Below, piece by piece: positions 1-62,497 of a stretch of 62,497 nucleotides of DNA (position 1 is its first letter; every line of letters starts with the position of its first letter). A model generated the notes under the pieces. The model saw only the letters and a program-made list of their open reading frames with translations. It had not been told where the DNA came from and made no database searches. The stretch comes from Clostridiales bacterium (GTDB lineage Bacteria > Bacillota > Clostridia > UBA1381), in assembly GCA_029226065.1 (NCBI GenBank), contig JAQXXM010000060.1, positions 1 through 62,497 on the forward strand, given 5' to 3'. The position numbers and the translations under genes were made by a program.

Positions 1-69
1 TTCAATATTTATTATACTACAAGTATAACATAATAGATGTTAAAAATCAATAGAAAAGGAGATATTATT

Positions 70-1230
70 ATGTCAAAAACAGGTTTAGATGCTTATAAGT
101 TCGATCAGACAAAAGAAGTGATCGATGCATCAAAAAAAGTCAGAGTAGGTATTATCGGCACAGGCTGGATTGCTGAAGCTCATGTACGAAATCTAAAAAG
201 TATGCCTGATGTTGAGATTATATCAGGTGCAGATTTAATACCGGGCAAAGCAGAAAAATTCTTTGAGGAAGCTGGACTTGAGAACGTAAAATTATATCCG
301 AGCCACAAGGAGCTTATTGATGCAGGCGGTATAGACGCTGTATGTGTATGTACATATAACTCAACACATGCAGAGTGTGCTATATATGCATTAGAACATG
401 GACTTCATGTTATGCTTGAGAAACCGATGTGCGTTACATTGGAAGAAGCTGTTGCTATACGTAAAGCTGAAAAAGCAAGCGGAAAAGTCCTGTCAATCGG
501 TTTCCAGCCAAGATATGATGACAATATGAAGATGGTTAAGCAAATTGTTCAGTCAGGTGCGCTTGGTGATATATACTACATTCAGACAGGTGGCGGAAGA
601 AGACATGGTATCCCGACACCGTTCGGTACAACATTCATTGAGGCTGACAAGGGTGTAATCGGTGCTATGGGTGACATAGGCTGTTATTCATTGGATATGG
701 TACTTAATGCGATAGGTTATCCTAAGCCGCTTACAGTTTCAGGTTATACATCAGACTTTATGGGTAAGGACCCTGACTTCTTCGCTTCAGAAGGTCATCC
801 TGAGTATACTGACATTTTCGGTGTTGAGGATTTTGCAGCAGGATTTGTACGTCTTGAGGGCGGTATTATTCTTGATTTCAGAATTGCGTGGGCAATGCAT
901 CTTGACACTCCTGGTGATACAATTATCATGGGTAAAAAAGGTGGTCTTAGAATTCCGTCAACAGAGTGTTGGAACGGTACAATAGGCGGAGACCTGAAGA
1001 TGTATCAGAGAATAGCAGGCAAAGATGTTGTAACAACATTCCCAATGATGCCGCCACGTGAGAAGTCAAACTTCTACTATAAGATGAGAGGATTCATTGA
1101 TGCAGTTAAGGGCGAAGGCGGAACAACTGTATCTTCTGAAGAAATCATCATTAACCAGGCTATAATTGACGCAATAATCAAGTCAAACAAGCTTGGAAGA
1201 GAAATCACTGTTGAAATACCTGAAATATAA
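70..1230 (+). CDS. Gfo/Idh/MocA-family NAD(P)-dependent sugar/inositol oxidoreductase
   Basis: Rossmann motif VGIIGTGWIA near the N-terminus and an EKP motif (MLEKPM). Track ORF 37-1230 trimmed to the ATG at 70, 8 nt after AAAGGAG. Confidence 0.8.
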   Translation: MSKTGLDAYKFDQTKEVIDASKKVRVGIIGTGWIAEAHVRNLKSMPDVEIISGADLIPGKAEKFFEEAGLENVKLYPSHKELIDAGGIDAVCVCTYNSTHAECAIYALEHGLHVMLEKPMCVTLEEAVAIRKAEKASGKVLSIGFQPRYDDNMKMVKQIVQSGALGDIYYIQTGGGRRHGIPTPFGTTFIEADKGVIGAMGDIGCYSLDMVLNAIGYPKPLTVSGYTSDFMGKDPDFFASEGHPEYTDIFGVEDFAAGFVRLEGGIILDFRIAWAMHLDTPGDTIIMGKKGGLRIPSTECWNGTIGGDLKMYQRIAGKDVVTTFPMMPPREKSNFYYKMRGFIDAVKGEGGTTVSSEEIIINQAIIDAIIKSNKLGREITVEIPEI

Positions 1231-1248
1231 TAAAAGTGAGGAAATGTC

Positions 1249-2079
1249 ATGAAAAACTTTAAAGTAGGAATACAACTGTACAGTATCAGAGATGCAATGG
1301 AACAGGATATGGATAAGGCATTAAAGGCTGTAAAAGATATGGGCTATGACTATGTCGAGTTTGCAGGATATTACGGTAAGACTGCAGAGGAGGTTAAGTC
1401 AATTTTGGATAAGTACGGCTTAGAGGCAATATCTGTTCATCAAAGTATAGACTTATTTGAAGAACAAGGACAAAAAGCAGTTGACTACATCAAAACTCTT
1501 GGTGTAAAGTACAGTGCTATTCCTTGGTATCCGGTAGACGAGTTTTTCCCGGAGAATATTGCCGCAACTATTGAGAAATTCAGAAATGTCAGCAAGCTAT
1601 TGAAGGACAATGGTATACAGCTTATGTATCACAATCATGACTTTGAATTTAAAAAGATTGATGGCGAGTATATACTCGATAGACTTTATGCTTCACTCGA
1701 TAATGACGTTCTGATGCCTCAAATAGATACTTGTTGGGTTCACTATGCAGGTGTTAATCCATCAGACTATGTCAGAAAATACAGTGGCAGAATTAAAGTT
1801 TTGCACTTGAAAGACTTTGTGTGCGAGAAGTTGGGTGGAGGCCCTGTATATGCTTTAATTGATAAAGATGGAAATGAAACGAAGTCTGATAATAAAGAGG
1901 ATAACGGTTTCAAACTCGTACCTGTCGGATCGGGTGTTCAGGATTGGAAATCAATTCTTGAAGCGGCAAGTGATGCAGGTGTAGAATATGTCATTGTTGA
2001 ACAGGATGATTCTGTTGACAGAGACCCATTAGATGCTGCGAAAATGAGTAGGGAGTATCTAAGAACATTAGGATTATAA
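1249..2079 (+). CDS. Xylose-isomerase-like TIM-barrel protein (sugar phosphate isomerase/epimerase family)
   Basis: 276 aa. Family-typical layout: FAGYYG near the N-terminus, YHNHDFEF metal-site stretch, VIVEQD near the C-terminus. GAGGAA RBS upstream. Confidence 0.75.
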   Translation: MKNFKVGIQLYSIRDAMEQDMDKALKAVKDMGYDYVEFAGYYGKTAEEVKSILDKYGLEAISVHQSIDLFEEQGQKAVDYIKTLGVKYSAIPWYPVDEFFPENIAATIEKFRNVSKLLKDNGIQLMYHNHDFEFKKIDGEYILDRLYASLDNDVLMPQIDTCWVHYAGVNPSDYVRKYSGRIKVLHLKDFVCEKLGGGPVYALIDKDGNETKSDNKEDNGFKLVPVGSGVQDWKSILEAASDAGVEYVIVEQDDSVDRDPLDAAKMSREYLRTLGL

Positions 2080-2166
2080 TTATAAGAGGTAACTAACGTG
2101 GAAGATAAGCAATGTTTATCTGCCTCGTTGGATTTGTGCCGACATAAATCGGCGGAAAGGATTAAT

Positions 2167-3138
2167 ATGAAATTAGGAGTTTTTAGCCCTGTATTGGCTC
2201 AAATGTCATTTAAGGAAATGGTAGAGTATCTGTCATCTCTTGGAGTAGATCAATTGGAAATGGGCGCCGGCGGATATCCCGGAAAAGCACATTTTGATCC
2301 AGAGGTATTATTGGCAGATGATACGAAAATAGAGGAGATCAAGCAAATTCTTGACGATAATAATATGTCAATTGCGGCAATAAGCTGTCACGGTAATCCT
2401 GTACATCCAAATAAAAAGATTGCAGACGAATACCACAGAGATTTTGAAAATGCTGTTCTTTTGGCAGAAAAGCTTGGTGTTACAAATATGGTGGGATTTT
2501 CAGGATGCCCGGGTGATTGTGAGACAAGCACAAGGCCTAACTGGGTAACTTGTTCATGGCCTAACGACTATCTTGAAACATTGGATTGGCAGTGGAATGA
2601 GGTACTTATTCCATATTGGAAAAAAGAAGCAGAATTTTGTAAATCACATGGTATAGAAAAAATTGCGTTTGAAATGCATCCCGGTTTTTGTGTATATAAT
2701 ACATCATCATTGCTTAAATTAAGAAAAGCGGTAGGAGATATAATAGGCGCAAATGTTGATCCAAGTCATCTTTTGTGGCAGGGAATGGACCCTGTAGAAG
2801 TGATAAAGGCATTAGGCAAAGAAAATGCAATACATCATTTCCATGCAAAGGATACAAAGATAGATTGTGCCAACACAAGCGTAAATGGCGTGCTTGACGT
2901 TGGCTCGTATGCAGATATCTTAGGCCGTTCATGGGTGTTTAGAACTGTAGGATACGGCAACGGCAAGGAAATGTGGAATAATATAATAAGCACATTAAAG
3001 GCAGTAGGCTATGATGGGGTAATAAGCATAGAACATGAAGACTCACTTATGAGTCCGAAAGAAGGTCTCGAAAAAGCAATTGCTTTCTTAAAGGATGTAA
3101 TTATATATGAGTCACCGGATGAAATGTGGTGGATATAA
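2167..3138 (+). CDS. Xylose-isomerase-like TIM-barrel protein (sugar phosphate isomerase/epimerase family)
   Basis: Family-typical FEMHPG and SIEHED motifs. Track ORF starts at GTG 2098; trimmed to ATG 2167 (MKLGVFSP), preceded by GGAAAGG. Confidence 0.7.
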   Translation: MKLGVFSPVLAQMSFKEMVEYLSSLGVDQLEMGAGGYPGKAHFDPEVLLADDTKIEEIKQILDDNNMSIAAISCHGNPVHPNKKIADEYHRDFENAVLLAEKLGVTNMVGFSGCPGDCETSTRPNWVTCSWPNDYLETLDWQWNEVLIPYWKKEAEFCKSHGIEKIAFEMHPGFCVYNTSSLLKLRKAVGDIIGANVDPSHLLWQGMDPVEVIKALGKENAIHHFHAKDTKIDCANTSVNGVLDVGSYADILGRSWVFRTVGYGNGKEMWNNIISTLKAVGYDGVISIEHEDSLMSPKEGLEKAIAFLKDVIIYESPDEMWWI

Positions 3139-3182
3139 CGCAATTTTATCGCTAATATCCGTGTGATGGAATGGAGAGATAA

Positions 3183-4253
3183 ATGAAAGATAAATATTTA
3201 CTTGGTATAATAGGCTTTGGCGGAATGGCGGGACACCATTATACACAACTTTCTAAAGGTAATACAAAAGTATCAATTAAAGGCGTATATGATATAAATC
3301 CTGCCAGATTGAAAGTTGCTGAGGAAAAAGGTCTTGTCGCATATTCTTCAAAAGAGGAGTTGCTAAACGATCCGGAAATTGATATTGTATTGATAGCTAC
3401 CACAAATGAAGTACACGCTGACCTATGCATAGAGGCACTTAAATGCGGTAAACACGTATTATGCGAAAAACCCGTTACTCCAACATCTGATGAACTTATC
3501 AAGATAATGGAGGCGGCTAAAAAGTATAACAGAGTGTTCACAGTAGACCAAAACAGACGTACAAACAGAGATTATATACTGATGAGACAGACTGTAGAAT
3601 CAGGTGTAATCGGCAAGCCGTACGTTATAGAGTCAAGAGTTGAAGGTTCTCGTGGTATGCCATCAGGCTGGAGAACTATCAAAGCATTAGGTGGCGGAAT
3701 GATGCTCGACTGGGGTGTACATCTGATAGATCAGCTGATGTATATGTATTATGATACAAAGGTTGTTAGCGTATATTGTACAATGAATAGCTTGCAATAT
3801 CCTGAGGTGGATGACAATTTCCGAATGGTTATGATGTTTGAAAATGGTGTTGAAGCAAGAATTGAGGTTGCAACAAACAACTACATAATGCATCCCAGAT
3901 GGTATGTACTTGGTGAAACAGGCACATTACAGATAGATGATTGGAACTGTGAAGGAAAAGTAGTAAGGTGTATTGATAAGGAAGATAAGTGGGCTGAAGA
4001 GATTGTATACACAAAAGCAGGCCCCACAAAAACGATGGCACCAAGAAATCCGAACAGCGTTGAAACTATAGATCTGCATGAGCCTGATGGGGTAGAGGAC
4101 AACCTTGATCCTGTATACCGCCAGATGACAGATGCAATTGAGGGAAAATGCGAACTTAAGATTAAGCCCGAGGAGGCTCTGAGAGTAATAAAAGTTATGG
4201 AAGCGGCCGAGTATTCCTGGGAGAATAATGAAGTTGTTAAATGTTCTATTTAA
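3183..4253 (+). CDS. Gfo/Idh/MocA-family oxidoreductase
   Basis: N-terminal GIIGFGGMAG Rossmann motif and CEKP motif. 356 aa. GGAGAG RBS. Confidence 0.8.
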   Translation: MKDKYLLGIIGFGGMAGHHYTQLSKGNTKVSIKGVYDINPARLKVAEEKGLVAYSSKEELLNDPEIDIVLIATTNEVHADLCIEALKCGKHVLCEKPVTPTSDELIKIMEAAKKYNRVFTVDQNRRTNRDYILMRQTVESGVIGKPYVIESRVEGSRGMPSGWRTIKALGGGMMLDWGVHLIDQLMYMYYDTKVVSVYCTMNSLQYPEVDDNFRMVMMFENGVEARIEVATNNYIMHPRWYVLGETGTLQIDDWNCEGKVVRCIDKEDKWAEEIVYTKAGPTKTMAPRNPNSVETIDLHEPDGVEDNLDPVYRQMTDAIEGKCELKIKPEEALRVIKVMEAAEYSWENNEVVKCSI

Positions 4254-4255
4254 CA

Positions 4256-4297
4256 TAAAAACAGGCTATTGCGATGATGCAATAGCCTGTTTTTTTA
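4256..4297. terminator. Bidirectional rho-independent terminator between convergent genes
   Basis: Perfect 12-bp stem ACAGGCTATTGC / GCAATAGCCTGT (4261-4272 / 4279-4290), flanked by an A-run on the left and T7 on the right. Confidence 0.85.
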
Positions 4298-4303
4298 GTT
4301 TGA

Positions 4304-7300
4304 TTAGTTGTTTTCAGCAAGCTTTACAAGCTTTTCGTACTTTTCGTCAGCTGTCTTAGCTGCTACATCAAACAATTCCTCAGCTCTTTCAGGATTTGAA
4401 CGAGCAAGTGAGTTGTAACGAACTTCGCCCATTAGGAAGTCCTTATATTCCTTAGTTGGCTTCTTAGAGTCAAGCTGGAACGGATTTTTGCCTTCTTCAG
4501 CAAGTCTCGGATCGTATCTGAAGCAGTGCCAGTAACCTGATTCAACTGCCTTCTTTTCCTCATCCTGAGCAATTGTCATACCGCCCTTGATACCGTGGTT
4601 GATACACGGAGCGTATGCGATGATTAGTGACGGACCATTGTAGCTTTCAGCCTCAACAATAGCGTTTAGACACTGCTGCATATTGTAACCCATAGCAACC
4701 TGTGCAACGTAGATGTAGCCGTAGCTCATTGCGATTGCTGCAAGATCCTTCTTCTTAACTTCCTTACCTGCTGCTGCAAACTTAGCAATAGCACCTGTCG
4801 GAGTTGACTTTGATGACTGACCACCTGTGTTTGAATAAACCTCTGTATCAAATACCAATATGTTTATATCCTTGCCTGATGCAAGAGCGTGGTCAACACC
4901 GCCGAAGCCTATATCATAAGCCCAACCGTCACCACCGAATATCCAACATGATTTCTTTGACAGATATTCTTTATCAGCAAGTACATCTTTTGCTTCCTGT
5001 GAGTTGATATTTGCAATTGCCTTTAGCAATTCTTCTGTTGCAACCTTGTTACAGCCACTGCAGTCCTTAGTTTCCATAAACTTATCAAATGCAGGCTTTA
5101 CTGACGGATTTTCTTCTGCAACCTTAGCAGCTTTAGCAATGTTTTGTTCTCTTAATGTATCCTGAGCAAAGTACATACCAAGACCAAATTCAGCGTTATC
5201 CTCAAACAATGAGTTTGCCCAAGCAGGACCATTGCCGTTTTCGTCAACAGTGTAGGGAGCAGACGGACATGAAGCACCCCAGATTGATGAACAACCTGTA
5301 GCGTTTGCAAGGAACATTCTGTCACCGAACAGCTGTGTAACAAGCTTAGCGTATGGAGTTTCACCACAACCTGCGCAAGCACCTGAGAACTCGAGATACG
5401 GTTTCTTGAACTGTGAACCCTTAACCTTTGTAGCGGGGAACTTATCAAGAACTGCCTGTTTCTCACCTAATGCTGCAGCGTAGTCAAAATACTTCTGTGT
5501 GTCAAGATGATTATCAAGGAAGTCCATAGTAAGTGTTTCAGCTTTGTTGTTACCGGGACATACGTTAGCACAGCTTCCGCAGCCTGTACAGTCAAGAACT
5601 GAAATTGCCATTGTGTAGTATAAACCGTCAAGCATCTTAGCCGGAGCATACTTAATGCCTTCCGGAGCATTGTTAAGTTCTTCTTCTGTAAGAACTACAG
5701 GACGGATAACTGCATGAGGACATACGTATGAACAGTTACCACACTGAATACAAGTCTCGTTATTCCAAACAGGAACCTTTACAGCAATACCACGTTTCTC
5801 ATAAGCTGATGAACCAAGCGGAACTTCGCCTGCCTGATACTTTGTGAATGCAGATACAGGAAGCTTTGAGCCTGCAAAGCTGTTAATAGGAACAAGGATA
5901 TTGTTTACGTAATCAATAAGCTCGCCTTCACCCTCATAATGAACACTTATATCCTCATACTCACAATTCTTCCAGCTTTCAGGTACATCGACCTTAACAA
6001 TCTGCTCTGCACCAGCGTCAATTGCATCATAGTTCATTTGAACTATAGCGTCACCCTTCTTTGAGTATGACTTCTTAGCTGCTTCTTTCATATACTTAAT
6101 CGCATCATCTGAAGGAATTATGTCAGCAAGCTTGAAGAATGCAGACTGTAATACTGTATTAATTCTGTTTCCAAGACCGATTTCAAGACCAATCTTAACA
6201 CCGTCTATTGTATAGAATTGAATATTGTTATCAGCAATATACTTCTTTACCTGTCCGGGTAAATTCTTTTCAAGATCTTCGCCTGTCCATGAACAGTTTA
6301 GAAGGAACACACCGCCCGGCTTAATGTCAGAAACCATATCATACTGATGAATATATGATGCCTTATGACATGCAACAAAGTCAGCCTTATTGATAAGGTA
6401 TGTCGATGTGATAGGTGCGTGACCGAAACGTAGATGTGAACATGTAAGACCGCCCGACTTCTTTGAGTCATAGTCGAAATATGCCTGAACATTCATATCT
6501 GTGTGGTCGCCGATAATCTTAACTGAGTTCTTGTTAGCACCAACAGTACCGTCAGCACCAAGACCCCAGAATTTACAGCTCTTAATACCTTCGGGAGTTG
6601 TATCGGGATTTTCATCAAGAGGAAGTGATAGGTTAGTAACATCATCCTCAATACCAACTGTGAAGTGCTTCTTTTCTGTATTTTTGTAAACTGCGATAAT
6701 GCAAGCAGGAGTTGTATCCTTTGATGCAAGACCGTAACGACCTGCCATAACTTCAACATTCTTAAACTCGTCGCTTTCGTTAAGTGCAGCAACAACGTCA
6801 AGATACAAAGGCTCTGCCAATGCACCGGGCTCCTTAGTTCTGTCAAGAACAGATACTCTCTTAACAGTCTTAGGCATAGCCTCGATAAGGTGCTTTGTAC
6901 TGAACGGTCTATAAAGTCTTACGCAGATAAAGCCGACTTTTTCGCCCTTAGCGTTAAGATAATCAACAGTCTCTTTGATTGTATCACAAACACTGCCCAT
7001 AGCAACTATTACGTGTTCAGCATCGGGTGCACCGTAGTAATTGAATAGCTTATAGTTTGTACCAAGCTTTTCGTTAACCATATCCATGTAGTTCTGAGTA
7101 ATCTCAGGTACATTCATATAAGCTGTGTTACAAGCCTCTCTTGCCTGGAAGAATACATCACCGTTCTGAGCTGTACCTCTCTGTGCAGGATGCTCGGGGT
7201 TAAGCGATGAATGACGCCATGCGTTAAGTGCATCCCAGTCAACCATTTCCTTGAGGTCTTCGTAATCCCAACAAGCAACCTTCTGATACTCGTGTGAAGT

Positions 7301-7825
7301 TCTGAATCCGTCAAAGAAGTGCAGGAACGGTATTCTGCTCTTTATTGTTGTAAGGTGAGCTACAGCACCTAAGTCCATAGCTTCCTGCGGATTTGTTGAT
7401 GCAAGCATAGCAAATCCTGTCTGACGGCATGCCATAACGTCACTGTGATCGCCGAAAATCGACAATGCGTGAGATGCTATACAACGTGCTGATACGTTAA
7501 ATACGCACGGCAGCTGTTCACCTGCGATTTTGTACATATTCGGAATCATCAAAAGAAGTCCCTGTGAAGCAGTGTATGTAGTTGTAAGCGCACCTGCTGT
7601 AAGCGAGCCGTGAACTGCACCTGCTGCACCTGCCTCTGACTGCATTTCAACAACCTTTACAGTGTTGCCGAAAATGTTTTTCATGCCTGCGGCAGCCCAT
7701 TCGTCTGTTACTTCCGCCATTGTTGAAGACGGAGTGATAGGATAGATAGCTGCGACGTCCGTAAAAGCGTATGATGCATAGGCGGCAGCGTTGTTTCCAT
7801 CCATGGTTTTCATTTTTCTTGCCAT
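4304..7825 (-). CDS. nifJ: Pyruvate:ferredoxin (flavodoxin) oxidoreductase, single-polypeptide type
   Basis: 1173 aa. Two ferredoxin-type CxxCxxCxxxCP motifs (CIQCGNCSYVCP, CTGCGSCANVCP) and the TPP-binding region GGDGWAYDIGFGG. AGGAGG RBS. Confidence 0.95.
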   Translation of the reverse strand: MARKMKTMDGNNAAAYASYAFTDVAAIYPITPSSTMAEVTDEWAAAGMKNIFGNTVKVVEMQSEAGAAGAVHGSLTAGALTTTYTASQGLLLMIPNMYKIAGEQLPCVFNVSARCIASHALSIFGDHSDVMACRQTGFAMLASTNPQEAMDLGAVAHLTTIKSRIPFLHFFDGFRTSHEYQKVACWDYEDLKEMVDWDALNAWRHSSLNPEHPAQRGTAQNGDVFFQAREACNTAYMNVPEITQNYMDMVNEKLGTNYKLFNYYGAPDAEHVIVAMGSVCDTIKETVDYLNAKGEKVGFICVRLYRPFSTKHLIEAMPKTVKRVSVLDRTKEPGALAEPLYLDVVAALNESDEFKNVEVMAGRYGLASKDTTPACIIAVYKNTEKKHFTVGIEDDVTNLSLPLDENPDTTPEGIKSCKFWGLGADGTVGANKNSVKIIGDHTDMNVQAYFDYDSKKSGGLTCSHLRFGHAPITSTYLINKADFVACHKASYIHQYDMVSDIKPGGVFLLNCSWTGEDLEKNLPGQVKKYIADNNIQFYTIDGVKIGLEIGLGNRINTVLQSAFFKLADIIPSDDAIKYMKEAAKKSYSKKGDAIVQMNYDAIDAGAEQIVKVDVPESWKNCEYEDISVHYEGEGELIDYVNNILVPINSFAGSKLPVSAFTKYQAGEVPLGSSAYEKRGIAVKVPVWNNETCIQCGNCSYVCPHAVIRPVVLTEEELNNAPEGIKYAPAKMLDGLYYTMAISVLDCTGCGSCANVCPGNNKAETLTMDFLDNHLDTQKYFDYAAALGEKQAVLDKFPATKVKGSQFKKPYLEFSGACAGCGETPYAKLVTQLFGDRMFLANATGCSSIWGASCPSAPYTVDENGNGPAWANSLFEDNAEFGLGMYFAQDTLREQNIAKAAKVAEENPSVKPAFDKFMETKDCSGCNKVATEELLKAIANINSQEAKDVLADKEYLSKKSCWIFGGDGWAYDIGFGGVDHALASGKDINILVFDTEVYSNTGGQSSKSTPTGAIAKFAAAGKEVKKKDLAAIAMSYGYIYVAQVAMGYNMQQCLNAIVEAESYNGPSLIIAYAPCINHGIKGGMTIAQDEEKKAVESGYWHCFRYDPRLAEEGKNPFQLDSKKPTKEYKDFLMGEVRYNSLARSNPERAEELFDVAAKTADEKYEKLVKLAENN

Positions 7826-7990
7826 TTTATTTCCTCCTGAAAATATATTGCAATCAGCATATTATTTGCAGATTGCGTGTATTGTTTTTGGCTTATTTAA
7901 CAGCAAAAAATAAACCATCGCATACTTACTTATATAATAACATTTTTCTCGCAGAAAATCAAGTGGTTATGCATAAAAAAATAATAATTT

Positions 7991-8203
7991 CTATAATTTA
8001 TATATTTTTTGACGAATGTTTTTATCTAATTGCTCACATTTTTCATTGTAATTGCTTATATATTGAGTTATTTTTAGCAGAAATGGTGTAGATAGAGGCA
8101 AATGACAAGAAGTTTTCATATATATTGATATATTAAGAATAGACTGCAATGCTTTAAAAATAAATCCGTAATAAATCAAATTAAGTGACATAAAAATACA
8201 CAT
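7991..8203 (-). CDS. Hypothetical small protein (70 aa); weak call
   Basis: Open frame of 70 codons inside very AT-rich DNA, where stops should be frequent. ATG sits 8 nt after CTGGAGGA. I recognise no similarity to anything. Confidence 0.25.
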   Translation of the reverse strand: MCIFMSLNLIYYGFIFKALQSILNISIYMKTSCHLPLSTPFLLKITQYISNYNEKCEQLDKNIRQKIYKL

Positions 8204-8302
8204 ATTAAAATCCTCCAGTTTTTCATAACGAACCTATTTTGTGTATTTATATTGACGCTTAAACGTGTAAATAATTGAAAATCATAACAAATATAACCTG
8301 AA

Positions 8303-8328
8303 GATGAGGCTGCCGAAACAGCCCCATC
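8303..8328 (-). terminator. Hairpin immediately after the lepA stop
   Basis: GATGAGGCTG / CAGCCCCATC 10-bp stem with one mismatch, starting 2 nt after the TAG stop. Weak U-tract. Confidence 0.5.
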
Positions 8329-8329
8329 T

Positions 8330-10138
8330 CTAATCAAGCTTAAGAACAGACATAAACGCCTCCTGCGGAACTTCGACAGTTCCGACCTGACGCATACGCT
8401 TTTTACCTTCTTTTTGTTTCTCAAGTAATTTCTTTTTACGTGTAATATCACCGCCGTAACACTTTGCAAGAACATCTTTACGCAATGCTTTTATTGTCTC
8501 ACGTGCGATTATCTTTGAGCCTATTGCCGCCTGTATTGGCACTTCGAATAGCTGACGAGGAATGACCTCTTTTAATTTCTCGCACATTTTTCTGCCGCGT
8601 GAATATGCACTGTCTTTAAACACAATGAATGATAACGCATCAACCGTCTCGCCGTTTAGCAGTATATCAAGTTTCACAAGAGACGATCTTGTGTATCCGC
8701 TTAATTCATAATCAAAGGAGGCATATCCTCGTGTGCGTGATTTTAAAGCATCAAAGAAATCATATATAATTTCATTTAACGGAAGTTCATAAAATATTTC
8801 GGCACGTGTTTCATCAAGATATTCCATGTGCTTATATATACCACGCCGTTCCTGACAAAGCTCCATTACGTTACCTACATAGTCTTTGGGGACCATGATA
8901 GATGCCTTTGCCATAGGTTCTTCCATATAATCTATTTCTGCGGGGTTGGGTAGATTGGTGGGATTATCGCACCATACCATTTCGCCGTCAGTTTTAAATA
9001 CCTTATAAACAACGCTTGGGGCGGTAGTGATAAGATCGAGATTGTATTCACGCTCAAGACGCTCCTGTATAATCTCAAGATGTAAAAGCCCCAAAAATCC
9101 ACATCTAAATCCAAATCCTAATGCAACAGACGTTTCAGGCTCAAACATAAGTGATGCATCATTTAGCTGAAGCTTCATAAGAGCATCTTTTAAATCTTCG
9201 TATTGAGCGCCATCGGCAGGGTAGATACCGCAGTATACCATAGGATTTACCTTTTTGTATCCCGGCAAAGGCTCAGTGGCGGGATTTGCTACTGTTGTTA
9301 CCGTATCGCCGACTTGTGTATCCTGAATACTTTTTATGCTTGCGGCAATATATCCAACATCGCCTGCTGATAACAAATCACTCTTAACCAGACCTGACGG
9401 ACTCATACGTCCTACTTCCACAACATCAAATTCAGCGCCCGTCGCCATCATTTTAATCGCTGTACCTGCCTTTATGGAGCCTTCTTTAACTCTCACATAT
9501 ACAATTACACCTCTGTAACTATCATAGTACGAATCAAAAATCAAGGCTCTTAACGGAGCAGATGAATCACCCGTAGGTGCCGGTATTTTCTCAACGATTG
9601 CCTCAAGCACATCAGCAACGTTAAGTCCTGTTTTTGCACTTACTTGCGGAGCATCTTCTGCAGGTATACCTATAATATCCTCAATTTCACGCACTGCATT
9701 TTCGGGGTTTGCAGATGGCAAATCTATCTTATTTATTACAGGAACAACCTCAAGGTCATGGTCAATCGCAAGATACGTATTTGCAAGAGTCTGAGCCTCA
9801 ATACCTTGTGATGCATCAACTATAAGAATTGCTCCCTCGCATGCAGCGAGTGAACGTGATACTTCGTAGTTAAAGTCAACGTGACCGGGAGTGTCTATAA
9901 GGTTTAAAATATACTCCTCACCATTAGGGCGTGTATATTTAAGAGTAACGGCATGAGCTTTTATGGTGATGCCACGCTCACGCTCAAGATCCATATCATC
10001 AAGAATTTGATCCTCCATATCACGTTTTTCAACCTCACCTGTAAGCTCCAACAGTCTGTCTGCAAGAGTTGATTTACCATGATCTATGTGTGCTATAATA
10101 CAGAAATTTCTTATATTATCTTGTCTTTTATCGGACAT
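8330..10138 (-). CDS. lepA: Translation elongation factor 4 (LepA)
   Basis: GTPase motifs [14 protein letters not shown] and NKID, plus the LepA C-terminal region. Start trimmed to [12 protein letters not shown] (ATG 10138) behind GGAGAAAAAAGT. Confidence 0.95.
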
Positions 10139-10171
10139 ACTTTTTTCTCCTGTTACTATAATATTATTGTA

Positions 10172-10200
10172 ATTATAGCACAAAACCTATCTTTTTACAA
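10172..10200 (-). promoter_or_regulatory. Putative sigma-A promoter for lepA
   Basis: Minus strand reads TTGTAA, 17 nt, TATAAT, with a TG extended -10. Confidence 0.45.
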
Positions 10201-10284
10201 TAGTGATTATGAAAAAAATCTCAACTAAATCTCTAACGTAATATTTGTAATATAAATGTAAAGTAAAAAGATGTCATTTTCCTA

Positions 10285-10313
10285 TTGACAAACTGTATTT
10301 TGTAGAGTATAAT
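10285..10313 (+). promoter_or_regulatory. Consensus sigma-A promoter for nrdDG
   Basis: TTGACA (10285-10290), 17-nt spacer, TATAAT (10308-10313). Confidence 0.65.
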
Positions 10314-10332
10314 ATGCTTACGACGATAAAAA

Positions 10333-10348
10333 ACACAATATATAGTAT
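10333..10348 (+). promoter_or_regulatory. Putative NrdR box
   Basis: ACACAATATATAGTAT matches my recollection of the NrdR palindrome acaCwAtATaTwGtgt at about 14 of 16 positions. It lies between the -10 and the nrdD RBS. Confidence 0.4.
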
Positions 10349-10369
10349 TTAACGAAAGGGGAGGAACAA

Positions 10370-12541
10370 ATGAAAGTTATTAAGCGTAACGGCGCAGAAG
10401 TCGATTTTGACGTTGAGAAAATAATTGCCGCAATGACAAAAGCTAATAATTCGGGTCAACATAAAGAGCTTACAGAAGGACAGATACTTGAAGCGGCTGA
10501 CTATATAGCATATAAATGTGATAAAATGAATCGTGCTGTGTCCGTAGAGGAAATTCAGGATTTAGTAGAAAACCAGATAATGGCTTATGGTGCGTTTGAT
10601 ATTGCAAGAAACTATGTGAGGTACAGATATAATCGTTCTCTTGTAAGAAAATCAAATACAACCGATGATAGAATTTTATCTTTGATTGAATGTAACAACG
10701 AAGAAGTAAAACAGGAAAACTCAAACAAGAACCCTACAGTAAACAGTGTTCAGCGTGACTATATGGCAGGAGAGGTAAGTAAAGATATAACAAGACGTAT
10801 TCTCTTACCTGAGGAAATAGTTAAAGCTCACGAGGAAGGAATTATTCATTTCCATGATGCTGACTATTTTGCTCAGCACATGCACAACTGTGATCTTGTA
10901 AATCTTGAAGATATGCTCCAAAACGGTACGGTTATAAGTGAGACACTTATCGAAAAGCCGCACAGCTTTTCGACAGCTTGTAATATATCAACACAGATTA
11001 TTGCGCAGGTTGCTTCATGCCAGTATGGCGGTCAGAGTATTAGTCTTACACATCTTGCTCCGTTTGTTGATGTCAGCCGTAAAAAGATAAGACGTCAGGT
11101 AACGGAGGAACTGCAGAGCATTGATCTGAATGTTTCTGATGAAAAAATTGACGAAATAACAGAAAAAAGATTGCGTCAGGAAATCAAAAACGGTGTTCAG
11201 ATGATACAGTATCAGGTTGTTACACTGATGACAACAAACGGACAAGCTCCTTTTGTAACTGTATTTATGTACCTTAACGAGGCAAAAAATGAGCAGGAAA
11301 AGGCAGATCTTGCACTGATTATTGAAGAAACACTAAAACAGCGTTATATAGGTGTTAAGAACGAGAAGGGTGTATGGATAACACCTGCATTTCCGAAACT
11401 GATATATGTTCTTGAGGAGGACAATGTCCACAAAGACAGCAAATACTATTATTTGACAGAACTTGCGGCAAAGTGTACAGCTAAGAGAATGGTACCGGAC
11501 TACATTTCTGAAAAGATAATGTTAGAGACTAAAGTCGACAAGAACGGTGAAGGTCACTGTTATACTTGTATGGGTTGCAGAAGCTTTTTGACACCGTATG
11601 TTGACGAGGACGGCAAGGCTAAATATTATGGCCGTTTCAATCAGGGTGTAGTAACTGTGAACCTCGTAGATATAGGACTTTCCGCTAAAAAAGATATGAA
11701 AAAGTTCTGGGAAATTTTTGATGAACGCCTTGAACTTTGTCATAGAGCATTACAGTGCCGCCATGAGCGTTTAACAGGAACGCTTTCAGATTCTGCTCCG
11801 ATTTTGTGGCAGTACGGTGCTTTATCAAGACTAAAGAAAGGTGAGACTATAGATAAGTATTTGCACGGCGGTTACTCAACATTGTCGTTGGGATATGCAG
11901 GACTGTGGGAATGTGTTTACAGCCTCATCGGTAAAAAGCTGACAGAGCCCGAGGGCGAGGAACTTGGACTTGAAATTATGCAGAAGCTTAATGAGTATAC
12001 TGCTAAGTGGAAGGCCGCAGAAAATATAGATTATTCGATATACGGCACACCACTTGAAAGTACAACTTATAAATTCGCTAAAAGCTTACAAAAGCGTTTT
12101 GGCATTGTTGAAGGTGTAACGGATAGAAACTATATAACAAACAGTTATCACGTGCACGTAACAGAAGAAATAGACGCTTTTGAAAAATTAAAGCTTGAGG
12201 CAAAATTCCAGACCTTGTCACCTGGCGGTGCTATATCGTATGTTGAAGTACCGAATATGCAGGACAACCTCGAAGCTGTAGAATCTGTAATGAAATTCAT
12301 TTACGACAACATTATGTATGCGGAGCTTAATACTAAATCCGATTATTGTCATGAATGTGGATTTGATGGTCAGATACAAATAGTTGAAGAAAACGGAAAG
12401 CTTGTTTGGGAATGTCCAAACTGCGGAAATCGCAATACGGATAAAATGGACGTTGCACGTCGTACCTGCGGATATATCGGAACACAGTTTTGGAATCAGG
12501 GAAGAACACAGGAAATAAAAGACAGAGTTCTTCATCTGTAA
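10370..12541 (+). CDS. nrdD: Anaerobic ribonucleoside-triphosphate reductase (class III)
   Basis: N-terminal ATP-cone (KRNGAEVDFDVEKI), C-terminal zinc ribbon CHECG...CPNCG and glycyl-radical tail RRTCGYIG. 723 aa. Confidence 0.95.
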   Translation: MKVIKRNGAEVDFDVEKIIAAMTKANNSGQHKELTEGQILEAADYIAYKCDKMNRAVSVEEIQDLVENQIMAYGAFDIARNYVRYRYNRSLVRKSNTTDDRILSLIECNNEEVKQENSNKNPTVNSVQRDYMAGEVSKDITRRILLPEEIVKAHEEGIIHFHDADYFAQHMHNCDLVNLEDMLQNGTVISETLIEKPHSFSTACNISTQIIAQVASCQYGGQSISLTHLAPFVDVSRKKIRRQVTEELQSIDLNVSDEKIDEITEKRLRQEIKNGVQMIQYQVVTLMTTNGQAPFVTVFMYLNEAKNEQEKADLALIIEETLKQRYIGVKNEKGVWITPAFPKLIYVLEEDNVHKDSKYYYLTELAAKCTAKRMVPDYISEKIMLETKVDKNGEGHCYTCMGCRSFLTPYVDEDGKAKYYGRFNQGVVTVNLVDIGLSAKKDMKKFWEIFDERLELCHRALQCRHERLTGTLSDSAPILWQYGALSRLKKGETIDKYLHGGYSTLSLGYAGLWECVYSLIGKKLTEPEGEELGLEIMQKLNEYTAKWKAAENIDYSIYGTPLESTTYKFAKSLQKRFGIVEGVTDRNYITNSYHVHVTEEIDAFEKLKLEAKFQTLSPGGAISYVEVPNMQDNLEAVESVMKFIYDNIMYAELNTKSDYCHECGFDGQIQIVEENGKLVWECPNCGNRNTDKMDVARRTCGYIGTQFWNQGRTQEIKDRVLHL

Positions 12542-12556
12542 GTCGGAGGTAATGGT

Positions 12557-13078
12557 TTGAACTATGCAGAAATAAAATACTGCGATATAGCAAACGGTGA
12601 AGGCGTAAGAGTGAGCTTGTTTGTATCAGGGTGTACCCATAGATGCAAAAACTGTTTTAATGAAATTGCATGGGACTTTAATTATGGCAACAAGTTTACA
12701 GAAGAAATCGAAAATAAGATTATAGAAGCTTGTAAACCCGAATATATATCCGGTATAACCATTTTAGGAGGAGAGCCGTTTGAACCTGAAAATCAGCCGG
12801 CACTGACGAAGTTTCTGCATAGGTTCAGAGAACTTATGCCGGATAAGAATGTGTGGTGCTATTCAGGATATACGTATGAGGAACTGACGGGTGAGAGAAA
12901 AAGCAGATGCTATACCGATAATACATCTGAAATGTTAGATATGATTGATGTTTTAGTTGACGGGAAATTCGTTCAGGAGCTACATAGCATTATGTTGAAA
13001 TTCCGTGGCAGTTCCAATCAGCGTTTGATAGACTTAAGAAAAACACGTGAAACAGGTCAAATTGTAATTAAAGAATAA
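12557..13078 (+). CDS. nrdG: Class III ribonucleotide reductase activating protein (radical SAM)
   Basis: GCTHRCKNCFN cluster motif and N-terminal DIANGEGVR. TTG start 7 nt after GGAGG. Directly downstream of nrdD. Confidence 0.9.
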   Translation: MNYAEIKYCDIANGEGVRVSLFVSGCTHRCKNCFNEIAWDFNYGNKFTEEIENKIIEACKPEYISGITILGGEPFEPENQPALTKFLHRFRELMPDKNVWCYSGYTYEELTGERKSRCYTDNTSEMLDMIDVLVDGKFVQELHSIMLKFRGSSNQRLIDLRKTRETGQIVIKE

Positions 13079-13088
13079 TTCAAAATGG

Positions 13089-13110
13089 GGGTGTTGCGTT
13101 AGCAGCACCC
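13089..13110 (+). terminator. Candidate nrdG terminator hairpin
   Basis: GGGTGTTGC / GCAGCACCC stem with one mismatch and a GTTA loop, followed by a T-rich stretch. Confidence 0.45.
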
Positions 13111-13242
13111 TCATATTGATTTTATTGTCTTTTAAGCCTTTGAACGATCTGCGCTAAATGCAACAGCCCCATTTATTTATGCATAAATTAAATATTATTG
13201 AACACAATAAAAGTAAATAAAATGGTGTAGGGGAGAGTAAAA

Positions 13243-14250
13243 TTGAACAGGAAATTAGGCAAACAGACAATAGGATTAAAAATCTGCCCATATATTATTT
13301 CACGTGCTTCTGTAGTGGGTCAAAAAGAGGGTGAAGGTCCGCTAAAAGATAGTTTTGATATGATTGTATCTGATGATAAAATGGGTCAAATTTCGTGGGA
13401 TCTCGCCGAAGGTGCATTTCAAAAAACAGCCGTAGAGATAGCTTTAAAAAAAGCTAACTTGAAAAATAGCGATATTGACTATATTTTATCGGGTGATTTA
13501 CAAAATCAGTGTGCGGCTACTCACTACGGATTGAGAGAAACAAACATACCGTTTCTCGGTCTTTACGGTGCATGCTCTACAATGATTGAGGGTTTATCTG
13601 TCGCTTCAATGCTTATAAGCGGAGACTATGCAGAACGTGTTATAGCATTAACATCGAGCCATTTTTGCAGTGCAGAGAAACAGTATAGAAATCCATTGGA
13701 GTACGGCGGTCAAAGAACACCCACCGCTCAATGGACAGCAACTGCGTCAGGGGCTGTAATACTTTCAAATGCAGGAAACGGACCGAAAGTTACACATATA
13801 ACTACGGGTAAAATTATCGATAAAGGGATATGCGATGTATCTAATATGGGTGCCGCAATGGCACCTGCGGCACTCGATACTATTGTGGCACATTTTAATG
13901 ACACAGGATTAACACCTGATGACTACGATCTTATTTTAACAGGGGATTTGGGTGTATTAGGTTCTGAAATCCTTTGTGATTTAATTAAAAACGACGGGTA
14001 TGATATATCAAAAAAACACAACGATTGCGGTAAAATGCTATATAATATAGAGGAACAAGATGTTCATTCAGGAGGAAGCGGATGCGGATGCTGCGCAAGT
14101 GTTTTGTGCGGGCATATTTTATCAGAGCTGGAAAAAGGAAAATATAAAAAAATATTAGTAGCGGCAACAGGCGCACTTATGAATCCATTGACTGTACTGC
14201 AAGGGGAGAGTATACCTACAATATCTCACGCCGTATCAATCAGCATATAA
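13243..14250 (+). CDS. spoVAD: Stage V sporulation protein AD
   Basis: 335 aa. Thiolase/KAS-like fold signature (GACST, SGGSGCGC) and N-terminus similar to B. subtilis SpoVAD. TTG start after GGGGAGAG. Confidence 0.85.
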   Translation: MNRKLGKQTIGLKICPYIISRASVVGQKEGEGPLKDSFDMIVSDDKMGQISWDLAEGAFQKTAVEIALKKANLKNSDIDYILSGDLQNQCAATHYGLRETNIPFLGLYGACSTMIEGLSVASMLISGDYAERVIALTSSHFCSAEKQYRNPLEYGGQRTPTAQWTATASGAVILSNAGNGPKVTHITTGKIIDKGICDVSNMGAAMAPAALDTIVAHFNDTGLTPDDYDLILTGDLGVLGSEILCDLIKNDGYDISKKHNDCGKMLYNIEEQDVHSGGSGCGCCASVLCGHILSELEKGKYKKILVAATGALMNPLTVLQGESIPTISHAVSISI

Positions 14251-14262
14251 GGAGAAAATACT

Positions 14263-14619
14263 ATGGATTACGTTAAAGCATTTATTGTTGGAGGAATTAT
14301 ATGTGCAATAGGACAAGTTTTAATAGATAAGACGAAATTGACACCGGCAAGAATACTCGTTGCATTTGTATGCACAGGAACAGTTTTGCAGTTATTTGAT
14401 TTATATAAACCGATTATTGATTTTGCAGGTGCAGGTGCAAGTGTTCCGTTAACGGGATTTGGTTCAGTTCTTATGGATGGAGTTAAAAAAGCTGTTGATG
14501 ATAAAGGTTTCTTAGGTGTAATAACAGGCGGATTAACTGCATCTGCAGCAGGAATAAGTTCCGCACTAATATTTGGTTTTTTGGTATCACTAATATTTAA
14601 GTCAAAGCCAAAGTCATAA
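14263..14619 (+). CDS. spoVAE: Stage V sporulation protein AE (SpoVAEB type)
   Basis: 118-aa membrane protein. From memory it aligns along its full length with B. subtilis SpoVAEB (FAGAGA.VP.T.FG, ILFGF...IFK). Confidence 0.85.
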   Translation: MDYVKAFIVGGIICAIGQVLIDKTKLTPARILVAFVCTGTVLQLFDLYKPIIDFAGAGASVPLTGFGSVLMDGVKKAVDDKGFLGVITGGLTASAAGISSALIFGFLVSLIFKSKPKS

Positions 14620-14641
14620 ACGAGGGAAGTATATAAATGTA

Positions 14642-14677
14642 TTTAAGTTTAATAAATCACTCTTTATTAAACTTAAA
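14642..14677. terminator. Bidirectional terminator hairpin between convergent genes
   Basis: Perfect 15-bp stem TTTAAGTTTAATAAA / TTTATTAAACTTAAA with a 6-nt loop. Confidence 0.7.
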
Positions 14678-14690
14678 CAATGATTTTTTA

Positions 14691-15410
14691 TCAGAAGGAC
14701 ATAATGGTGCCAATGTCCTTCAAAATACCCTTATTCAGTGATACTGCGTCTACTCCTACGTTTTTACAAAATGATATTATATTATTGTAGTCAGGATGAG
14801 TTTTTAAATCACCGTTAAAACATAATGTACTATCATTTATCAGTCCTGACGCACCGCCTATAAAACCTTGCATCCCATACAATTCAATATAACCTTCTTG
14901 AATTTTTAAAACATTGATATTATGCTCTTTCAGTAATTTATATATGCCATTATCGGATGTGATGGCTGAATTGTCATTAACAACGCAAATACTGCATTTT
15001 GCATATCCCTGTTTTGAATTTAAAATAATCTTTTTAAGGCTACGGTATTCTGTGAGAATTTCTATCGTCACTGACAGCGGTCTGCAAATCACGTAGTCTC
15101 CCAATAAGCATACGTTATAAGCTACATCATCAGGATATTTGTCTTTCAGTTGTTTTGTACCTGAAAATATATTAACATCATGCAAATTCAACGATTTATA
15201 GTAATTATACGTTTCAGGTGCACATATCGCTCTATTGTTTATAAAATGTATCTGCATATCAGGATGACCTGACACCTCACCATACAGAGAGTTTACGGCT
15301 GTTGTTTTATATACATCAACACCTAAATTCCTTAATTCTGATATAGTTATATCCTCTGTTCTAAAATCAACCAATACCCTATTTGAACATACGTTCGTGT
15401 GTTTGTTCAT
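14691..15410 (-). CDS. Conserved hypothetical protein (possibly a DUF6873-type family; uncertain recollection)
   Basis: 239-aa ORF with no signal peptide or TM segment. Short motifs GHPDMQ, YPDDVAYN and GFIGGASG; no catalytic motif I can assign. Confidence 0.5.
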   Translation of the reverse strand: MNKHTNVCSNRVLVDFRTEDITISELRNLGVDVYKTTAVNSLYGEVSGHPDMQIHFINNRAICAPETYNYYKSLNLHDVNIFSGTKQLKDKYPDDVAYNVCLLGDYVICRPLSVTIEILTEYRSLKKIILNSKQGYAKCSICVVNDNSAITSDNGIYKLLKEHNINVLKIQEGYIELYGMQGFIGGASGLINDSTLCFNGDLKTHPDYNNIISFCKNVGVDAVSLNKGILKDIGTIMSF

Positions 15411-15421
15411 TTCAATATATC

Positions 15422-15450
15422 AAGTAGACATAAAAAACTTATGTCTACTT
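15422..15450 (-). terminator. Hairpin after the ligA stop
   Basis: AAGTAGACATAA / TTATGTCTACTT 12-bp stem 6 nt after the stop. No clear U-tract. Confidence 0.45.
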
Positions 15451-15456
15451 ATCCTT

Positions 15457-17460
<2,004 letters not shown>

Positions 17461-17479
17461 TTACGTAAAATAATTATGT

Positions 17480-18127
17480 TTACTTTACGGAAGTTGTTAA
17501 TCCTGAGCCGTAATATTTTGGAACATCGCCTGATATAACTGTTTCTGCAATAGGAACGGTTATTTCAAGTCTTTCACGCTCATCAAGCACAAAACTGCGA
17601 TAATGCATATCAACCCATATTTTAAGCTTTATACTATGCCTTGTATGGTTTATGCCTACCGATTCAAATGTATCCTCTATTTTTGAATTTACTACACTTA
17701 TAGGTATTATTTTGACAGGTATTTGTGGGCCTGCTGATGATAACAAATAGTAATTTGTAAGACTGCCCAACGGTATATACAGTTTTGCCGGATAATCAGC
17801 ATTTAATGCGTTTTGAATGTTAATTGACAACTCTGACGTAAATGAATTTATTTTTGAGGTGTCTGCTTCAATCATTGATATACCGTCTGATGAAATTATT
17901 TCAAAAAAATCACCGAACTCCGTTTTTGAGGTGGTCTCCATAATACATTTATTTACTAAATCAGTAAAAGCAGTGTTCGAGTAATTAGAGGTTTGCGCAA
18001 CAAAAGTAGGCTCGGCCCTTTTTAGTATTATATGAGCCAAAAAACAAACAAATACAAGAGTACACAGCATCGGTATTAAAACCGAAGCTGTGTGTCTTTT
18101 TCTATAACCCACTCTCATCAGTCTCAC
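17480..18127 (-). CDS. yunB: Sporulation protein YunB-like
   Basis: 215 aa. A single N-terminal TM segment followed by a soluble domain. Layout and size resemble the YunB family. Family assignment is from memory only. Confidence 0.55.
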   Translation of the reverse strand: MRLMRVGYRKRHTASVLIPMLCTLVFVCFLAHIILKRAEPTFVAQTSNYSNTAFTDLVNKCIMETTSKTEFGDFFEIISSDGISMIEADTSKINSFTSELSINIQNALNADYPAKLYIPLGSLTNYYLLSSAGPQIPVKIIPISVVNSKIEDTFESVGINHTRHSIKLKIWVDMHYRSFVLDERERLEITVPIAETVISGDVPKYYGSGLTTSVK

Positions 18128-18165
18128 CTCATGGTATAATATGCAATCGGTGAAAAGAGCGTGAT

Positions 18166-19920
18166 TTATCTCTTTTTATCCTCAACTTCCTTGACAATCA
18201 TATCAACAAATGCATCGACATCCATACTGCCCATATCGCCCTCTTTACGTGAACGAACAGATACAGCACCTGATTCCACATCCTTGTCACCTACAACTAT
18301 CATATATGGAACCTTTTCAAGCTGAGCTTCACGAAGCTTAAAGCCGAGTTTTTCGGAACGGTCATCAACCTCAATTCTCCATATACCGCGTGCTTCAAGC
18401 TTTTTCTTGACATCGTATACAAAATCAAGATGACGGTCAGCTATAGGTAGGAACTTGATTTGTACAGGTGCAAGCCATAACGGAAATGCACCCGCATATT
18501 TTTCAATCAATAACGCTAAAGTTCTTTCGTAGCAGCCTATCGACGTTCTGTGAATGATATACGGATTTTTCTTCTGTCCGTCACGGTCAACGTATTCCAT
18601 ACCGAATTTCTCGGCAAGCATCTGATCAATTTGTATTGTAACGAGGGTGTCTTCCTTGCCATGCACATTTTTAATCTGTATATCAAGCTTGGGACCGTAG
18701 AATGCCGCCTCACCTATACCGATTTTATAATCAAGACCAATATCATCAAGAATTTTTTTCATCATTGACTGGGCTTCATTCCACTGCTCGTCTGTACCAA
18801 TATACTTCTCTCTGTTATCGGGATCCCACTGTGAAAATCTGTAGGATACATCTTCTAATAAACCAAGTGTATCAAGCATCTCTCTTGTGAGTTCAAGACA
18901 GCCTCTGAACTCGTCCTCAAGCTGCTCGGGAGTACACATAAGATGTCCTTCCGAAATTGTAAACTGACGAACTCTTATAAGTCCGTGCATTTCGCCCGAC
19001 GCTTCGTTTCTGAACAGTGTTGATGTCTCATTCAAACGCATGGGAAGGTCACGATATGAACGGCCTCTGTTCAAAAATGCCTGATACTGGAACGGACAAG
19101 TCATAGGTCTTAATGCGAAAACCTCTTTGTCAGTTTCTTCATTGCCAAGTACAAACATTCCGTCCTGATAATGATCCCAGTGACCTGAAACCTTGTACAA
19201 GTCACTCTTTGCCATTAACGGCGTTTTCGTTAACTGCCAGCCATGCTGTTGTTCTGTATCTTCAACCCAACGCTGCAACAATTGAATAATCCTTGCACCT
19301 TTTGGGAGCATTATCGGTAATCCTTGACCTATCATATCAACAGTTGTAAACAGCTCAAGATCACGGCCAAGCTTGTTGTGATCACGTTTTTTTGCCTCTT
19401 CAAGCTGTTCTAAATATTCTTCAAGCTCGTCCTTTGTCTTAAACGCTGTACCATATACACGTGTAAGCATTTTATTATGCTCGTCACCACGCCAGTATGC
19501 ACCTGTTGCAGATAACAATTTGAACGCCTTGATTTTTGAAGTGTAATTCACGTGAGGGCCTGCACAAAGATCTGTAAATTCGCCCTGCTTATAAAAGGAT
19601 ATTGTCTCCCCATCAGGTAAATCGTTTATAAGCTCTACTTTGTAAGGCTCATCCTTCATAAGTTCAAGTGCCTCACCTCTTGGCAATTCAAATCGCTCAA
19701 TTTTCAGATTTTCTTTAGCTATTTTCTTCATTTCAGCTTCCAATTCGTCAAGCTGTTCTCTTGTAAACGGTGTTTCTATATCAAAATCATAATAAAATCC
19801 GTTATCAATAGCAGGACCTATTGCAAGCTTTGTTTGCGGAAATAAGCGTTTAACTGCTTGTGCAAGCAAATGTGATGCGGAGTGACGCAATGTTTGTAGT
19901 TCGTTTAATTGTTCTGACAT
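18166..19920 (-). CDS. thrS: Threonine--tRNA ligase (lacks the N-terminal TGS domain)
   Basis: Editing-domain HxxxH (HSASH) and CAGPH, class II catalytic core, C-terminal anticodon-binding domain. Start trimmed to ATG 19920 (MSEQL), 8 nt after AGGA. Confidence 0.95.
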   Translation of the reverse strand: MSEQLNELQTLRHSASHLLAQAVKRLFPQTKLAIGPAIDNGFYYDFDIETPFTREQLDELEAEMKKIAKENLKIERFELPRGEALELMKDEPYKVELINDLPDGETISFYKQGEFTDLCAGPHVNYTSKIKAFKLLSATGAYWRGDEHNKMLTRVYGTAFKTKDELEEYLEQLEEAKKRDHNKLGRDLELFTTVDMIGQGLPIMLPKGARIIQLLQRWVEDTEQQHGWQLTKTPLMAKSDLYKVSGHWDHYQDGMFVLGNEETDKEVFALRPMTCPFQYQAFLNRGRSYRDLPMRLNETSTLFRNEASGEMHGLIRVRQFTISEGHLMCTPEQLEDEFRGCLELTREMLDTLGLLEDVSYRFSQWDPDNREKYIGTDEQWNEAQSMMKKILDDIGLDYKIGIGEAAFYGPKLDIQIKNVHGKEDTLVTIQIDQMLAEKFGMEYVDRDGQKKNPYIIHRTSIGCYERTLALLIEKYAGAFPLWLAPVQIKFLPIADRHLDFVYDVKKKLEARGIWRIEVDDRSEKLGFKLREAQLEKVPYMIVVGDKDVESGAVSVRSRKEGDMGSMDVDAFVDMIVKEVEDKKR

Positions 19921-20002
19921 ATAAATCATCCTTTCTTTTTGTGCTTGGGAAATGATTTTTCGGAAGCAAATTGCTCATTCAAACGAGAAAATTACTATTT
20001 AA

Positions 20003-20265
20003 CAAAAAAATCCCAAGCAAATACAATGTATCTGCTCAGGAGTGCTTTTTTACACGGTTCCATCCTGATTACGGCTACAGTGCCGTCACTTAATTCATCT
20101 TTAACGCAGATTTACGGTGGATTTACTAAGGCATATTGCCCGTTCTGCCACTGCTCCAAAGTGGTATTCACTAATATTGTTTATAGGAATATTTACAGCC
20201 ACGATATTCCCTCTCTTGATAAACATTTATATCAGCTACTGTCTTTTTCATAGCAATTTAACTTT
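20003..20265 (-). promoter_or_regulatory. T-box riboswitch leader (Thr, ACC specifier) controlling thrS
   Basis: Minus strand carries an AGAGAG box (20211-20216) and GAAUACCAC with ACC at 20163-20165. The T-box sequence AAUCAGGAUGGAACCGUG is at 20053-20070. The terminator CCUGAGCAGAUAC/GUAUUUGCUUGGG plus U7 is at 20003-20040. Confidence 0.8.
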
Positions 20266-20271
20266 AATATG

Positions 20272-20300
20272 ATTATATCATTTTAAATATTGTTTGTCAA
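20272..20300 (-). promoter_or_regulatory. Consensus sigma-A promoter for the thrS T-box leader
   Basis: Minus strand reads TTGACA (20295-20300), exactly 17 nt, TATAAT (20272-20277). The -35 overlaps the upstream gene's stop codon. Confidence 0.7.
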
Positions 20301-20752
20301 GTATTAAATGCAAAAATTATAGCAACTATTACACCTAAGACAGCACCTGCAAAAACCTCAACAGGTGTATGTCCGAGGAGTTCTTTTAATTTCTTACCTG
20401 TCTGTGACGAATCTTTATAGCGCATAGACTCAACAATTTTATTAAGTATTTTAGCCTGCTCCCCCGCACTTCGCCTTACTCCCGTTGCATCGTACATAAC
20501 AACTATCGCAAAGGCAGCTGCAAGTGCAAATTCAACACTTGAAAACGATGTTTCAAACCCAACCGCAGTTGCAAGTGACACTGTAAATGATGCATGCGAG
20601 CTTGGCATTCCTCCTGAGCCGAACATTCTTGTAAAATCAAAACGTCTATCCTTTATAAGTGTTATAACCACTTTTATTGCTTGTGCGATAAACCACGAAA
20701 GAATGGCTGTCTGCAAAATTTTGTTAAAAAAGATGTCTGCAACGTAATTCAT
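20297..20752 (-). CDS. Divergent PAP2 / DUF212 family membrane protein (YuiD-like)
   Basis: GGMPSSHASF motif and multiple TM segments. Start trimmed to MNYVAD, adjacent to the ispA stop. Confidence 0.75.
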   Translation of the reverse strand: MNYVADIFFNKILQTAILSWFIAQAIKVVITLIKDRRFDFTRMFGSGGMPSSHASFTVSLATAVGFETSFSSVEFALAAAFAIVVMYDATGVRRSAGEQAKILNKIVESMRYKDSSQTGKKLKELLGHTPVEVFAGAVLGVIVAIIFAFNT

Positions 20753-20753
20753 A

Positions 20754-21620
20754 TTAATTATTCCTATCAATTAAGAAGTCTGTAAGCTCTGCCAAGAACG
20801 ATGCTTTTTCGCCAAATGGCATTAATGAAGCTTTGGCATCTTGTGAATATTTGTCAGCCAACTCTATAGACTTGTCTATTCCAAGCAAACTCACGTACGT
20901 ATTTTTATCAGATTGTACATCAGAGCCTACTTTTTTGCCGAGTGTTTTTGTATCACCTATTACGTCAAGAATATCATCTCTTATTTGGAAAGCAATACCC
21001 AGATTAATTGCAAAGTCCTTGACAGCTTGTATTTCAAAATCATCGGCATCTGATAGTATCGCACCTATTACACAAGCAGAGCGTATTAAGGCACCTGTTT
21101 TTAGTGAGTGAATGTACTTTAACGTATCAAGTCCGATTTGTTTTCCTTCGGATTTTAAATCTACAACCTGACCGCCTATCATACCTTCTGTACCGCTTGA
21201 AAATGCCAGTTCCTTTAGTGCATCAAGTATAAACGGTGATTTTGACTGAAGTGCTGTTTCGAATGCCTTATTCAGCAATCCGTCACCTGCAAGAATTGCT
21301 ATATCTTCTCCGAATTTTATATGATTTGTAGGTATACCACGACGTAAATCGTCATTGTCCATTGCCGGCAAATCATCGTGGATAAGAGAATATGTATGAA
21401 TCATTTCAAGTGCACAGGCAAATTCTTTAATGGTGTCCCAATCAGCACCGAACATTCTTGCCGTTTCAAGCATCAATATGGGACGCAAACGCTTTCCGCC
21501 TGCAAAAACACTATAACGCATTGAGTCATAGACAATCGACTGCAAATTATTATCGTCGGGTAAAAACTCATTTAGTGATTTATCTATAAATTCTATTCTC
21601 TCTTTTAATTTATTTTTCAT
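20754..21620 (-). CDS. ispA: Polyprenyl (farnesyl/geranylgeranyl) diphosphate synthase
   Basis: First and second aspartate-rich motifs: LIHDDLPAMDNDDLRRG and FQIRDDILD. Confidence 0.9.
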   Translation of the reverse strand: MKNKLKERIEFIDKSLNEFLPDDNNLQSIVYDSMRYSVFAGGKRLRPILMLETARMFGADWDTIKEFACALEMIHTYSLIHDDLPAMDNDDLRRGIPTNHIKFGEDIAILAGDGLLNKAFETALQSKSPFILDALKELAFSSGTEGMIGGQVVDLKSEGKQIGLDTLKYIHSLKTGALIRSACVIGAILSDADDFEIQAVKDFAINLGIAFQIRDDILDVIGDTKTLGKKVGSDVQSDKNTYVSLLGIDKSIELADKYSQDAKASLMPFGEKASFLAELTDFLIDRNN

Positions 21621-21844
21621 TCAGCATCACCGAAATCCTTTTCGATAATTTCGCCGTCATCGGAAGATGTCAGAACTTTAACTTTTTTTTCTGCTTCATC
21701 AAGCTTTTTTTGACAAAAATTAGCAAGCTTTATTCCTTTTTCAAAGAGTTCAAGTGATGCATCAAGAGTGATATCGCCTGCTTCAAGCTTTGAAACAATA
21801 TCTTCAAGTTCTGTCATTGACTGTTCAAATGTTTTAACTGCCAT
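21617..21844 (-). CDS. xseB: Exodeoxyribonuclease VII small subunit
   Basis: 75 aa. Typical FEQSMTELEDIVSKLE...LE.SL..FE.G N-terminus. Overlaps ispA by 4 nt and lies downstream of xseA. Confidence 0.9.
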   Translation of the reverse strand: MAVKTFEQSMTELEDIVSKLEAGDITLDASLELFEKGIKLANFCQKKLDEAEKKVKVLTSSDDGEIIEKDFGDAE

Positions 21845-21873
21845 AACTATTATTCCCTTTCAAATCCAAATTA

Positions 21874-23055
21874 TTATTTAACCATACATATAACATCGCC
21901 GTCTTTTACCTTTAGAGTAAAATCCATATTTTTTGTAAAATCTTTTGTTTCTCTTAAAACTGTACCCTCTTGATTTACAGGTATTGAATAACCTCGGGTT
22001 AGTGTTTTTAGCGGACTTAGAGCATCAAGCTTTGCACTACATTCCGACATTTCACGTCTTTTTTGATTTATCACAAGCTTGTATACCTGCTCTAAAGTTT
22101 GGATACGCATATCGAGCTTTTGTGAAAGCTCGTTTATTTTATCCTGCGGGTTTTTAGGCATCAATCGTGCAAGAGTTTTTTTGTTCCTGTCTATAAACGA
22201 TAACGATGCCGTATTCATTCGTGAGGTATAAATGCTTATTAATCGTTTCAGTTCGTCAGCTGACGGAACACTGATTTCAGCCGCCGCAGATGGTGTGGGA
22301 GCTCTTAAGTCAGAAACAAAATCTGCTATTGTGAAGTCTGTTTCGTGACCTACAGCCGAGATAATGGGTATTTCAGAGTTAAAAATTGCACGTGCAACAC
22401 ATTCCTCGTTGAACGCCCACAAATCCTCAATACTTCCGCCGCCTCTACCTATAATTAAAGTATCTACAGACTTCGTAGCATTAAAATACTCAATTGCTCC
22501 TACTATACTTTCTTTTGCTCCGTTGCCTTGTACAAGTGTCGGATATACTACTATTTCAGCTAATGGGTATCTGCGTGTAATAACGTTTATTATATCCCTT
22601 ACCGCCGCACCTGTTGTAGCTGTTGCAACACCTATTCTTAACGGGAATTTCGGTATTGGTTTTTTATATTGTTCGTCAAAAAGGCCTTCTTCTGAAAGCT
22701 TAGCTTTAAGCTTTTCAAACTCACGGTATAAATCACCTATGCCATCAAGCGTCATATCTTCAATATATAACTGATATGCTCCGCCTGCTTCATATACAGA
22801 TATTCTGCCGTGAGCAATAACCATTGTCCCGTCTGAAGGCTCAAAGTCAAGACCTGATGCTGCAGCACGGAACATTACCGCCTTTAATATGCTTCCCTCA
22901 TCTTTGAGTGTCAAGTATATATGCCCCGATGAATGGCGTTTATAGTTTGATATTTCGCCTTTTACCCAAATATTATTTAAAACAGACTTGCTGTCTATCA
23001 AACGTTTTATGTAGTTATTCACTCTTGATACAGTGCCTATTACACGTTCTTCCAT
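21874..23055 (-). CDS. xseA: Exodeoxyribonuclease VII large subunit
   Basis: 393 aa. N-terminal OB-fold region (VSRVNNYIKRLID..VWVKGEISN), catalytic RGGGS.EDLW motif and a coiled-coil tail. Confidence 0.9.
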   Translation of the reverse strand: MEERVIGTVSRVNNYIKRLIDSKSVLNNIWVKGEISNYKRHSSGHIYLTLKDEGSILKAVMFRAAASGLDFEPSDGTMVIAHGRISVYEAGGAYQLYIEDMTLDGIGDLYREFEKLKAKLSEEGLFDEQYKKPIPKFPLRIGVATATTGAAVRDIINVITRRYPLAEIVVYPTLVQGNGAKESIVGAIEYFNATKSVDTLIIGRGGGSIEDLWAFNEECVARAIFNSEIPIISAVGHETDFTIADFVSDLRAPTPSAAAEISVPSADELKRLISIYTSRMNTASLSFIDRNKKTLARLMPKNPQDKINELSQKLDMRIQTLEQVYKLVINQKRREMSECSAKLDALSPLKTLTRGYSIPVNQEGTVLRETKDFTKNMDFTLKVKDGDVICMVK

Positions 23056-23969
23056 CTGTTTACTCCTTTGAATGTCAAAATTGCAATTCCGACTGCGTTA
23101 TCGCATGCCAATTCCTTTGACGCAAAATATATATTTTCACCAAATTCAGCTTTTAGCTTATTGCGTATAATAGAATTTGATGCGACACCGCCTGCGAGCA
23201 GAACTTTATCTGTTCCTGTCTTTTGTATTGCACTATATAGCATTTTCTTCAATATTTCCGCAATATATACAAGAACTGTCCTTGCTATAACAGGATTTTG
23301 ACCATCTGTCTGATTTAGTAATTTTGTTTCTACCCCGGACAGATTTACGTATGTATCTTTAACGGAATATGGTAATTTAATTACCTCGTTTGTTTTTGAT
23401 GCGAGCAGCTCCATTTCTTTACCGCAAGGGAATTTTAAGCCCATTTTTACCCCTACCCTATCTATAAGCTGTCCGACACTTATGTCAAGCGTTCCTCCAA
23501 CTATTTCGTTCTGAAAAGATATGTTGTTATATTGTGAATATAATATTTCCGTTGTTCCGCCTGATAAATGCACTGACAGGAACGGCTCTTCTAACAATGA
23601 ATATGCGTTTGCAGAGTGTATACCTGCCATTATATGTCCGTCCTGATGAGAAAATTCATAGCACTTTATACCAAGGGCGGCGGATATTGCTCTTGCATAT
23701 CCGTGTCCTACGGTGAATACAGGCATATATGAGCCCTCGGCGTTTCTCGGTTTCGTACTTACACCTACAGCATCAATTTTGACATTGTTAAGAATACTCT
23801 CAAGCATATCGGGCAATTCACGGTTATGTATAAAAACGCCGTCACTTTGACGTATGCCACGCATTCCCTCTTTTACATCAAGTATTTTACGAGCCATTTT
23901 GTAGTCTGTACCATCAAATAACGATACAGATGTAGTGTAGTTACTTGTGTCAATCCCAAGAGTAATCAT
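23040..23969 (-). CDS. Kae1/TsaD-family (ASKHA fold, peptidase M22-like) paralog
   Basis: N-terminal GIDTSNYTTS, metal-site-like HQDGH and C-terminal GGVASN. 309 aa, shorter than canonical TsaD. Confidence 0.65.
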   Translation of the reverse strand: MITLGIDTSNYTTSVSLFDGTDYKMARKILDVKEGMRGIRQSDGVFIHNRELPDMLESILNNVKIDAVGVSTKPRNAEGSYMPVFTVGHGYARAISAALGIKCYEFSHQDGHIMAGIHSANAYSLLEEPFLSVHLSGGTTEILYSQYNNISFQNEIVGGTLDISVGQLIDRVGVKMGLKFPCGKEMELLASKTNEVIKLPYSVKDTYVNLSGVETKLLNQTDGQNPVIARTVLVYIAEILKKMLYSAIQKTGTDKVLLAGGVASNSIIRNKLKAEFGENIYFASKELACDNAVGIAILTFKGVNRWKNV

Positions 23970-24376
23970 AGCTCACGCATTACACTGCCCAATACACCGT
24001 TAATGAAAGACGGCTCTTTTTCATCGCAGTATTTCTTTGCAATTTCTACAGCTTCGTTTATTGCTACCTTAGGCGGTACATCATCGCAATATTTCATTTC
24101 ATAAACACCCAATAGAAGAATTGCACGTGCAACCTTAGATAAACGCTTGAAAGTCCAACCGTTTTTTAAGTGCTTGCTTATTTCTTCTGTTAATTCTTCT
24201 TCATGCTCCAAAATCCCGTCGGTTACTTCCGTTATATAACCTAGATTTTGTTCACATTCGGGTATTTCATTGAGAAGTGCCTCACGTGCCTCCTCCATAT
24301 TTTCACGCTGTGTTTCAAACTGAAATACCTGTGTAAAAATTGCTTCTCTTGCTTCGCTTCTTGTTTGTTTTTTCAT
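23966..24376 (-). CDS. nusB: Transcription antitermination factor NusB
   Basis: 136 aa. Family-typical R..AR..A.Q.L at the N-terminus and INEAVE.AK...........FINGVL at the C-terminus. Confidence 0.9.
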   Translation of the reverse strand: MKKQTRSEAREAIFTQVFQFETQRENMEEAREALLNEIPECEQNLGYITEVTDGILEHEEELTEEISKHLKNGWTFKRLSKVARAILLLGVYEMKYCDDVPPKVAINEAVEIAKKYCDEKEPSFINGVLGSVMREL

Positions 24377-24476
24377 ACTGAATTCCTTTCACGGATTTAT
24401 GTATTTACCTAAACTGTCCGCCTGCAATTAAAAGTTATTGTAATTGCAGATAAATAACAGTATTAATTTTATCTAA

Positions 24477-24505
24477 ATTATACCATATTAACATCGGAAA
24501 ATCAA
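24477..24505 (-). promoter_or_regulatory. Putative sigma-A promoter for the nusB operon
   Basis: Minus strand reads TTGATT, 17 nt, TATAAT, with TG at the extended -10 position. Confidence 0.45.
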
Positions 24506-24524
24506 GTAAAATAAAGGTGTTGTG

Positions 24525-25667
24525 TTATTTTTTCTTACCGGGCTTGTTGCCGTAATACTGGTATAACCAGCATCTTAACATACCATTGTAGATTTTTCGT
24601 CTTCTGTCGGCACGTTTGCCAAACTCTTTTTCAAACTCCTCATGCGACGTAAGGATATAATACGACCATTTCGGTAGCTTTGAAAAAGACGGGTTTAACG
24701 CTTTGTATAAACGTTTACTTTCCTCTATATCGCTCAAACGCTCACCATAAGGTGGATTTGTTATTATAGAGCCTGCCTCACGCTGTGTTATGATTTTTCT
24801 TGCATCTTTTTCCTCTGTCTTTATAAATTCTGATACACCTGCTCTTTTTGCATTTTCTTGCGTTATTTCTAACGCATAAGGATCAACATCACTTGCTGTA
24901 ATATCGAGAGTGACGTTATGGTGAATACTGTCTTTTGCTTCAGTTATCGTATCATCAATAAGTTTTTTATCAATCTGCGAAAAATTCTCAAACGCAAAGT
25001 GACGTGTTAATCCAGGTGCAATATTTCGCTTGAACATTGCAGCCTCAATAGGAATTGTGCCTGAACCGCAAAAGGGGTCAATCAACGGCTCTTCAAACTT
25101 CCAATAGCTTATCATTACCATTGATGCGGCAATAGTCTCTCTTAAAGGTGCAAGATTAGCCTGTTTTCTATAGCCTCTCTTATGCAAAGCATCACCTGTT
25201 GTATCTATCATAAGTGTTACAACATTATTTATTATTGTAAACTGAACCTGATAGACTGTTTGAGTTTCTGACAGCCATGAAACAGAATATTTGTGACACA
25301 GTTTATCTGCAATAGCTTTTTTTATCATAATCTGACTGTTTCTGTCACTGTTAAGAGTTGAGCGTATCGTACGGCCTTTTACAGGGAATGCATCGTCTTT
25401 CATAATAAAGTTTTCCCAAGGCAGACTATAAACACCGTCATACAGTTCGTCGGCTGTTTCCGCTTTAAATTCACCTACTTTTATAAGCACACGTTCTCCG
25501 CATCTGAGCCACATATTAGCACGGCATACAGCATCAAAATCACCATCAAAGGTAACTCGGCCATCTTCTGTTTTTTTGGTGTCATAACCAAGCCTGTAGA
25601 GTTCTTTTGATACAAGAGCTTCAAGCCCAAACAATGTCGGTACAACAATTTCAAATTTATCATTCAT
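24525..25667 (-). CDS. THUMP-domain class I SAM-dependent RNA methyltransferase (RlmL/YpsC-like)
   Basis: N-terminal THUMP-like region, SAM motif DPFCGSGT and catalytic NPPYG. Confidence 0.8.
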   Translation of the reverse strand: MNDKFEIVVPTLFGLEALVSKELYRLGYDTKKTEDGRVTFDGDFDAVCRANMWLRCGERVLIKVGEFKAETADELYDGVYSLPWENFIMKDDAFPVKGRTIRSTLNSDRNSQIMIKKAIADKLCHKYSVSWLSETQTVYQVQFTIINNVVTLMIDTTGDALHKRGYRKQANLAPLRETIAASMVMISYWKFEEPLIDPFCGSGTIPIEAAMFKRNIAPGLTRHFAFENFSQIDKKLIDDTITEAKDSIHHNVTLDITASDVDPYALEITQENAKRAGVSEFIKTEEKDARKIITQREAGSIITNPPYGERLSDIEESKRLYKALNPSFSKLPKWSYYILTSHEEFEKEFGKRADRRRKIYNGMLRCWLYQYYGNKPGKKK

Positions 25668-25671
25668 AAAG

Positions 25672-27906
25672 CTATCTCCGTTTCTTCTTTCGTGTATACG
25701 TGGATTTATGTTTTTCTTTACGCAGTTTTATTGGTTTACTGTGTTGTGTAATCCTCTGGATATTAGAAAAGGTTGCATCTTCGCTTAAAACAAAGTCTAT
25801 TCGTCTGCTTAATATATCCGCAGCCGCAACAACAATCTCTACCTCGTCACCTATCTTGTATTCCTTGCCTGTTCTTTTACCTATAGCAGTGTGAGTTTTA
25901 TCGTTATATTCAAAATAATCAGATTGGATAGACTGATATCTTATAAGTCCCTCGCATGAATTTTCAAGTATTGCAAAGATACCGAATGATGTTACTGATG
26001 AAACGACTGCATCAAAGACTTCACCCAAATGCTCTTGCATATATGCAGTTTTCAAAATCTCTACAGCATCACGTTCAGCATTCTCCGCACCAACTTCCTT
26101 GTCGCTTGATATGATTGATGCATCAATTGCTTTTTTCTCATAAAAAGCACGCTTTGTATCGTCTAAATTACCCGAAATAAAATCCTTTAACACTCTATGG
26201 ATAAATAAATCGGGATAGCGTCTTATAGGTGATGTAAAATGACAGTAATAACGTGATGCAAGTCCAAAATGACCGTCATTTGTATCACGGTAACACGCTT
26301 TCATTAACGATCGTAGCATTATTTTTGAAATCATCATCTCCTCGGGTGTTCCTTTAACTGCCTTTGCTATTTCCTGTAAGGCTTTAGGGTGTATTGTATC
26401 ACTGTCAAGCTTGCTCTTAAGAGAATGGCCAAAATTCTTAATAAAATTATTAAAATCAGTGAGTTTCTCTGTATCGGGAGCTTCGTGGACTCTATATATA
26501 AACGGCAATTCAGACCAAAAAGCAGTTTCAGCTACTGTCTCGTTTGCAGAAAGCATAAATGACTCGATAAGCCTCTCTGAATTACCACGTACATCTTTTT
26601 GTACATCTATTGGGTTGCCGTTATCATCACATACTATTTTCGTCTCAGGAAAATCAAAATCTATAGCACCCCGCTCATCACGTTTCTTAATAAGCTGTTT
26701 TGATAGCTCGTTCATTTTATATAATATGGGTGATATATCCTTATATTCGTTTATCAGCTCTTTATCGCCGTCTAATATTTTATTCACATTAGCATAAGTC
26801 ATACGTGCATGTGAATGTATAACGGATTTTGTTATTCTTTGTGAATGTAGGTTTGCATTTAAATCATATTCCATAAACACACTTAATGTAAGTCTGTCAA
26901 CATCAGGGTTCAGAGAGCATATACCGTTTGATAACTTTTGCGGCAGCATTGGTATAACAATATGAGGGAAATAAACGCTCGTTGCCCTGTTTAAAGCCTC
27001 AGTATCGAGTGCTGAATTTTCTTTGACGTAATGTGTCACATCCGCAATATGGACACCTAAAAGCATATTTCCGTTATCTAAAATTTCAAGCGAAACAGCA
27101 TCGTCAAAGTCTCGCGAATTATCTCCGTCAATGGTGAAAGTTATTATATCACGCAAGTCCTCTCTGTCCTTAATATCCTCCTCGCTTACCTCATCAGGGA
27201 TGCTTTCAAGTTCTGATTGTACCTCGTCACTGAAATCTAAACAATAATTGTTTTCTAAAATTACACCGTTTAAACAACTGAACAAACTGTCACTCCTACC
27301 AAGAACAGTCAAAACAACACCATAAGCTTGCCCTCTCTCGGAATATTTGTCTATCTTAACAAGTACACGATCGCCTTTTTTTGCATCCATTGCCATTGGC
27401 ACAGGGACTAAAACATCAGAAAAAAACTCACGTCTGTCAGGGGCTATAACGTATTTGCCGCTTTTTATTCCTCTTACAACGCCTACAATCTGAACATTCC
27501 CTCGTTTAATGACATTAACAATATGTCCTTCTCTGCGAGAATGTTCATTTTCGCTTTTATCTATATGAACTAATACTTTATCACGATCAAATGCACCATT
27601 CATTGCATTAAGAGGTATAAATATATCCGACTCACCCTCTTTTTCGCATCTGACAAACCCGAAACCACGTGATGAATTACAAGACAACGTGCCAACTACC
27701 AATTGAGGACTATTGTCGGTTCCAATATATTTATTCTTCTTTGTTTTAAAAATTTTTCCCTCATCAACCAACTCGTCAAGAAGTTGAGCGAGTTCCGTAT
27801 AATCTGATTTTGGCACGTCAAGTAAAACCGCTATCTCATCAATTTTAAGCGGTATATAATTTTCGTCAGATATAAATGCAAATAGCTTTTCTTTTCTGTT
27901 CATCAT
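25672..27906 (-). CDS. rnr: Ribonuclease R
   Basis: Cold-shock-like N-terminal domains, RNB catalytic region (DFDDA, HFGL, YCHFTSPIRRYPD), C-terminal S1 domain and a basic tail. Start is ambiguous: ATG at 27936, 27906 or 27903. Confidence 0.9.
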   Translation of the reverse strand: MMNRKEKLFAFISDENYIPLKIDEIAVLLDVPKSDYTELAQLLDELVDEGKIFKTKKNKYIGTDNSPQLVVGTLSCNSSRGFGFVRCEKEGESDIFIPLNAMNGAFDRDKVLVHIDKSENEHSRREGHIVNVIKRGNVQIVGVVRGIKSGKYVIAPDRREFFSDVLVPVPMAMDAKKGDRVLVKIDKYSERGQAYGVVLTVLGRSDSLFSCLNGVILENNYCLDFSDEVQSELESIPDEVSEEDIKDREDLRDIITFTIDGDNSRDFDDAVSLEILDNGNMLLGVHIADVTHYVKENSALDTEALNRATSVYFPHIVIPMLPQKLSNGICSLNPDVDRLTLSVFMEYDLNANLHSQRITKSVIHSHARMTYANVNKILDGDKELINEYKDISPILYKMNELSKQLIKKRDERGAIDFDFPETKIVCDDNGNPIDVQKDVRGNSERLIESFMLSANETVAETAFWSELPFIYRVHEAPDTEKLTDFNNFIKNFGHSLKSKLDSDTIHPKALQEIAKAVKGTPEEMMISKIMLRSLMKACYRDTNDGHFGLASRYYCHFTSPIRRYPDLFIHRVLKDFISGNLDDTKRAFYEKKAIDASIISSDKEVGAENAERDAVEILKTAYMQEHLGEVFDAVVSSVTSFGIFAILENSCEGLIRYQSIQSDYFEYNDKTHTAIGKRTGKEYKIGDEVEIVVAAADILSRRIDFVLSEDATFSNIQRITQHSKPIKLRKEKHKSTYTRKKKRR

Positions 27907-27941
27907 TTCATTCCCATCTATACAGTTAAAACTCATTCAAT

Positions 27942-28445
27942 TTAATTCTGAATGAGTTTTAATATTTCTTCGGCAAAATGGATTGGCTCATAGTCGTTGG
28001 AGACTTTAATCTTGTAATCACAATCAGCGTAAAAAGGTAGCCTGTCCTCAAAACGTTTCTTTATATCAGAAATATCGCTGTCCTTTAAAAGCGGTCTTGT
28101 TGCACGAGCATTATTAAGGCGTTCTGCAATAACGTCAAAATCGGGTGCAAGATTTACAATTATACCGTTTTTCCTTAAAACCGCCATATTATTTTTATCA
28201 AGTACAACACCGCCTCCCGTGGAAATGACGGTATTATCTAATTCTGATACTCTGCATATTATATTATGCTCTAATTTGCGAAATCCTAATTCACCTTTTT
28301 GGGCAAAAATTTCGTTTATTGTCATTTTCGCTTCTAATTCTATTAATGCATCAGTATCAACTAAGTCAAAGCCTGACAGTTGGGCAATTTTTTTCGATAT
28401 TTGTGTTTTGCCCGAAGCCATAAATCCCGTAAGAACTATATTCAT
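27942..28445 (-). CDS. aroK: Shikimate kinase
   Basis: Walker A GFMASGKT directly after MNIVLT. Start trimmed from the track ORF to the ATG overlapping the aroE stop (ATGA). Confidence 0.9.
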   Translation of the reverse strand: MNIVLTGFMASGKTQISKKIAQLSGFDLVDTDALIELEAKMTINEIFAQKGELGFRKLEHNIICRVSELDNTVISTGGGVVLDKNNMAVLRKNGIIVNLAPDFDVIAERLNNARATRPLLKDSDISDIKKRFEDRLPFYADCDYKIKVSNDYEPIHFAEEILKLIQN

Positions 28446-29296
28446 TTTGAAAAAACCTCTTTTCTTATCAAGCCTGGCATCTGGGCAGGTAAATGAGTAT
28501 CTGTAAACAGCTCGTAAGCCAAGACACCTTGACATATAAGCATATCAAGACCATTCATAGTTTTTGCACCTTTTTCTTCCGCATACTGTAAAAATTTAGT
28601 TTTTGGCGGATTATATATCATATCAACTGCTGTAGTATTTTCTGTGATGAAGTCCGCATCGGAAATATCAGGAATACTCTCCCAAGGAAGTATGTCCGAC
28701 ATATCAGCCATTCCTGCCGTTGTAGTATTGATGACAATATCATACGAGTCTGACTTTATTTGCGTTTCTATATTAAATCCCGTTATATGAGTTATTTTTT
28801 CGGCAAGCTTTATTGCCTTTTCCTTAGTGCGATTTACGAGCGTTATACTTTTGGGATTGGATTTTATTATACGCACAAGTGCAGGTATAACTACACCTCC
28901 GCAACCCATTACAAGAATATCCTTACCCTCAGTCTCTGTACCGTTATTAACAAGTGACATATAAAAACCTTCACTGTCAGTATTGTAGCCTGTCAATATG
29001 CCGTTTCTGTTTACAATAGTATTTACAGAGCCTAATATCTGTGCTTCGGGTGAAATCACGTCAAGATATTTCATCACCTCAATCTTATGCGGTGCTGTAA
29101 CGTTAATTCCGCATATACCCAATGCACGAACACCCCGTATTGCATCTTGAAGCATATCAGGAGCAACAGTAAAAGCGGAATATGTATAGTCTAACTGTAA
29201 ATAATCTGATATGAAATTATGCAGCAGCGGCGAAAAACTGTGGTCTGCGGGATAGCCAATAACCGCAAGCTGTTTTGTTTTTCCTGTTATGGTCAT
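28442..29296 (-). CDS. aroE: Shikimate dehydrogenase
   Basis: N-terminal IGYPADHSFSP, NVT.PHK and the NADP site GCGG. 284 aa. Confidence 0.9.
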   Translation of the reverse strand: MTITGKTKQLAVIGYPADHSFSPLLHNFISDYLQLDYTYSAFTVAPDMLQDAIRGVRALGICGINVTAPHKIEVMKYLDVISPEAQILGSVNTIVNRNGILTGYNTDSEGFYMSLVNNGTETEGKDILVMGCGGVVIPALVRIIKSNPKSITLVNRTKEKAIKLAEKITHITGFNIETQIKSDSYDIVINTTTAGMADMSDILPWESIPDISDADFITENTTAVDMIYNPPKTKFLQYAEEKGAKTMNGLDMLICQGVLAYELFTDTHLPAQMPGLIRKEVFSK

Positions 29297-29307
29297 AATA
29301 TCACCTA

Positions 29308-29979
29308 CTAAAAATTATTATTAAAGCCGTTCAATAAACGTGTTGCATACGTTGAATTAACCATTTCCCAATCAAATGAATACGGTTTCATCCCCGATTC
29401 TATAAGTGATGCGTATACTGTATCATAAGATGACTTGGGTACAGTCGATGTATATACCTGATTTTCAATAAAATCGTGAATCATAAACTCCAGTCCGTCA
29501 TCACACACTTTACCAAATCTGCAGTTTCTTTGTTCGCTTTTCTCTATGTCCTGTGATAAAATCATAAGCTTAATCACTTCAACTGCCTTATCGTTAAGCT
29601 CATTATCAAATATCAAAACTTTTTCGAGTAATTCGTTATAATCTGTCACAAAACGAAGATTATAGCCCTCAAGCTTTGATAACTCGCCGCTTTTTGATGA
29701 GGAGTCTTTTATATTTGTAAACATCTGCTCTTTTACCACAGGATCATTTGTAGGCGTAAATGAAATCATAAGCTTTTTATCTTCGTCATGATAAAGCAAT
29801 GGGTTTGGCATTAATGCAATATGTTCACACGATGGGCATTTAAACATATTTATTTTACCCGACAGTAAATCTGCCTTAAGATCTGCACTGTCTTTAACTG
29901 TTATTGAACTCCATACAGTAACATCTGACATTTGCGAACAGTTCGGGCATTTAACCGACTGTTTTGAATTTATACTCAT
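29308..29979 (-). CDS. CpXC domain-containing protein
   Basis: Paired CPNC ... CPSC motifs about 35 residues apart in the N-terminal 60 aa. 223 aa. Confidence 0.65.
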   Translation of the reverse strand: MSINSKQSVKCPNCSQMSDVTVWSSITVKDSADLKADLLSGKINMFKCPSCEHIALMPNPLLYHDEDKKLMISFTPTNDPVVKEQMFTNIKDSSSKSGELSKLEGYNLRFVTDYNELLEKVLIFDNELNDKAVEVIKLMILSQDIEKSEQRNCRFGKVCDDGLEFMIHDFIENQVYTSTVPKSSYDTVYASLIESGMKPYSFDWEMVNSTYATRLLNGFNNNF

Positions 29980-30123
29980 AAATCAGTCTCCATTCTCATT
30001 TTTCTTACTCTCATATTATACTATACATCCCATTAATAATCAAGTATTTTTTTATCGTTTCCAGTCATAAATATCCATATTTAAACGTAATATAAAGTAC
30101 AAGCAAGCGAAAGGACAAGTGCT

Positions 30124-31200
30124 ATGAAAGGGTTTAAAACCTATATAATTACAAAACAGACTTTAATGATCTTGTGTGCCGTTATAGTTATATTAATCAT
30201 TATAATTACTTCAGCTATAACGCTATATAAACAAAGCAAATCTAATGATGCAGTGACAGCTTTTTCAAATGTAGGCGAAAAGATACTTGACGAAGGAGTA
30301 GTAAGCGAAAAGGACACGCATACAGCGAAAAAGATTGCCGAGGATATACTTGGATTTGATGCAGAGGACCCCATATCTATAATAAAAAGCTCAAATACCG
30401 TCTATGATGATAAAACTCCTGAGCCTACAAAAGCTCCAACACCCTCTCCTACTATTAAAACAGCAGAGCCGACCTCTGTTCCATCAAATCAAATAAAAAT
30501 AAATAATGCAACTAATTACAACGTAGATATCAACGAATTAATTACATCGCCACTTGATTTGGAGTTTAACAAGGAGAACTCGGAGGTATTGATTATTCAT
30601 ACACATACCACAGAATGTTATGACGGTAACGAAATGGCAGGCGAAGGAGAAAGAACTACAAATGAAGAATATAATATGTGTCATATAGGCGAAGTGTTGG
30701 CAAATACGCTAAATTCTTATGGCATAAAGACCATACATGACAAGACTATACACGATTACCCCTCCTATCAGGGTGCATATACACGTGCTTTAAAAACAAT
30801 TGAAAAAAATCTATCGGAGCATCCGTCAATAAGGGTTATTCTTGATATTCACCGTGATGCGTATATATACGCTGACGGCAGTAAACTTAGAGTAAGTACG
30901 GAAATTAATGGAGAAGATGCGGCACAGGTGATGCTTGTTCTTGGCACAGATAGTATGGGATTAGAACATTCCAATTGGAAATCAAATCTTGCTTTTGCGG
31001 CAAAGATACAGAATACGGCACAGGGAATGTATCCTAACCTTATGCGGCCGTTGAATTTGAGAAGAGAACGATTTAATATGCATCTTAGCAAAGGCTCTCT
31101 TTTGTTAGAAATCGGCAGTAACGGTAACATTATTGACGAGGCGGAAAGGTCTGCTCAATACATAGCTAACGCAATCGCATCGGTACTTATTAATGGCTGA
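30124..31200 (+). CDS. spoIIP: Stage II sporulation protein P (engulfment amidase)
   Basis: N-terminal TM anchor, low-complexity linker, then IIHTHTTECY ... ILDIHRDA ... LLLEIG motifs typical of SpoIIP. Confidence 0.8.
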   Translation: MKGFKTYIITKQTLMILCAVIVILIIIITSAITLYKQSKSNDAVTAFSNVGEKILDEGVVSEKDTHTAKKIAEDILGFDAEDPISIIKSSNTVYDDKTPEPTKAPTPSPTIKTAEPTSVPSNQIKINNATNYNVDINELITSPLDLEFNKENSEVLIIHTHTTECYDGNEMAGEGERTTNEEYNMCHIGEVLANTLNSYGIKTIHDKTIHDYPSYQGAYTRALKTIEKNLSEHPSIRVILDIHRDAYIYADGSKLRVSTEINGEDAAQVMLVLGTDSMGLEHSNWKSNLAFAAKIQNTAQGMYPNLMRPLNLRRERFNMHLSKGSLLLEIGSNGNIIDEAERSAQYIANAIASVLING

Positions 31201-32062
31201 ATTGTTTGTTTTGTTTCCTTTGCGATAGAAGGACTCCGAATATTATTAACGCACCGCCTATAATTTGACCTGTCCCGACAATTTCGCCAAGGAACGCCGC
31301 CCCCAATATTATTGTTGTAATAGGCTCTACAGTCGAGATTATTCCTGCGGTTGACGCACCTTCATAGCGTATGCCTATTTGAAGCAACGGCATTGCACCA
31401 AGTGTTGTGAGAAGCGATATAATCGCACCAAAGCTCCAGGAAAGCGGACTGAAAGAAAATGAAATTGCACGTGTGATTAAACCAAACACGAATATAGATA
31501 TACTCATAATGAGCATAACGTAAAATGTCAGGACGATATAATCCATTCTGTCAAGTGAAGTTTTGTCCATATAAATAACATAAAAGCTGTAAAATATTCC
31601 TGACAGCAATGCTAATATAATCCCGACCTTGCTTACTTTTACGCTTATATCACTGAACATAAAAATACCTATTGTTACAAGAAGCACAGAACAGAGTGTT
31701 ACACGTGACATTCTTTCGTGATACAGTATTGCAGATGCAAGAACAATTACAAGCGGGTATATAAAATGTAGTGTTGTTGCAAGACCTGTGGGTATATAAT
31801 TATATGATAAGTATAGTAACACAATGGGTAAAGCACCGCCTATAACGGCAAGATTTATAATTGATTTAACTTGCTTACGGGTTAATTTTAAACTCTTTTT
31901 GTCCGCTTTAATCATTATATAAAGTATCGGCACAGACATAGAACTGCGAAGAAAAGACAGTGTAACGCCATTTATTCCGCCACGGTACGCAATAGAGGCT
32001 AAAACAGGCAGAACTCCGTAAAAGAAAGCTGACAGAACAAGAAAAAGCTTACCTTTCGTCAT
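31190..32062 (-). CDS. DMT-superfamily (EamA-type) transporter
   Basis: 290 aa with about 10 predicted TM helices in two EamA-like halves. Confidence 0.75.
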   Translation of the reverse strand: MTKGKLFLVLSAFFYGVLPVLASIAYRGGINGVTLSFLRSSMSVPILYIMIKADKKSLKLTRKQVKSIINLAVIGGALPIVLLYLSYNYIPTGLATTLHFIYPLVIVLASAILYHERMSRVTLCSVLLVTIGIFMFSDISVKVSKVGIILALLSGIFYSFYVIYMDKTSLDRMDYIVLTFYVMLIMSISIFVFGLITRAISFSFSPLSWSFGAIISLLTTLGAMPLLQIGIRYEGASTAGIISTVEPITTIILGAAFLGEIVGTGQIIGGALIIFGVLLSQRKQNKQFSH

Positions 32063-32174
32063 AAAATCCCCTCATTTTGCCGCTGTGCGGCGGCACAAAA
32101 TTAAACGGAAAGGCAAGCTATATTTGCTTACAATTCCCTTAGATTACTTATATTCATTACCAATCTAAGAAAAT

Positions 32175-33452
32175 TTATACATTTTTTTGAATTTTGTTCC
32201 AGTATTCTCTTGCGGCGGCTTCTGTTTTATTATCGCCGAATTTGTAATACTTCTTGTCTTTTATATTATCAGGTAAATACTGCTGTGTGACATAATGGTC
32301 GGGATAGTCGTGAGGGTATTTATACGTAAGCCCTCTCCCCAAGGTTTCAGAGCCTTTATAGTGAGAGTCCTTAAGATGTAGAGGTATGTCACCTGTGTCT
32401 ATGTTTTTTATATCCGAGAGAGCTGCATCAATGGCACAAATTGCACTGTTTGATTTAGGTGCCGTTGCCAATAACAGCACTGCCTCAGCAAGCGGTATAC
32501 GTGCCTCGGGTAAGCCTAATTGCAGTGCAGAATCAACACAGGATTTAACGATTGTTATTGCCTGCGGGTATGCAAGACCTATATCCTCTGATGCCATAAC
32601 CAATACTCTGCGGCAAATACTCTGTAAATCACCCGCTGAAATGAGTCGGGCAAGATAATGTATTGCCGCATCAGGATCGGAGCCTCTTACAGATTTTTGA
32701 AATGCAGATAAAATATCGTAATGACTGTCGCCGTCTTTGTCATATCTTAATGCTTTCTTTTGCGATGCCTGTTCGGCAAGCTCAAGTGATAAAACTACTT
32801 TGTTATCTGGTGTCGGACGCATAGCCATATATACAGCTTCAAGAGTGTTAAGTGCTTTTCTTACATCACCGTTCGCCGTATTTGCAATATGCACTACTGC
32901 ATCGTTTTCAACCTGTACATCATAATCGGGGAACATTTCGTCTGAAAGTATATTTATTCCACGCTTTATGGCAGTTTCTATTTCATCAGCAGAAACAGGT
33001 TTAAATTCAAAAACAACACTTCTTGAAAGAACGGCATTATATACATAAAAATATGGATTTTCGGTAGTGCTGGCAATCAGAGTGATTTTACCGTTTTCCA
33101 TAAATTCAAGTAATGCCTGTTGTTGCTTCTTGTTGAAGTGCTGTATTTCGTCTAAATAGAGCAACACACCCTCAGGGGCAAGAAACGAGTCCAATGTAGA
33201 TACAATTTGCTTTATATCCGACACTGATGCGTTTGTAGCATTAAGCTTGTGTAATGTTCTGCCCGTTTTGGATGCTATGATGTTTGCAACCGTTGTTTTA
33301 CCTACTCCGCTTGGTCCGTAGAAAATCATATTAGGCACTTCATTATTCTCGATAATACGTCTTAAAAGCTTATCAGTACCTAATAAATGCTCCTGACCTA
33401 CAATATCGTCAAGTGTTTTTGGCCGTATTCTGTCGGCAAGTGGTGTCAACAT
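32175..33452 (-). CDS. rarA: Replication-associated recombination protein A (AAA+ ATPase)
   Basis: Walker A GPSGVGKTT, Walker B LYLDEIH, and the MgsA C-terminal region (HYD..SA..KS.RGSD.DAA.YYLAR). Confidence 0.9.
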   Translation of the reverse strand: MLTPLADRIRPKTLDDIVGQEHLLGTDKLLRRIIENNEVPNMIFYGPSGVGKTTVANIIASKTGRTLHKLNATNASVSDIKQIVSTLDSFLAPEGVLLYLDEIQHFNKKQQQALLEFMENGKITLIASTTENPYFYVYNAVLSRSVVFEFKPVSADEIETAIKRGINILSDEMFPDYDVQVENDAVVHIANTANGDVRKALNTLEAVYMAMRPTPDNKVVLSLELAEQASQKKALRYDKDGDSHYDILSAFQKSVRGSDPDAAIHYLARLISAGDLQSICRRVLVMASEDIGLAYPQAITIVKSCVDSALQLGLPEARIPLAEAVLLLATAPKSNSAICAIDAALSDIKNIDTGDIPLHLKDSHYKGSETLGRGLTYKYPHDYPDHYVTQQYLPDNIKDKKYYKFGDNKTEAAAREYWNKIQKNV

Positions 33453-34213
33453 CAGTTATTCTCCTTAAGTTTTAAAGAAACTTTCTCCATCAATGAGTTT
33501 ACATCTAATTCAGAAACAGTAGTCATAGGTGAACGTGTGCAATCAGAAATTTTATCAAGCTTATTCTTAGCTGATTTGTAATCACCCATAGAATAGTCTA
33601 TCTGTGCACCATGATACCAGCCTTCGATAAACGAAGGATTTTTTTCTATAACAGCATCGGAAATTTCCTTTGCTTTTGCATATTCTGCACGGTTATAGTA
33701 GCATATTGCCATATTATCGCATATATCACGATCATCATCTGCATAATCGTACGCTTCAAGACAGAAATTATATGTATCCTCCGACTTGGGATTTTTTAAT
33801 ATTTTAAATAATCCCATTAATCCATACATTGCAATAGAGCGATAACCATCGTTGTATAATTGACAAATATCATTATACGCTTCATCAAAGTTACCTGTTT
33901 TGTAATAACACATACATCTCTGCAATACGGCTTTACTCCTGTTTTGAGGTTCAAGCTTATAAGCAAGGGTTGTTTCTGTAACATGCAATGCATCCTCAAA
34001 TAAACCCATTCTTAACAGCATATATGTATATTCTATTTTTGAATTAAAGTTTTGTTTTTCAAGGCTCATTGCCTTTTCATAGTGTTTTTTGGCATCAGAA
34101 TAACTGCCGTTTTTAAACTCATTACGGCTTTTGTTCTTGTAATATAACGGTATAAGATTTTTTATAACAAAAAACAAAACAACGGCAATGATGACATAAG
34201 TTAGTAAATTCAT
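33452..34213 (-). CDS. TPR-repeat protein with an N-terminal membrane anchor
   Basis: N-terminal hydrophobic helix followed by repeated about 34-aa A/Y/F-rich helical repeats. Overlaps the rarA start by 1 nt. Confidence 0.6.
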   Translation of the reverse strand: MNLLTYVIIAVVLFFVIKNLIPLYYKNKSRNEFKNGSYSDAKKHYEKAMSLEKQNFNSKIEYTYMLLRMGLFEDALHVTETTLAYKLEPQNRSKAVLQRCMCYYKTGNFDEAYNDICQLYNDGYRSIAMYGLMGLFKILKNPKSEDTYNFCLEAYDYADDDRDICDNMAICYYNRAEYAKAKEISDAVIEKNPSFIEGWYHGAQIDYSMGDYKSAKNKLDKISDCTRSPMTTVSELDVNSLMEKVSLKLKENN

Positions 34214-34233
34214 ATTTATAGCCTCGGTTTAAA

Positions 34234-35625
34234 TTAGAATTCAGCTGTTCCTACAGTTCTTGGGAACGGTAACACGTCACGAATATTCTGCATACCTGTA
34301 ATATACATTACAGCACGCTCAAAGCCTAATCCGAAGCCTGCATGCTTATTTGTACCGTACTTACGCAAATCAAGATACCAGTCATAGTCTTTCGGGTCAA
34401 GTCCCATTTCGTTCATTCTTTCAACTAAAACGTCGTAGTTTTCCTCACGCTGGCTACCTCCGATAATTTCACCTATACCGGGAACAAGAACATCGACTGC
34501 GGCAACTGTCTTTTTATCCTCGTTAAGTTTCATATAGAACGCCTTTATCTCTTTAGGATAGTCAGTTACCATAACAGGACGCTTGTAGATTGTTTCTGTT
34601 AAATATCTCTCATGCTCTGTCTGTAAGTCACATCCCCATTCTACCTTATATGCGAACTCGTCATTATGTTCCTTTAATATGTCTATTGCTTCTGTATAAG
34701 TTACATGGGCGAATTCATTCGATACAACATTATTTAGTCTCTCAAGCAAACCGTTATCAATAAACTTGTTAAAGAACTCCATTTCTTCAGGGGCATTTTC
34801 TAAGCAGTAGTTTATGATATATTTAAGCATATCTTCCGCCAGTCGCATATCATCTTTCAAATCTGCAAAGGCAATTTCAGGCTCAATCATCCAGAATTCT
34901 GCCGCATGGCGAGTTGTGTTTGAATTTTCAGCTCTGAATGTAGGGCCGAAAGTATATACGTTACGGAATGCCATACAGTATGTTTCTACATTCAACTGAC
35001 CGCTTACGGTGAGGTTTGTGCTTTTACCGAAGAAGTCCTGAGAGTAATCCACTAAACCATCTTCATTTTTTGGGAGGTTTTCCATATCAAGAGTTGTCAC
35101 TCTGAACATTTCTCCTGCACCCTCACAGTCACTGCCTGTAATAATCGGTGTGTGAACGTATACGAAACCACGCTCCTGGAAAAATTGGTGTATAGCATAC
35201 GCTATTAAAGAACGCACACGAAATACAGCCGCAAACGTATTTGTACGCGGTCTTAAGTGCGAAATGGTACGGAGATACTCAAATGAGTGTCTCTTTTTCT
35301 GCAAAGGATAATCAGGAGTTGACACACCTTCTATTATAACCTCTGATGCCTTTATTTCCATAGGCTGTTTAGCACCTGGGGTAAGCTCTAAGACACCCGT
35401 TACGGTAAGTGATGCACCGACATTAAGCTTTGCAAGGTCGTTGTAATTTGATAGCTTGTCAGACTCAATAACTACCTGAATACTGTTAAAGAAGCTACCG
35501 TCGTTAAGCTCAATAAAACCAAATGCATTAGATGCACGTACTGTTCTCACCCAGCCTGAAACGGTGACTTCCTTTCCGCCGTAGTTCTCCATATCACGAA
35601 ATAATGATTTTATAACTGTTTTCAT
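34234..35625 (-). CDS. asnS: Asparagine--tRNA ligase
   Basis: 463 aa. OB-fold N-terminus and class IIb motifs ([22 protein letters not shown]). Confidence 0.95.
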
Positions 35626-35655
35626 TTCTGTTCCCTTTCAGTGTAATAATTGTAA

Positions 35656-36663
35656 TTAAAGCAGGTTTATGCCGCCCTTACGGCAGGCCTTAACCATATC
35701 ATCGGGCCACACAGACTGCTGTACCTCGCCCACGTGTGCTTTATTAAGCATAGCCATACATAGTCTTGATTGACCTATTCCTCCGCCAATCGTATAAGGA
35801 AGCTCCTTATTGACTATCATTTTATGAAATTCCAATTCAAGTCTGTCCATACAATCTGCGTCACGCAGCTGCGAAACAAGTGAATTTTCGTCTACACGTA
35901 TTCCCATACTTGACAGCTCTAATGCACAGTCAAGAATAGGATAGTATATTAATATATCGCCATTCAGTTCCCAATCGTCATAGTCCGGTGCACGTCCGTC
36001 ATGACGTACGCCTGATTTCAAGACTTTACCTATCTGCATTATACAAGCGGCACCGTTTTCCTTAAGGTACTTGTTTTCACGTTCTTTAGGAGTATCGTCA
36101 GGATACATATCCTCAAGTGCCTGAGTGGTGATAAACTTTATCTCATCAGGGAAAACATTTATTATAGATTCATATTCAGCAGAAACTTTTTTTGATGTTC
36201 TGCGCATTGCTGTAAAAATCTTTTTAACGGTTGATTGGAGCGTTTCAATTACTCTGTCCTCTTTATTTATAACTGCCTCCCAATCCCATTGGTCTACGTA
36301 CATTGAATGGAGATTGTCCACCTCTTCGTCACGGCGGATAGCATTCATATCAGTGTATATACCCTCGCCTGCCGTAAATTTATATTTACCTAAAGTCAAG
36401 CGCTTCCATTTTGCAAGGGAATGTACGATTTCAAGTGTTGCACCATTAATGCAGGGTGCATCAAATGATACAGGGCGTTCAACACCGTTCAGATTATCAT
36501 TAAGACCTGATTCGGGACGGACAAACAACGGTGCTGATACACGTTGTAAATTTAATGCCGCAGACAGCTCTTTCTGAAACGTGTCTTTAATAAACTTAAT
36601 AGCAGTTTCCGTTTCCCTTCCCGTAAGGGGTGAACTGTAATTTTCAGGAATGCATAAAGACAT
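35656..36663 (-). CDS. asnA: Aspartate--ammonia ligase (asparagine synthetase A)
   Basis: IPENY...ETE.AIK.IKD.F N-terminus and a class II synthetase-like core. Start trimmed to MSLCIPENY (ATG 36663) after GAGG. Confidence 0.9.
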   Translation of the reverse strand: MSLCIPENYSSPLTGRETETAIKFIKDTFQKELSAALNLQRVSAPLFVRPESGLNDNLNGVERPVSFDAPCINGATLEIVHSLAKWKRLTLGKYKFTAGEGIYTDMNAIRRDEEVDNLHSMYVDQWDWEAVINKEDRVIETLQSTVKKIFTAMRRTSKKVSAEYESIINVFPDEIKFITTQALEDMYPDDTPKERENKYLKENGAACIMQIGKVLKSGVRHDGRAPDYDDWELNGDILIYYPILDCALELSSMGIRVDENSLVSQLRDADCMDRLELEFHKMIVNKELPYTIGGGIGQSRLCMAMLNKAHVGEVQQSVWPDDMVKACRKGGINLL

Positions 36664-36686
36664 TTTACTATACCTCATTTCTAAAG

Positions 36687-36854
36687 TTAATCTACAATTT
36701 CTATATTGTCAAGCTGGGCTTTAAAATTCTTTCTTACAGCGGCGATGTATTCATCACGTAATTGCTTTTGTTCCGATAATTCAAAATCTGTAAGTCCAAC
36801 TGTTTTTGATTTCTGTGCAAGTTCGTTTATTCTCGCAATTTTATTTTTATCCAT
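36687..36854 (-). CDS. DUF896 (YnzC/UPF0291-like) small protein, 55 aa
   Basis: Not in the ORF track (below cutoff). I translated MDKNKIARINELAQKSKTVGLTDFELSEQKQLRDEYIAAVRKNFKAQLDNIEIVD. ATG follows GAGGGG. RINELA...LT..E..EQ..LR.EY is the family signature as I recall it. Confidence 0.7.
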   Translation of the reverse strand: MDKNKIARINELAQKSKTVGLTDFELSEQKQLRDEYIAAVRKNFKAQLDNIEIVD

Positions 36855-36883
36855 ATTTTCCCCTCAATGTAACATAATGTAGT

Positions 36884-36912
36884 ATTTTATCACATTTGCC
36901 ATACTATGTCAA
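36884..36912 (-). promoter_or_regulatory. Putative sigma-A promoter for the DUF896-asnA-asnS unit
   Basis: Minus strand reads TTGACA (36907-36912), 17 nt, TAAAAT (36884-36889). Overlaps the uppP stop. Confidence 0.5.
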
Positions 36913-37706
36913 GCTATGAGCGAGAAATAACCAATCACAACTGCCGCAAGTATAATTCTGTACCAGCCAAACAAAGAGAAGGTATGATTTCTGACATAAT
37001 TCATCAGGAATTTAATAGCAACCATAGACACTAAGTATGACACTACCATACCCGTTATGAGTAAACCCCAGTTTATTATTCCGTCATAAGATATGATTTT
37101 AAGCACACTCACACCGAACATAACGGGTATTGCAAGAAAAAATGAAAATTCTGCCGCAAGTTCTCTTGAGCAGCCCAACAGCATACCGCCTAAAATAGTT
37201 GAGCCTGAACGTGATGTACCGGGTATTATTGACAACACCTGGAACATTCCTATAAGGAGTGCTGTTTTGTATGTCATTTTATTCATATCAGTTATGGATA
37301 TTTTCTTATTAAGCTTTTCTATAATAATAAACGCAATACCGTATATTATAAGTGTCAGAGAAACAACCTGCCAATTTTCAAATCGTTCCATATAATCGTT
37401 TAATAAGAGACCTATTACAGCCGCGGGAATACATGCAACAATAACCTTAAACCACATATTCCATGTGTCTTTTTTCTCTATATCAGTCTTTTTTGGAGAA
37501 AAAGGATTTAGCTTATGGAAAAAATGTGTAACGACCGCAAGAATTGCACCCAGCTGGATTACGTATATGTATAAATCCGATGCTAAAAATGAACCAGCGT
37601 TGTCCATAAACTCATTAACAAGAATAAGGTGACCTGTAGAGCTGACAGGGAGCCACTCGGTAATACCCTCAATAATTCCTAAAAAAATAGATTTAATATA
37701 TTCCAT
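36909..37706 (-). CDS. uppP: Undecaprenyl-diphosphate phosphatase
   Basis: 265 aa. Multi-TM protein with the BacA motifs EWLPVSSTGH and PGTSRSG. Confidence 0.9.
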   Translation of the reverse strand: MEYIKSIFLGIIEGITEWLPVSSTGHLILVNEFMDNAGSFLASDLYIYVIQLGAILAVVTHFFHKLNPFSPKKTDIEKKDTWNMWFKVIVACIPAAVIGLLLNDYMERFENWQVVSLTLIIYGIAFIIIEKLNKKISITDMNKMTYKTALLIGMFQVLSIIPGTSRSGSTILGGMLLGCSRELAAEFSFFLAIPVMFGVSVLKIISYDGIINWGLLITGMVVSYLVSMVAIKFLMNYVRNHTFSLFGWYRIILAAVVIGYFSLIA

Positions 37707-38332
37707 TATTTATCTATACTCCTTATAAACTCAACAATCATATCAGCAGTTTTTTCAATTCCCGATTTAGCAGAGTTAATGCATAAATCATAATTTGACA
37801 TTTTACCCCAATCACGATTAGAATAATAGTTGTAATATGTTTTACGCTGTTTATCGCTTTTTTGTATCTTATCCTTGGCTTGCTTTTCAGTTAAATCGAA
37901 TATTTTTGAAATTCTCTTTATACGCTCTTCCATGGGCGAATATATAAATATATTTATCAACTCTATATCCTGAGCATCTTCAAGTACATAATCCGCACAA
38001 CGTCCCACAATTACGCTGTTTTCCTTTGTCGCAACATTCTTTATAACATCTGATTGAGCAATGAAAAGTCTGTCATTAAGAGGCATTTCGTAATAAAGAG
38101 GACCGTTCATACCACGGATAGAATAACTTCCGCTTACAAGCGAGTATAATAAACTTGAGGTCGCTTTTTCGTCGATGCTTTCAACTGCTTCATCAGAAAT
38201 ATTGCTGTTTTTTGCAGCAATTTCTACAAGCTTTTTATCATAGAATGTGTAGCCAAGCTTTTGTGCTACAAGCTCACCTATGTCATGACCGCCTGAACCG
38301 TACTGCCGTCCGATTGTGATTACTTTCTTCAT
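37706..38332 (-). CDS. Cytidylate kinase-like family protein
   Basis: N-terminal ITIGRQYGSGG P-loop variant typical of this family. 208 aa. Confidence 0.75.
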   Translation of the reverse strand: MKKVITIGRQYGSGGHDIGELVAQKLGYTFYDKKLVEIAAKNSNISDEAVESIDEKATSSLLYSLVSGSYSIRGMNGPLYYEMPLNDRLFIAQSDVIKNVATKENSVIVGRCADYVLEDAQDIELINIFIYSPMEERIKRISKIFDLTEKQAKDKIQKSDKQRKTYYNYYSNRDWGKMSNYDLCINSAKSGIEKTADMIVEFIRSIDK

Positions 38333-38334
38333 AA

Positions 38335-38979
38335 TTATTCCTCCGTTTCGTAAACTGCTTGATTTGTGTATATTTCTACATATTGATTTACTTTCCTGAC
38401 ATAATGACGTGTTTCAGAAAAAGGTATGTGATACAAAGTCTTATGATCTTTGCTATAGTCGGGATTTTCAAGCCAACTGTCTACATTCCCCACTCCTGCG
38501 TTGTATGCCGCAAGGGCTGTGTCGATATTATCGTACTTGTCAATAAGCGTTGCTAAAACATAACAGCCGATTTGTATGTTTGTTTCGGGATCCATATAAT
38601 TGTAGTTTTCAAGACCGAGCTTTTGTGCATATTCGTGTGCCGTTACTTCCGTAAGCTGCATAAGCCCGCCGGCATAAGCAGATTTAGCATCAGGCACGAA
38701 ATTACTTTCCTGTTTGATTATCGCAATCACAAGATACGGATCTAAATCATTCTTTTTAGCATATTTTGTTATATAACTGCTGTATGATACGGGATACTTA
38801 ATATCATTAATCTTTTTCCCTATTTTTTCTCCTGAGGATAGACCAATATATATCAACAAAAATGATAATGCTATAGCTGAAAATACAAGTAATATTTTAT
38901 TGCGTCTTTTGCGGCGTCGTATTCTGCGTTCCTGTTGTCTTTGAAATATCCTTGATCTTGTTGTATATACCTTCAACAC
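38335..38979 (-). CDS. Lytic transglycosylase (SLT domain) with an N-terminal membrane anchor
   Basis: Catalytic ESNF motif followed by GLMQL and AYNAG. Basic N-terminus plus one TM segment. Its first 83 nt overlap the coaE 3' end. Confidence 0.8.
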   Translation of the reverse strand: MLKVYTTRSRIFQRQQERRIRRRKRRNKILLVFSAIALSFLLIYIGLSSGEKIGKKINDIKYPVSYSSYITKYAKKNDLDPYLVIAIIKQESNFVPDAKSAYAGGLMQLTEVTAHEYAQKLGLENYNYMDPETNIQIGCYVLATLIDKYDNIDTALAAYNAGVGNVDSWLENPDYSKDHKTLYHIPFSETRHYVRKVNQYVEIYTNQAVYETEE

Positions 38980-39535
38980 ATCCTTTCAATGCAGTATTAT
39001 CTCCGTTATTTTCAATAACAAAATCTGCATACTGCATATATTGAGCATCAGACATTTGTGAATTTATCCTTTTATTTGCCATAGCGATGTCTATGTTATC
39101 ACGTGCTATTATGCGGTTTATACGTATATCACGCCGAGCTGTTACAACAACAAGGCATTTGCACATATCCATTACAGGGCTGTCTATTATGACCGCTCCG
39201 TCTACAGCGGCAATAGCCGAATGACTTTTTTCAATGTCATTCTCAAGTTGTTTTTTTATATATTTATGTGTTATGCTATTTAATATCTTTAATTTTGTTT
39301 TATCCTGAAAAACTATCTGCGCCAGTGCCTTTCTGTCAAGCTCGTAATCGGTCGTTATAACGCAGTCTCCAAAAGCATTTTGTATCTCATAAAGGCACGC
39401 ACTGCCCTTTTTTGTGACTTGTCTTGACACTAAATCAGCATCAGCGACATATACGCCCAACTCACGAAAAATATCACTTACAGTTGATTTCCCGGCACCT
39501 GTCGGCCCTGTTATTCCAAAAATAAATTTTTCCAT
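38897..39535 (-). CDS. coaE: Dephospho-CoA kinase
   Basis: Walker A GITGPTGAGKST at the N-terminus. 212 aa, with a short non-conserved C-terminal tail overlapping the next gene. Confidence 0.85.
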   Translation of the reverse strand: MEKFIFGITGPTGAGKSTVSDIFRELGVYVADADLVSRQVTKKGSACLYEIQNAFGDCVITTDYELDRKALAQIVFQDKTKLKILNSITHKYIKKQLENDIEKSHSAIAAVDGAVIIDSPVMDMCKCLVVVTARRDIRINRIIARDNIDIAMANKRINSQMSDAQYMQYADFVIENNGDNTALKGCVEGIYNKIKDISKTTGTQNTTPQKTQ

Positions 39536-39536
39536 A

Positions 39537-40211
39537 TCAGATGTTTTCTATCTGCCAATCAATGGCAGTATGTCCGTTTCTTTCAAGTATTTTGTTAGCA
39601 GTCCTGAAATGCTCGCATTTAAAAAATCCTCGTGACGCTGACAATGGACTCGGATGTGCCGCTGTTAATATTATATGCTTAGGATTTGTTATTATTTTCA
39701 TTTTTTCTTTTGCATTGTTGCCCCAAAGCATAAATATTATGGGTTCTTCCCTGTCATTATAGAGCTTTGCAACTGCATCCGTAAAGTTTTCCCAACCTTT
39801 ATTTCTGTGTGAATTTGCCATAGATGCACGTACCGTAAGTGAGTTATTAAGCAGCATAACCCCTTGCTTTGCCCACTTCTCAAGAAATCCGTTATTAGGT
39901 ATGTAACAGCCAAGCTCATAATTGAGTTCTTTATATATATTTAAAAGCGATGGCGGTATATTTACTCCAGGTTTTACCGAAAATGCCAAACCGTGTGCCT
40001 GATTTGGCTCATGGTACGGATCCTGACCGAATATAACGACTTTAGTATCCTTATATGAGGTGAGTTTAAAAGCATTAAATATATCGTACATATCAGGATA
40101 TATAGTATGTGTTTTATACTCTTGTGCAAGAAACTTACGGAGATTTTGATAATATTCTTTTGAAAATTCCGATTTGAGCAGTTCGTCCCAATCATTTCCT
40201 ATGTGTACCAT
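39537..40211 (-). CDS. ung: Uracil-DNA glycosylase (family 1)
   Basis: GQDPYH water-activating loop and HPSPLS motif. Start trimmed to MVHIGNDW (ATG 40211), 5 nt after GGAGG. Confidence 0.95.
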   Translation of the reverse strand: MVHIGNDWDELLKSEFSKEYYQNLRKFLAQEYKTHTIYPDMYDIFNAFKLTSYKDTKVVIFGQDPYHEPNQAHGLAFSVKPGVNIPPSLLNIYKELNYELGCYIPNNGFLEKWAKQGVMLLNNSLTVRASMANSHRNKGWENFTDAVAKLYNDREEPIIFMLWGNNAKEKMKIITNPKHIILTAAHPSPLSASRGFFKCEHFRTANKILERNGHTAIDWQIENI

Positions 40212-40274
40212 ACAAACCTCCGTTTCTTTTCTCATACCATTGTATCACATCCAAGAAAAAATATCAAGTAAAAT

Positions 40275-41153
40275 TTAAGCTGATTTTTTGTTGTATAAAA
40301 ACATAATTACAGTTGCAAAGCATATAACAACATAGCCGATAACACTTAGCATATCAGGAACGGTACCAAACACTAAAAATCCGATAAGAGTTGTAAAAAT
40401 AACCTGGGTATAATCATATACTGATATCTCCTTTGCAGGTGCATAGCTGTAGGCGGTTGTGATTGAAAATTGTCCTAATGCGGCAGAAAGCCCTGCAAGA
40501 ATTAAATAAAAAACCTGAATACCTGTCATTGGTTTAAAATTAAATATCAGATACGGGAGCATACATAGACACGAAAACATTGAAAAGAAAAAGACTATAT
40601 AGGTTTTTCGCTCTCCGTTTACAGACAGTTTTCTGACCATTGTATATGCTGCACCTGCACCCATTCCGCCCAAAAGACCTATAATGCTTGCGGGATTTAT
40701 TAAGTCAGGTGTAGGCTTAATTATAAATAAGCTCCCTAAAAATGCTATAATTACAATTAACAGCTGAAATAAACTGATTTTTTCTCTCAGGAGTAAAAAC
40801 GAGAAAAGTACAGCAAAAAACGGAGAAAGCTTATTAAGCATCAGTGCATCTGATAATATCATATTGTCGAGTGCATAGAAATTACACAACACTCCTATCG
40901 TTCCGAATAATGCACGCAAAATAAGATATATCAAATTGCCGCTTTTCCATCTAAATCCGCCGCCCTCTTTTATCAGTATAGCGAGTGCTACAAGCCCTGC
41001 TACTAAATTTCTGAACAGGCTTTTCTGAACAGAGGGCAAGTCGCCTGCCAATTGCACAAACAGTCCCATAAACGCAAAGAAAAGAGCAGAAAGAATAATA
41101 TACATTGCGCCTTTTACTGTTTTATCTTTAAAAGCCATTTTATTTTTCTCCAT
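40275..41153 (-). CDS. DMT-superfamily (EamA-type) transporter
   Basis: 292 aa with about 10 TM helices. Overlaps the upstream gene by 14 nt, so they are probably co-transcribed. Confidence 0.75.
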   Translation of the reverse strand: MEKNKMAFKDKTVKGAMYIILSALFFAFMGLFVQLAGDLPSVQKSLFRNLVAGLVALAILIKEGGGFRWKSGNLIYLILRALFGTIGVLCNFYALDNMILSDALMLNKLSPFFAVLFSFLLLREKISLFQLLIVIIAFLGSLFIIKPTPDLINPASIIGLLGGMGAGAAYTMVRKLSVNGERKTYIVFFFSMFSCLCMLPYLIFNFKPMTGIQVFYLILAGLSAALGQFSITTAYSYAPAKEISVYDYTQVIFTTLIGFLVFGTVPDMLSVIGYVVICFATVIMFLYNKKSA

Positions 41154-42711
41154 ACATTTCTATAATTTTTTCCGCAACACGTATACCGTCTACTGCTGCC
41201 GTCATTATTCCTCCCGCATGGCCTGCACCCTCACCTGTTGGATATATCCCAAGGATATTTGACATCAATGTATCATCAGAACGTATTATACGTACAGGTG
41301 ATGAGGATCGTGTTTCGGGTGCTGTAAGAATTGCACCCTCATCTGCAAAGCCTTTAAGCTTTTTGTCAAGCTCAGGTATAGCCTCTTTCATGGCATCAGT
41401 AATAAAGCGTGGAAATATATTTTCTAATTTGTATTTTTTTACTCCGGGCTTATATGTTGGATTTACTGTAGGCTGTGCATCGTTATCATATAAAAAATCA
41501 CCGACCGTCTGATATGGCGCTATATATCCGCCTGAAACATTATATGCCTTCTTCTCTATATCACGTTGGAAACGACACCCTTCAAGTACATCATCGCCCT
41601 CCAAGTCTTGAGGTGTAACGTTTACAAGCAACGCACTGTTTGCATTTTCACCGTCTCTTTTAAAATAACTCATACCGTTTGTCACGATGCCGCCTTCTTC
41701 TGATGCTGATGCAACAACTTCGCCGCCTGGGCACATACAGAAGGTATATACTCCCCTGCCCGATTTTGTTTTATATGAAAGTTTGTAGTCTGCAACAGGC
41801 AATAGATCTTTTAACTCACCGTATTGGGCCGCATTTATCATATCTTGCTTATGCTCTATTCTTGCACCTACGGAAAATATCTTTCTCTCCATATTGGCAC
41901 CGCAATCTTTGAGCATAGAAAAAACATCACGTGCGCTGTGACCTGTCGCCAAAACAAGAATATCTGTTTCTTCGATATATTCACCACGAGGACACGTTAC
42001 GTTGATAGATTTTAAACAATTGTTGTCTATATTTATTCCTGTCAGTTTATTACCAAATCGGATATCACCGCCCATATTGATGATATTTTCTCTGAAAGAT
42101 TTAACCATATTGACTAAGTTATCCGTTCCCACATGAGGCTTGGCACGGTATAATATTTCTGCGGGTGCACCGTTTTCAACAAATTTCTGCAGTACATACC
42201 CTGTTCTTGCATCGTTTACTCCCGTAGTTAGTTTTCCGTCAGAAAATGTGCCTGCTCCACCTTCGCCAAACTGAATATTGGAGTCAGGATTAAGTATTCC
42301 CTTCTCTTTCATCAAGCTAACAGTTTTCAATCTGTCATCTACACACTCACCACGTTCTATTATTACTACTTTAAATCCTGATTTTGCCAATAATTGCGAA
42401 CACATCATCCCAGCAGGACCAAATCCGACTATAACCGCCTTTTTGCCGTGACCGTTAGCAATGGGCGGAGCATAAGGCTTTTTAACGATACGTGTTATGT
42501 TTTTATAACTATGGATAAGCTTGTCCTCGTTATCTGATATAACATCAACAGAATACACATAATGAATATCGTTCTTTTTCCGTGCATCGACAGATTGTTT
42601 TATTATCTCAAATGATTTAACATTTTTTAATTTATATTTTTTTGAGACGTATTCGGGCAGATTTGTCTCATCAAGGGTAATGGGATAATGTATATTAGAT
42701 ATTCGAATCAT
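41140..42711 (-). CDS. FAD-dependent oxidoreductase of unknown function (COG2509-like)
   Basis: Dinucleotide-binding motif VIVGFGPAGM about 90 aa from the N-terminus and a C-terminal GEGAGHAGGI motif. 523 aa. Confidence 0.7.
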   Translation of the reverse strand: MIRISNIHYPITLDETNLPEYVSKKYKLKNVKSFEIIKQSVDARKKNDIHYVYSVDVISDNEDKLIHSYKNITRIVKKPYAPPIANGHGKKAVIVGFGPAGMMCSQLLAKSGFKVVIIERGECVDDRLKTVSLMKEKGILNPDSNIQFGEGGAGTFSDGKLTTGVNDARTGYVLQKFVENGAPAEILYRAKPHVGTDNLVNMVKSFRENIINMGGDIRFGNKLTGINIDNNCLKSINVTCPRGEYIEETDILVLATGHSARDVFSMLKDCGANMERKIFSVGARIEHKQDMINAAQYGELKDLLPVADYKLSYKTKSGRGVYTFCMCPGGEVVASASEEGGIVTNGMSYFKRDGENANSALLVNVTPQDLEGDDVLEGCRFQRDIEKKAYNVSGGYIAPYQTVGDFLYDNDAQPTVNPTYKPGVKKYKLENIFPRFITDAMKEAIPELDKKLKGFADEGAILTAPETRSSSPVRIIRSDDTLMSNILGIYPTGEGAGHAGGIMTAAVDGIRVAEKIIEMYGEK

Positions 42712-42736
42712 TATTGAAATCTCCTATTTAAAAATA

Positions 42737-43008
42737 GAGGGATGTAAAAAAACAGCACCGATCGTTTGACGGCAAATTTAATATAAATAAATTCAAAAAA
42801 CACTGTTAAATCAGTTGTTTTTGAGGAAATCTGCTTTTTAAGATTTCTTTTTATTATATGCCGTCAAACTACGAACAAAAACCGTCCCTTGAGTACCCAT
42901 GTACACTGCGGGATAACCCTCATAGCCTTGCTATTCGGCGATTTTCGTCCGTTCTGCACTATTTTTTTGCATCCCCTCAGGAACTTATTTGACTTTTTTT
43001 ACATCCTC
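42737..43008. repeat. Non-coding element of about 270 bp built from nested inverted repeats
   Basis: Outer pair: GAGGGATGTAAAAAAA (42737-42752) versus TTTTTTTACATCCTC (42994-43008). Third copy: TTTTTTTGCATCCCCTC (42962-42978). Inner perfect 11-bp pair: 42764-42774 / 42859-42869. Innermost 7-bp hairpin: 42826-42832 / 42841-42847. Confidence 0.6.
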
Positions 43009-43016
43009 ATTCTTGT

Positions 43017-44690
43017 TTATTTTAAATCCGTTTCATCAAATGCCTTTGAAATAGACTCACCCGGTGCAACCATAGGATAGACATTTTCGTCCTTTCCTAT
43101 TCTGCAATCTATAACCACGGGTTTATCAAGCGACAATGCTGTCTTCAGTACCTCACTGAATTCCTCGGGTGTCTCCGCTTTAAAGCCCACACATCCCAAT
43201 GCCTCGGCAAGCTTTACGTAATCAACACCGTCATCAAGGACTGTATGTGAATAACGCTTACCATAAAACAGTGTTTGCCACTGACGTACCATACCAAGTA
43301 CGCTGTTATTAATAATAACCTCAACAACAGGTATATTATTTCTTGATGCAGTAGCAAGCTCATTCATATTCATTCTGAAGCCGCCATCACCTGCAATGTT
43401 AATAACCGTCTTGTCAGGGAAAGCCGACTTTGCGCCAATTGCCGCACCAAGTCCATAGCCCATAGTTCCCAATCCACCTGATGTCAAAAACTGACGTGGT
43501 GACTTGTATTTATAAAACTGTGCAGACCACATCTGATGTTGACCTACCTCTGTTGAAATAATAGCATCGCCGTTCGTCTGACGGTATATTTCCTCAATTG
43601 CTCCAGGACCTGTCAATACAGATTTATCGTATGACAACGGATATTTCTTTTGCATTTCGGATATCTCCTCACACCACTCCTGATGTGACGATTTATTGAC
43701 ATATTCATTAAGTTTCATCAAAATCTGCTGTGCATCGCCGATTAGGGATTCGTCAGCTCTTACATTTTTACCGATTTCCTTTGAATCAATATCAATATGT
43801 AAAATTTTTGCGTTGGGTGCAAAATTCTTTGCGTTTCCATATACACGGTCGGAAAATCTCGTTCCTATGGCAATTAGTAAGTCACATTTGCTTACACCGA
43901 AATTCGATGCCTTTGTACCATGCATACCCAGCATTCCTGTATAACGGCTGTCAGTTCCGCAAAAAGCACCTTTAGCCATAAGCGTGTCGCATACAGGTGC
44001 ATCAATTTTATCAGCAAATTCACGCAGCTGGCGTGATGCATCTGCGGCAATTACACCGCCGCCGACAAAGATGAACGGCTTTTCAGATTTATTTATAAGC
44101 TCTGCACATCTTTTTATATCATCATCACACGGAGCAGAGTCCGATATTTCTATGGCGTATGGCTCTTGATATTCATATTCTGCAGTATTAGCAGTTACAT
44201 CCTTGGGTATATCAATTAAAACAGGACCTCGTCTGCCGCTCATTGCTGTTTTAAAAGCATTACGTATTGTATCTGCAAGGTCGTTTACATCTGTAACAAT
44301 ATGACTTTCCTTTGTGACAGGTTTTACAACCTCCGATATAGTTACCTCCTGGAAGCTGTCCTTTCCTAAAAGAGCAGTACCCACATTGCAAGTAATAGCA
44401 ACAACAGGTATTGAATCAATATTGGCAGTTGCAAGACCTGTAACGAGGTTTGTTGCACCAGGTCCTGACGTTGCGAAGCAAACGCCTACTCTGCCTGTTG
44501 CACGTGCATAACCGTCAGCAGCGTGTGATGCACCCTGCTCGTGTGAAACTAATACGTGTTTTATTGAATTGCTGTTCTTGTACAATTCATCGTATACATT
44601 TAATATTGCACCGCCGGGATAGCCAAATATCGTATCTACCCCTTGTTCCTTCATACATTCTATTACTATCTGTGCACCTGTTAATTGCAT
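43017..44690 (-). CDS. ilvB: Acetolactate synthase large subunit (TPP-dependent)
   Basis: 557 aa. N-terminal GAQIVIECMKEQGVDTIFGYPGG and the TPP motif GDGGF..N..EL.T. No ilvN follows it. Confidence 0.9.
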   Translation of the reverse strand: MQLTGAQIVIECMKEQGVDTIFGYPGGAILNVYDELYKNSNSIKHVLVSHEQGASHAADGYARATGRVGVCFATSGPGATNLVTGLATANIDSIPVVAITCNVGTALLGKDSFQEVTISEVVKPVTKESHIVTDVNDLADTIRNAFKTAMSGRRGPVLIDIPKDVTANTAEYEYQEPYAIEISDSAPCDDDIKRCAELINKSEKPFIFVGGGVIAADASRQLREFADKIDAPVCDTLMAKGAFCGTDSRYTGMLGMHGTKASNFGVSKCDLLIAIGTRFSDRVYGNAKNFAPNAKILHIDIDSKEIGKNVRADESLIGDAQQILMKLNEYVNKSSHQEWCEEISEMQKKYPLSYDKSVLTGPGAIEEIYRQTNGDAIISTEVGQHQMWSAQFYKYKSPRQFLTSGGLGTMGYGLGAAIGAKSAFPDKTVINIAGDGGFRMNMNELATASRNNIPVVEVIINNSVLGMVRQWQTLFYGKRYSHTVLDDGVDYVKLAEALGCVGFKAETPEEFSEVLKTALSLDKPVVIDCRIGKDENVYPMVAPGESISKAFDETDLK

Positions 44691-44733
44691 GATTTTCTCC
44701 TTAATATCTCATTCGTTTTCAATATAATATATC

Positions 44734-44762
44734 AGTATAATATAAAACAGGTAATTTGTCAA
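44734..44762 (-). promoter_or_regulatory. Putative sigma-A promoter for ilvB
   Basis: Minus strand reads TTGACA (44757-44762), 17 nt, TATACT (44734-44739). Confidence 0.45.
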
Positions 44763-44790
44763 TAAATAAGAGATAAATTTGTACAATTTG

Positions 44791-45609
44791 TTATTCAACG
44801 TTCAGATATCGGACTAAGAAATGTACACGTCTTACGTTAACAGATGCAAGATTTTCTATAGATTCACGTATGCGTTTTTGTGCCGTTTTGCACACAGAAT
44901 GAATATTGCATCCGTAATTCAGTGTTGCGGTTATATCTATGTGTGCACCGTGATTGGTTTTTCTTACATTTATATTATTGATTTTACTTATTCCGTCAAC
45001 CTTAATCGCCTCATAAATGGCAAGCTGTACTATAACCTCGTCAGATATGATAAAATCACCCATATATGAAAAGGTTGGACGAACTATTGATTTATCTGCC
45101 TCAGCAGTTTTTTCTTCGATATCAAGATTAGGCTGAAAACGTCTTAACGGATGCAGAAAATAACCTGAAAAATCCTTTTGGATTTCAAATGTCGGGACAG
45201 GAATTACGTGTTTTCCGTCCTCTAATCTCATACGATTAGCCATTGCTATTTCCTCATCAGTTGCAACCTCGTCGATATGTATAAACTGCTTTATCGGTCC
45301 TATTTCAAGCCTGTTTGCAATCTTAACTGCCATACCCTCTGATGTTCCTAAAATCATAAGTTTTTTAATTTTACTCTTTTTTAATGCTGATTTCATTTCA
45401 GAAGCATACCTGTTGGGCAGAAAAAGAGCGTGTTTAACCGACGCAATACGGGTATCCTCTTTTTTTGCCGATGTTCCGGCTATGACCTTGCCGTTAGAAA
45501 TCAACAATCCGTCATCAATTATTCCGTCAGCACAATTTTCCTTTGCAACTATTAATGATCGGTAACTCTTTCCGGTACCGCTCGGACCGACAAACGCTAT
45601 TACCTCCAT
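44791..45609 (-). CDS. P-loop NTPase fused to a C-terminal Asp23/Gls24-like domain
   Basis: Walker A GPSGTGKS at residues 8-15. The last about 100 aa (FIISDEVIVQLAIYEA...VNVRRVHFLV) look like an Asp23 alkaline-shock-protein fold. Confidence 0.6.
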   Translation of the reverse strand: MEVIAFVGPSGTGKSYRSLIVAKENCADGIIDDGLLISNGKVIAGTSAKKEDTRIASVKHALFLPNRYASEMKSALKKSKIKKLMILGTSEGMAVKIANRLEIGPIKQFIHIDEVATDEEIAMANRMRLEDGKHVIPVPTFEIQKDFSGYFLHPLRRFQPNLDIEEKTAEADKSIVRPTFSYMGDFIISDEVIVQLAIYEAIKVDGISKINNINVRKTNHGAHIDITATLNYGCNIHSVCKTAQKRIRESIENLASVNVRRVHFLVRYLNVE

Positions 45610-45678
45610 AATTCATTCTCCTATCTTACGTTTATGTTATTATTTTATCATATTTTTTCTGATTTGTACAGTATTTTT

Positions 45679-46812
45679 TTACATAAAACCAATCATAATA
45701 TCTTTCATAATCTGACCTATACCTTTTTTATCGACATCTATTTCAGATATTATGTCAACTTTATCAATAACCTTTCCATCAGAAACAAATTCAATATACC
45801 CCAATACATCTCCTTTTTTTATGGGTGCATTTATGTAGCTTTCAGTAAATATTCTTTTTTCTATTTCTTTATTATTATTTTTTTCAAATAATGCAGTTTT
45901 GCTTTCTTTTGCAATTCCGTTTACGGTTTTTTCTATTCCGTTTACAATATCGGCACTGCATAATTTTTCATTTGCTTTTACAAGCTCTTTTACTTTGTAC
46001 TTCGCAAAACCATAGTCAAGCAACGCTCTTGCAGACGCAAACCGTTTGTCTGATGTAGGTGCACCCAAAACGACAGCAATCAGCTGCATATTATCACGTT
46101 TTGCCGATGCACTCAGACAACACAAAGCGTTTGATGTTGAACCTGTTTTGAGACCATTTGCTCCCGTATAAAACCTAATGAGCTTATTTGTGTTGGCAAG
46201 CTGAAATTTTCCGCCCCGCAATTCGTCTGTCCATATAGATGTATAGTCTGTAATTTTAGGGTGCTTTAAAAGCTCACGTGACATCAATGCAACATCACGT
46301 GCCGATGAATAATGCTCATCGTCATCTAAACCGTTTGTGTTCACAAAGTTTGTGTTATTCATACCGAGTTCTCTGGCACGGTTATTCATCATATCAACAA
46401 AAGCACTCTCACTGCCTGTAAGATGTTCCGCCATAGCGACACATCCGTCGTTTGCAGATGCAACTGCAATGCCCTTTAGCATATCATTTACACTTAACTC
46501 TTCACCTGCCTCAAGAAACATTGTTGAACCGCCGTAACTCATTGCGTTTTCGCTGACTGTAACCATATCATCAAGTGATATTGTCTTGTTATCAACCGCC
46601 TCCATTATTAACAGCATCGTCATTATCTTTGTTACGCTTGCAATTGGTAACCGTTCATCAGCATTGTTTTCCGCAAGCACTCTGCCTGTATTCTGCTCGA
46701 TAAGAATATATGCCTTAGCATCAACTCCATCTAATTGTTCATTTTCAGCTTTTGCTGTTGTGTTAAACAGAAAAACAACACTTAAAAGAAAAAAACATAT
46801 TCTTGCTTTCAC
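45679..46812 (-). CDS. D-alanyl-D-alanine carboxypeptidase (peptidase S11, DacB/DacF-like)
   Basis: Signal peptide, then SVTK (SxxK), SAND (SxN) and KTGS (KTG) motifs in the correct order. 377 aa. Confidence 0.9.
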   Translation of the reverse strand: MKARICFFLLSVVFLFNTTAKAENEQLDGVDAKAYILIEQNTGRVLAENNADERLPIASVTKIMTMLLIMEAVDNKTISLDDMVTVSENAMSYGGSTMFLEAGEELSVNDMLKGIAVASANDGCVAMAEHLTGSESAFVDMMNNRARELGMNNTNFVNTNGLDDDEHYSSARDVALMSRELLKHPKITDYTSIWTDELRGGKFQLANTNKLIRFYTGANGLKTGSTSNALCCLSASAKRDNMQLIAVVLGAPTSDKRFASARALLDYGFAKYKVKELVKANEKLCSADIVNGIEKTVNGIAKESKTALFEKNNNKEIEKRIFTESYINAPIKKGDVLGYIEFVSDGKVIDKVDIISEIDVDKKGIGQIMKDIMIGFM

Positions 46813-46901
46813 ATAAATTTCCCCTTTCGGTTTAATAGCTCTATAGCAAGAATATGCTTTAATATTTAATTTTATAACATTTGAAATCGCTCGTTTTATA
46901 A

Positions 46902-47786
46902 CTATGCTCTGGGATGCGTTCTTTCATATACACGCTTTATATTATCATCTAAAAAGCAAGTATATATTTGAGTGGAAGATATATCCGAATGTCCCATCAT
47001 TGATTTAACCGATTCTAAATCTGCACCGTTCCGAATAAGATGTGCCGCAAACGAATGACGTAGAGAATGTGGTGTTATGTCACCCTCTATACCTGCACTT
47101 TCCTGATATTTTTTTATTATCTTCCAAAAACCCTGACGGGATATTCTCGCACCCATTCTATTTATAAATAATGCTGTTTCAGTTTTATCTGAAAGCATTT
47201 CGTTCCTCGCCTTGTCCAAATAAAGCTTTAGTGCATCAATAGCCTTGTTGCCTACAGGAATTATGCGGTCACCTTTGTTATTTGAGCATCTTATATAGCA
47301 TAAAGAGAGATTAATATCTGCAACGTCTAAGCCTATAAGCTCGCTTACACGTATGCCTGTAGCATAAAGGAGTTCAAGCATAGCTTTATCACGTATTCCC
47401 TTGTTATCACTTAATTTTGGCTGTTCTAAGAGTAATGTAACCTCTTCGCCCGACATTATCTGCGGCGGTTTTCTGTTTACCTTAGGAGAAGAAAGCGAAG
47501 ATGTAGGGTCAGATTTAATTTGTCCGTTTCTAAGTAGATACAGATAATACGAACGTATAGATGCAACAACACGCGACACCGTTGAAGTTGCCCTGCCCTT
47601 TTTTTGTAAGAGAATAATGTATGACAAAACGTTTGTTTCTGTCGTATTCTGTATACTCGATATTCCTAATTCATTTAGATATGTAATATACTGCTCAATA
47701 TCTCTTCTGTACGACTCTATAGTGTTTGCGGATTTATGACCTGTGTTTTTCATAAAATCAGTATATTCCCCGATATACGTATTCAT
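46902..47786 (-). CDS. xerD: Site-specific tyrosine recombinase XerD/XerC
   Basis: Catalytic R...HxLRH..A......Y arrangement (HSLRHSFA, GHSDISSTQIY). Track start is TTG; trimmed to ATG 47786 after GAGAGGAAG. Confidence 0.85.
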   Translation of the reverse strand: MNTYIGEYTDFMKNTGHKSANTIESYRRDIEQYITYLNELGISSIQNTTETNVLSYIILLQKKGRATSTVSRVVASIRSYYLYLLRNGQIKSDPTSSLSSPKVNRKPPQIMSGEEVTLLLEQPKLSDNKGIRDKAMLELLYATGIRVSELIGLDVADINLSLCYIRCSNNKGDRIIPVGNKAIDALKLYLDKARNEMLSDKTETALFINRMGARISRQGFWKIIKKYQESAGIEGDITPHSLRHSFAAHLIRNGADLESVKSMMGHSDISSTQIYTCFLDDNIKRVYERTHPRA

Positions 47787-47937
47787 TAGTGTACTTCCTC
47801 TCAAATAGCTCTTTCCTAATAATTCAATAAAATTACGTTATTTTCAATTATGTTACATTTATGTATCAATAGTATTATATCACATTTTTTTCATTTGTAA
47901 ATACTTTTTTAGCTTTTTTTGTAAACAATTTTAAATT

Positions 47938-48516
47938 TTATGTAACCTTAAAAGCAAGCCATTTCATAAATGTAGTAGTTATAATTCCCTCTAAAGCCGC
48001 ACAACCACAAAATATTGTAAATATAGCAACGAAAAATATTATGTAAATTATTCTTTCTCTTTTTCCAAATTCCCTTCTTTTTGTGGAGAAAAAATAAGCA
48101 ACCGCTGTATACAAAGCTAAGAGAGGTGTAATAACAAGAATTTGTGTTATTGATGAGAGTGCAAGAAGCAGCCCCGTTCCGCCATATACATCTATCATTG
48201 ATGATATCGTAAATGAATTAATGAATCCGGCACGGCAAATCAAGAAGAATGATAATAAATAACCGTGTTTAAAAAACATAGATATTACGATACCTAAAAA
48301 TATAATTATGTATGATTTTAAAGACGATTTTATAATCGGCAACAAATCCATACCATTACGCAAGGAATTTGTGTATCCGTCCATGTAGTTTTTAATTTCT
48401 GCTGAAGATTTGAACTTATATGTATAATATACCGCCCCTGCAATTACACCTATTGCAATGATACAAAATGATAATGTATACCAAATTGAAATCAGTTTTT
48501 TATTTTCCTGCAGCAT
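47938..48516 (-). CDS. spoIIM: Stage II sporulation protein M-like membrane protein
   Basis: 192 aa with about 5 TM helices. Size, topology and the xerD neighbourhood resemble SpoIIM. Assignment is by recollection only. Confidence 0.55.
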   Translation of the reverse strand: MLQENKKLISIWYTLSFCIIAIGVIAGAVYYTYKFKSSAEIKNYMDGYTNSLRNGMDLLPIIKSSLKSYIIIFLGIVISMFFKHGYLLSFFLICRAGFINSFTISSMIDVYGGTGLLLALSSITQILVITPLLALYTAVAYFFSTKRREFGKRERIIYIIFFVAIFTIFCGCAALEGIITTTFMKWLAFKVT

Positions 48517-48567
48517 TGCCTCACCCTCTGAAAACTTGTTTATGTAAACAATTTATGCACAAAGCAA

Positions 48568-48669
48568 CAAAAAAAGCACCGCCATGTTGATGAATATAGT
48601 GAACCGACCTCCCAATCGTTAGATTTTGGTCTAACTTTTGGGGGTCGGTTCACATATCATAACGGTGCT
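48568..48669 (-). terminator. Unusually long extended hairpin plus U7 after the aminotransferase gene
   Basis: Arms at 48575-48616 and 48638-48669 pair imperfectly over about 30 bp. An inner hairpin GTTAGA/TCTAAC sits in the loop. A7 on the plus strand (U7 on the minus strand) follows. Confidence 0.6.
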
Positions 48670-48679
48670 TGTTTTTGTC

Positions 48680-49963
48680 TTATTTGTTTTCCAATATCTT
48701 ATCAATACTTGCAACCTTAACACAAATAATAAATATCTTACAAGCCTCAATAAGTTCATCAATTGTCGGGAATGACGGAGCAATTCGTATATTAGAATCC
48801 TTCGGGTCATTGCCGTATGGATATGTTGCGCCCGCATCTGTCATTACCACACCTGCATCGGCACACATAGAAACAATCTTCTTCGCACAGCCTTCCATAG
48901 CATCAAATCCGATGAAGTATCCGCCTCTTGGTTCTGTCCATTCAGCTATTCCCAAACCGCCAAGCTCATCATTAAGCATTGTTATTACTGTTTCAAATTT
49001 AGGACGCATTATATCAGCGTGCTTTGCCATGTGGGCTTCTAAATCTTCCATTGTCGGGAAGAACAAAATATGCCTTAACTGATTCATTTTGTCATGACTG
49101 ATTATCTGTGAACCCATCATTGCAATAGTAGATTTTATATTTGCTTCTGATGATGCCATTGCAGATATACCCGCACCCGGGAAAGTCACCTTTGACGTTG
49201 AGCAGAACTCATATACCATATCAGGGTTGCCTGCCTTTGCACATTCTTCAACAATATTAAGTATCTTTGTAGGCTCGTTCGGATATAAATGATGGATAAT
49301 ATACGCATTATCCCAATATATTCTAAAGTCTTTAGCAGCAGGCTTGAGCGATGCAAAACGCTTAACTACCTCGTCACTGTACACATATCCTGACGGATTT
49401 GAATATTTCGGTACACACCATATACCTTTGATTGCACTGTCCTCTGATACGAGTTTTTCAACCATATCCATATCAGGTCCGTCCTCATTCATCGGAACGT
49501 TTATCATTTCCATACCAAAGAACTCCGATATTGCAAAATGACGATCATATCCCGGAACAGGACAAAGAAATTTAACCTTAGGAAGTTTGCACCATGGCGT
49601 TGAACCTAATATTCCCTTGACATACGCTCTTGCTATTGTATCATACATAAGAGTCAATGATGCATTGCCGTAAAGAACGATGTTTTCAGGCTTAACCTCA
49701 AGAATGTCAGCAAAAAACTTTCTTGCCTCCATTATACCAGGTAATACACCGTAGTTTCTTATGTCTAACTTGTCCTCACCTACAAACTGCGTATCTTTAT
49801 TAATGACGTCAAGCATAGGCATTGAAAGCTCTAATTGTTCTTTTGACGGCTTGCCGCGTGCCATGCTTAAATTAAGACCAAGTCCCTTTTTCTCCTCGTA
49901 TGCTGACATAAGCTCCTCTCTTAGCTTTAAGAGTTCCGCTTTTGTCATTTCGTTATACAACAT
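48680..49963 (-). CDS. PLP-dependent aminotransferase (class I/II fold)
   Basis: 427 aa. The STSK stretch (CSTSKVTFPGAG) is consistent with the PLP-lysine region. Specificity not assignable. Confidence 0.7.
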   Translation of the reverse strand: MLYNEMTKAELLKLREELMSAYEEKKGLGLNLSMARGKPSKEQLELSMPMLDVINKDTQFVGEDKLDIRNYGVLPGIMEARKFFADILEVKPENIVLYGNASLTLMYDTIARAYVKGILGSTPWCKLPKVKFLCPVPGYDRHFAISEFFGMEMINVPMNEDGPDMDMVEKLVSEDSAIKGIWCVPKYSNPSGYVYSDEVVKRFASLKPAAKDFRIYWDNAYIIHHLYPNEPTKILNIVEECAKAGNPDMVYEFCSTSKVTFPGAGISAMASSEANIKSTIAMMGSQIISHDKMNQLRHILFFPTMEDLEAHMAKHADIMRPKFETVITMLNDELGGLGIAEWTEPRGGYFIGFDAMEGCAKKIVSMCADAGVVMTDAGATYPYGNDPKDSNIRIAPSFPTIDELIEACKIFIICVKVASIDKILENK

Positions 49964-50084
49964 CTCAAATCCTCCTCAATTAATGTACAATACCACAATA
50001 ACATAATTATACTATAATTATCTTCATTTATCAATAAATTTTTTGTACAAAAAATTTTCAAGTATGCTGATAAATTGAATATAT

Positions 50085-51116
50085 TTATACAAATCTGTAT
50101 TCTGTAATGTGGTAATACTCCTCGCCTTTTCTCAATAATGCAGTTGGGAAATGACTGTAATGTACACAATCGGGGAATGTCTGTGTTTCAAGACACAATC
50201 CGTCGTGAACGCCGTTTTCATAATCGCCCTTATTGGCACTCTCAAGCATATTCGCTGTATAAAGCTGTACACCATGCTGATTTGTAAATACCTGCATAAC
50301 AATACCTGTCTTGTCACCTGTCACTGTTGCACATAGACGCAATCCTGTGCCGTCAAGTACAAAGTTGTGGTCAAAGCCATTCACTCTTGCAACCTGCAGA
50401 TAATCTGAAGTCATACCGTCGCCCAATCTTTTTTCCTCAGTAAAATCAAAAGGTGTTCCTACAACCGACAAAACCTCACCTACAGGTATATTCATATCGT
50501 CATTGGGAGTAAAAAATCTTGAGTTCATCTGTAGTTTGTGATCATATATTTTTCCGCTATTATATCCATTAAGATTAAAATATGAATGATTTGTCAGATT
50601 GCACACTGTATCTTTATCCGACTTTGCGAAATATTCTATCTTTAAGCCGTTTTCGTCTGTTACGGAATATTTTATGTCAACATCCATATTGCCTGGGAAG
50701 CCCTCTTCCCCATCAACAGATGTGTAACTTAAAATAACAGCGTTTTCCCCTTCTACGACTTTTGCATCCCACAATTTCTTATTAAATCCGACAAATCCAC
50801 CATGAAGTGAATTGCCTTTATTATTTTTTCCAACATGGTATGTAGTACCGTTTATTTCAAATTCGCCATTTCTTATTCTATTACCGAAACGGCCTATTGC
50901 CGCACCGAGACAGCCATCGTTTTCGAGATATTCCTCCATGCTTGCTCTGCCCAGAACGACATCTATATCATTATTATTCTTATCCTTAGTTATAAGCTTA
51001 GTAACAATTCCGCCGTAATTTATGATATGGGCGGTAACAAAACCGTTACTTAAAACAAATTCATAGACTTCTCTGCCGTCGGGCAATATTCCGTAGTTAT
51101 TTTTTACAACTGACAT
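50085..51116 (-). CDS. galM: Aldose 1-epimerase (galactose mutarotase)
   Basis: 343 aa. GRFGNRI, NSLHGG and TNHSYFNL motifs typical of the family. Confidence 0.85.
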   Translation of the reverse strand: MSVVKNNYGILPDGREVYEFVLSNGFVTAHIINYGGIVTKLITKDKNNNDIDVVLGRASMEEYLENDGCLGAAIGRFGNRIRNGEFEINGTTYHVGKNNKGNSLHGGFVGFNKKLWDAKVVEGENAVILSYTSVDGEEGFPGNMDVDIKYSVTDENGLKIEYFAKSDKDTVCNLTNHSYFNLNGYNSGKIYDHKLQMNSRFFTPNDDMNIPVGEVLSVVGTPFDFTEEKRLGDGMTSDYLQVARVNGFDHNFVLDGTGLRLCATVTGDKTGIVMQVFTNQHGVQLYTANMLESANKGDYENGVHDGLCLETQTFPDCVHYSHFPTALLRKGEEYYHITEYRFV

Positions 51117-51186
51117 ATCATTCTCCTTATTAAGCCAATATTGCGTATTTTATTGAGTTTTCTCAATATCTCATATTATACATTAA

Positions 51187-51963
51187 TTACATAAAAATGT
51201 CAATATTATTTACCATTTCTTTTTCGGTTATAAATCGTTTTATTTTGCCGTTATTGTCTAATTCCACACCGATTGTAGTGTATGACGGAGTAATATTTTT
51301 TATAGCATCGCTTATTGTATAATCAGGAGATATAATTACAAAATTAGTTTTGTTTGTGTTTTTCTTTCTGGCATTTACTGCATTAATGAAGTCATAATCG
51401 TACAACTCTTTGGCGGTAAGTATATTTCCTATGAGTAAAACAGCTATAATAAAGAGCGAAATATTTATAATGCCTACATACATAAGGTAAACGGCTACAG
51501 ATAGGAATATTATGCCTATTATCACAGAGAAAACATTTAATATTTTTTTTGCACGTCTTCTGCCGGTATAATGCGAAATAACCCTCAATAATATCATACC
51601 GCCGTCAAGAGGAACAACAGGCAATACATTAAGAATAAACAGCACTGTATTTATATTATACAAGATTGGTATTTTAAGTATAATGCCCACTATTGATAAA
51701 ATTGCATTAAATGCAGGGCCTACGCCATAAAGGATTAATTCCTCTGCAAAAGAGTTGACTATTTTGTTTTTTAACTGTAAATGTGCGCCAAATGGAGATA
51801 ATGTAAAGCTCTCACATTCTAATCCTATACACTTTGCCGCACAGTAGTGCGCAAGTTCATGGAGAGTCATAACTGTATATGTCATTATATATATTTTTGC
51901 ATTGCCCATTGCAGTCAGAACGGCAAACATTACTATAGTCAAAGGATTAATCTTAATTTTCAT
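51187..51963 (-). CDS. Site-2 protease family M50 metallopeptidase (SpoIVFB-like)
   Basis: HELAH zinc motif in TM2, NVLPVVPLDGG motif, multiple TM segments and a soluble C-terminal domain. Confidence 0.65.
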   Translation of the reverse strand: MKIKINPLTIVMFAVLTAMGNAKIYIMTYTVMTLHELAHYCAAKCIGLECESFTLSPFGAHLQLKNKIVNSFAEELILYGVGPAFNAILSIVGIILKIPILYNINTVLFILNVLPVVPLDGGMILLRVISHYTGRRRAKKILNVFSVIIGIIFLSVAVYLMYVGIINISLFIIAVLLIGNILTAKELYDYDFINAVNARKKNTNKTNFVIISPDYTISDAIKNITPSYTTIGVELDNNGKIKRFITEKEMVNNIDIFM

Positions 51964-52052
51964 TTATCATCACCGATACATTATATTGAAAAATAACATT
52001 CTTAATTCCCTTTTTATAGCTATTGTCATATTATACTATGAGGTGTTAAGAT

Positions 52053-52517
52053 ATGGAAAGAAAGAAAACAGTAATAAATGCAATTGCAAAAATAGAAGGT
52101 GGTAACGGATACCCCGATTTGAATGGAACAGCAAGCTTTGTCCAGACCAAAGAAGGTGTTTTAGTTACTGTTAAGGTCAACAAGCTCCCGCAAAATTCGA
52201 CGTGTAACGGCGGAATATATGCGCTACATATACATGACGGCGAAAGCTGTACAGGAACAAAAGCGGATCAGTTTAGTAATGCAAAGACACATTATAACCC
52301 GCTAAACTGTCCTCATCCATACCATGCAGGCGATTTACCACCGCTTATCGGCAATGACGGAATTGCATATATGTCATTGCTTACAAATCGTTTTACAGTG
52401 GATGAAATTATCAATAAAGTAATCGTAATTCATGCAAACAAAGACGATTTCACAACACAACCCTCCGGCAATGCCGGCACAAAAATAGGTTGCGGAAAGA
52501 TATTGCGTCAATGGTAG
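52053..52517 (+). CDS. sodC: Cu,Zn superoxide dismutase family protein with no signal peptide
   Basis: Full ligand set by position: HIH, THYNP, HP, HAGDLP, VIHANKDD, plus the disulfide cysteines (ESC, GCG). Confidence 0.8.
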   Translation: MERKKTVINAIAKIEGGNGYPDLNGTASFVQTKEGVLVTVKVNKLPQNSTCNGGIYALHIHDGESCTGTKADQFSNAKTHYNPLNCPHPYHAGDLPPLIGNDGIAYMSLLTNRFTVDEIINKVIVIHANKDDFTTQPSGNAGTKIGCGKILRQW

Positions 52518-52527
52518 ATTACAGAAC

Positions 52528-52563
52528 AAAAATAGTGTCCGCATTCTTGCGGACACTATTTTT
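52528..52563. terminator. Bidirectional rho-independent terminator
   Basis: AAAAATAGTGTCCGC / GCGGACACTATTTTT perfect 15-bp arms with a 6-nt loop, between convergent sodC and serA. Confidence 0.85.
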
Positions 52564-52573
52564 GTTTATCTCT

Positions 52574-53731
52574 TTATTTTATAACTCTGACAGATATAAC
52601 CTCGTCAAGAGCTTCTAATGTTTCAACAATATCAGGTGTTACAGCATGGTCTGTATTAATTATTGTATAAGCATAATCACCCTTTGACTTATTAATCATC
52701 TCAGCAATGTTTACGCCCTTTAATACGTCAGTGTACTTTGCAATCATATTCGGAACGTTCTTATGGATTATAGTAATACGTCCCACAGTATCGCAAGGCA
52801 ATGAACAGTTAGGAAAGTTTACTGAATTGACAATGTCGCCTGTTTCAAGGAACGACTTGATTTCGTCAGCTGCCATTACCGCACAGTTATCCTCAGATTC
52901 TTCTGTTGATGCACCAAGATGCGGTATCGCAATTATCCCAGGCTGGTTGATTGTTTCAGCATCGGGGAAATCAACAACGTATGTTTTAACTTTACCTGAT
53001 GCTAAACCTGCCTTAACAGCGTCGTTGTTTACAAGACCGCCTCTTGCGTAGTTAAGAATAACAACTCCGTCCTTCATCATATCAATCGCTTCAGCATTAA
53101 TTGTGTCACGAGTTGAATCCATTAATGGTACGTGCACCGTTATATAATCACTATCTGTAAATATGCTCTTGATATCCGATACGCAGTTTACACGACGGTT
53201 AAGCATTAATGCGTTATTAACACTCAAATAAGGGTCATATCCCACAACGTTCATACCAAGGTGTACTGCAGCATTAGCAACAAGTATACCGATAGCGCCA
53301 AGGCCTATAACGCCAAGTGTTTTACCCTTTATTTCATTACCGCCAAAGTTTGACTTGCCCTTTTCTACTTGCTTAGCAATATCATCACCTGTAAGTGTGT
53401 TTGCCCATGCGTTACCGCCGATTACATCTCTTGATGCAAGAAGCATACCAAGGATTACAAGCTCTTTAACAGCATTTGCATTAGCACCAGGAGTATTGAA
53501 TACTACAATACCGTTTTCTGTGCACTTGTCAATAGGAATGTTGTTTGTTCCTGCACCTGCACGGGCAACAGCCTTTAATGACTTTGGTAGCTCCATATCA
53601 TGCATCTTAAAGCTTCTTAAGATAATTCCGTCTACATCAGCTGATGCATCATCTGTAATAGCATAATTGTCACCCAAACGGTCAAGACCGCAGGATGCTA
53701 TTTTGTTTAGTGTAAGTATATTATACATCAC
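52574..53731 (-). CDS. serA: D-3-phosphoglycerate dehydrogenase
   Basis: NAD motif GVIGLGAIG, the 2-hydroxyacid dehydrogenase catalytic region and a C-terminal ACT-like tail. Overlaps serC by 4 nt. Confidence 0.85.
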   Translation of the reverse strand: MMYNILTLNKIASCGLDRLGDNYAITDDASADVDGIILRSFKMHDMELPKSLKAVARAGAGTNNIPIDKCTENGIVVFNTPGANANAVKELVILGMLLASRDVIGGNAWANTLTGDDIAKQVEKGKSNFGGNEIKGKTLGVIGLGAIGILVANAAVHLGMNVVGYDPYLSVNNALMLNRRVNCVSDIKSIFTDSDYITVHVPLMDSTRDTINAEAIDMMKDGVVILNYARGGLVNNDAVKAGLASGKVKTYVVDFPDAETINQPGIIAIPHLGASTEESEDNCAVMAADEIKSFLETGDIVNSVNFPNCSLPCDTVGRITIIHKNVPNMIAKYTDVLKGVNIAEMINKSKGDYAYTIINTDHAVTPDIVETLEALDEVISVRVIK

Positions 53732-54813
53732 ATATTCTCCTGTTCAAATTTTTTCATAAACTCTACAAGCGTTTTTACACCTTCAACAGGCATAGCGTTA
53801 TAGATTGATGCTCTCATACCGCCTACTGTTCTATGTCCCTTAAGGTTTACAAGACCTGCGGCTGTTGCTTCCTTAACGAACTTCGCATCAAGATCAGCAT
53901 CGCCTGTTACAAACGGTACATTCATAAGCGAACGGTCCTCTTTTTCAACTGTGCCTTTGAAAAGCTTTGACGAATCAAGGAAATCATAAAGAAGCTTTGC
54001 CTTTTCTTCGTTAACCTTCTGCACTGCAGCTATACCGCCCTGTTCCTTTATCCATTCAAGAACAAGCTTAAGAATGTATATAGCATACGTCGGAGGAGTA
54101 TTGTAAAGCGAATCATTATCTGCGTGTGTTTTATATGTAAGCATTGTCGGAGTACCCTCCATAGGCTCGCCTATTAAATCCTCACGTGCAATAACAAGTA
54201 CAACGCCCGCAGGACCAAGGTTTTTCTGCGCACCTGCAAAAAGCAAACCAAACTTTGATACATCTATTACTTCGCTCATTACGTTCGATGAAATATCAGC
54301 TACAAGAGTTGCCTCTGTTTCGGGAAGCTTAGTATAGCGTGTTCCGTATATTGTGTTGTTAAAGCATATATAACAATAGTCAACTTCATCTTTTGAAGAG
54401 AAATCAGCTGCTGTAGTTTTAGGAATATATGAAAACGTCTTATCAGCAGATGATGCTACTCTGTTTACCTTAATATACTTTTCAGCCTCCTGAGCAGCTT
54501 TTTTAGCCCACTGACCTGTTATAATATAGTCAGCAGCTTTACACTTGATACCAAGGTTTAACGGTACCATTGCAAATTGCGTTGAACCGCCGCCCTGTAC
54601 AAACATAACCTTGTAGTTGTCAGGTACATTCATAAGCTCACGAACAAGTGCCTCAGCACCCTTTATAATTTTATCGTAATCTTTTGAACGATGGCTCATC
54701 TCCATAACCGACATTCCACTGTCACCACATTCAAGCATTTCAGCTTGTGCTTTTTTCAGCACTTCTTCGGGTAACATTGACGGACCTGCCGAAAAATTGT
54801 ATACTCTACTCAT
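53728..54813 (-). CDS. serC: Phosphoserine aminotransferase
   Basis: N-terminal YNFSAGPS and the class V aminotransferase PLP region (GAQKNLGP). 361 aa. Confidence 0.9.
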   Translation of the reverse strand: MSRVYNFSAGPSMLPEEVLKKAQAEMLECGDSGMSVMEMSHRSKDYDKIIKGAEALVRELMNVPDNYKVMFVQGGGSTQFAMVPLNLGIKCKAADYIITGQWAKKAAQEAEKYIKVNRVASSADKTFSYIPKTTAADFSSKDEVDYCYICFNNTIYGTRYTKLPETEATLVADISSNVMSEVIDVSKFGLLFAGAQKNLGPAGVVLVIAREDLIGEPMEGTPTMLTYKTHADNDSLYNTPPTYAIYILKLVLEWIKEQGGIAAVQKVNEEKAKLLYDFLDSSKLFKGTVEKEDRSLMNVPFVTGDADLDAKFVKEATAAGLVNLKGHRTVGGMRASIYNAMPVEGVKTLVEFMKKFEQENM

Positions 54814-54927
54814 TTTTGATAACCTCCATTAATATAAGTATAACGTATATTATACACCCCCCGAACTATATAAGTCAATACTTTTTAGCAAGATTAGTTA
54901 AAATTTATGCAAATTTTTTAAAAAATA

Positions 54928-55620
54928 TCATTTTTTTGCTTTACAAACTGCATTTGCTATAGAAAACGCAATTTTTGATTGATATGCATCATCATTCAAC
55001 AACTTTTCTTCGTCAGGATTTGAAATAAATCCACATTCAATAAGTATTGATGGCGGAGTAGGATTTTTCATCAGGTAGAGTGTGTCTGATGCGGCTTTTA
55101 CAGTATGGGTTTTTGCACCTGTAAGTTCTGCAATTTCTTCTTGTATTAATTCTGCTAATGGTTGGATTTCCGGATGATTTCGTGAATAGAATATATGAAG
55201 ACCGCTCGTTTTAGGCTTACTGAATGAATTTAAGTGGATAGACAGAAACAAATCTGCATCACTGTTGTTTATGATATCTAACCGCTTGTGCATATCTGAT
55301 ACTTTCATATCGTGTAATGTTTTTGCGGATTTATCACAAATGGAGTTATTATCAGACCGTGTCATAATAACTTTTATACCACGATTTTCAAGTATTTCTT
55401 GTAATTTTTGGGTTATTTTTAAGTTTATACTCTGTTCTATTGTCCCGTTTGCTCCAACAGCACCGCCATCAGGCTCGCCATGCCCTGCATCAAGAACAAC
55501 CGCATACTGCTTTGATTTAGAAAATGTCTGAGTTGTTTTTAAGCAGTAACCAACCACTGCACAGATGACTGTCACAGAAATTACTACGGCAATCCATTTA
55601 TTTTTCAAATTAATAACCAT
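54928..55620 (-). CDS. cwlD: N-acetylmuramoyl-L-alanine amidase, CwlD type (germination-specific)
   Basis: N-terminal anchor and amidase_3 motifs (LDAGHGEPDGGA, SIHLNS, ECGF.SN). 230 aa. Confidence 0.75.
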   Translation of the reverse strand: MVINLKNKWIAVVISVTVICAVVGYCLKTTQTFSKSKQYAVVLDAGHGEPDGGAVGANGTIEQSINLKITQKLQEILENRGIKVIMTRSDNNSICDKSAKTLHDMKVSDMHKRLDIINNSDADLFLSIHLNSFSKPKTSGLHIFYSRNHPEIQPLAELIQEEIAELTGAKTHTVKAASDTLYLMKNPTPPSILIECGFISNPDEEKLLNDDAYQSKIAFSIANAVCKAKK

Positions 55621-55691
55621 ATCATCACCGATATATCATATTAAAAAATAAAGCAAATAAGACCAAAATAAAAATAATTCAGAAAAAAGTA

Positions 55692-55720
55692 TTGACAAAT
55701 GAATATAATTGTGCTATAAT
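55692..55720 (+). promoter_or_regulatory. Consensus sigma-A promoter for tRNA-Met
   Basis: TTGACA (55692-55697), 17 nt, TATAAT (55715-55720), 20 nt upstream of the tRNA 5' end. Confidence 0.7.
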
Positions 55721-55740
55721 ATCCTATGTTGTTAATAAAT

Positions 55741-55816
55741 AGCGGGGTAGAGCAGCTGGCAGCTCGCAAGGCTCATAACCTTGAGGTCGGAGGTTCAAGT
55801 CCTCCTCCCGCACCCA
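55741..55816 (+). tRNA. tRNA-Met (CAU), initiator-like
   Basis: Hand-folded 76-nt cloverleaf. Acceptor 2-7/66-71, D stem GAGC/GCTC, anticodon stem CAAGG/CCTTG with loop CTCATAA, T arm GGAGG-TTCAAGT-CCTCC, encoded CCA. Strong resemblance to E. coli tRNA-fMet. Confidence 0.9.
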
Positions 55817-55927
55817 AATAAGACTGACTATTTTGATAGAATAGTCGGTCTTTTCTTTTTATCTTAAAAACGCTCAAATATTGCCATATTGCGGTATTTT
55901 ACGGTTTTTTCAAATCTTTATGAATAA
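55815..55927 (+). repeat. Direct repeat, left copy (113 bp), starting in the last 2 nt of tRNA-Met
   Basis: By-eye alignment to 60347-60459: about 105/113 identical with three small indels. Confidence 0.85.
55820..55860 (+). terminator. Rho-independent terminator after tRNA-Met
   Basis: AAGACTGACTATT / AATAGTCGGTCTT stem (one G-U pair) followed by TTTCTTTTT. Confidence 0.8.
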
Positions 55928-55954
55928 TCAAGAATAACGGTAAGAACTGATTGA

Positions 55955-56740
55955 TTATTTATCGAGCATTTTTTTATTCTGTCGGTATTCTGTTGCTGTC
56001 ATTCCTGTCATTTTCTTAAAATAGCGGCAAAAATAGCTTTCATCACCAAAACCCGAAAGTTCTGAAATCTGTGGAATAGAATAGTAATCCGATACAATAA
56101 GTTCTTTCGCTCTTGAAAGCTTGAGCTCATTTATGTATTTTATCGGAGTGGTATTTTTGCTTTTTAAAAAAATATTTCTCAAATAGGTCGTACTTATACC
56201 GCATAAAATTGCAAGATGCTCTACGCTTATATTTTCAGATGTATAGTTTTTGTGAATGTATTCCAATGCCGGTGCAATAATTTTTTCTGTGCTTTTTGGC
56301 ATATACTTTTTTTCGTATTTGTAGAGCATAGAGCAGATTACAGAATACAAATTTGCTTTGCACTGCATTTCGTATCCGTATGACTTCAAACGAAATGCTT
56401 TTTCAGCAGACTTGAACTTGTCTGTTACCAAATCACCTATATTTAAAACAAACGGCTCAAAAGAAACAGTATCGGCGATTTTGAAATTTATGGCGTAACA
56501 ATCTCCCGGACACGTCATTTCTACAATATAGTTTGAATGCTCCGGCATAAAAATTATATCATTCTTTCCGGTGTGAAGTATATTCCTCCCCTCAAATGTA
56601 TACTTTTTGTTACCGGATATATGTAAAGCCAAACCGTGTGAAGCTCTGTTTTTGTGAACAGTGTCGCCCTCTCCTTTTGGAACATAACACGCAAGAACTA
56701 TTCTTTCTATATTAAAATTGTAGTCAAAAAAATTTTTCAT
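55955..56740 (-). CDS. AraC-family transcriptional regulator
   Basis: Cupin-like N-terminal sensor domain and C-terminal double HTH (ISELSGFGDESYFCRYFKKMTGMTATEYR). Start trimmed to MKNFFDY, 10 nt after AGGAGG; the track start would lie inside the promoter. Confidence 0.85.
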   Translation of the reverse strand: MKNFFDYNFNIERIVLACYVPKGEGDTVHKNRASHGLALHISGNKKYTFEGRNILHTGKNDIIFMPEHSNYIVEMTCPGDCYAINFKIADTVSFEPFVLNIGDLVTDKFKSAEKAFRLKSYGYEMQCKANLYSVICSMLYKYEKKYMPKSTEKIIAPALEYIHKNYTSENISVEHLAILCGISTTYLRNIFLKSKNTTPIKYINELKLSRAKELIVSDYYSIPQISELSGFGDESYFCRYFKKMTGMTATEYRQNKKMLDK

Positions 56741-56762
56741 GAGCATCATACCTCCTGTGAAT

Positions 56763-56791
56763 ATTATAACATTTTGTTTTGAAATAGTCAA
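56763..56791 (-). promoter_or_regulatory. Putative sigma-A promoter for the AraC regulator
   Basis: Minus strand reads TTGACT (56786-56791), 17 nt, TATAAT (56763-56768). Confidence 0.55.
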
Positions 56792-56809
56792 TAAGTGTTG
56801 AAATACTCA

Positions 56810-56838
56810 TTGACCAATCTATAGTTTTGCACTATTAT
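56810..56838 (+). promoter_or_regulatory. Putative sigma-A promoter for the glycyl-radical enzyme operon
   Basis: TTGACC (56810-56815), 17 nt, TATTAT (56833-56838). Flanked by two GTGTTGAAA copies (56795-56803, 56841-56849). Confidence 0.55.
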
Positions 56839-56878
56839 ATGTGTTGAAAAATTAAATATATTTCAGGGAGGATTTCAT

Positions 56879-59113
56879 ATGTTTAATCATGACAGAAAAT
56901 TTATAGAAAATAAATACCACAAAACAGACGAGCCGTTCAACCCTTATGCCAGAATGGCATATCATGGGTACGGTTACGACAAAAGCACCGGTCTTGAGGA
57001 TGAGGAAATCAGAGACGGTCTTGCAAAGCTTTATGAAAAAACAAAGGATTTGCCGCACCCTGTTGCAAAAGCCTATGCGGTCAAATATGTTCTTGAAAAT
57101 ACAAAAATAGATATAAACGAGCATGATTTCTTTGTCGGATTTTGGAGTGTAAATCGGCTTGCAAAATGCATAACTCAGGATAAATGGTATGATGAAGTCT
57201 TTGATAATATTCTTCCCGGATTAAAAGAGAAAATGCACGACATGAACGAATCCGGTGCGATTGCAATATGGCCAGATTTCGACCATGTTGTTCCCGATTG
57301 GGATTCGATATTAAAACTGGGTTTTTCGGGACTTAAAAAGCGTGCCGAAGAATACAAAGAGTTGCATAGAAACAACAATACTCTGACAGCCGAAACGGAA
57401 GCGTTTTTTGATGGAATTATAATCGAATACACTGCGATAATAGATTTAATCGACAGACTATACAAATATGCGCTGACAAAAACTCACCCAAAAGCAAAAA
57501 AGGTTACAGAATGTCTTTATCATATACGTGACGGAGCACCGCAGAATATTTACGAGGCAATGCAGGTAATCTATATTTACTTTATGATTTCGGAATGCTT
57601 TGACTCATATCAGGTAAGATCTCTCGGCAACGGTCTTGACAATACTTTGTATTCTTTTTATCAAAACGACTTAAAAAACGGTATATATACAAGGGAAGAT
57701 ATAAAAGAGCTTTTAAGATATTTTCTTATGCAATGGTCGGCAATAGGCAACTACTGGGGACAGCCATTTTATATGGGCGGCACAAATATTGACGGAAGTA
57801 CAAAATACAATGATCTTTCCTATGATATACTCGATGTCTATGACGAACTGGGAATATACAACCCCAAAATTCAAGTAAAAATCAACGAAAACACCCCGGA
57901 TAAGATCCTTTTCAAGGTATTTGACATGATACGTCGTGGTAAGAACTGCTTTGCCTGCTGTTGCGAGCCTGGCATGATGAAGGCTATTATGAGCTATGGT
58001 GCAACATACGAAGAAGCACTTAATATGGATATACGCGGTTGCTATGAAGCCGGAGTGAGAGCCAATGAAGTAGTAACCGGAACGGGCTATGTCAACGCTT
58101 TAAAATCGGTGGAATATGTATTCAGCAACGGCTTTGATTCGAGAATAGGCAAGCAACTCGGGCTCAAAACAGACGAACTGAAGGGCTTAAATACATTCGA
58201 GGACTTTTACATCGCTGTTTTAAAACAGTGGGAAAATCTTATTGAAATGACGATTGACGTATCAAAGCAGTATGAAAAATATCTCAGCTTTATCAACCCG
58301 TCAAATATGTATTCCGCAACGATTGAGGGCGCGCTGAAAAAAGGTACGGACGCATATCAAAGCGCCGTAAAATTTAATAATTCAGCTATTTTAAACTGTG
58401 GATTTGCAAGCTTTGTGGATGCGGTTATGGCGGTAAAGAAATTTGTGTACGATAAAAAAGTTGTGTCAATCCAAACACTTGCCGAGGCTCTTAATAAAAA
58501 TTGGTCAGGATTTGAAGATTTACATACACAAATACTTAAAAGTCCACACAAATACGGAAATGACGATGCCGAAACGAACAGATACGCAGAAGCAATGTCC
58601 GCATATTTTGCGTCAAAAGTAAACAACCGCCCCAATGCGCGAGGCGGTGTCTACAAGGCCATTATGCACTCGGCAATGCAGTTTGTTTGGCAGGGTGAAA
58701 AAACAGGCGCAACCCCGGATGGAAGACATGCAGGAGAAGAAATATCGAAAAATGCATCACCGTCTGTGGGAATGGACAAAAACGGAGTTACGGCATTGAT
58801 AAATTCGGCGATTAAAACAAAACCGTATAATTATATAGAAGCTCATTGTCTTGATGTTATGCTGCATCCGTCCGCAGTCAGTGGTGATGAAGGCCTTGAA
58901 ATTATGAAATCGCTGCTATTCATGTATATGAAAAACGGTGCTCAGACTGTGCAATTTAACGTGTTCAACACAGAAACGCTACGCGATGCACAAAAACACC
59001 CCGATAAATACAAAAACCTGCAAGTCAGAGTTTGCGGCTGGAATGTACTATGGAATAACCTCAGCGAGAAGGAGCAGAATGCTTATATTACACGTGCAGA
59101 GAATATAAAATGA
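56879..59113 (+). CDS. Glycyl-radical enzyme, PFL2/dehydratase-like branch, substrate unknown
   Basis: Gly loop LQVRVCGWN (Gly720), thiyl loop RGCYE (Cys388/Glu390), ATPDGR and QFNV motifs. 744 aa. GGGAGG RBS. Confidence 0.9.
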   Translation: MFNHDRKFIENKYHKTDEPFNPYARMAYHGYGYDKSTGLEDEEIRDGLAKLYEKTKDLPHPVAKAYAVKYVLENTKIDINEHDFFVGFWSVNRLAKCITQDKWYDEVFDNILPGLKEKMHDMNESGAIAIWPDFDHVVPDWDSILKLGFSGLKKRAEEYKELHRNNNTLTAETEAFFDGIIIEYTAIIDLIDRLYKYALTKTHPKAKKVTECLYHIRDGAPQNIYEAMQVIYIYFMISECFDSYQVRSLGNGLDNTLYSFYQNDLKNGIYTREDIKELLRYFLMQWSAIGNYWGQPFYMGGTNIDGSTKYNDLSYDILDVYDELGIYNPKIQVKINENTPDKILFKVFDMIRRGKNCFACCCEPGMMKAIMSYGATYEEALNMDIRGCYEAGVRANEVVTGTGYVNALKSVEYVFSNGFDSRIGKQLGLKTDELKGLNTFEDFYIAVLKQWENLIEMTIDVSKQYEKYLSFINPSNMYSATIEGALKKGTDAYQSAVKFNNSAILNCGFASFVDAVMAVKKFVYDKKVVSIQTLAEALNKNWSGFEDLHTQILKSPHKYGNDDAETNRYAEAMSAYFASKVNNRPNARGGVYKAIMHSAMQFVWQGEKTGATPDGRHAGEEISKNASPSVGMDKNGVTALINSAIKTKPYNYIEAHCLDVMLHPSAVSGDEGLEIMKSLLFMYMKNGAQTVQFNVFNTETLRDAQKHPDKYKNLQVRVCGWNVLWNNLSEKEQNAYITRAENIK

Positions 59114-59131
59114 AAAAATAGGAGAAAAATA

Positions 59132-60004
59132 ATGAAAGCAAATATAGTCGAAATCAAACGATTTGCCGTACATGACGGCGACGGAATTCGAACGACCGTG
59201 TTTTTCAAGGGTTGTCCGCTCAAATGTCTGTGGTGTCATAACCCCGAAACACTTTCACAAAAGTGGCAGCTTGCCTTTTACAGTCACAAGTGCGTTATGT
59301 GTGGAAAATGTGCGGAGGTTTGCGCTTGTCATGCGTTTTCTGAAAATATACATAGAATAGACAGAACAAAATGCACTACGTGCGGAAAGTGTGTTAATGT
59401 CTGTCCCCAAAGTGCTCTTGAAATATTCGGTACGGAAATGAGTACGGATGAAATTTGCACAACTTTGCTTAGAGATAAGGATTTCTACGCAGAGAGCGGA
59501 GGCGGAATTACATTATCGGGCGGTGAGTGTTTGCTTCAAAGCGGCGCTTGCTGTAAAATTTTAAAAAGAATGAAACAAAACGGTATAAACACAGCAGTTG
59601 ATACCTGCGGATTTGTTCCGAGAACGGCAATAGACAAGGTTATGCCATACACAGACACATTTCTGTACGATATTAAGGCGATAGATGAAGATGTGCATAT
59701 TAAATGCACCGGTCAGTCTAATAAAATTATTCTCGATAATCTTGTATATCTGGATAGCTGTGGGGCAAAAAGCGAAATACGCATTCCTTATGTATCCAAA
59801 TATAACGATGAGCAAATACCAAAAATCGCCGAATTTCTAAGCACTCTTAAAAATGTAGTCCGTGTACGGGTTTTGCCATATCACAATTATGCAGAATCAA
59901 AATACAACGCACTAAATATCAAAAATACGCTTCCGATGATTTTGCCGACAAAGGAAGAAATGGAAAAAACAAAAACAATACTATCTTCGTATGGTTTGAT
60001 ATGA
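59132..60004 (+). CDS. Glycyl-radical enzyme activating protein (radical SAM with a ferredoxin insert)
   Basis: CPLKCLWC (CxxxCxxC, C28/C32/C35) plus CVMCGKCAEVC and CTTCGKCVNVCP auxiliary cluster motifs. Starts 18 nt downstream of the GRE. Confidence 0.9.
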   Translation: MKANIVEIKRFAVHDGDGIRTTVFFKGCPLKCLWCHNPETLSQKWQLAFYSHKCVMCGKCAEVCACHAFSENIHRIDRTKCTTCGKCVNVCPQSALEIFGTEMSTDEICTTLLRDKDFYAESGGGITLSGGECLLQSGACCKILKRMKQNGINTAVDTCGFVPRTAIDKVMPYTDTFLYDIKAIDEDVHIKCTGQSNKIILDNLVYLDSCGAKSEIRIPYVSKYNDEQIPKIAEFLSTLKNVVRVRVLPYHNYAESKYNALNIKNTLPMILPTKEEMEKTKTILSSYGLI

Positions 60005-60281
60005 AAAATTTTTAATAAAGAATTGATAACGTAAAAGAAATATAAAACACAGGAGTAGCAATTTACAAGAAAAGTATTGAACAAACAGAAGTCATTTTTG
60101 AGGAGAATTAGATGACAATCCCTCATTTTATTATATAAAACACAATTTGATATATAATCTGATTAGTTTTTGTGAACCGAAAGCCGGATTTAGGCTTTTA
60201 GCCATTAATTGCAATATAGAATTAAATTGCCGGCATGTCAAGGGAGCTCTCTTACGAGGACGCATATTTACTCTTGAAATT

Positions 60282-60318
60282 ATTGCACCCCCTTAATGCA
60301 AATTGCACCCCCTTAATG
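60282..60318 (+). repeat. Two tandem copies of ATTGCACCCCCTTAATG (period 20 bp)
   Basis: 17/17 identical at 60282-60298 and 60302-60318. Confidence 0.8.
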
Positions 60319-60346
60319 AAATTCTATTAAAATATAACTTCTTTCA

Positions 60347-60459
60347 CAAATAAGACTGACTATTTTGATAGAATAGTCGGTCTTTTCTTTTTTATTAAAA
60401 ACGCTCAAATATTGCAGTATTGCGGTATTTTACGGTTTTTACAAATCCTTAATGAATAA
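60347..60459 (+). repeat. Direct repeat, right copy (113 bp), including a second copy of the tRNA terminator hairpin
   Basis: Aligns to 55815-55927. The hairpin AAGACTGACTATT/AATAGTCGGTCTT is repeated at 60351-60383. Confidence 0.85.
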
Positions 60460-60465
60460 GCAAAT

Positions 60466-60511
60466 AGTGCCGTCAAAGAGTTAATTTCTCGACGGCACTG
60501 TTATTATTTTT
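60466..60511 (+). terminator. Rho-independent terminator-like hairpin
   Basis: AGTGCCGTC / GACGGCACT 9-bp stem (60466-60474 / 60491-60499) followed by a T-rich run. Confidence 0.55.
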
Positions 60512-60607
60512 AGTAATCGTTTAATTTATATATTGGTAGTACTTCAATCCATATGAGAGTTAAATGATTGCGTGATTATATTCATAACCTTTTTGTAAAT
60601 GTCAAAT

Positions 60608-60638
60608 GAAGCGCATTGCAAAAATTGCAATGCGCTTC
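60608..60638. terminator. Palindromic hairpin downstream of the immunity-candidate gene
   Basis: GAAGCGCATTGCAA / TTGCAATGCGCTTC, perfect 14-bp arms. Confidence 0.6.
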
Positions 60639-60681
60639 TAAAAGCGAAAATAAATTATCAATATAATTTGATATCAAACTC

Positions 60682-61179
60682 TTAAAAAAGTTTTATCGTT
60701 CTATACAGTTCAAAAACATAGTAAAGACAATACAAGCTACAAAGGATAACCATTACTTTTTTTCTGCCTTGATACCTTTTTACAAATATATCAGTATAAA
60801 ATACATAATGAGCAATTACAGCAAAAAGCTTAATAAATATAATCCATAATCTACTGATAAAAATTTCAAAAAAGTTAAAAACGGATAGCAATGACAAGAT
60901 TACAGGAATTAAGCGAATCGCTGCATTGTATTGCAAAAACTCCTTATAGACCGACTTAAAGGAAACCGTTGCTTTAGAAAACAGATTGAAAATAAAATTA
61001 TCTATAATCGGTTCAATCAAAACACTGCCTATCGCCATCAATACAAGCATTAACCCATAAAATATCCCTTTAGAAAAAGATACTGAACTGATTACCACCA
61101 ACGCAGTATATGCAGCAAGAATCAAAAACGCAGCTTTATCCGTGCACTTGTATATAAAATCACGAAATTTTACGAACAT
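60682..61179 (-). CDS. Multi-pass membrane protein, candidate immunity protein for the adjacent RHS toxin tail
   Basis: 166 aa with 4-5 hydrophobic helices. Lies 65 bp downstream of the toxin ORF on the same strand. Start trimmed to MFVKF, 5 nt after GAGGA. Confidence 0.5.
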   Translation of the reverse strand: MFVKFRDFIYKCTDKAAFLILAAYTALVVISSVSFSKGIFYGLMLVLMAIGSVLIEPIIDNFIFNLFSKATVSFKSVYKEFLQYNAAIRLIPVILSLLSVFNFFEIFISRLWIIFIKLFAVIAHYVFYTDIFVKRYQGRKKVMVILCSLYCLYYVFELYRTIKLF

Positions 61180-61256
61180 TTTAATCCTCATTTCTGTTTA
61201 AAATCTTTAAGTTGAAGGTCATCGTCAAACAGAAAACTATACTTTTTTGTTGAATA

Positions 61257-62219
61257 TTATTTTTCAACATATACGATTCTATCACCAGCCTTAGCGCTTT
61301 CAAAAGAATTAGCACTAAGAATCAAACCCAAAATATTAGCAACAACATCAACATTTGGCGAAAAAATTGATGAGGCTCCAGAACTGGTAAAATCGTTCAA
61401 AACTCGCTTGCTTTCAAGTTCAGCTTCACTTTCGGATAATGGTGATAAAAAACGAAAATTGTAATTCGTATATGCCGCTTTATCAGTAGTATAATTATAA
61501 TTGTCATTATAGCCTTTATTTTTTGTCAATAATAAGCCAACCTTCGGCGATTCAAATCTAATAGGTCCATATCCTTCGTAATTTTCATATCTTTTACTGC
61601 TTCTTATCATTGCTGCTTGATAGTGTGTCGCATCCATAAATTCTGAATTTTTGTTTTTCTTTGCCCAGTTATAAATCTCACCCAACAAAGTTATTTTTAT
61701 AGCATCATCTTTTGTAAGCACAGAATCATCCACTTCAAATCCCGTTAGATCAAAAAAATTCATAGGATTTCCGATACAATACACATATAAATTATTACTT
61801 TGGCGAATCGCTAAGATGTCAATTTCAGCATATTCTCCGTCATGATCATCCCCATATATCATATTATCGGGTGTCCAATGAGAATCCGGCGAAACAAACC
61901 TCCCCAGTTCAGGGTCATAGTATCTTGCCCTTAGATATATGAATCCCGTTTCTGTATCGTAGTATTCACCGCAATAACGGAAAGGATTTGTATCTTCCTT
62001 ATCAGGATTGGTTTCTACCCCATATTCATCATATGTATACTCTTTGATAATATTTCCGGAACTGTTAACTAAGGCCGTTACATCACCGTGGTTATTGGTT
62101 ACATAGTAAGTTTTTGTTCCTTTTTTATCCTTACTATATATTATGCCCGTTACACCACGGATATAATTCGTTACATCTCCGTCCTTAATCTCGGCAATTA
62201 CATATATTCCGTCAAGCAC
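61257..62219 (-). CDS. Orphan RHS repeat-associated core fragment with a C-terminal polymorphic toxin tail (N-terminally truncated)
   Basis: YD repeats, RYYDPELGRFVSPD, then NLYVYCIGNPMNFFDLTGF, then a 160-aa tail of unknown type. The repeat frame continues upstream to an in-frame TAA at 62307-62309. Confidence 0.8.
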   Translation of the reverse strand: MLDGIYVIAEIKDGDVTNYIRGVTGIIYSKDKKGTKTYYVTNNHGDVTALVNSSGNIIKEYTYDEYGVETNPDKEDTNPFRYCGEYYDTETGFIYLRARYYDPELGRFVSPDSHWTPDNMIYGDDHDGEYAEIDILAIRQSNNLYVYCIGNPMNFFDLTGFEVDDSVLTKDDAIKITLLGEIYNWAKKNKNSEFMDATHYQAAMIRSSKRYENYEGYGPIRFESPKVGLLLTKNKGYNDNYNYTTDKAAYTNYNFRFLSPLSESEAELESKRVLNDFTSSGASSIFSPNVDVVANILGLILSANSFESAKAGDRIVYVEK

Positions 62220-62438
62220 GAAATCGGTTTTTTCGCCGTTTACGGTTTTTGATGTACGAAGTCCTGATGAATTATATTTATATTCTGCCTTGTTGAAGTT
62301 CTTTATTTATGTCAGCCTGTTTCCCCTCATGTGTTCCCCAACACTGAAAACAAACTATGCAATATTACCCACCGGAATCATCTCCATAAAGCAAATACTT
62401 TTGAGCATATTCTACAATTCATCAACTTTTATGCCTAT

Positions 62439-62467
62439 ATATTATCATATTTTCCAACATATGTCAA
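62439..62467 (-). promoter_or_regulatory. Putative sigma-A promoter upstream of the orphan RHS module
   Basis: Minus strand reads TTGACA (62462-62467), 17 nt, TAATAT (62439-62444). Confidence 0.45.
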
Positions 62468-62497
62468 TAGTTTTTTGTAATTTTTTCTGTATTTTTC

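Follow-up and report, generated by a model that had tools for sequence, protein, structure and literature searches.

Transposase-less units in which passenger genes lie between inverted repeats of the IS or Tn3 type are known as mobile insertion cassettes (MICs) or transporter IS, MIC231 of Bacillus cereus being an example. Another source of variable gene content is the group of tRNA-targeting integrative elements and their decayed derivatives, that is, genomic islands, IMEs, CIMEs formed by accretion and arrays of the tycheposon type, while the clostridial mobilisable transposons of the Tn4451/Tn4453 type are moved by large serine recombinases. MICs of the Tn3 family are among the subjects of an article on Xanthomonas (PMC4337579).

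The locus described herein lies in a window of 62,497 nt, which is the whole stretch of DNA that was analysed, and probably holds two mobile modules, both non-autonomous and belonging to one family, which stand in tandem with like orientation directly behind the encoded CCA of a tRNA-Met gene (Table 1). Module 1 (approximately 55817 to 60343, or to 60348) would be a 4.5-kb chassis with R1 as its left end and AraC, glycyl-radical enzyme (GRE) and activase genes as cargo; its left end would be made of an inverted-repeat terminus and a terminator hairpin, and its right arm would close with that terminus in inverted form. Module 2 would start at 60349 with a left-end copy of its own, R2, and its cargo would be an immunity-like gene together with a fragment of an RHS toxin. 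As in MICs, the passenger genes stand between imperfect terminal inverted repeats with no internal transposase, different cargo occurs in one chassis, and a 5-bp direct repeat surrounds one clean insertion, that of a sister element presented below. Unlike MICs, the modules led by R are strictly in one orientation and exactly after the CCA of tRNA or tmRNA genes, the R left end bears a functional-looking terminator hairpin, the 5-mers flanking the window copy do not match, and a search for a cognate autonomous IS or transposon with the same termini was negative for the window, for 52 loci, for parts of the plasmid, phage and viral collections, and with an nhmmer profile of the left end. Insertion at a tRNA 3' end, integrase-less tandem units, polymorphic occupancy and an intact tRNA are shared with the tRNA-targeting elements; unlike in those, R is not a tRNA 3' segment (only CA is common), the ends are inverted repeats, and one module is found behind at least seven RNA genes and CCA-like non-tRNA sites instead of one cognate tRNA. 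The small size of the R-led units, their short inverted ends, the fixed dinucleotide flank (here CA) and the serine recombinases found nearby, next to R1 in one contig and beside the core of the second module in most, recall Tn4451/Tn4453, although these recombinases lie outside the R-led modules and the identity between the two sets is only 26%.

Table 1. Features of the tRNA-Met locus, with positions in the window
Feature	Position	Strand	Remarks
tRNA-Met, anticodon CAT, encoded CCA	55741..55816	+	ARAGORN; Rfam RF00005, 54.6 bits
R1, left end of the GRE element	55815..55927	+	left terminal inverted repeat 55817-55842; hairpin H 55820-55852; 60-nt segment S
AraC-family regulator, 278 aa, divergent from the GRE gene	55955..56791	-	Pfam HTH_18, HTH_AraC
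GRE, 744 aa	56879..59113	+	PFL-like (PF02901) and Gly_radical (PF01228)
GRE activase, radical SAM, 290 aa	59132..60004	+	TIGR02494, 323 bits (cut-off 174); Radical_SAM and Fer4
Right arm U, non-coding	60005..60343	+	two TGCACCCCCT units (60284-60293, 60304-60313), then right terminal inverted repeat
TCACA, 5 nt joining the GRE-element right end to the next module	60344..60348	+	left counterpart ACCCA
R2, left end of the second module	60347..60459	+	inverted-repeat motif 60361-60374; hairpin H 60352-60384; segment S
Second module (E-core)	60349..62291	+	R2 with extension to ~60591, immunity-like ORF, RHS fragment; ~97.4% identity in ten loci
Immunity-like ORF, 165 aa	60682-61179	-	on at least 88 contigs
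RHS C-terminal fragment (putative toxin), 5'-truncated	61257-62219	-	TIGR03696, 67 bits (cut-off 32.5), residues 63-160

The two copies of R are 93% identical over 113 nt, with three 1-nt indels (MAFFT and a repeat finder), and an 18-mer taken from R occurs in the window at these two sites only, 0.03 occurrences being expected by chance. R1 opens with CA, the last two bases of the encoded CCA, and only these 2 nt are derived from the tRNA, whose final bases, ACCCA (55812-55816), are the insertion point. Both contain a hairpin with 15 pairs and a trailing T run, resembling a terminator, and the copies of this hairpin in L028, L032 and L025 present G-U-compatible and compensatory changes, which are typical of an RNA terminator. 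The segment S of R1 holds 8-nt ATATTGCN repeats. A 14-nt terminus motif occurs in the window only at three element ends, 55829(+), 60321(-) and 60361(+), the second of these being the right terminal inverted-repeat motif of U (60321-60334, minus strand). Rfam searches gave no match in R or U, R with its extension had none in the plasmid or phage collections, and the hairpin core had none in viral contigs. The initial annotation, made from the letters of the sequence, had described this repeat pair, the start of the first copy in the last two bases of tRNA-Met and the hairpin in each; it had also placed an AraC regulator, a 744-aa GRE, a 290-aa activase and about 340 bp of non-coding DNA between the repeats, without integrase, transposase or recombinase, and an orphan RHS module directly after them. 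ARAGORN, Rfam, the alignments and the domain searches agree with all of this.

The same annotation proposed an insertion at the 3' end of tRNA-Met, which is corroborated by an empty site and by polymorphic occupancy in the species. In L048, a conspecific strain with 97.8% identity to the window over 4.9 kb, the tRNA end GCACCCA is followed directly by an unrelated terminator (AAACAAAAATCC; over 29 nt, AAACAAAAATCCTGTCATAAGATAGGA), and no copy of R is present in the 27 nt between the tRNA and the end of the contig; the 29 nt agree at 24/29 positions with the hairpin that L017 has beyond the sister element, on its far side. Since the empty site lacks the repeat, R belongs to the inserted DNA and not to the tRNA flank. 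Elsewhere the site is occupied by a different GRE cassette, in conspecific strains (L049-L051) and in a sister lineage with an identical tRNA-Met (L017-L026), or by a conjugative-type element that sits in the anticodon loop of tRNA-Met (L030/L031). The former, the sister element, has 4187 bp, begins at the same base of tRNA-Met and carries its GRE set in the opposite orientation, with only 24% (GRE), 39% (activase) and 35% (AraC) identity to the cargo in the window. ACCCA stands at both of its sides and once in the empty site, and its terminal inverted repeats, AATAAGACTGACTATTTTGATAGAAT / AATAACTTATATTTTGATAGAAT, reach an end-to-end alignment score equalled by 0/2000 shuffles; the imperfect inverted repeats of the GRE unit in the window are only moderately significant (44/2000). 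Over its final ~72 nt, U matches the sister element's far end (L017 5618-5689) at 79% identity. A scan of genome contigs based on CwlD returned relatives at no more than 68% identity, on contigs cut beside the gene, and contributed nothing on the empty site.

Copies of R are not restricted to this tRNA. R2 with the E-core is found at ~97% identity in many metagenome contigs, with the same start base and directly after CCA, at tRNA-Lys, tRNA-Ser, tRNA-fMet and tmRNA genes, as well as behind the 3' remnant of a tRNA-fMet gene and at three sites with a terminal CCA that are not tRNA genes; in L038-L044, L046 and L047, homology to the window begins exactly at the R2 start. Related copies of R with other cargo lie behind tRNA-Thr, tRNA-Trp and tmRNA, so that R-led modules overall occur behind tRNA-Met, fMet, Lys, Ser, Thr, Trp and tmRNA, plus non-tRNA CCA sites. 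Two contigs (L032 and L035) have 1.9 kb in common at 97.7% behind different RNA genes. In L027 and L028, too, the cassette is preceded by an R1-type end with the same start base, but the left flanks there are different ones. No further diverged left-end copies were retrieved by the nhmmer profile in the loci examined, and three of six metagenome matches to a 21-mer (L033, L034 and L037) were discarded as chance matches inside unrelated sequence. By the initial annotation's own account, a generic repeat present at many unrelated loci would speak against its reading; in a specific sense this is the case, R being dispersed, although each time it forms the tRNA-proximal end of an inserted module. 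The modules enter precisely, and in a single orientation, at ...CCA|A, and the ends are common to modules that differ in cargo and are spread over tRNA and tmRNA genes and over genomes. R1 is the left end of module 1 and R2 the left end of module 2; the two are therefore homologous element ends and not a target duplication.

An enzyme encoded elsewhere and acting in trans would move such modules, and could be either a transposase of the DDE type, which would duplicate 5 bp, or a site-specific recombinase whose overlap is short. The hairpin borne by the element may replace the tRNA terminator displaced by the insertion. Arrays could accumulate if each insertion leaves a usable CCA-like site, for which the CCA of the tRNA and the ACCCA/TCACA that closes the element on the right are candidates, and the 113-bp repeats might later permit deletion or exchange of the cassette by homologous recombination. 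For the window copy, simple transposition with target duplication is unsupported because its 5-nt flanks differ, ACCCA on the left against TCACA on the right; considering the window and L028 copies together, the left flank is ACCCA or CACCA and the right one TCACA. Several known types of mobile DNA were considered and rejected. Readings of the IS200/IS605, IS91, group II intron, integron attC and Tn7-like types found no corresponding genes, no matching hairpin at the right end, and no GTGYG, GTTRRRY or TGT termini; a group II intron match in L028 was below threshold and outside the element. Nor was a connection through serine recombinases established; the recombinase of L027 that adjoins R1 shares only 26% identity with one from a MobV element related to variant B.

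The same arrangement could also have arisen by Campbell-type integration, in which a 4.5-kb circle (hairpin, S1, AraC, GRE, activase and U) recombined into the R of a module already resident at tRNA-Met. The crossover might be site-specific, at the hairpin, where 13-bp inverted arms around an asymmetric 7-nt spacer resemble lox or dif, or RecA-dependent; it would yield hybrid R1 and R2, and its reversal would regenerate the circle. Agreeing with this, R1 and R2 are identical through their first ~46 nt, the hairpin, and diverge only beyond it, and the 5-nt flanks of module 1 mismatch. Moreover, the cassette of L028 runs into TCACA and the hairpin as in the window and then into a different sequence, an S of the L017 type, as expected from a crossover within the hairpin with another resident module; this junction is equally compatible with tandem insertion and with recombination in the hairpin. 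We nevertheless regard integration of a circle as unlikely. U closes with the terminus in inverted form, none of the contigs contains a circle junction, in which U would run into S1, the cassette encodes no recombinase, and changes of the RNA-terminator type explain the conservation of the hairpin without one. Furthermore, when compared with an empty site without R, the sister element, which shares the ends of module 1, is a simple insertion, and for that reason a resident R is not needed for entry.

It is also quite improbable that the tandem is a chimera present in no cell, produced by a metagenome assembler that joined two loci through their shared 46-nt hairpin. The window is an entire MAG contig, many related contigs break in R (L015 after the first 29 nt of R1, L029 within the repeats at both its start and its end), and a switch within the identical hairpin is compatible with the sequence. 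However, past the hairpin R1 and R2 differ at eight positions, each copy being continuous with its own flank, and L028, independently assembled from another sample, has U linked to the hairpin just as in the window and holds the series of R1', cassette, spacer and hairpin at 98.9% identity. Because of this second assembly, the cassette arrangement is not an artefact of the window contig.

The model of the initial annotation, a single island whose integrase has been lost and whose 113-bp repeats are attL and attR duplicating the native tRNA flank, does account for a tRNA-adjacent insertion, for direct repeats around a self-contained gene set and for a polymorphic site, but is scarcely credible given an empty site without repeat, only 2 nt of tRNA within the repeat, an R2 that runs into a 1.9-kb module known behind many other RNA genes, the lack of an integrase, and the fact that R1 and R2 are not mutual closest relatives. 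Their 93% identity is no greater than that of R1 to the tRNA-Trp or tmRNA copies of other genomes (93-94%, the tRNA-Trp copy reaching 94%), and R2 is 93% identical to the dispersed E copies. The annotation had expected relatives to present an empty site with tRNA-Met, one repeat and then the sequence from 60460 onwards; an empty site does exist, in L048, although without any copy of the repeat, and the expected form was not found for tRNA-Met. Neither did the proposed comparison of base composition set the cassette apart as an anomaly (G+C 0.38, flanks 0.365).

If two tandem modules are the correct reading, uncharacterised GRE pathways of gut Clostridia would be swapped as plug-in units, in a common chassis at tRNA genes, and this exchange would help to explain the patchy distribution of GREs among strains. 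A near-identical toxin/immunity module would also have spread recently through many contexts by means of the same kind of end. Insertion after the CCA of any tRNA, with a replacement terminator supplied by the element, would be an unusual and compact form of safe-site insertion, making the responsible enzyme of mechanistic and possibly practical interest. For annotation, the warning would be that repeats at tRNA loci can be the ends of tandem elements and not att duplications. A broader proposal, which we put forward tentatively and with some doubt, is that R defines an undescribed family of enzyme-less cargo elements that may insert one-way after the CCA of virtually any tRNA or tmRNA, bring their own replacement terminator, stack by virtue of a CCA-like end, and carry toxin/immunity modules, as well as metabolic cassettes in the form of alternative GRE sets, from one species of gut Clostridia to another; our literature search found no description of elements of this kind.

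As for the cargo of module 1, the domain architecture, the adjacent radical-SAM activase and the AraC-type neighbour are those of the GRE and activase operons of gut anaerobes, such as those for HypD, CutC and the glycerol/propanediol dehydratases. The PFL-like fold, the C-terminal glycine-radical domain and the dedicated activase that characterize a GRE system are all present. Unlike the characterised GREs, the enzyme is short and misses all equivalog models widely, the best NCBIfam scores being far under the cut-off (318 bits against 1100 for HypD, NF043068, and 323 against 678 for PFL2-3). HypD is the closest relative in the PDB (6vxc, E=4e-76), yet identification as trans-4-hydroxy-L-proline dehydratase was rejected on that score, and the activase also stays below the HypD activase model (NF043069, 319 bits, cut-off 425). 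The AraC regulator reached no NCBIfam equivalog, and the remaining ORFs between the repeats had no matches to domain or family profiles. Over 100 homologues of the GRE are 84-86% identical to it and one is 94% identical. The three cargo genes occur in L001 at 92% identity in an unrelated context, without R1 or U, and at 85% identity within multi-GRE islands. In L027, serine recombinase genes adjoin R1.

In the second module, the extension of R2 holds a second hairpin (60474-60500) and a AATCGTTTAATTT motif. Judging by its RHS core motif, variable C-terminus, 165-aa partner ORF and lack of an N-terminal RHS body, the E-core encodes an orphan Rhs C-terminal toxin/immunity pair, the activities of which are putative. 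The reading frame of the RHS fragment runs on to 62291, and the right end of the module was not seen in any contig, since each breaks or diverges at that position, within RHS coding sequence. From 60347 to 62291 the sequence is ~97.4% identical at ten loci of differing genomic context, and the boundary at 62291 is common to two different continuations. In most contigs, an element with MobV, RepA and serine recombinase genes adjoins the E-core.

The repeat copies R1 and R2 align with 93% identity over 113 nt with three 1-nt indels, their initial ~46 nt being identical, and within the window an 18-mer taken from the repeat is confined to these two copies, against a chance expectation of 0.03. 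As the initial annotation had described, R1 opens on the last two bases of the tRNA-Met gene, and each copy carries a hairpin, found here to comprise 15 pairs with a T run behind them (55820-55852 and 60352-60384). ORF and domain evidence agreed with its account of the cassette between the copies (see the table below), including the lack of a mobility enzyme gene. R1 is 94% identical to a copy behind a tRNA-Trp gene and 93% to one behind a tmRNA gene, R2 is 93% identical to dispersed copies (113 nt in each case), and several positions distinguishing R1 from R2 are common to other members of the repeat family; judged from these alignments, the two are not a fresh duplication. Among the small length differences seen between the arms of the window, L028, L029 and L032, the number of 8-nt (G/A)TATTGCN units (window 55880-55895) varies from one to three depending on the copy.

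Features of the tRNA-Met locus and repeat copies in metagenomic contigs
Feature	Position or contig	Strand	Remark
tRNA-Met	55741-55816		encoded CCA
R1	55815-55927		starts with CA of the tRNA-Met encoded CCA
AraC-type regulator	55955-56791	minus	
PFL-like/glycine-radical protein	56879-59113		744 aa
Activase	59132-60004		290 aa; TIGR02494 above cut-off
Non-coding DNA	between activase and R2		~340 nt
R2	60347-60459		second repeat copy
165/169-aa ORF and RHS C-terminal fragment	downstream of cassette	minus	fragment of 320 aa
Repeat copy behind tRNA-Thr	L032		
Repeat copy behind tmRNA	L035		
Repeat copy behind tRNA-Trp	L036		

Contigs sharing the neighbouring cwlD-serC-serA genes came from a sister lineage (~93% nucleotide identity; L017-L026) and from conspecific strains (97-99%; L015, L016, L030, L031, L048-L051), and together with the window they present the tRNA-Met site in four states. 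In the conspecific L048 (97.8% identity over 4.9 kb) the site is empty: the tRNA end ...GCACCCA is followed by AAACAAAAATCCTGTCATAAGATAGGA, just past which the contig ends, and up to that point no repeat is present. The proposed insertion at the tRNA is thereby upheld, and the empty site expected in close relatives exists, without the repeat copy that it was expected to retain. In L017-L026 and the conspecific L049-L051, the same hairpin follows the tRNA, the remainder of the repeat has diverged (~69% identity), and the cargo is an activase-GRE-AraC set (GRE, glycyl-radical enzyme) oriented opposite to the window's, with proteins 39% (activase), 24% (GRE) and 35% (AraC) identical to their counterparts. 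The third state is the window's own arrangement, and in the fourth (L030, L031) the tRNA-Met is broken in the anticodon loop by an element with an initiator-like tRNA and ArdC-type genes. In these strains, which are 97-98% identical to window 51331-55787, the gene is cut after CTCATAA (L030 4880-5060; L031 40-220). The element supplies a complete initiator-type tRNA-Met 40 nt further on and also a terminator of its own, direct repeats of the TACGACAA type and ArdC/LPD28 genes; it is an unrelated, second type of insertion into this tRNA-Met.

The alternative element of L017 ends in ...AAGTTATT ACCCA ACACAAAAATCCTATCGCACGATAGGA, and since the final 29 nt of this stretch match the continuation of the L048 empty site at 24 positions, offset exactly as expected, it constitutes, relative to the empty site, a discrete insertion of 4187 bp bordered by ACCCA at each end. 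Its termini are mutually inverted (AATAAGACTGACTATTTTGATAGAAT and AATAACTTATATTTTGATAGAAT; 0 of 2000 shuffles at that score). The 14-nt terminal core TATTTTRATAGAAT has just three occurrences in the window, at 55829 (+), 60321 (-) and 60361 (+), the left and right ends of the GRE unit and the left end of the following module. Moreover, over its last ~72 nt the non-coding arm of the window shares 79% identity with the L017 right arm, two TGCACCCCCT units included; this 20-nt unit occurs twice in the window (60280-60319) and once in L028. An 81-nt stretch with a flanking 11-nt direct repeat (window 60052-60132) is absent from L028 and L029. The window GRE unit shares the design of the L017 element, and the repeat is part of what was inserted.

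R1 and the cassette recur at 98.9% identity, from the same start base, behind other left flanks: a tRNA-Trp-like sequence, degenerate and preceded by three serine-recombinase genes (L027), and a different sequence with a tRNA-like 3' end (L028). The recombinase genes (L027 1-3843) are consecutive, one being complete (534 aa; Resolvase, Recombinase and Zn-ribbon domains), and stop 330 nt before the tRNA-Trp-like sequence (AGGGGTG...CCCCTGCCA) that abuts R1; this arrangement may represent a neighbour within an array, the junction of a circle or the source of the missing enzyme. In L028, ~330 nt left of the R1 counterpart, group II intron domains V/VI score below threshold (180-256 minus; 32.8 bits, E=0.004; gathering score 40). 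The three cargo genes are also present, at 92% identity, in L001, where the context is unrelated and both arms are lacking, and at 85% within islands of several GRE/AraC pairs (L002-L005), for which reason we regard the arms as a chassis and the genes as exchangeable cargo. In L002, L003 and L005, from related genomes, the islands span 20 kb, with four to five PFL-like genes, each with its own AraC-type regulator, some fragmented, and activases for only some. The window GRE is an uncharacterised member among the PFL2/dehydratase-type enzymes; the closest relative of solved structure is HypD (E=4e-76), and the protein missed every equivalog cut-off.

JGI metagenomes, scanned with a repeat-derived 21-mer in keeping with the initial annotation's advice to search metagenomes for the repeat, yielded three true copies, each beginning at the terminal bases of an RNA gene that differs from copy to copy. 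Their homology extends beyond the 113 nt into the window's post-R2 sequence, to ~60591, and L032 and L035 have 1.9 kb in common at 97.7% (the repeat and an HTH/ADP-ribosylglycohydrolase gene) between unrelated flanks. The protein of the small R2-adjacent ORF is present on at least 88 contigs; in ten loci carrying it, window 60347-62291 recurs at ~97.4% identity. Because homology starts at the same base in 9/9 of the loci reaching the left end, and the left neighbours differ (tRNA-Lys, tRNA-Ser, initiator-type tRNA-Met, a 3' remnant of such a tRNA, tmRNA and three non-tRNA sequences ending ...CCA), R2 is the fixed tRNA-proximal end of a separate, recently spread 1.9-kb module. With the repeat missing from the empty site of L048 and R2 terminating another module, the att-like footprint of a single insertion was a misreading.

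Between L038-L047 and window 60349-62291, the RHS C-terminal fragment and its 165-aa partner are nearly invariant (~97% DNA identity, partner protein identical), and the pair occurs among quite different neighbours on at least 88 contigs, which suggests one putative orphan toxin/immunity module recently spread among gut Clostridia. All module-bearing contigs end or diverge at 62291, within the RHS coding sequence, and the module's right end was not found in any of them. One continuation past this point is that of the window and L040; the other, which is the commoner, is a mobilisable element of the MobV/RepA/serine-recombinase kind, similar to those on Pusillibacter faecalis pMM59_01 and Campylobacter plasmids. 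The commoner continuation (L045 1-6040; L038 1-536; plasmid matches H1-H4, L052) encodes a MobV relaxase, RepA and a Cys-rich VLP protein, with variable cargo (an MFS pump here, aadE elsewhere), and shares ~84-86% identity with elements of pMM59_01, Subdoligranulum replicons and Campylobacter jejuni plasmids; the Pusillibacter version has a 525-aa serine recombinase at its far end. In L038 (2500-2810) and L041, the repeat comes only after an intact initiator-type tRNA-Met, ~190 nt of foreign DNA and a 42-nt duplicate of the tRNA 3' half, in that order, as though a classical tRNA-integrating element with a genuine att duplication had left a remnant ahead of the repeat-led module.

The locus is a hotspot at which non-autonomous cargo elements of one family stand in tandem. 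Insertion is precise and orientation-specific at ...CCA|A of tRNA and tmRNA genes and CCA-like sites, and the units have imperfect terminal inverted repeats, exchangeable cargo and tandem occurrence. No enzyme gene was found within them, and they would be moved by an enzyme encoded elsewhere. The ACCCA flanks of the L017 element could be a 5-bp target duplication from a DDE transposase; they fit equally well the short region of overlap expected of a site-specific recombinase, or a CCA-like stretch belonging to the element's right end. We favour the CCA-like right end, because the copies in the window and in L028 share the ending TCACA despite different left flanks (ACCCA and CACCA, respectively); it would also explain how a further element inserts directly behind the first. 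The main rival is Campbell-type integration of a 4.5-kb circle, which we retain because the sequence of L028 changes to the other, L017-like repeat type past the shared hairpin, as expected from a crossover within it. The hairpin could accordingly serve as a recombination site too, and is best read as a probable terminator substituting for the native one displaced by insertion. Its pairing is kept by a double compensatory change (L028), G-U-compatible changes (L032) and a wobble-to-Watson-Crick change (L025, L049-L051), with a single disruptive change in L027, as judged by reading the listed sequences rather than by a statistical test.

The units work similarly to mobile insertion cassettes, in which passenger genes lie between transposon ends without a transposase, and resemble accreted integrase-less derivatives of tRNA-targeting integrative elements, meeting some defining features of each and failing others. 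Neither the papers found nor any family known to us matched the combination shown by these units, which insert precisely behind the CCA of many different tRNA genes and of tmRNA, keep a fixed orientation, carry their own terminator and stack.

The window is a complete MAG contig of 62,497 bp from a lineage of uncultured gut Clostridia without a close species representative (best CwlD match among GTDB representatives, 64-68% identical). It also contains a 32-nt direct repeat (51965-51996 and 55620-55651; 91% identity), one copy directly upstream of the cwlD start codon and the other ~3.6 kb off, beside the sodC/M50-peptidase intergenic region, which may be a common leader or promoter for two sporulation-type genes. 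Unrelated to the repeat finding, a T-box leader (RF00230, 101 bits) lies at 20035-20260 on the minus strand.

Follow-up and report, generated by a model that had tools for sequence, protein, structure and literature searches.

The window, i.e., the whole 62,497-nucleotide stretch of DNA analysed here, comes from a Clostridiales bacterium (contig JAQXXM010000060.1) and contains a plus-strand open reading frame (ORF) of 744 aa at 56879-59113, with an ATG start and a Shine-Dalgarno sequence, GGGAGG, about 8 nt 5' of the ATG. The ORF encodes a genuine, presumably oxygen-sensitive glycyl radical enzyme (GRE) and is not a chance match, with Pfam hits to PFL-like (314.4 bits, E=2.3e-93, gathering cut-off 24.3) and Gly_radical (80.8 bits, E=1.2e-22, gathering cut-off 22.2). 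The glycyl loop LQVRVCGWN (aa 714-722, 59018-59044) carries the predicted radical site, Gly720 (59036-59038), and its RVCGW segment (aa 717-721) fits the glycyl-loop fingerprint R-V-x-G-[FWY]. The thiyl loop DIRGCYEAG (aa 384-392, 58028-58054) was assigned from its motif, its conservation and the structural model; the codons of Cys388 and Glu390 lie at 58040-58042 and 58046-58048. An earlier sequence-only reading had located the ORF and these hallmarks correctly to the nucleotide, and the ATPDGR and QFNV motifs that it listed were found at aa 611-616 and 692-695. In the AlphaFold model (pLDDT 89.4, pTM 0.90), the protein is predicted to adopt the 10-stranded barrel fold with Cys388 at the tip of a hairpin between strands 384-386 and 390-392. 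In a Foldseek search with this model, all GRE eliminases and isomerases matched with TM scores of 0.81-0.87.

The cassette and its borders

A radical-SAM GRE-activating enzyme of 290 aa (59132-60004, plus strand) follows the GRE after a gap of 18 bp. It carries Radical_SAM and Fer4 Pfam domains and reaches 323 bits for TIGR02494, whose cut-off is 174. Its CX3CX2C motif is C28-x3-C32-x2-C35 (59213-59236), and a two-cluster ferredoxin insert at 59291-59404 contains CVMCGKC (aa 54-60) and CTTCGKC (aa 81-87), in agreement with the earlier assignment to the non-PFL activase type. An AraC-family regulator is encoded divergently (55955-56791, minus strand), with HTH_18/HTH_AraC Pfam domains at its C-terminus; its N-terminal sensor domain had no Pfam or PDB match. 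The true start of the regulator is probably an internal ATG near 56746, and its relatives are 261-262 aa long. The divergent promoter region between the two genes (56792-56878) has sigma-70-like hexamers on both strands. The promoter-like sites at 56798-56825(+), 56810-56838(+) and 56791-56763(-) are consensus matches only, and their count is no higher than in shuffled sequence.

The AraC(-)/GRE(+)/activase(+) layout recurs in most of 61 genome loci, the AraC cluster being found in 49 of them and the activase cluster in 41. Outside these two partners, the neighbours are highly variable across loci. In a relative with 92% identity, homology covers 55938-59991 only. The three genes thus form a self-contained cassette of about 4 kb. 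As had been noted before, the module in the window has no transporter, microcompartment shell genes or small subunit; it also has no internal carbohydrate gene, and its flanks are housekeeping genes. The unit is bracketed by direct repeats of about 106 bp (families D1/D2), the left one at 55815-55920 with a terminator-like hairpin at 55820-55852 and the right one at 60347-60451 with an identical hairpin at 60352-60384, both read on the plus strand. The repeats are about 90% identical and differ by a 1-bp indel, and the 33-nt hairpin occurs exactly twice, where 0 occurrences are expected by chance. A plus-strand tRNA-Met (CAT) at 55741-55816, detected by ARAGORN and by Rfam (tRNA, 54.6 bits, E=4.5e-10), directly abuts the left repeat and is a landmark of the cassette insertion site.

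The short RVCGW clade and its catalytic residues

The clade to which we assign the window GRE has no name and is defined in this analysis by length, motifs and scores. Three motifs make up its signature: LQ(V/I)R(V/L)CGWN in the glycyl loop, GCYE in the thiyl loop and, towards the N-terminus, D-x-x-H-x-x-P-x-W. At 50% identity, the clade falls into no fewer than 105 clusters, with short members of 652-774 aa, and among the best 150 cluster representatives at this level, almost all have about 650-775 aa together with CGW and GCYE. Clade representatives score 270-1026 bits, compared with at most 260 bits for characterised GREs. Among 124 full-length representatives, the median length is 725 aa, Cys719 is present in 107 and Trp721 in 117. 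The window GRE has the length, both loops and the N-terminal motif of this group, and on these sequence traits it belongs to this large and uncharacterised group of short GREs. Its length and its RVCGW loop, which the sequence-only reading gave correctly and took to be atypical, are therefore traits of the clade and not peculiarities of this protein. The hosts of the clade are gut Clostridia and Kiritimatiellia-type glycan degraders, and the genomes closest to the window are MAGs from the human gut (Hadza and Nepali) and from herbivore gut, which fits fibre-rich diets. Gut Clostridia and Kiritimatiellia are rich in CAZymes in any case.

The residues expected for catalysis are strongly conserved among the same representatives: Cys388 occurs in all 124, Gly720 in 123, His136 in 122 and Glu390 in 116. 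His136 (57284-57286), a putative general acid judging from conservation and alignment, lies in the D-x-x-H-x-x-P-x-W motif. Cys388 and Glu390 align with Cys434 and Glu436 of HypD, and His136 aligns with His155 of PFL2 and with the His of the GQGH motif of PflD. By the register 134<->162, from alignment only, His136 also corresponds to position 164 of 1r8w, so that the glycerol dehydratase triad C433/E435/H164 matches C388/E390/H136 of the window GRE. As far as these alignments indicate, the eliminase/isomerase triad is kept in the window GRE and in its clade. The roles of the Glu and the His in GRE eliminases and isomerases have been reviewed (PMC13450708). The C-x-E arrangement had been read as placing the protein in the eliminase branch instead of with pyruvate formate-lyase (PFL). 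The likeness to the C-x-E branch stands and is strengthened, because the conserved His136 aligns with His164 of glycerol dehydratase; the restriction to eliminases does not, as C-x-E is also retained by the GRE isomerases HplG, YbiW and PflD (PMC13450708). C-x-E together with the His does not discriminate between dehydration and isomerisation, or among C-O, C-N and C-S cleavage.

Relationship to characterised GREs

Profile and structure searches confirmed the earlier view of a divergent GRE outside the characterised isofunctional clusters. The window GRE missed all NCBIfam equivalogs by a wide margin, with scores (cut-offs) of 318 (1100) bits for HypD, 270 (1000) for HpsG, 255 (1000) for HpfG, 228 (1050) for CutC, 196 (1100) for IAD and 185 (1150) for HPAD. 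It also missed TIGR01774, the PFL2/glycerol-dehydratase subfamily (323.4 bits, cut-off 678.2). The best sequence and structure match of known structure is the trans-4-hydroxy-L-proline dehydratase HypD (PDB 6VXC; 260 bits, TM 0.84, 27% identity), which shares the G-C-x-E thiyl loop, ATPDGR, QFNV and the ferredoxin-insert activase type. However, the window GRE is about 45 aa shorter, its N-terminal region does not align, its glycyl loop is RVCGW instead of RVAGY, and there is no P5C reductase gene near it. Asp278 and the Ser334/Phe340 loop, which reportedly bind the substrate in HypD, are not retained either: Asp278 aligns with Gln245, and the loop is deleted.

B12-independent glycerol dehydratase (1R8W) and 1,2-propanediol dehydratase (5I2A) have the same barrel fold (TM 0.84, 23-25% identity to the window GRE), but they differ in the glycyl loop and in an F-x-N-D-E strand where the window GRE has F-A-C-C-C-E-P, and the window lacks microcompartment genes. 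The second-best match, PFL2 of Archaeoglobus fulgidus (2F3O, function debated; 242 and 311 bits), has an RVAGW loop with a Trp after the Gly as in the window GRE. It differs in having Ala in place of the Cys before the Gly, in its 776 aa and 25% identity, and in its archaeal, hyperthermophilic origin. The third-best PDB match of the clade profile (307 bits) is PflD. The isomerases PflD and YbiW (8ID0, 8ID7), which act on 1,5-anhydromannitol- and 1,5-anhydroglucitol-6-phosphate, combine C-x-E with a G-x-G-H His that aligns with His136, whereas identity is only about 22%, regulator and context differ, and the window cassette has no PTS or sugar-phosphate genes. To our knowledge, they are the sole characterised GREs acting on sugar-derived substrates. 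Their C-O cleavage next to a ketyl radical is a plausible mechanistic analogue for the window GRE.

A function as pyruvate or 2-ketoacid formate-lyase can be considered effectively refuted. The window GRE shares with PFL (1H16) the GRE fold, the glycyl radical domain, the generic PFL-like Pfam domain and a Cys-Cys pair. However, PFL Cys418-Cys419 sits on the thiyl loop, whereas the loop of the window GRE, G-C-Y-E, has a single Cys, and the Cys pair of this protein belongs to a barrel strand 26 residues earlier in the sequence. Moreover, the match to PFL is weak (72 bits in the PDB search; 81 bits for TIGR01255 with a cut-off of 994), and the activase is of the ferredoxin-insert type and not PflA-like.

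We also considered the aminoacyl radical enzymes (AAREs; PMC11528403), a GRE-like group that has been recognised only recently and is functionally uncharacterised. They occur mainly in Eubacteriales MAGs, and their gene neighbourhoods vary. In AAREs, the radical Gly is replaced by Ala, Ser or Thr, whereas the window GRE and 123 of the 124 clade representatives keep the Gly, and membership was rejected on the presence of Gly720.

Gene fusions and genomic context

Several relatives connect the clade with carbohydrate metabolism. Clade GREs are fused in-frame to AXE1/CE7, SASA esterase, GH2, GH78 and 3-keto-disaccharide-hydrolase domains, and the fusions recur on independent contigs, including a continuous 956-aa ORF at locus L062. 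Most of the striking fusions belong to a subclade only about 37% identical to the window GRE, a distance at which the substrate specificity of GREs can change. At two loci (L063 and L064), the GRE and the activase are embedded in CAZyme clusters. Closer to the window, about 10 loci of its own subfamily, including L002 with a GRE 85% identical to that of the window, carry an SMP30/regucalcin-like lactonase, an EamA transporter, and GDSL or AcmB-like esterases inserted between the GRE and the activase. The operonic partner is closest to aldonolactonases, the best model match of the EamA protein is a carboxylate/amino-acid/amine transporter, and a beta-lactamase-fold partner best matches methyl-acetate hydrolase. 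Other neighbours of relatives include GH2, GH28, GH30/59, GH78, GH94, GH123, CE4, CE15 and L-fucose isomerase. Being generic, the EamA proteins and the hydrolases of the beta-lactamase-fold or GDSL type would also suit organic acids or non-sugar esters.

The AraC-type sensor had been regarded as the only functional hint. This view has to be given up, since the fusions, the CAZyme clusters and the operon inserts of relatives point to carbohydrate-derived substrates. Likewise, the statement that the substrate could not be inferred goes too far, since comparative genomics partly indicates its class as carbohydrate-derived.

Two rival readings of the enzyme's function were weighed. An organic-acid decarboxylase of the arylacetate-decarboxylase type, in which a Glu two residues past the Cys can also occur, seems highly improbable. 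HPAD carries Cys503/Glu505, IAD- and PhdB-type enzymes need no small subunit, and the EamA partner of relatives resembles carboxylate and aromatic-amino-acid exporters. However, IAD and HPAD score lowest of the PFL2-type families, with the best match confined to the C-terminal part, and HPAD ranks last among the structural and sequence matches. No small ORF of the HPAD small-subunit type lies between or beside the window cassette genes. A decarboxylase would also leave unexplained the conserved putative general acid His136 as well as the context of lactonase, esterase and CAZyme genes.

The other reading keeps the eliminase-type GRE chemistry but assumes a non-carbohydrate small polar substrate (a hydroxy-amino acid, diol, amino alcohol, hydroxy-acid ester or sulfonate), with the CAZyme links reflecting host lifestyle or other subclades. 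It agrees with HypD and its activase being the nearest characterised relatives by score, with the best matches of the EamA and beta-lactamase-fold partners, with the lack of a sugar gene in the window cassette and with the variable neighbourhoods. The multiple independent in-frame GH/CE fusions, the embedding in CAZyme clusters and the aldonolactonase-like operonic partner argue against it, as do the missing HypD-type binding residues and, with a loose mapping, an Arg/Gln/Arg sulfonate-anchoring triad that was not found by homology. We consider this reading somewhat unlikely.

The Cys-rich strand

The stretch CFACCCE (aa 357-363, 57947-57967, plus strand) is assigned, from the model and from conservation, to the last barrel strand ahead of the Cys finger; a beta-strand at 358-362 covers it in the AlphaFold model. 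Cys362 replaces the Asn, and Glu363 the Asp, of the canonical F-x-N-D-E. The C-C-C run pointed out before turned out to be mostly idiosyncratic to this protein: of the four residues Cys357, Cys360, Cys361 and Cys362, conservation is limited to the last two and to close relatives, where the consensus is F-C-C-E-P in nearly all of about 53 loci. Phe stands at position 360 in 87 of the 124 representatives of the clade, and Cys and Ser alternate at position 357. Position 362 is N in 80 representatives, S in 17, G in 16 and C in 8; in the nearest sister groups it is Gly (VFVGEP).

Because barrel strands build GRE active sites (PMC13450708) and the motif is predicted to lie on one just before the Cys finger, Cys360-362, perhaps with Cys719 beside Gly720, might give the subfamily a different radical chemistry, either by net reduction with a second thiol or redox-active Cys pair, in the manner of class III ribonucleotide reductase, or by a PFL-like two-cysteine relay. 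The close-family conservation of F-C-C-E-P and the status of Cys719 as a clade hallmark fit such a role. However, N, S, G or C at position 362 and Gly in the sister groups suggest a small-residue or pocket-shaping role instead of a required thiol, Cys360 is idiosyncratic, and some close-family members read S-C or C-Y at 361-362. In addition, the canonical Cys/Glu/His triad remains intact, and the cassette has no thioredoxin-like or formate-related partner. Such a chemistry is thus very unlikely.

Proposed function

From the conserved triad and the comparative genomics, we infer both the chemistry and the substrate class. The most likely function, though unproven, is a radical reaction, either 1,2-elimination or isomerisation, on a small molecule derived from carbohydrate. 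The best candidates are monosaccharides, sugar acids and lactones, perhaps once de-esterified. The activase would put the radical on Gly720, from which it would move to Cys388, and the resulting thiyl radical would take a hydrogen off a carbinol carbon of the substrate. Glu390 would deprotonate the attached hydroxyl to give a ketyl radical, while His136 would protonate a neighbouring oxygen leaving group (a hydroxyl, an O-substituent or a ring oxygen). After exit of the leaving group, the product radical would regain hydrogen from Cys388. The net outcome would be either dehydration by 1,2-elimination or isomerisation with ring opening, to a deoxy-carbonyl or lactone product. Taken as a whole, the proposal that the ORF is a catalytically competent GRE in a substrate-inducible AraC/GRE/activase cassette and performs this chemistry on a carbohydrate-derived molecule has, in our estimate, about an even chance of being correct.

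A bolder version would make the entire short RVCGW clade an unrecognised class of radical carbohydrate-processing enzymes, with the window cassette as a minimal AraC-switched member. A glycosidase or esterase would release a free sugar, and the thiyl radical would take its anomeric hydrogen or one from an adjacent carbinol. Glu390 would deprotonate the hydroxyl, and a neighbouring O-substituent (OH, O-acyl, O-methyl or glycosidic oxygen) would be eliminated with the help of His136, giving a deoxy-aldonolactone or a keto-deoxy sugar. This version, which we regard as unlikely, would explain the GH/CE fusions, the 3-keto-disaccharide-hydrolase fusions and the SMP30-type lactonase between GRE and activase. 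If true, it would provide a cofactor-free, redox-neutral route from sugars to deoxy sugar acids.

Some of the most important anaerobic conversions in the gut are GRE reactions, which yield trimethylamine (TMA), p-cresol, skatole and H2S precursors and allow hydroxyproline use. Entire GRE clades are still without a function according to a 2026 review (PMC13450708). The compact three-gene unit and the simple diagnostic signature described here provide a convenient experimental handle on one large clade. If the carbohydrate link is true, the clade would contain the first cases of a GRE joined in one polypeptide to a glycoside hydrolase or carbohydrate esterase, and radical GRE chemistry would reach beyond YbiW and PflD, the two known isomerases of sugar phosphates, into mainstream glycan catabolism.

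The glycyl radical enzyme and its activase

The glycyl radical enzyme (GRE) of the window is encoded by an ORF at 56879-59113 (+), which specifies 744 aa; its ATG start codon is preceded, at a distance of about 8 nt, by a GGGAGG ribosome-binding site. All ORF and motif coordinates of the sequence-only reading were confirmed when re-read from the sequence: CFACCCE at residues 357-363, the thiyl loop DIRGCYEAG at 384-392 with Cys388 and Glu390, ATPDGR at 611-616, QFNV at 692-695, and the glycyl loop LQVRVCGWN at 714-722 with Gly720. The activase gene (59132-60004, 290 aa) follows after 18 bp and encodes CX3CX2C and two ferredoxin-type CX2CX2C motifs, and a divergent AraC-family gene (55955-56791) lies upstream. 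Pfam identified PFL-like (E=2.3e-93) and Gly_radical (E=1.2e-22) domains in the GRE, in agreement with the earlier view that it is genuine, and Radical_SAM and Fer4 domains in the activase. With 323 bits, the activase is also above the NCBIfam TIGR02494 cut-off of 174. These GRE and activase matches are not due to chance. The AraC sensor domain showed no similarity to entries in Pfam or the PDB.

The window GRE missed all NCBIfam equivalog cut-offs by at least 3-fold, including those for HypD (318 versus 1100), sulfopropanediol dehydratases (255-270 versus 1000) and CutC (228 versus 1050). The broad PFL2/glycerol-dehydratase subfamily TIGR01774 was missed as well (323 versus 678). The best solved relatives were HypD (260 bits), A. 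fulgidus PFL2 (242), glycerol dehydratase (237) and propanediol dehydratase (221), and a profile of the clade described below left the picture unchanged (HypD 323, PFL2 311, PflD 307, glycerol dehydratase 296 bits). An AlphaFold model built from an alignment of 122 sequences was confident (pLDDT 89.4, pTM 0.90), and Foldseek recovered the GRE barrel: nearly all eliminases and isomerases matched with TM scores of 0.81-0.87 at 20-27% identity, and none of them stood out. The enzyme is thus divergent, as had been proposed, since it passes no curated equivalog model and no solved relative stands out.

Formate-lyase activity has a negligible probability: the PFL model gave 81 versus a cut-off of 994, and PFL identity was rejected because the Cys pair of the window GRE is on the wrong structural element. 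A decarboxylase is very improbable, with scores of 185-196 against cut-offs of 1100-1150; the HPAD type was rejected on the lowest scores.

Layout and boundaries of the cassette

The order AraC(-)/GRE(+)/activase(+) was found in most of 61 genome loci, with the AraC cluster present in 49 and the activase cluster in 41. Apart from one Kiritimatiellia MAG, the loci all belong to MAGs of uncultured Clostridia from the gut (Oscillospiraceae and Acutalibacteraceae among them), many of which were recovered from herbivores or from human guts of Hadza or Nepali origin. Tandem paralogous modules occur in loci L003, L005, L008, L026, L056, L058, L065 and L066, and most of these modules have an AraC gene of their own. 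In L065, whose GRE is 84% identical to that of the window, there are three GRE genes with the glycyl loops RVTGY, RVCGW and RVCGF. Such arrays suggest that the family is diversifying, each substrate having its own sensor.

The genes around the cassette vary between loci. In the window it is set in a housekeeping region, and homology with the closest relative (94% aa, 92% nt) is confined to 55938-59991, exactly the three genes. A tRNA-Met (CAT) gene (55741-55816) directly precedes the cassette, which is bracketed by direct repeats of about 106 bp and about 90% identity (55815-55920 and 60347-60451), and the same 33-nt terminator-like hairpin is present in both. In other genomes, too, the module has direct repeats (76-141 bp) on its flanks, namely in L004 (5120-5195/14166-14241), L023 (6974-7064/11117-11207), L026 (6930-7059/11267-11396) and L052 (6072-6210/10481-10621/12098-12223). 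The cassette has the appearance of a small islet, mobile or delivered by recombination, with no recombinase or integrase gene in its interior. The window flanks were found in none of the 61 loci, so that presence/absence polymorphism was not directly seen; an exact-sequence database look-up returned no identical record for the GRE or the flanking CwlD-like protein, and no empty insertion site.

Several further features were seen around these boundaries and elsewhere in the window. The left repeat of L023 overlaps a SpoIVB gene at its 3' end, as would be seen if insertion had duplicated the target. Between the activase stop codon and the right repeat lies a perfect to near-perfect 20-bp tandem duplication (60282-60321, ATTGCACCCCCTTAATG(C/A)AA twice). 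An Rfam Atu_C9 match at 60608-60728 scored below the gathering threshold and was taken as chance. Downstream, 60682-62219 (-) encodes the C-terminal part of an RHS/YD-repeat-like protein with RYYDPELGRFVSPD and then a variable tail. After it comes a multi-pass membrane protein of 169 aa that matches nothing in Pfam, and the pair could be a polymorphic toxin tip and its immunity gene. At 10370-13078 there is a putative second GRE system, made up of an ORF resembling class III ribonucleotide reductase (723 aa) and, after it, a small activase-like ORF (173 aa), so named from ORF size and N-terminal sequence; the small ORF matches the cassette activase weakly by BLAST (E=5e-4 over 34 residues).

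A clade of short RVCGW/GCYE enzymes

An exhaustive HMMER search was run over 1.84 billion cluster representatives. The best 150 matches were short proteins scoring 270-1026 bits, save the last few, which were canonical RV(S/T)GY proteins of about 790 aa (about 268 bits). Alignment of the short proteins showed a common glycyl loop, LQ(V/I)R(V/L)CGWN, and a common thiyl loop, GCYE. Among 124 full-length representatives, the glycyl loop residues Cys719, Gly720 and Trp721 are conserved in 107, 123 and 117, respectively (C-G-W in 105), and the thiyl loop residues Cys388, Tyr389 and Glu390 in 124, 113 and 116. Unfused members have 652-774 aa (median 725). Short length and RVCGW are thus the signature of a large uncharacterised clade and not oddities of the window gene. 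Of the three features earlier called atypical, all are present, but these two are clade-wide.

The PDB contains no member of this clade, no member passes a curated NCBIfam model, and the sources annotate them solely as "hypothetical protein". A 2026 review divides the characterised PFL-like enzymes into formate-lyases, decarboxylases, X-succinate synthases, C-O/C-N/C-S eliminases, the isomerases HplG/YbiW/PflD and aminoacyl radical enzymes (AAREs), and states that entire GRE clades are without validation (PMC13450708); none of its classes corresponds to the RVCGW/GCYE clade. The AAREs (PMC11528403) are a different group, and AARE identity was rejected because the window GRE keeps the radical Gly. 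A metagenome scan with the clade alignment returned mostly canonical GREs with RVAGY, since ATPDGR is an unspecific pattern. Only about 20 clade loci were usable, and their gene neighbours contributed little beyond activase, AraC, GFO/IDH/MocA and one SASA.

Catalytic residues and the cysteine-rich strand

A D-x-x-H-x-x-P-x-W motif is nearly invariant in the clade, and its His136 (window numbering) is His in 122 of the 124 representatives. His136 aligns with PFL2 His155 and with the His of the PflD GQGH motif, and in the phmmer alignment to 1r8w query residue 134 pairs with chain residue 162, placing His136 at glycerol dehydratase His164, which protonates the leaving hydroxyl (PMC13450708). 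In all eliminases and isomerases, the Glu hydrogen-bonds and deprotonates the substrate hydroxyl (PMC13450708). From these roles and the residue alignment, we infer a mechanism in which the radical would be transferred from Gly720 to Cys388, whose thiyl radical would take H from a carbinol carbon. A ketyl radical would then form via Glu390, a vicinal oxygen leaving group would be lost with the assistance of His136, and Cys388 would give the H back. Dehydration and ring-opening isomerisation would look the same at the sequence level.

In the AlphaFold model, residues 358-362 (F-A-C-C-C) form a β-strand followed by a helix and then the Cys hairpin. Since the first half-barrel directly precedes the Cys loop and GRE active sites are built by barrel strands (PMC13450708), the C-C-C stretch may line the pocket. 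On alignment with the canonical F-x-N-D-E strand, Cys362 occupies the Asn position and Glu363 the Asp position. The consensus is V-F-C-C-E-P in the close family (about 53 loci, 54-85% identity), with occasional S-C or C-Y variants, and V-F-V-G-E-P in the nearest sister groups. Across the 124 representatives, position 362 is N (80), S (17), G (16) or C (8), position 361 mostly I, V, M or L, and position 360 Phe in 87. The motif stressed by the sequence-only reading is present, but it was given too much weight: the first Cys of the triplet occurs only in the window and one relative among the close-family loci. With conservation this limited, the pattern is more readily explained by a subfamily-specific substitution to a small residue that shapes the pocket than by a thiol essential for catalysis. 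It is accordingly considered very unlikely that the Cys-rich strand confers a novel thiol or redox chemistry.

A possible link to carbohydrate metabolism

In the subfamily of the window GRE, about 10 loci carry extra genes between GRE and activase. These encode an SMP30/gluconolactonase-family protein (closest to regucalcin and the Smp-30/Cgr1 family protein 7plb), one or two EamA transporters, and a beta-lactamase-fold hydrolase (best NCBIfam match, methyl-acetate hydrolase AcmB) or, alternatively, GDSL hydrolases. In L002, whose GRE is 85% identical to the window's, esterase, lactonase and EamA genes lie exactly at the GRE-activase junction; the window therefore carries a minimal form of this operon. 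Other loci have GH2, GH28, GH30/59, GH78, GH94-like, GH123, CE4, CE15 or L-fucose isomerase genes nearby, amid housekeeping genes, and further ones have lectin-type and sugar-binding regulator neighbours. In L063 and L064, GRE and activase lie within dense glycan-degradation clusters (GH2, GH28, GFO/GH109, DUF4838, arabinofuranosidase, BD-FAE, SASA and GDSL esterases, AraC regulator).

Clade GREs are also fused in frame to an AXE1/CE7 acetyl-xylan esterase (two clusters), a SASA esterase, a GH2 mannosidase-like protein, a GH78 rhamnosidase, a 3-keto-disaccharide-hydrolase domain (at least four 90%-identity clusters, represented by P0143, P0289, P0334 and P0335), an FAD oxidoreductase (P0353, 1202 aa) and an 850-aa domain of no assigned family. 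Several fusions recur full-length on 3, 5 and 9 independent contigs, and L062, from an NCBI MAG, has an uninterrupted 956-aa fusion ORF and, downstream of it, an activase. At 16038-20264 of L063, stand-alone FAD oxidoreductases and a GFO/GH109-like dehydrogenase adjoin GRE and activase; together with the FAD oxidoreductase fusion, this arrangement hints at a connection with keto-sugar pathways of the 3-keto-glycoside type. In the P0176 cluster (1551-1584 aa, 9 full-length), the GRE follows an N-terminal region of about 850 aa without a Pfam match, which opens with a hydrophobic segment resembling a signal peptide (MRGFAFLVSIAIVSSAAAF), a puzzling feature given that a GRE needs a cytoplasmic activase. 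In the window itself, an aldose 1-epimerase (mutarotase) gene (50085-51116 (-), Pfam E=1.5e-79) lies 5 kb upstream, with housekeeping genes between, and is probably unrelated to the cassette.

The CAZyme and esterase fusions, the L002-type lactonase operon and the glycan clusters speak against the earlier claim that the substrate could not be inferred. That interpretation was otherwise largely right, with amendments to what is atypical and to the weight of C-C-C. We give about even credence to a substrate-inducible cassette whose GRE carries out a Cys/Glu/His-type 1,2-elimination or isomerisation of a small carbohydrate-derived molecule. However, the strongest evidence for a carbohydrate comes from relatives only about 37% identical to the window GRE, and accessory genes are missing from the cassette of the window itself. 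An alternative of lower probability is that the same chemistry acts on a polar metabolite other than a carbohydrate.

Literature searches on GREs with Kiritimatiellia, glycoside hydrolases or carbohydrate esterases, lactonases or deoxy-sugars found no description of the clade, nor any paper that connects GREs with fusions to CAZymes, with glycan loci of Kiritimatiellia or with lactonases; these searches mostly did not reach subscription journals, so an earlier description is possible. The window contains a bona fide GRE system, and what is new is an uncharacterised clade with a clear signature and unprecedented domain fusions, whose substrate class is probably new as well.
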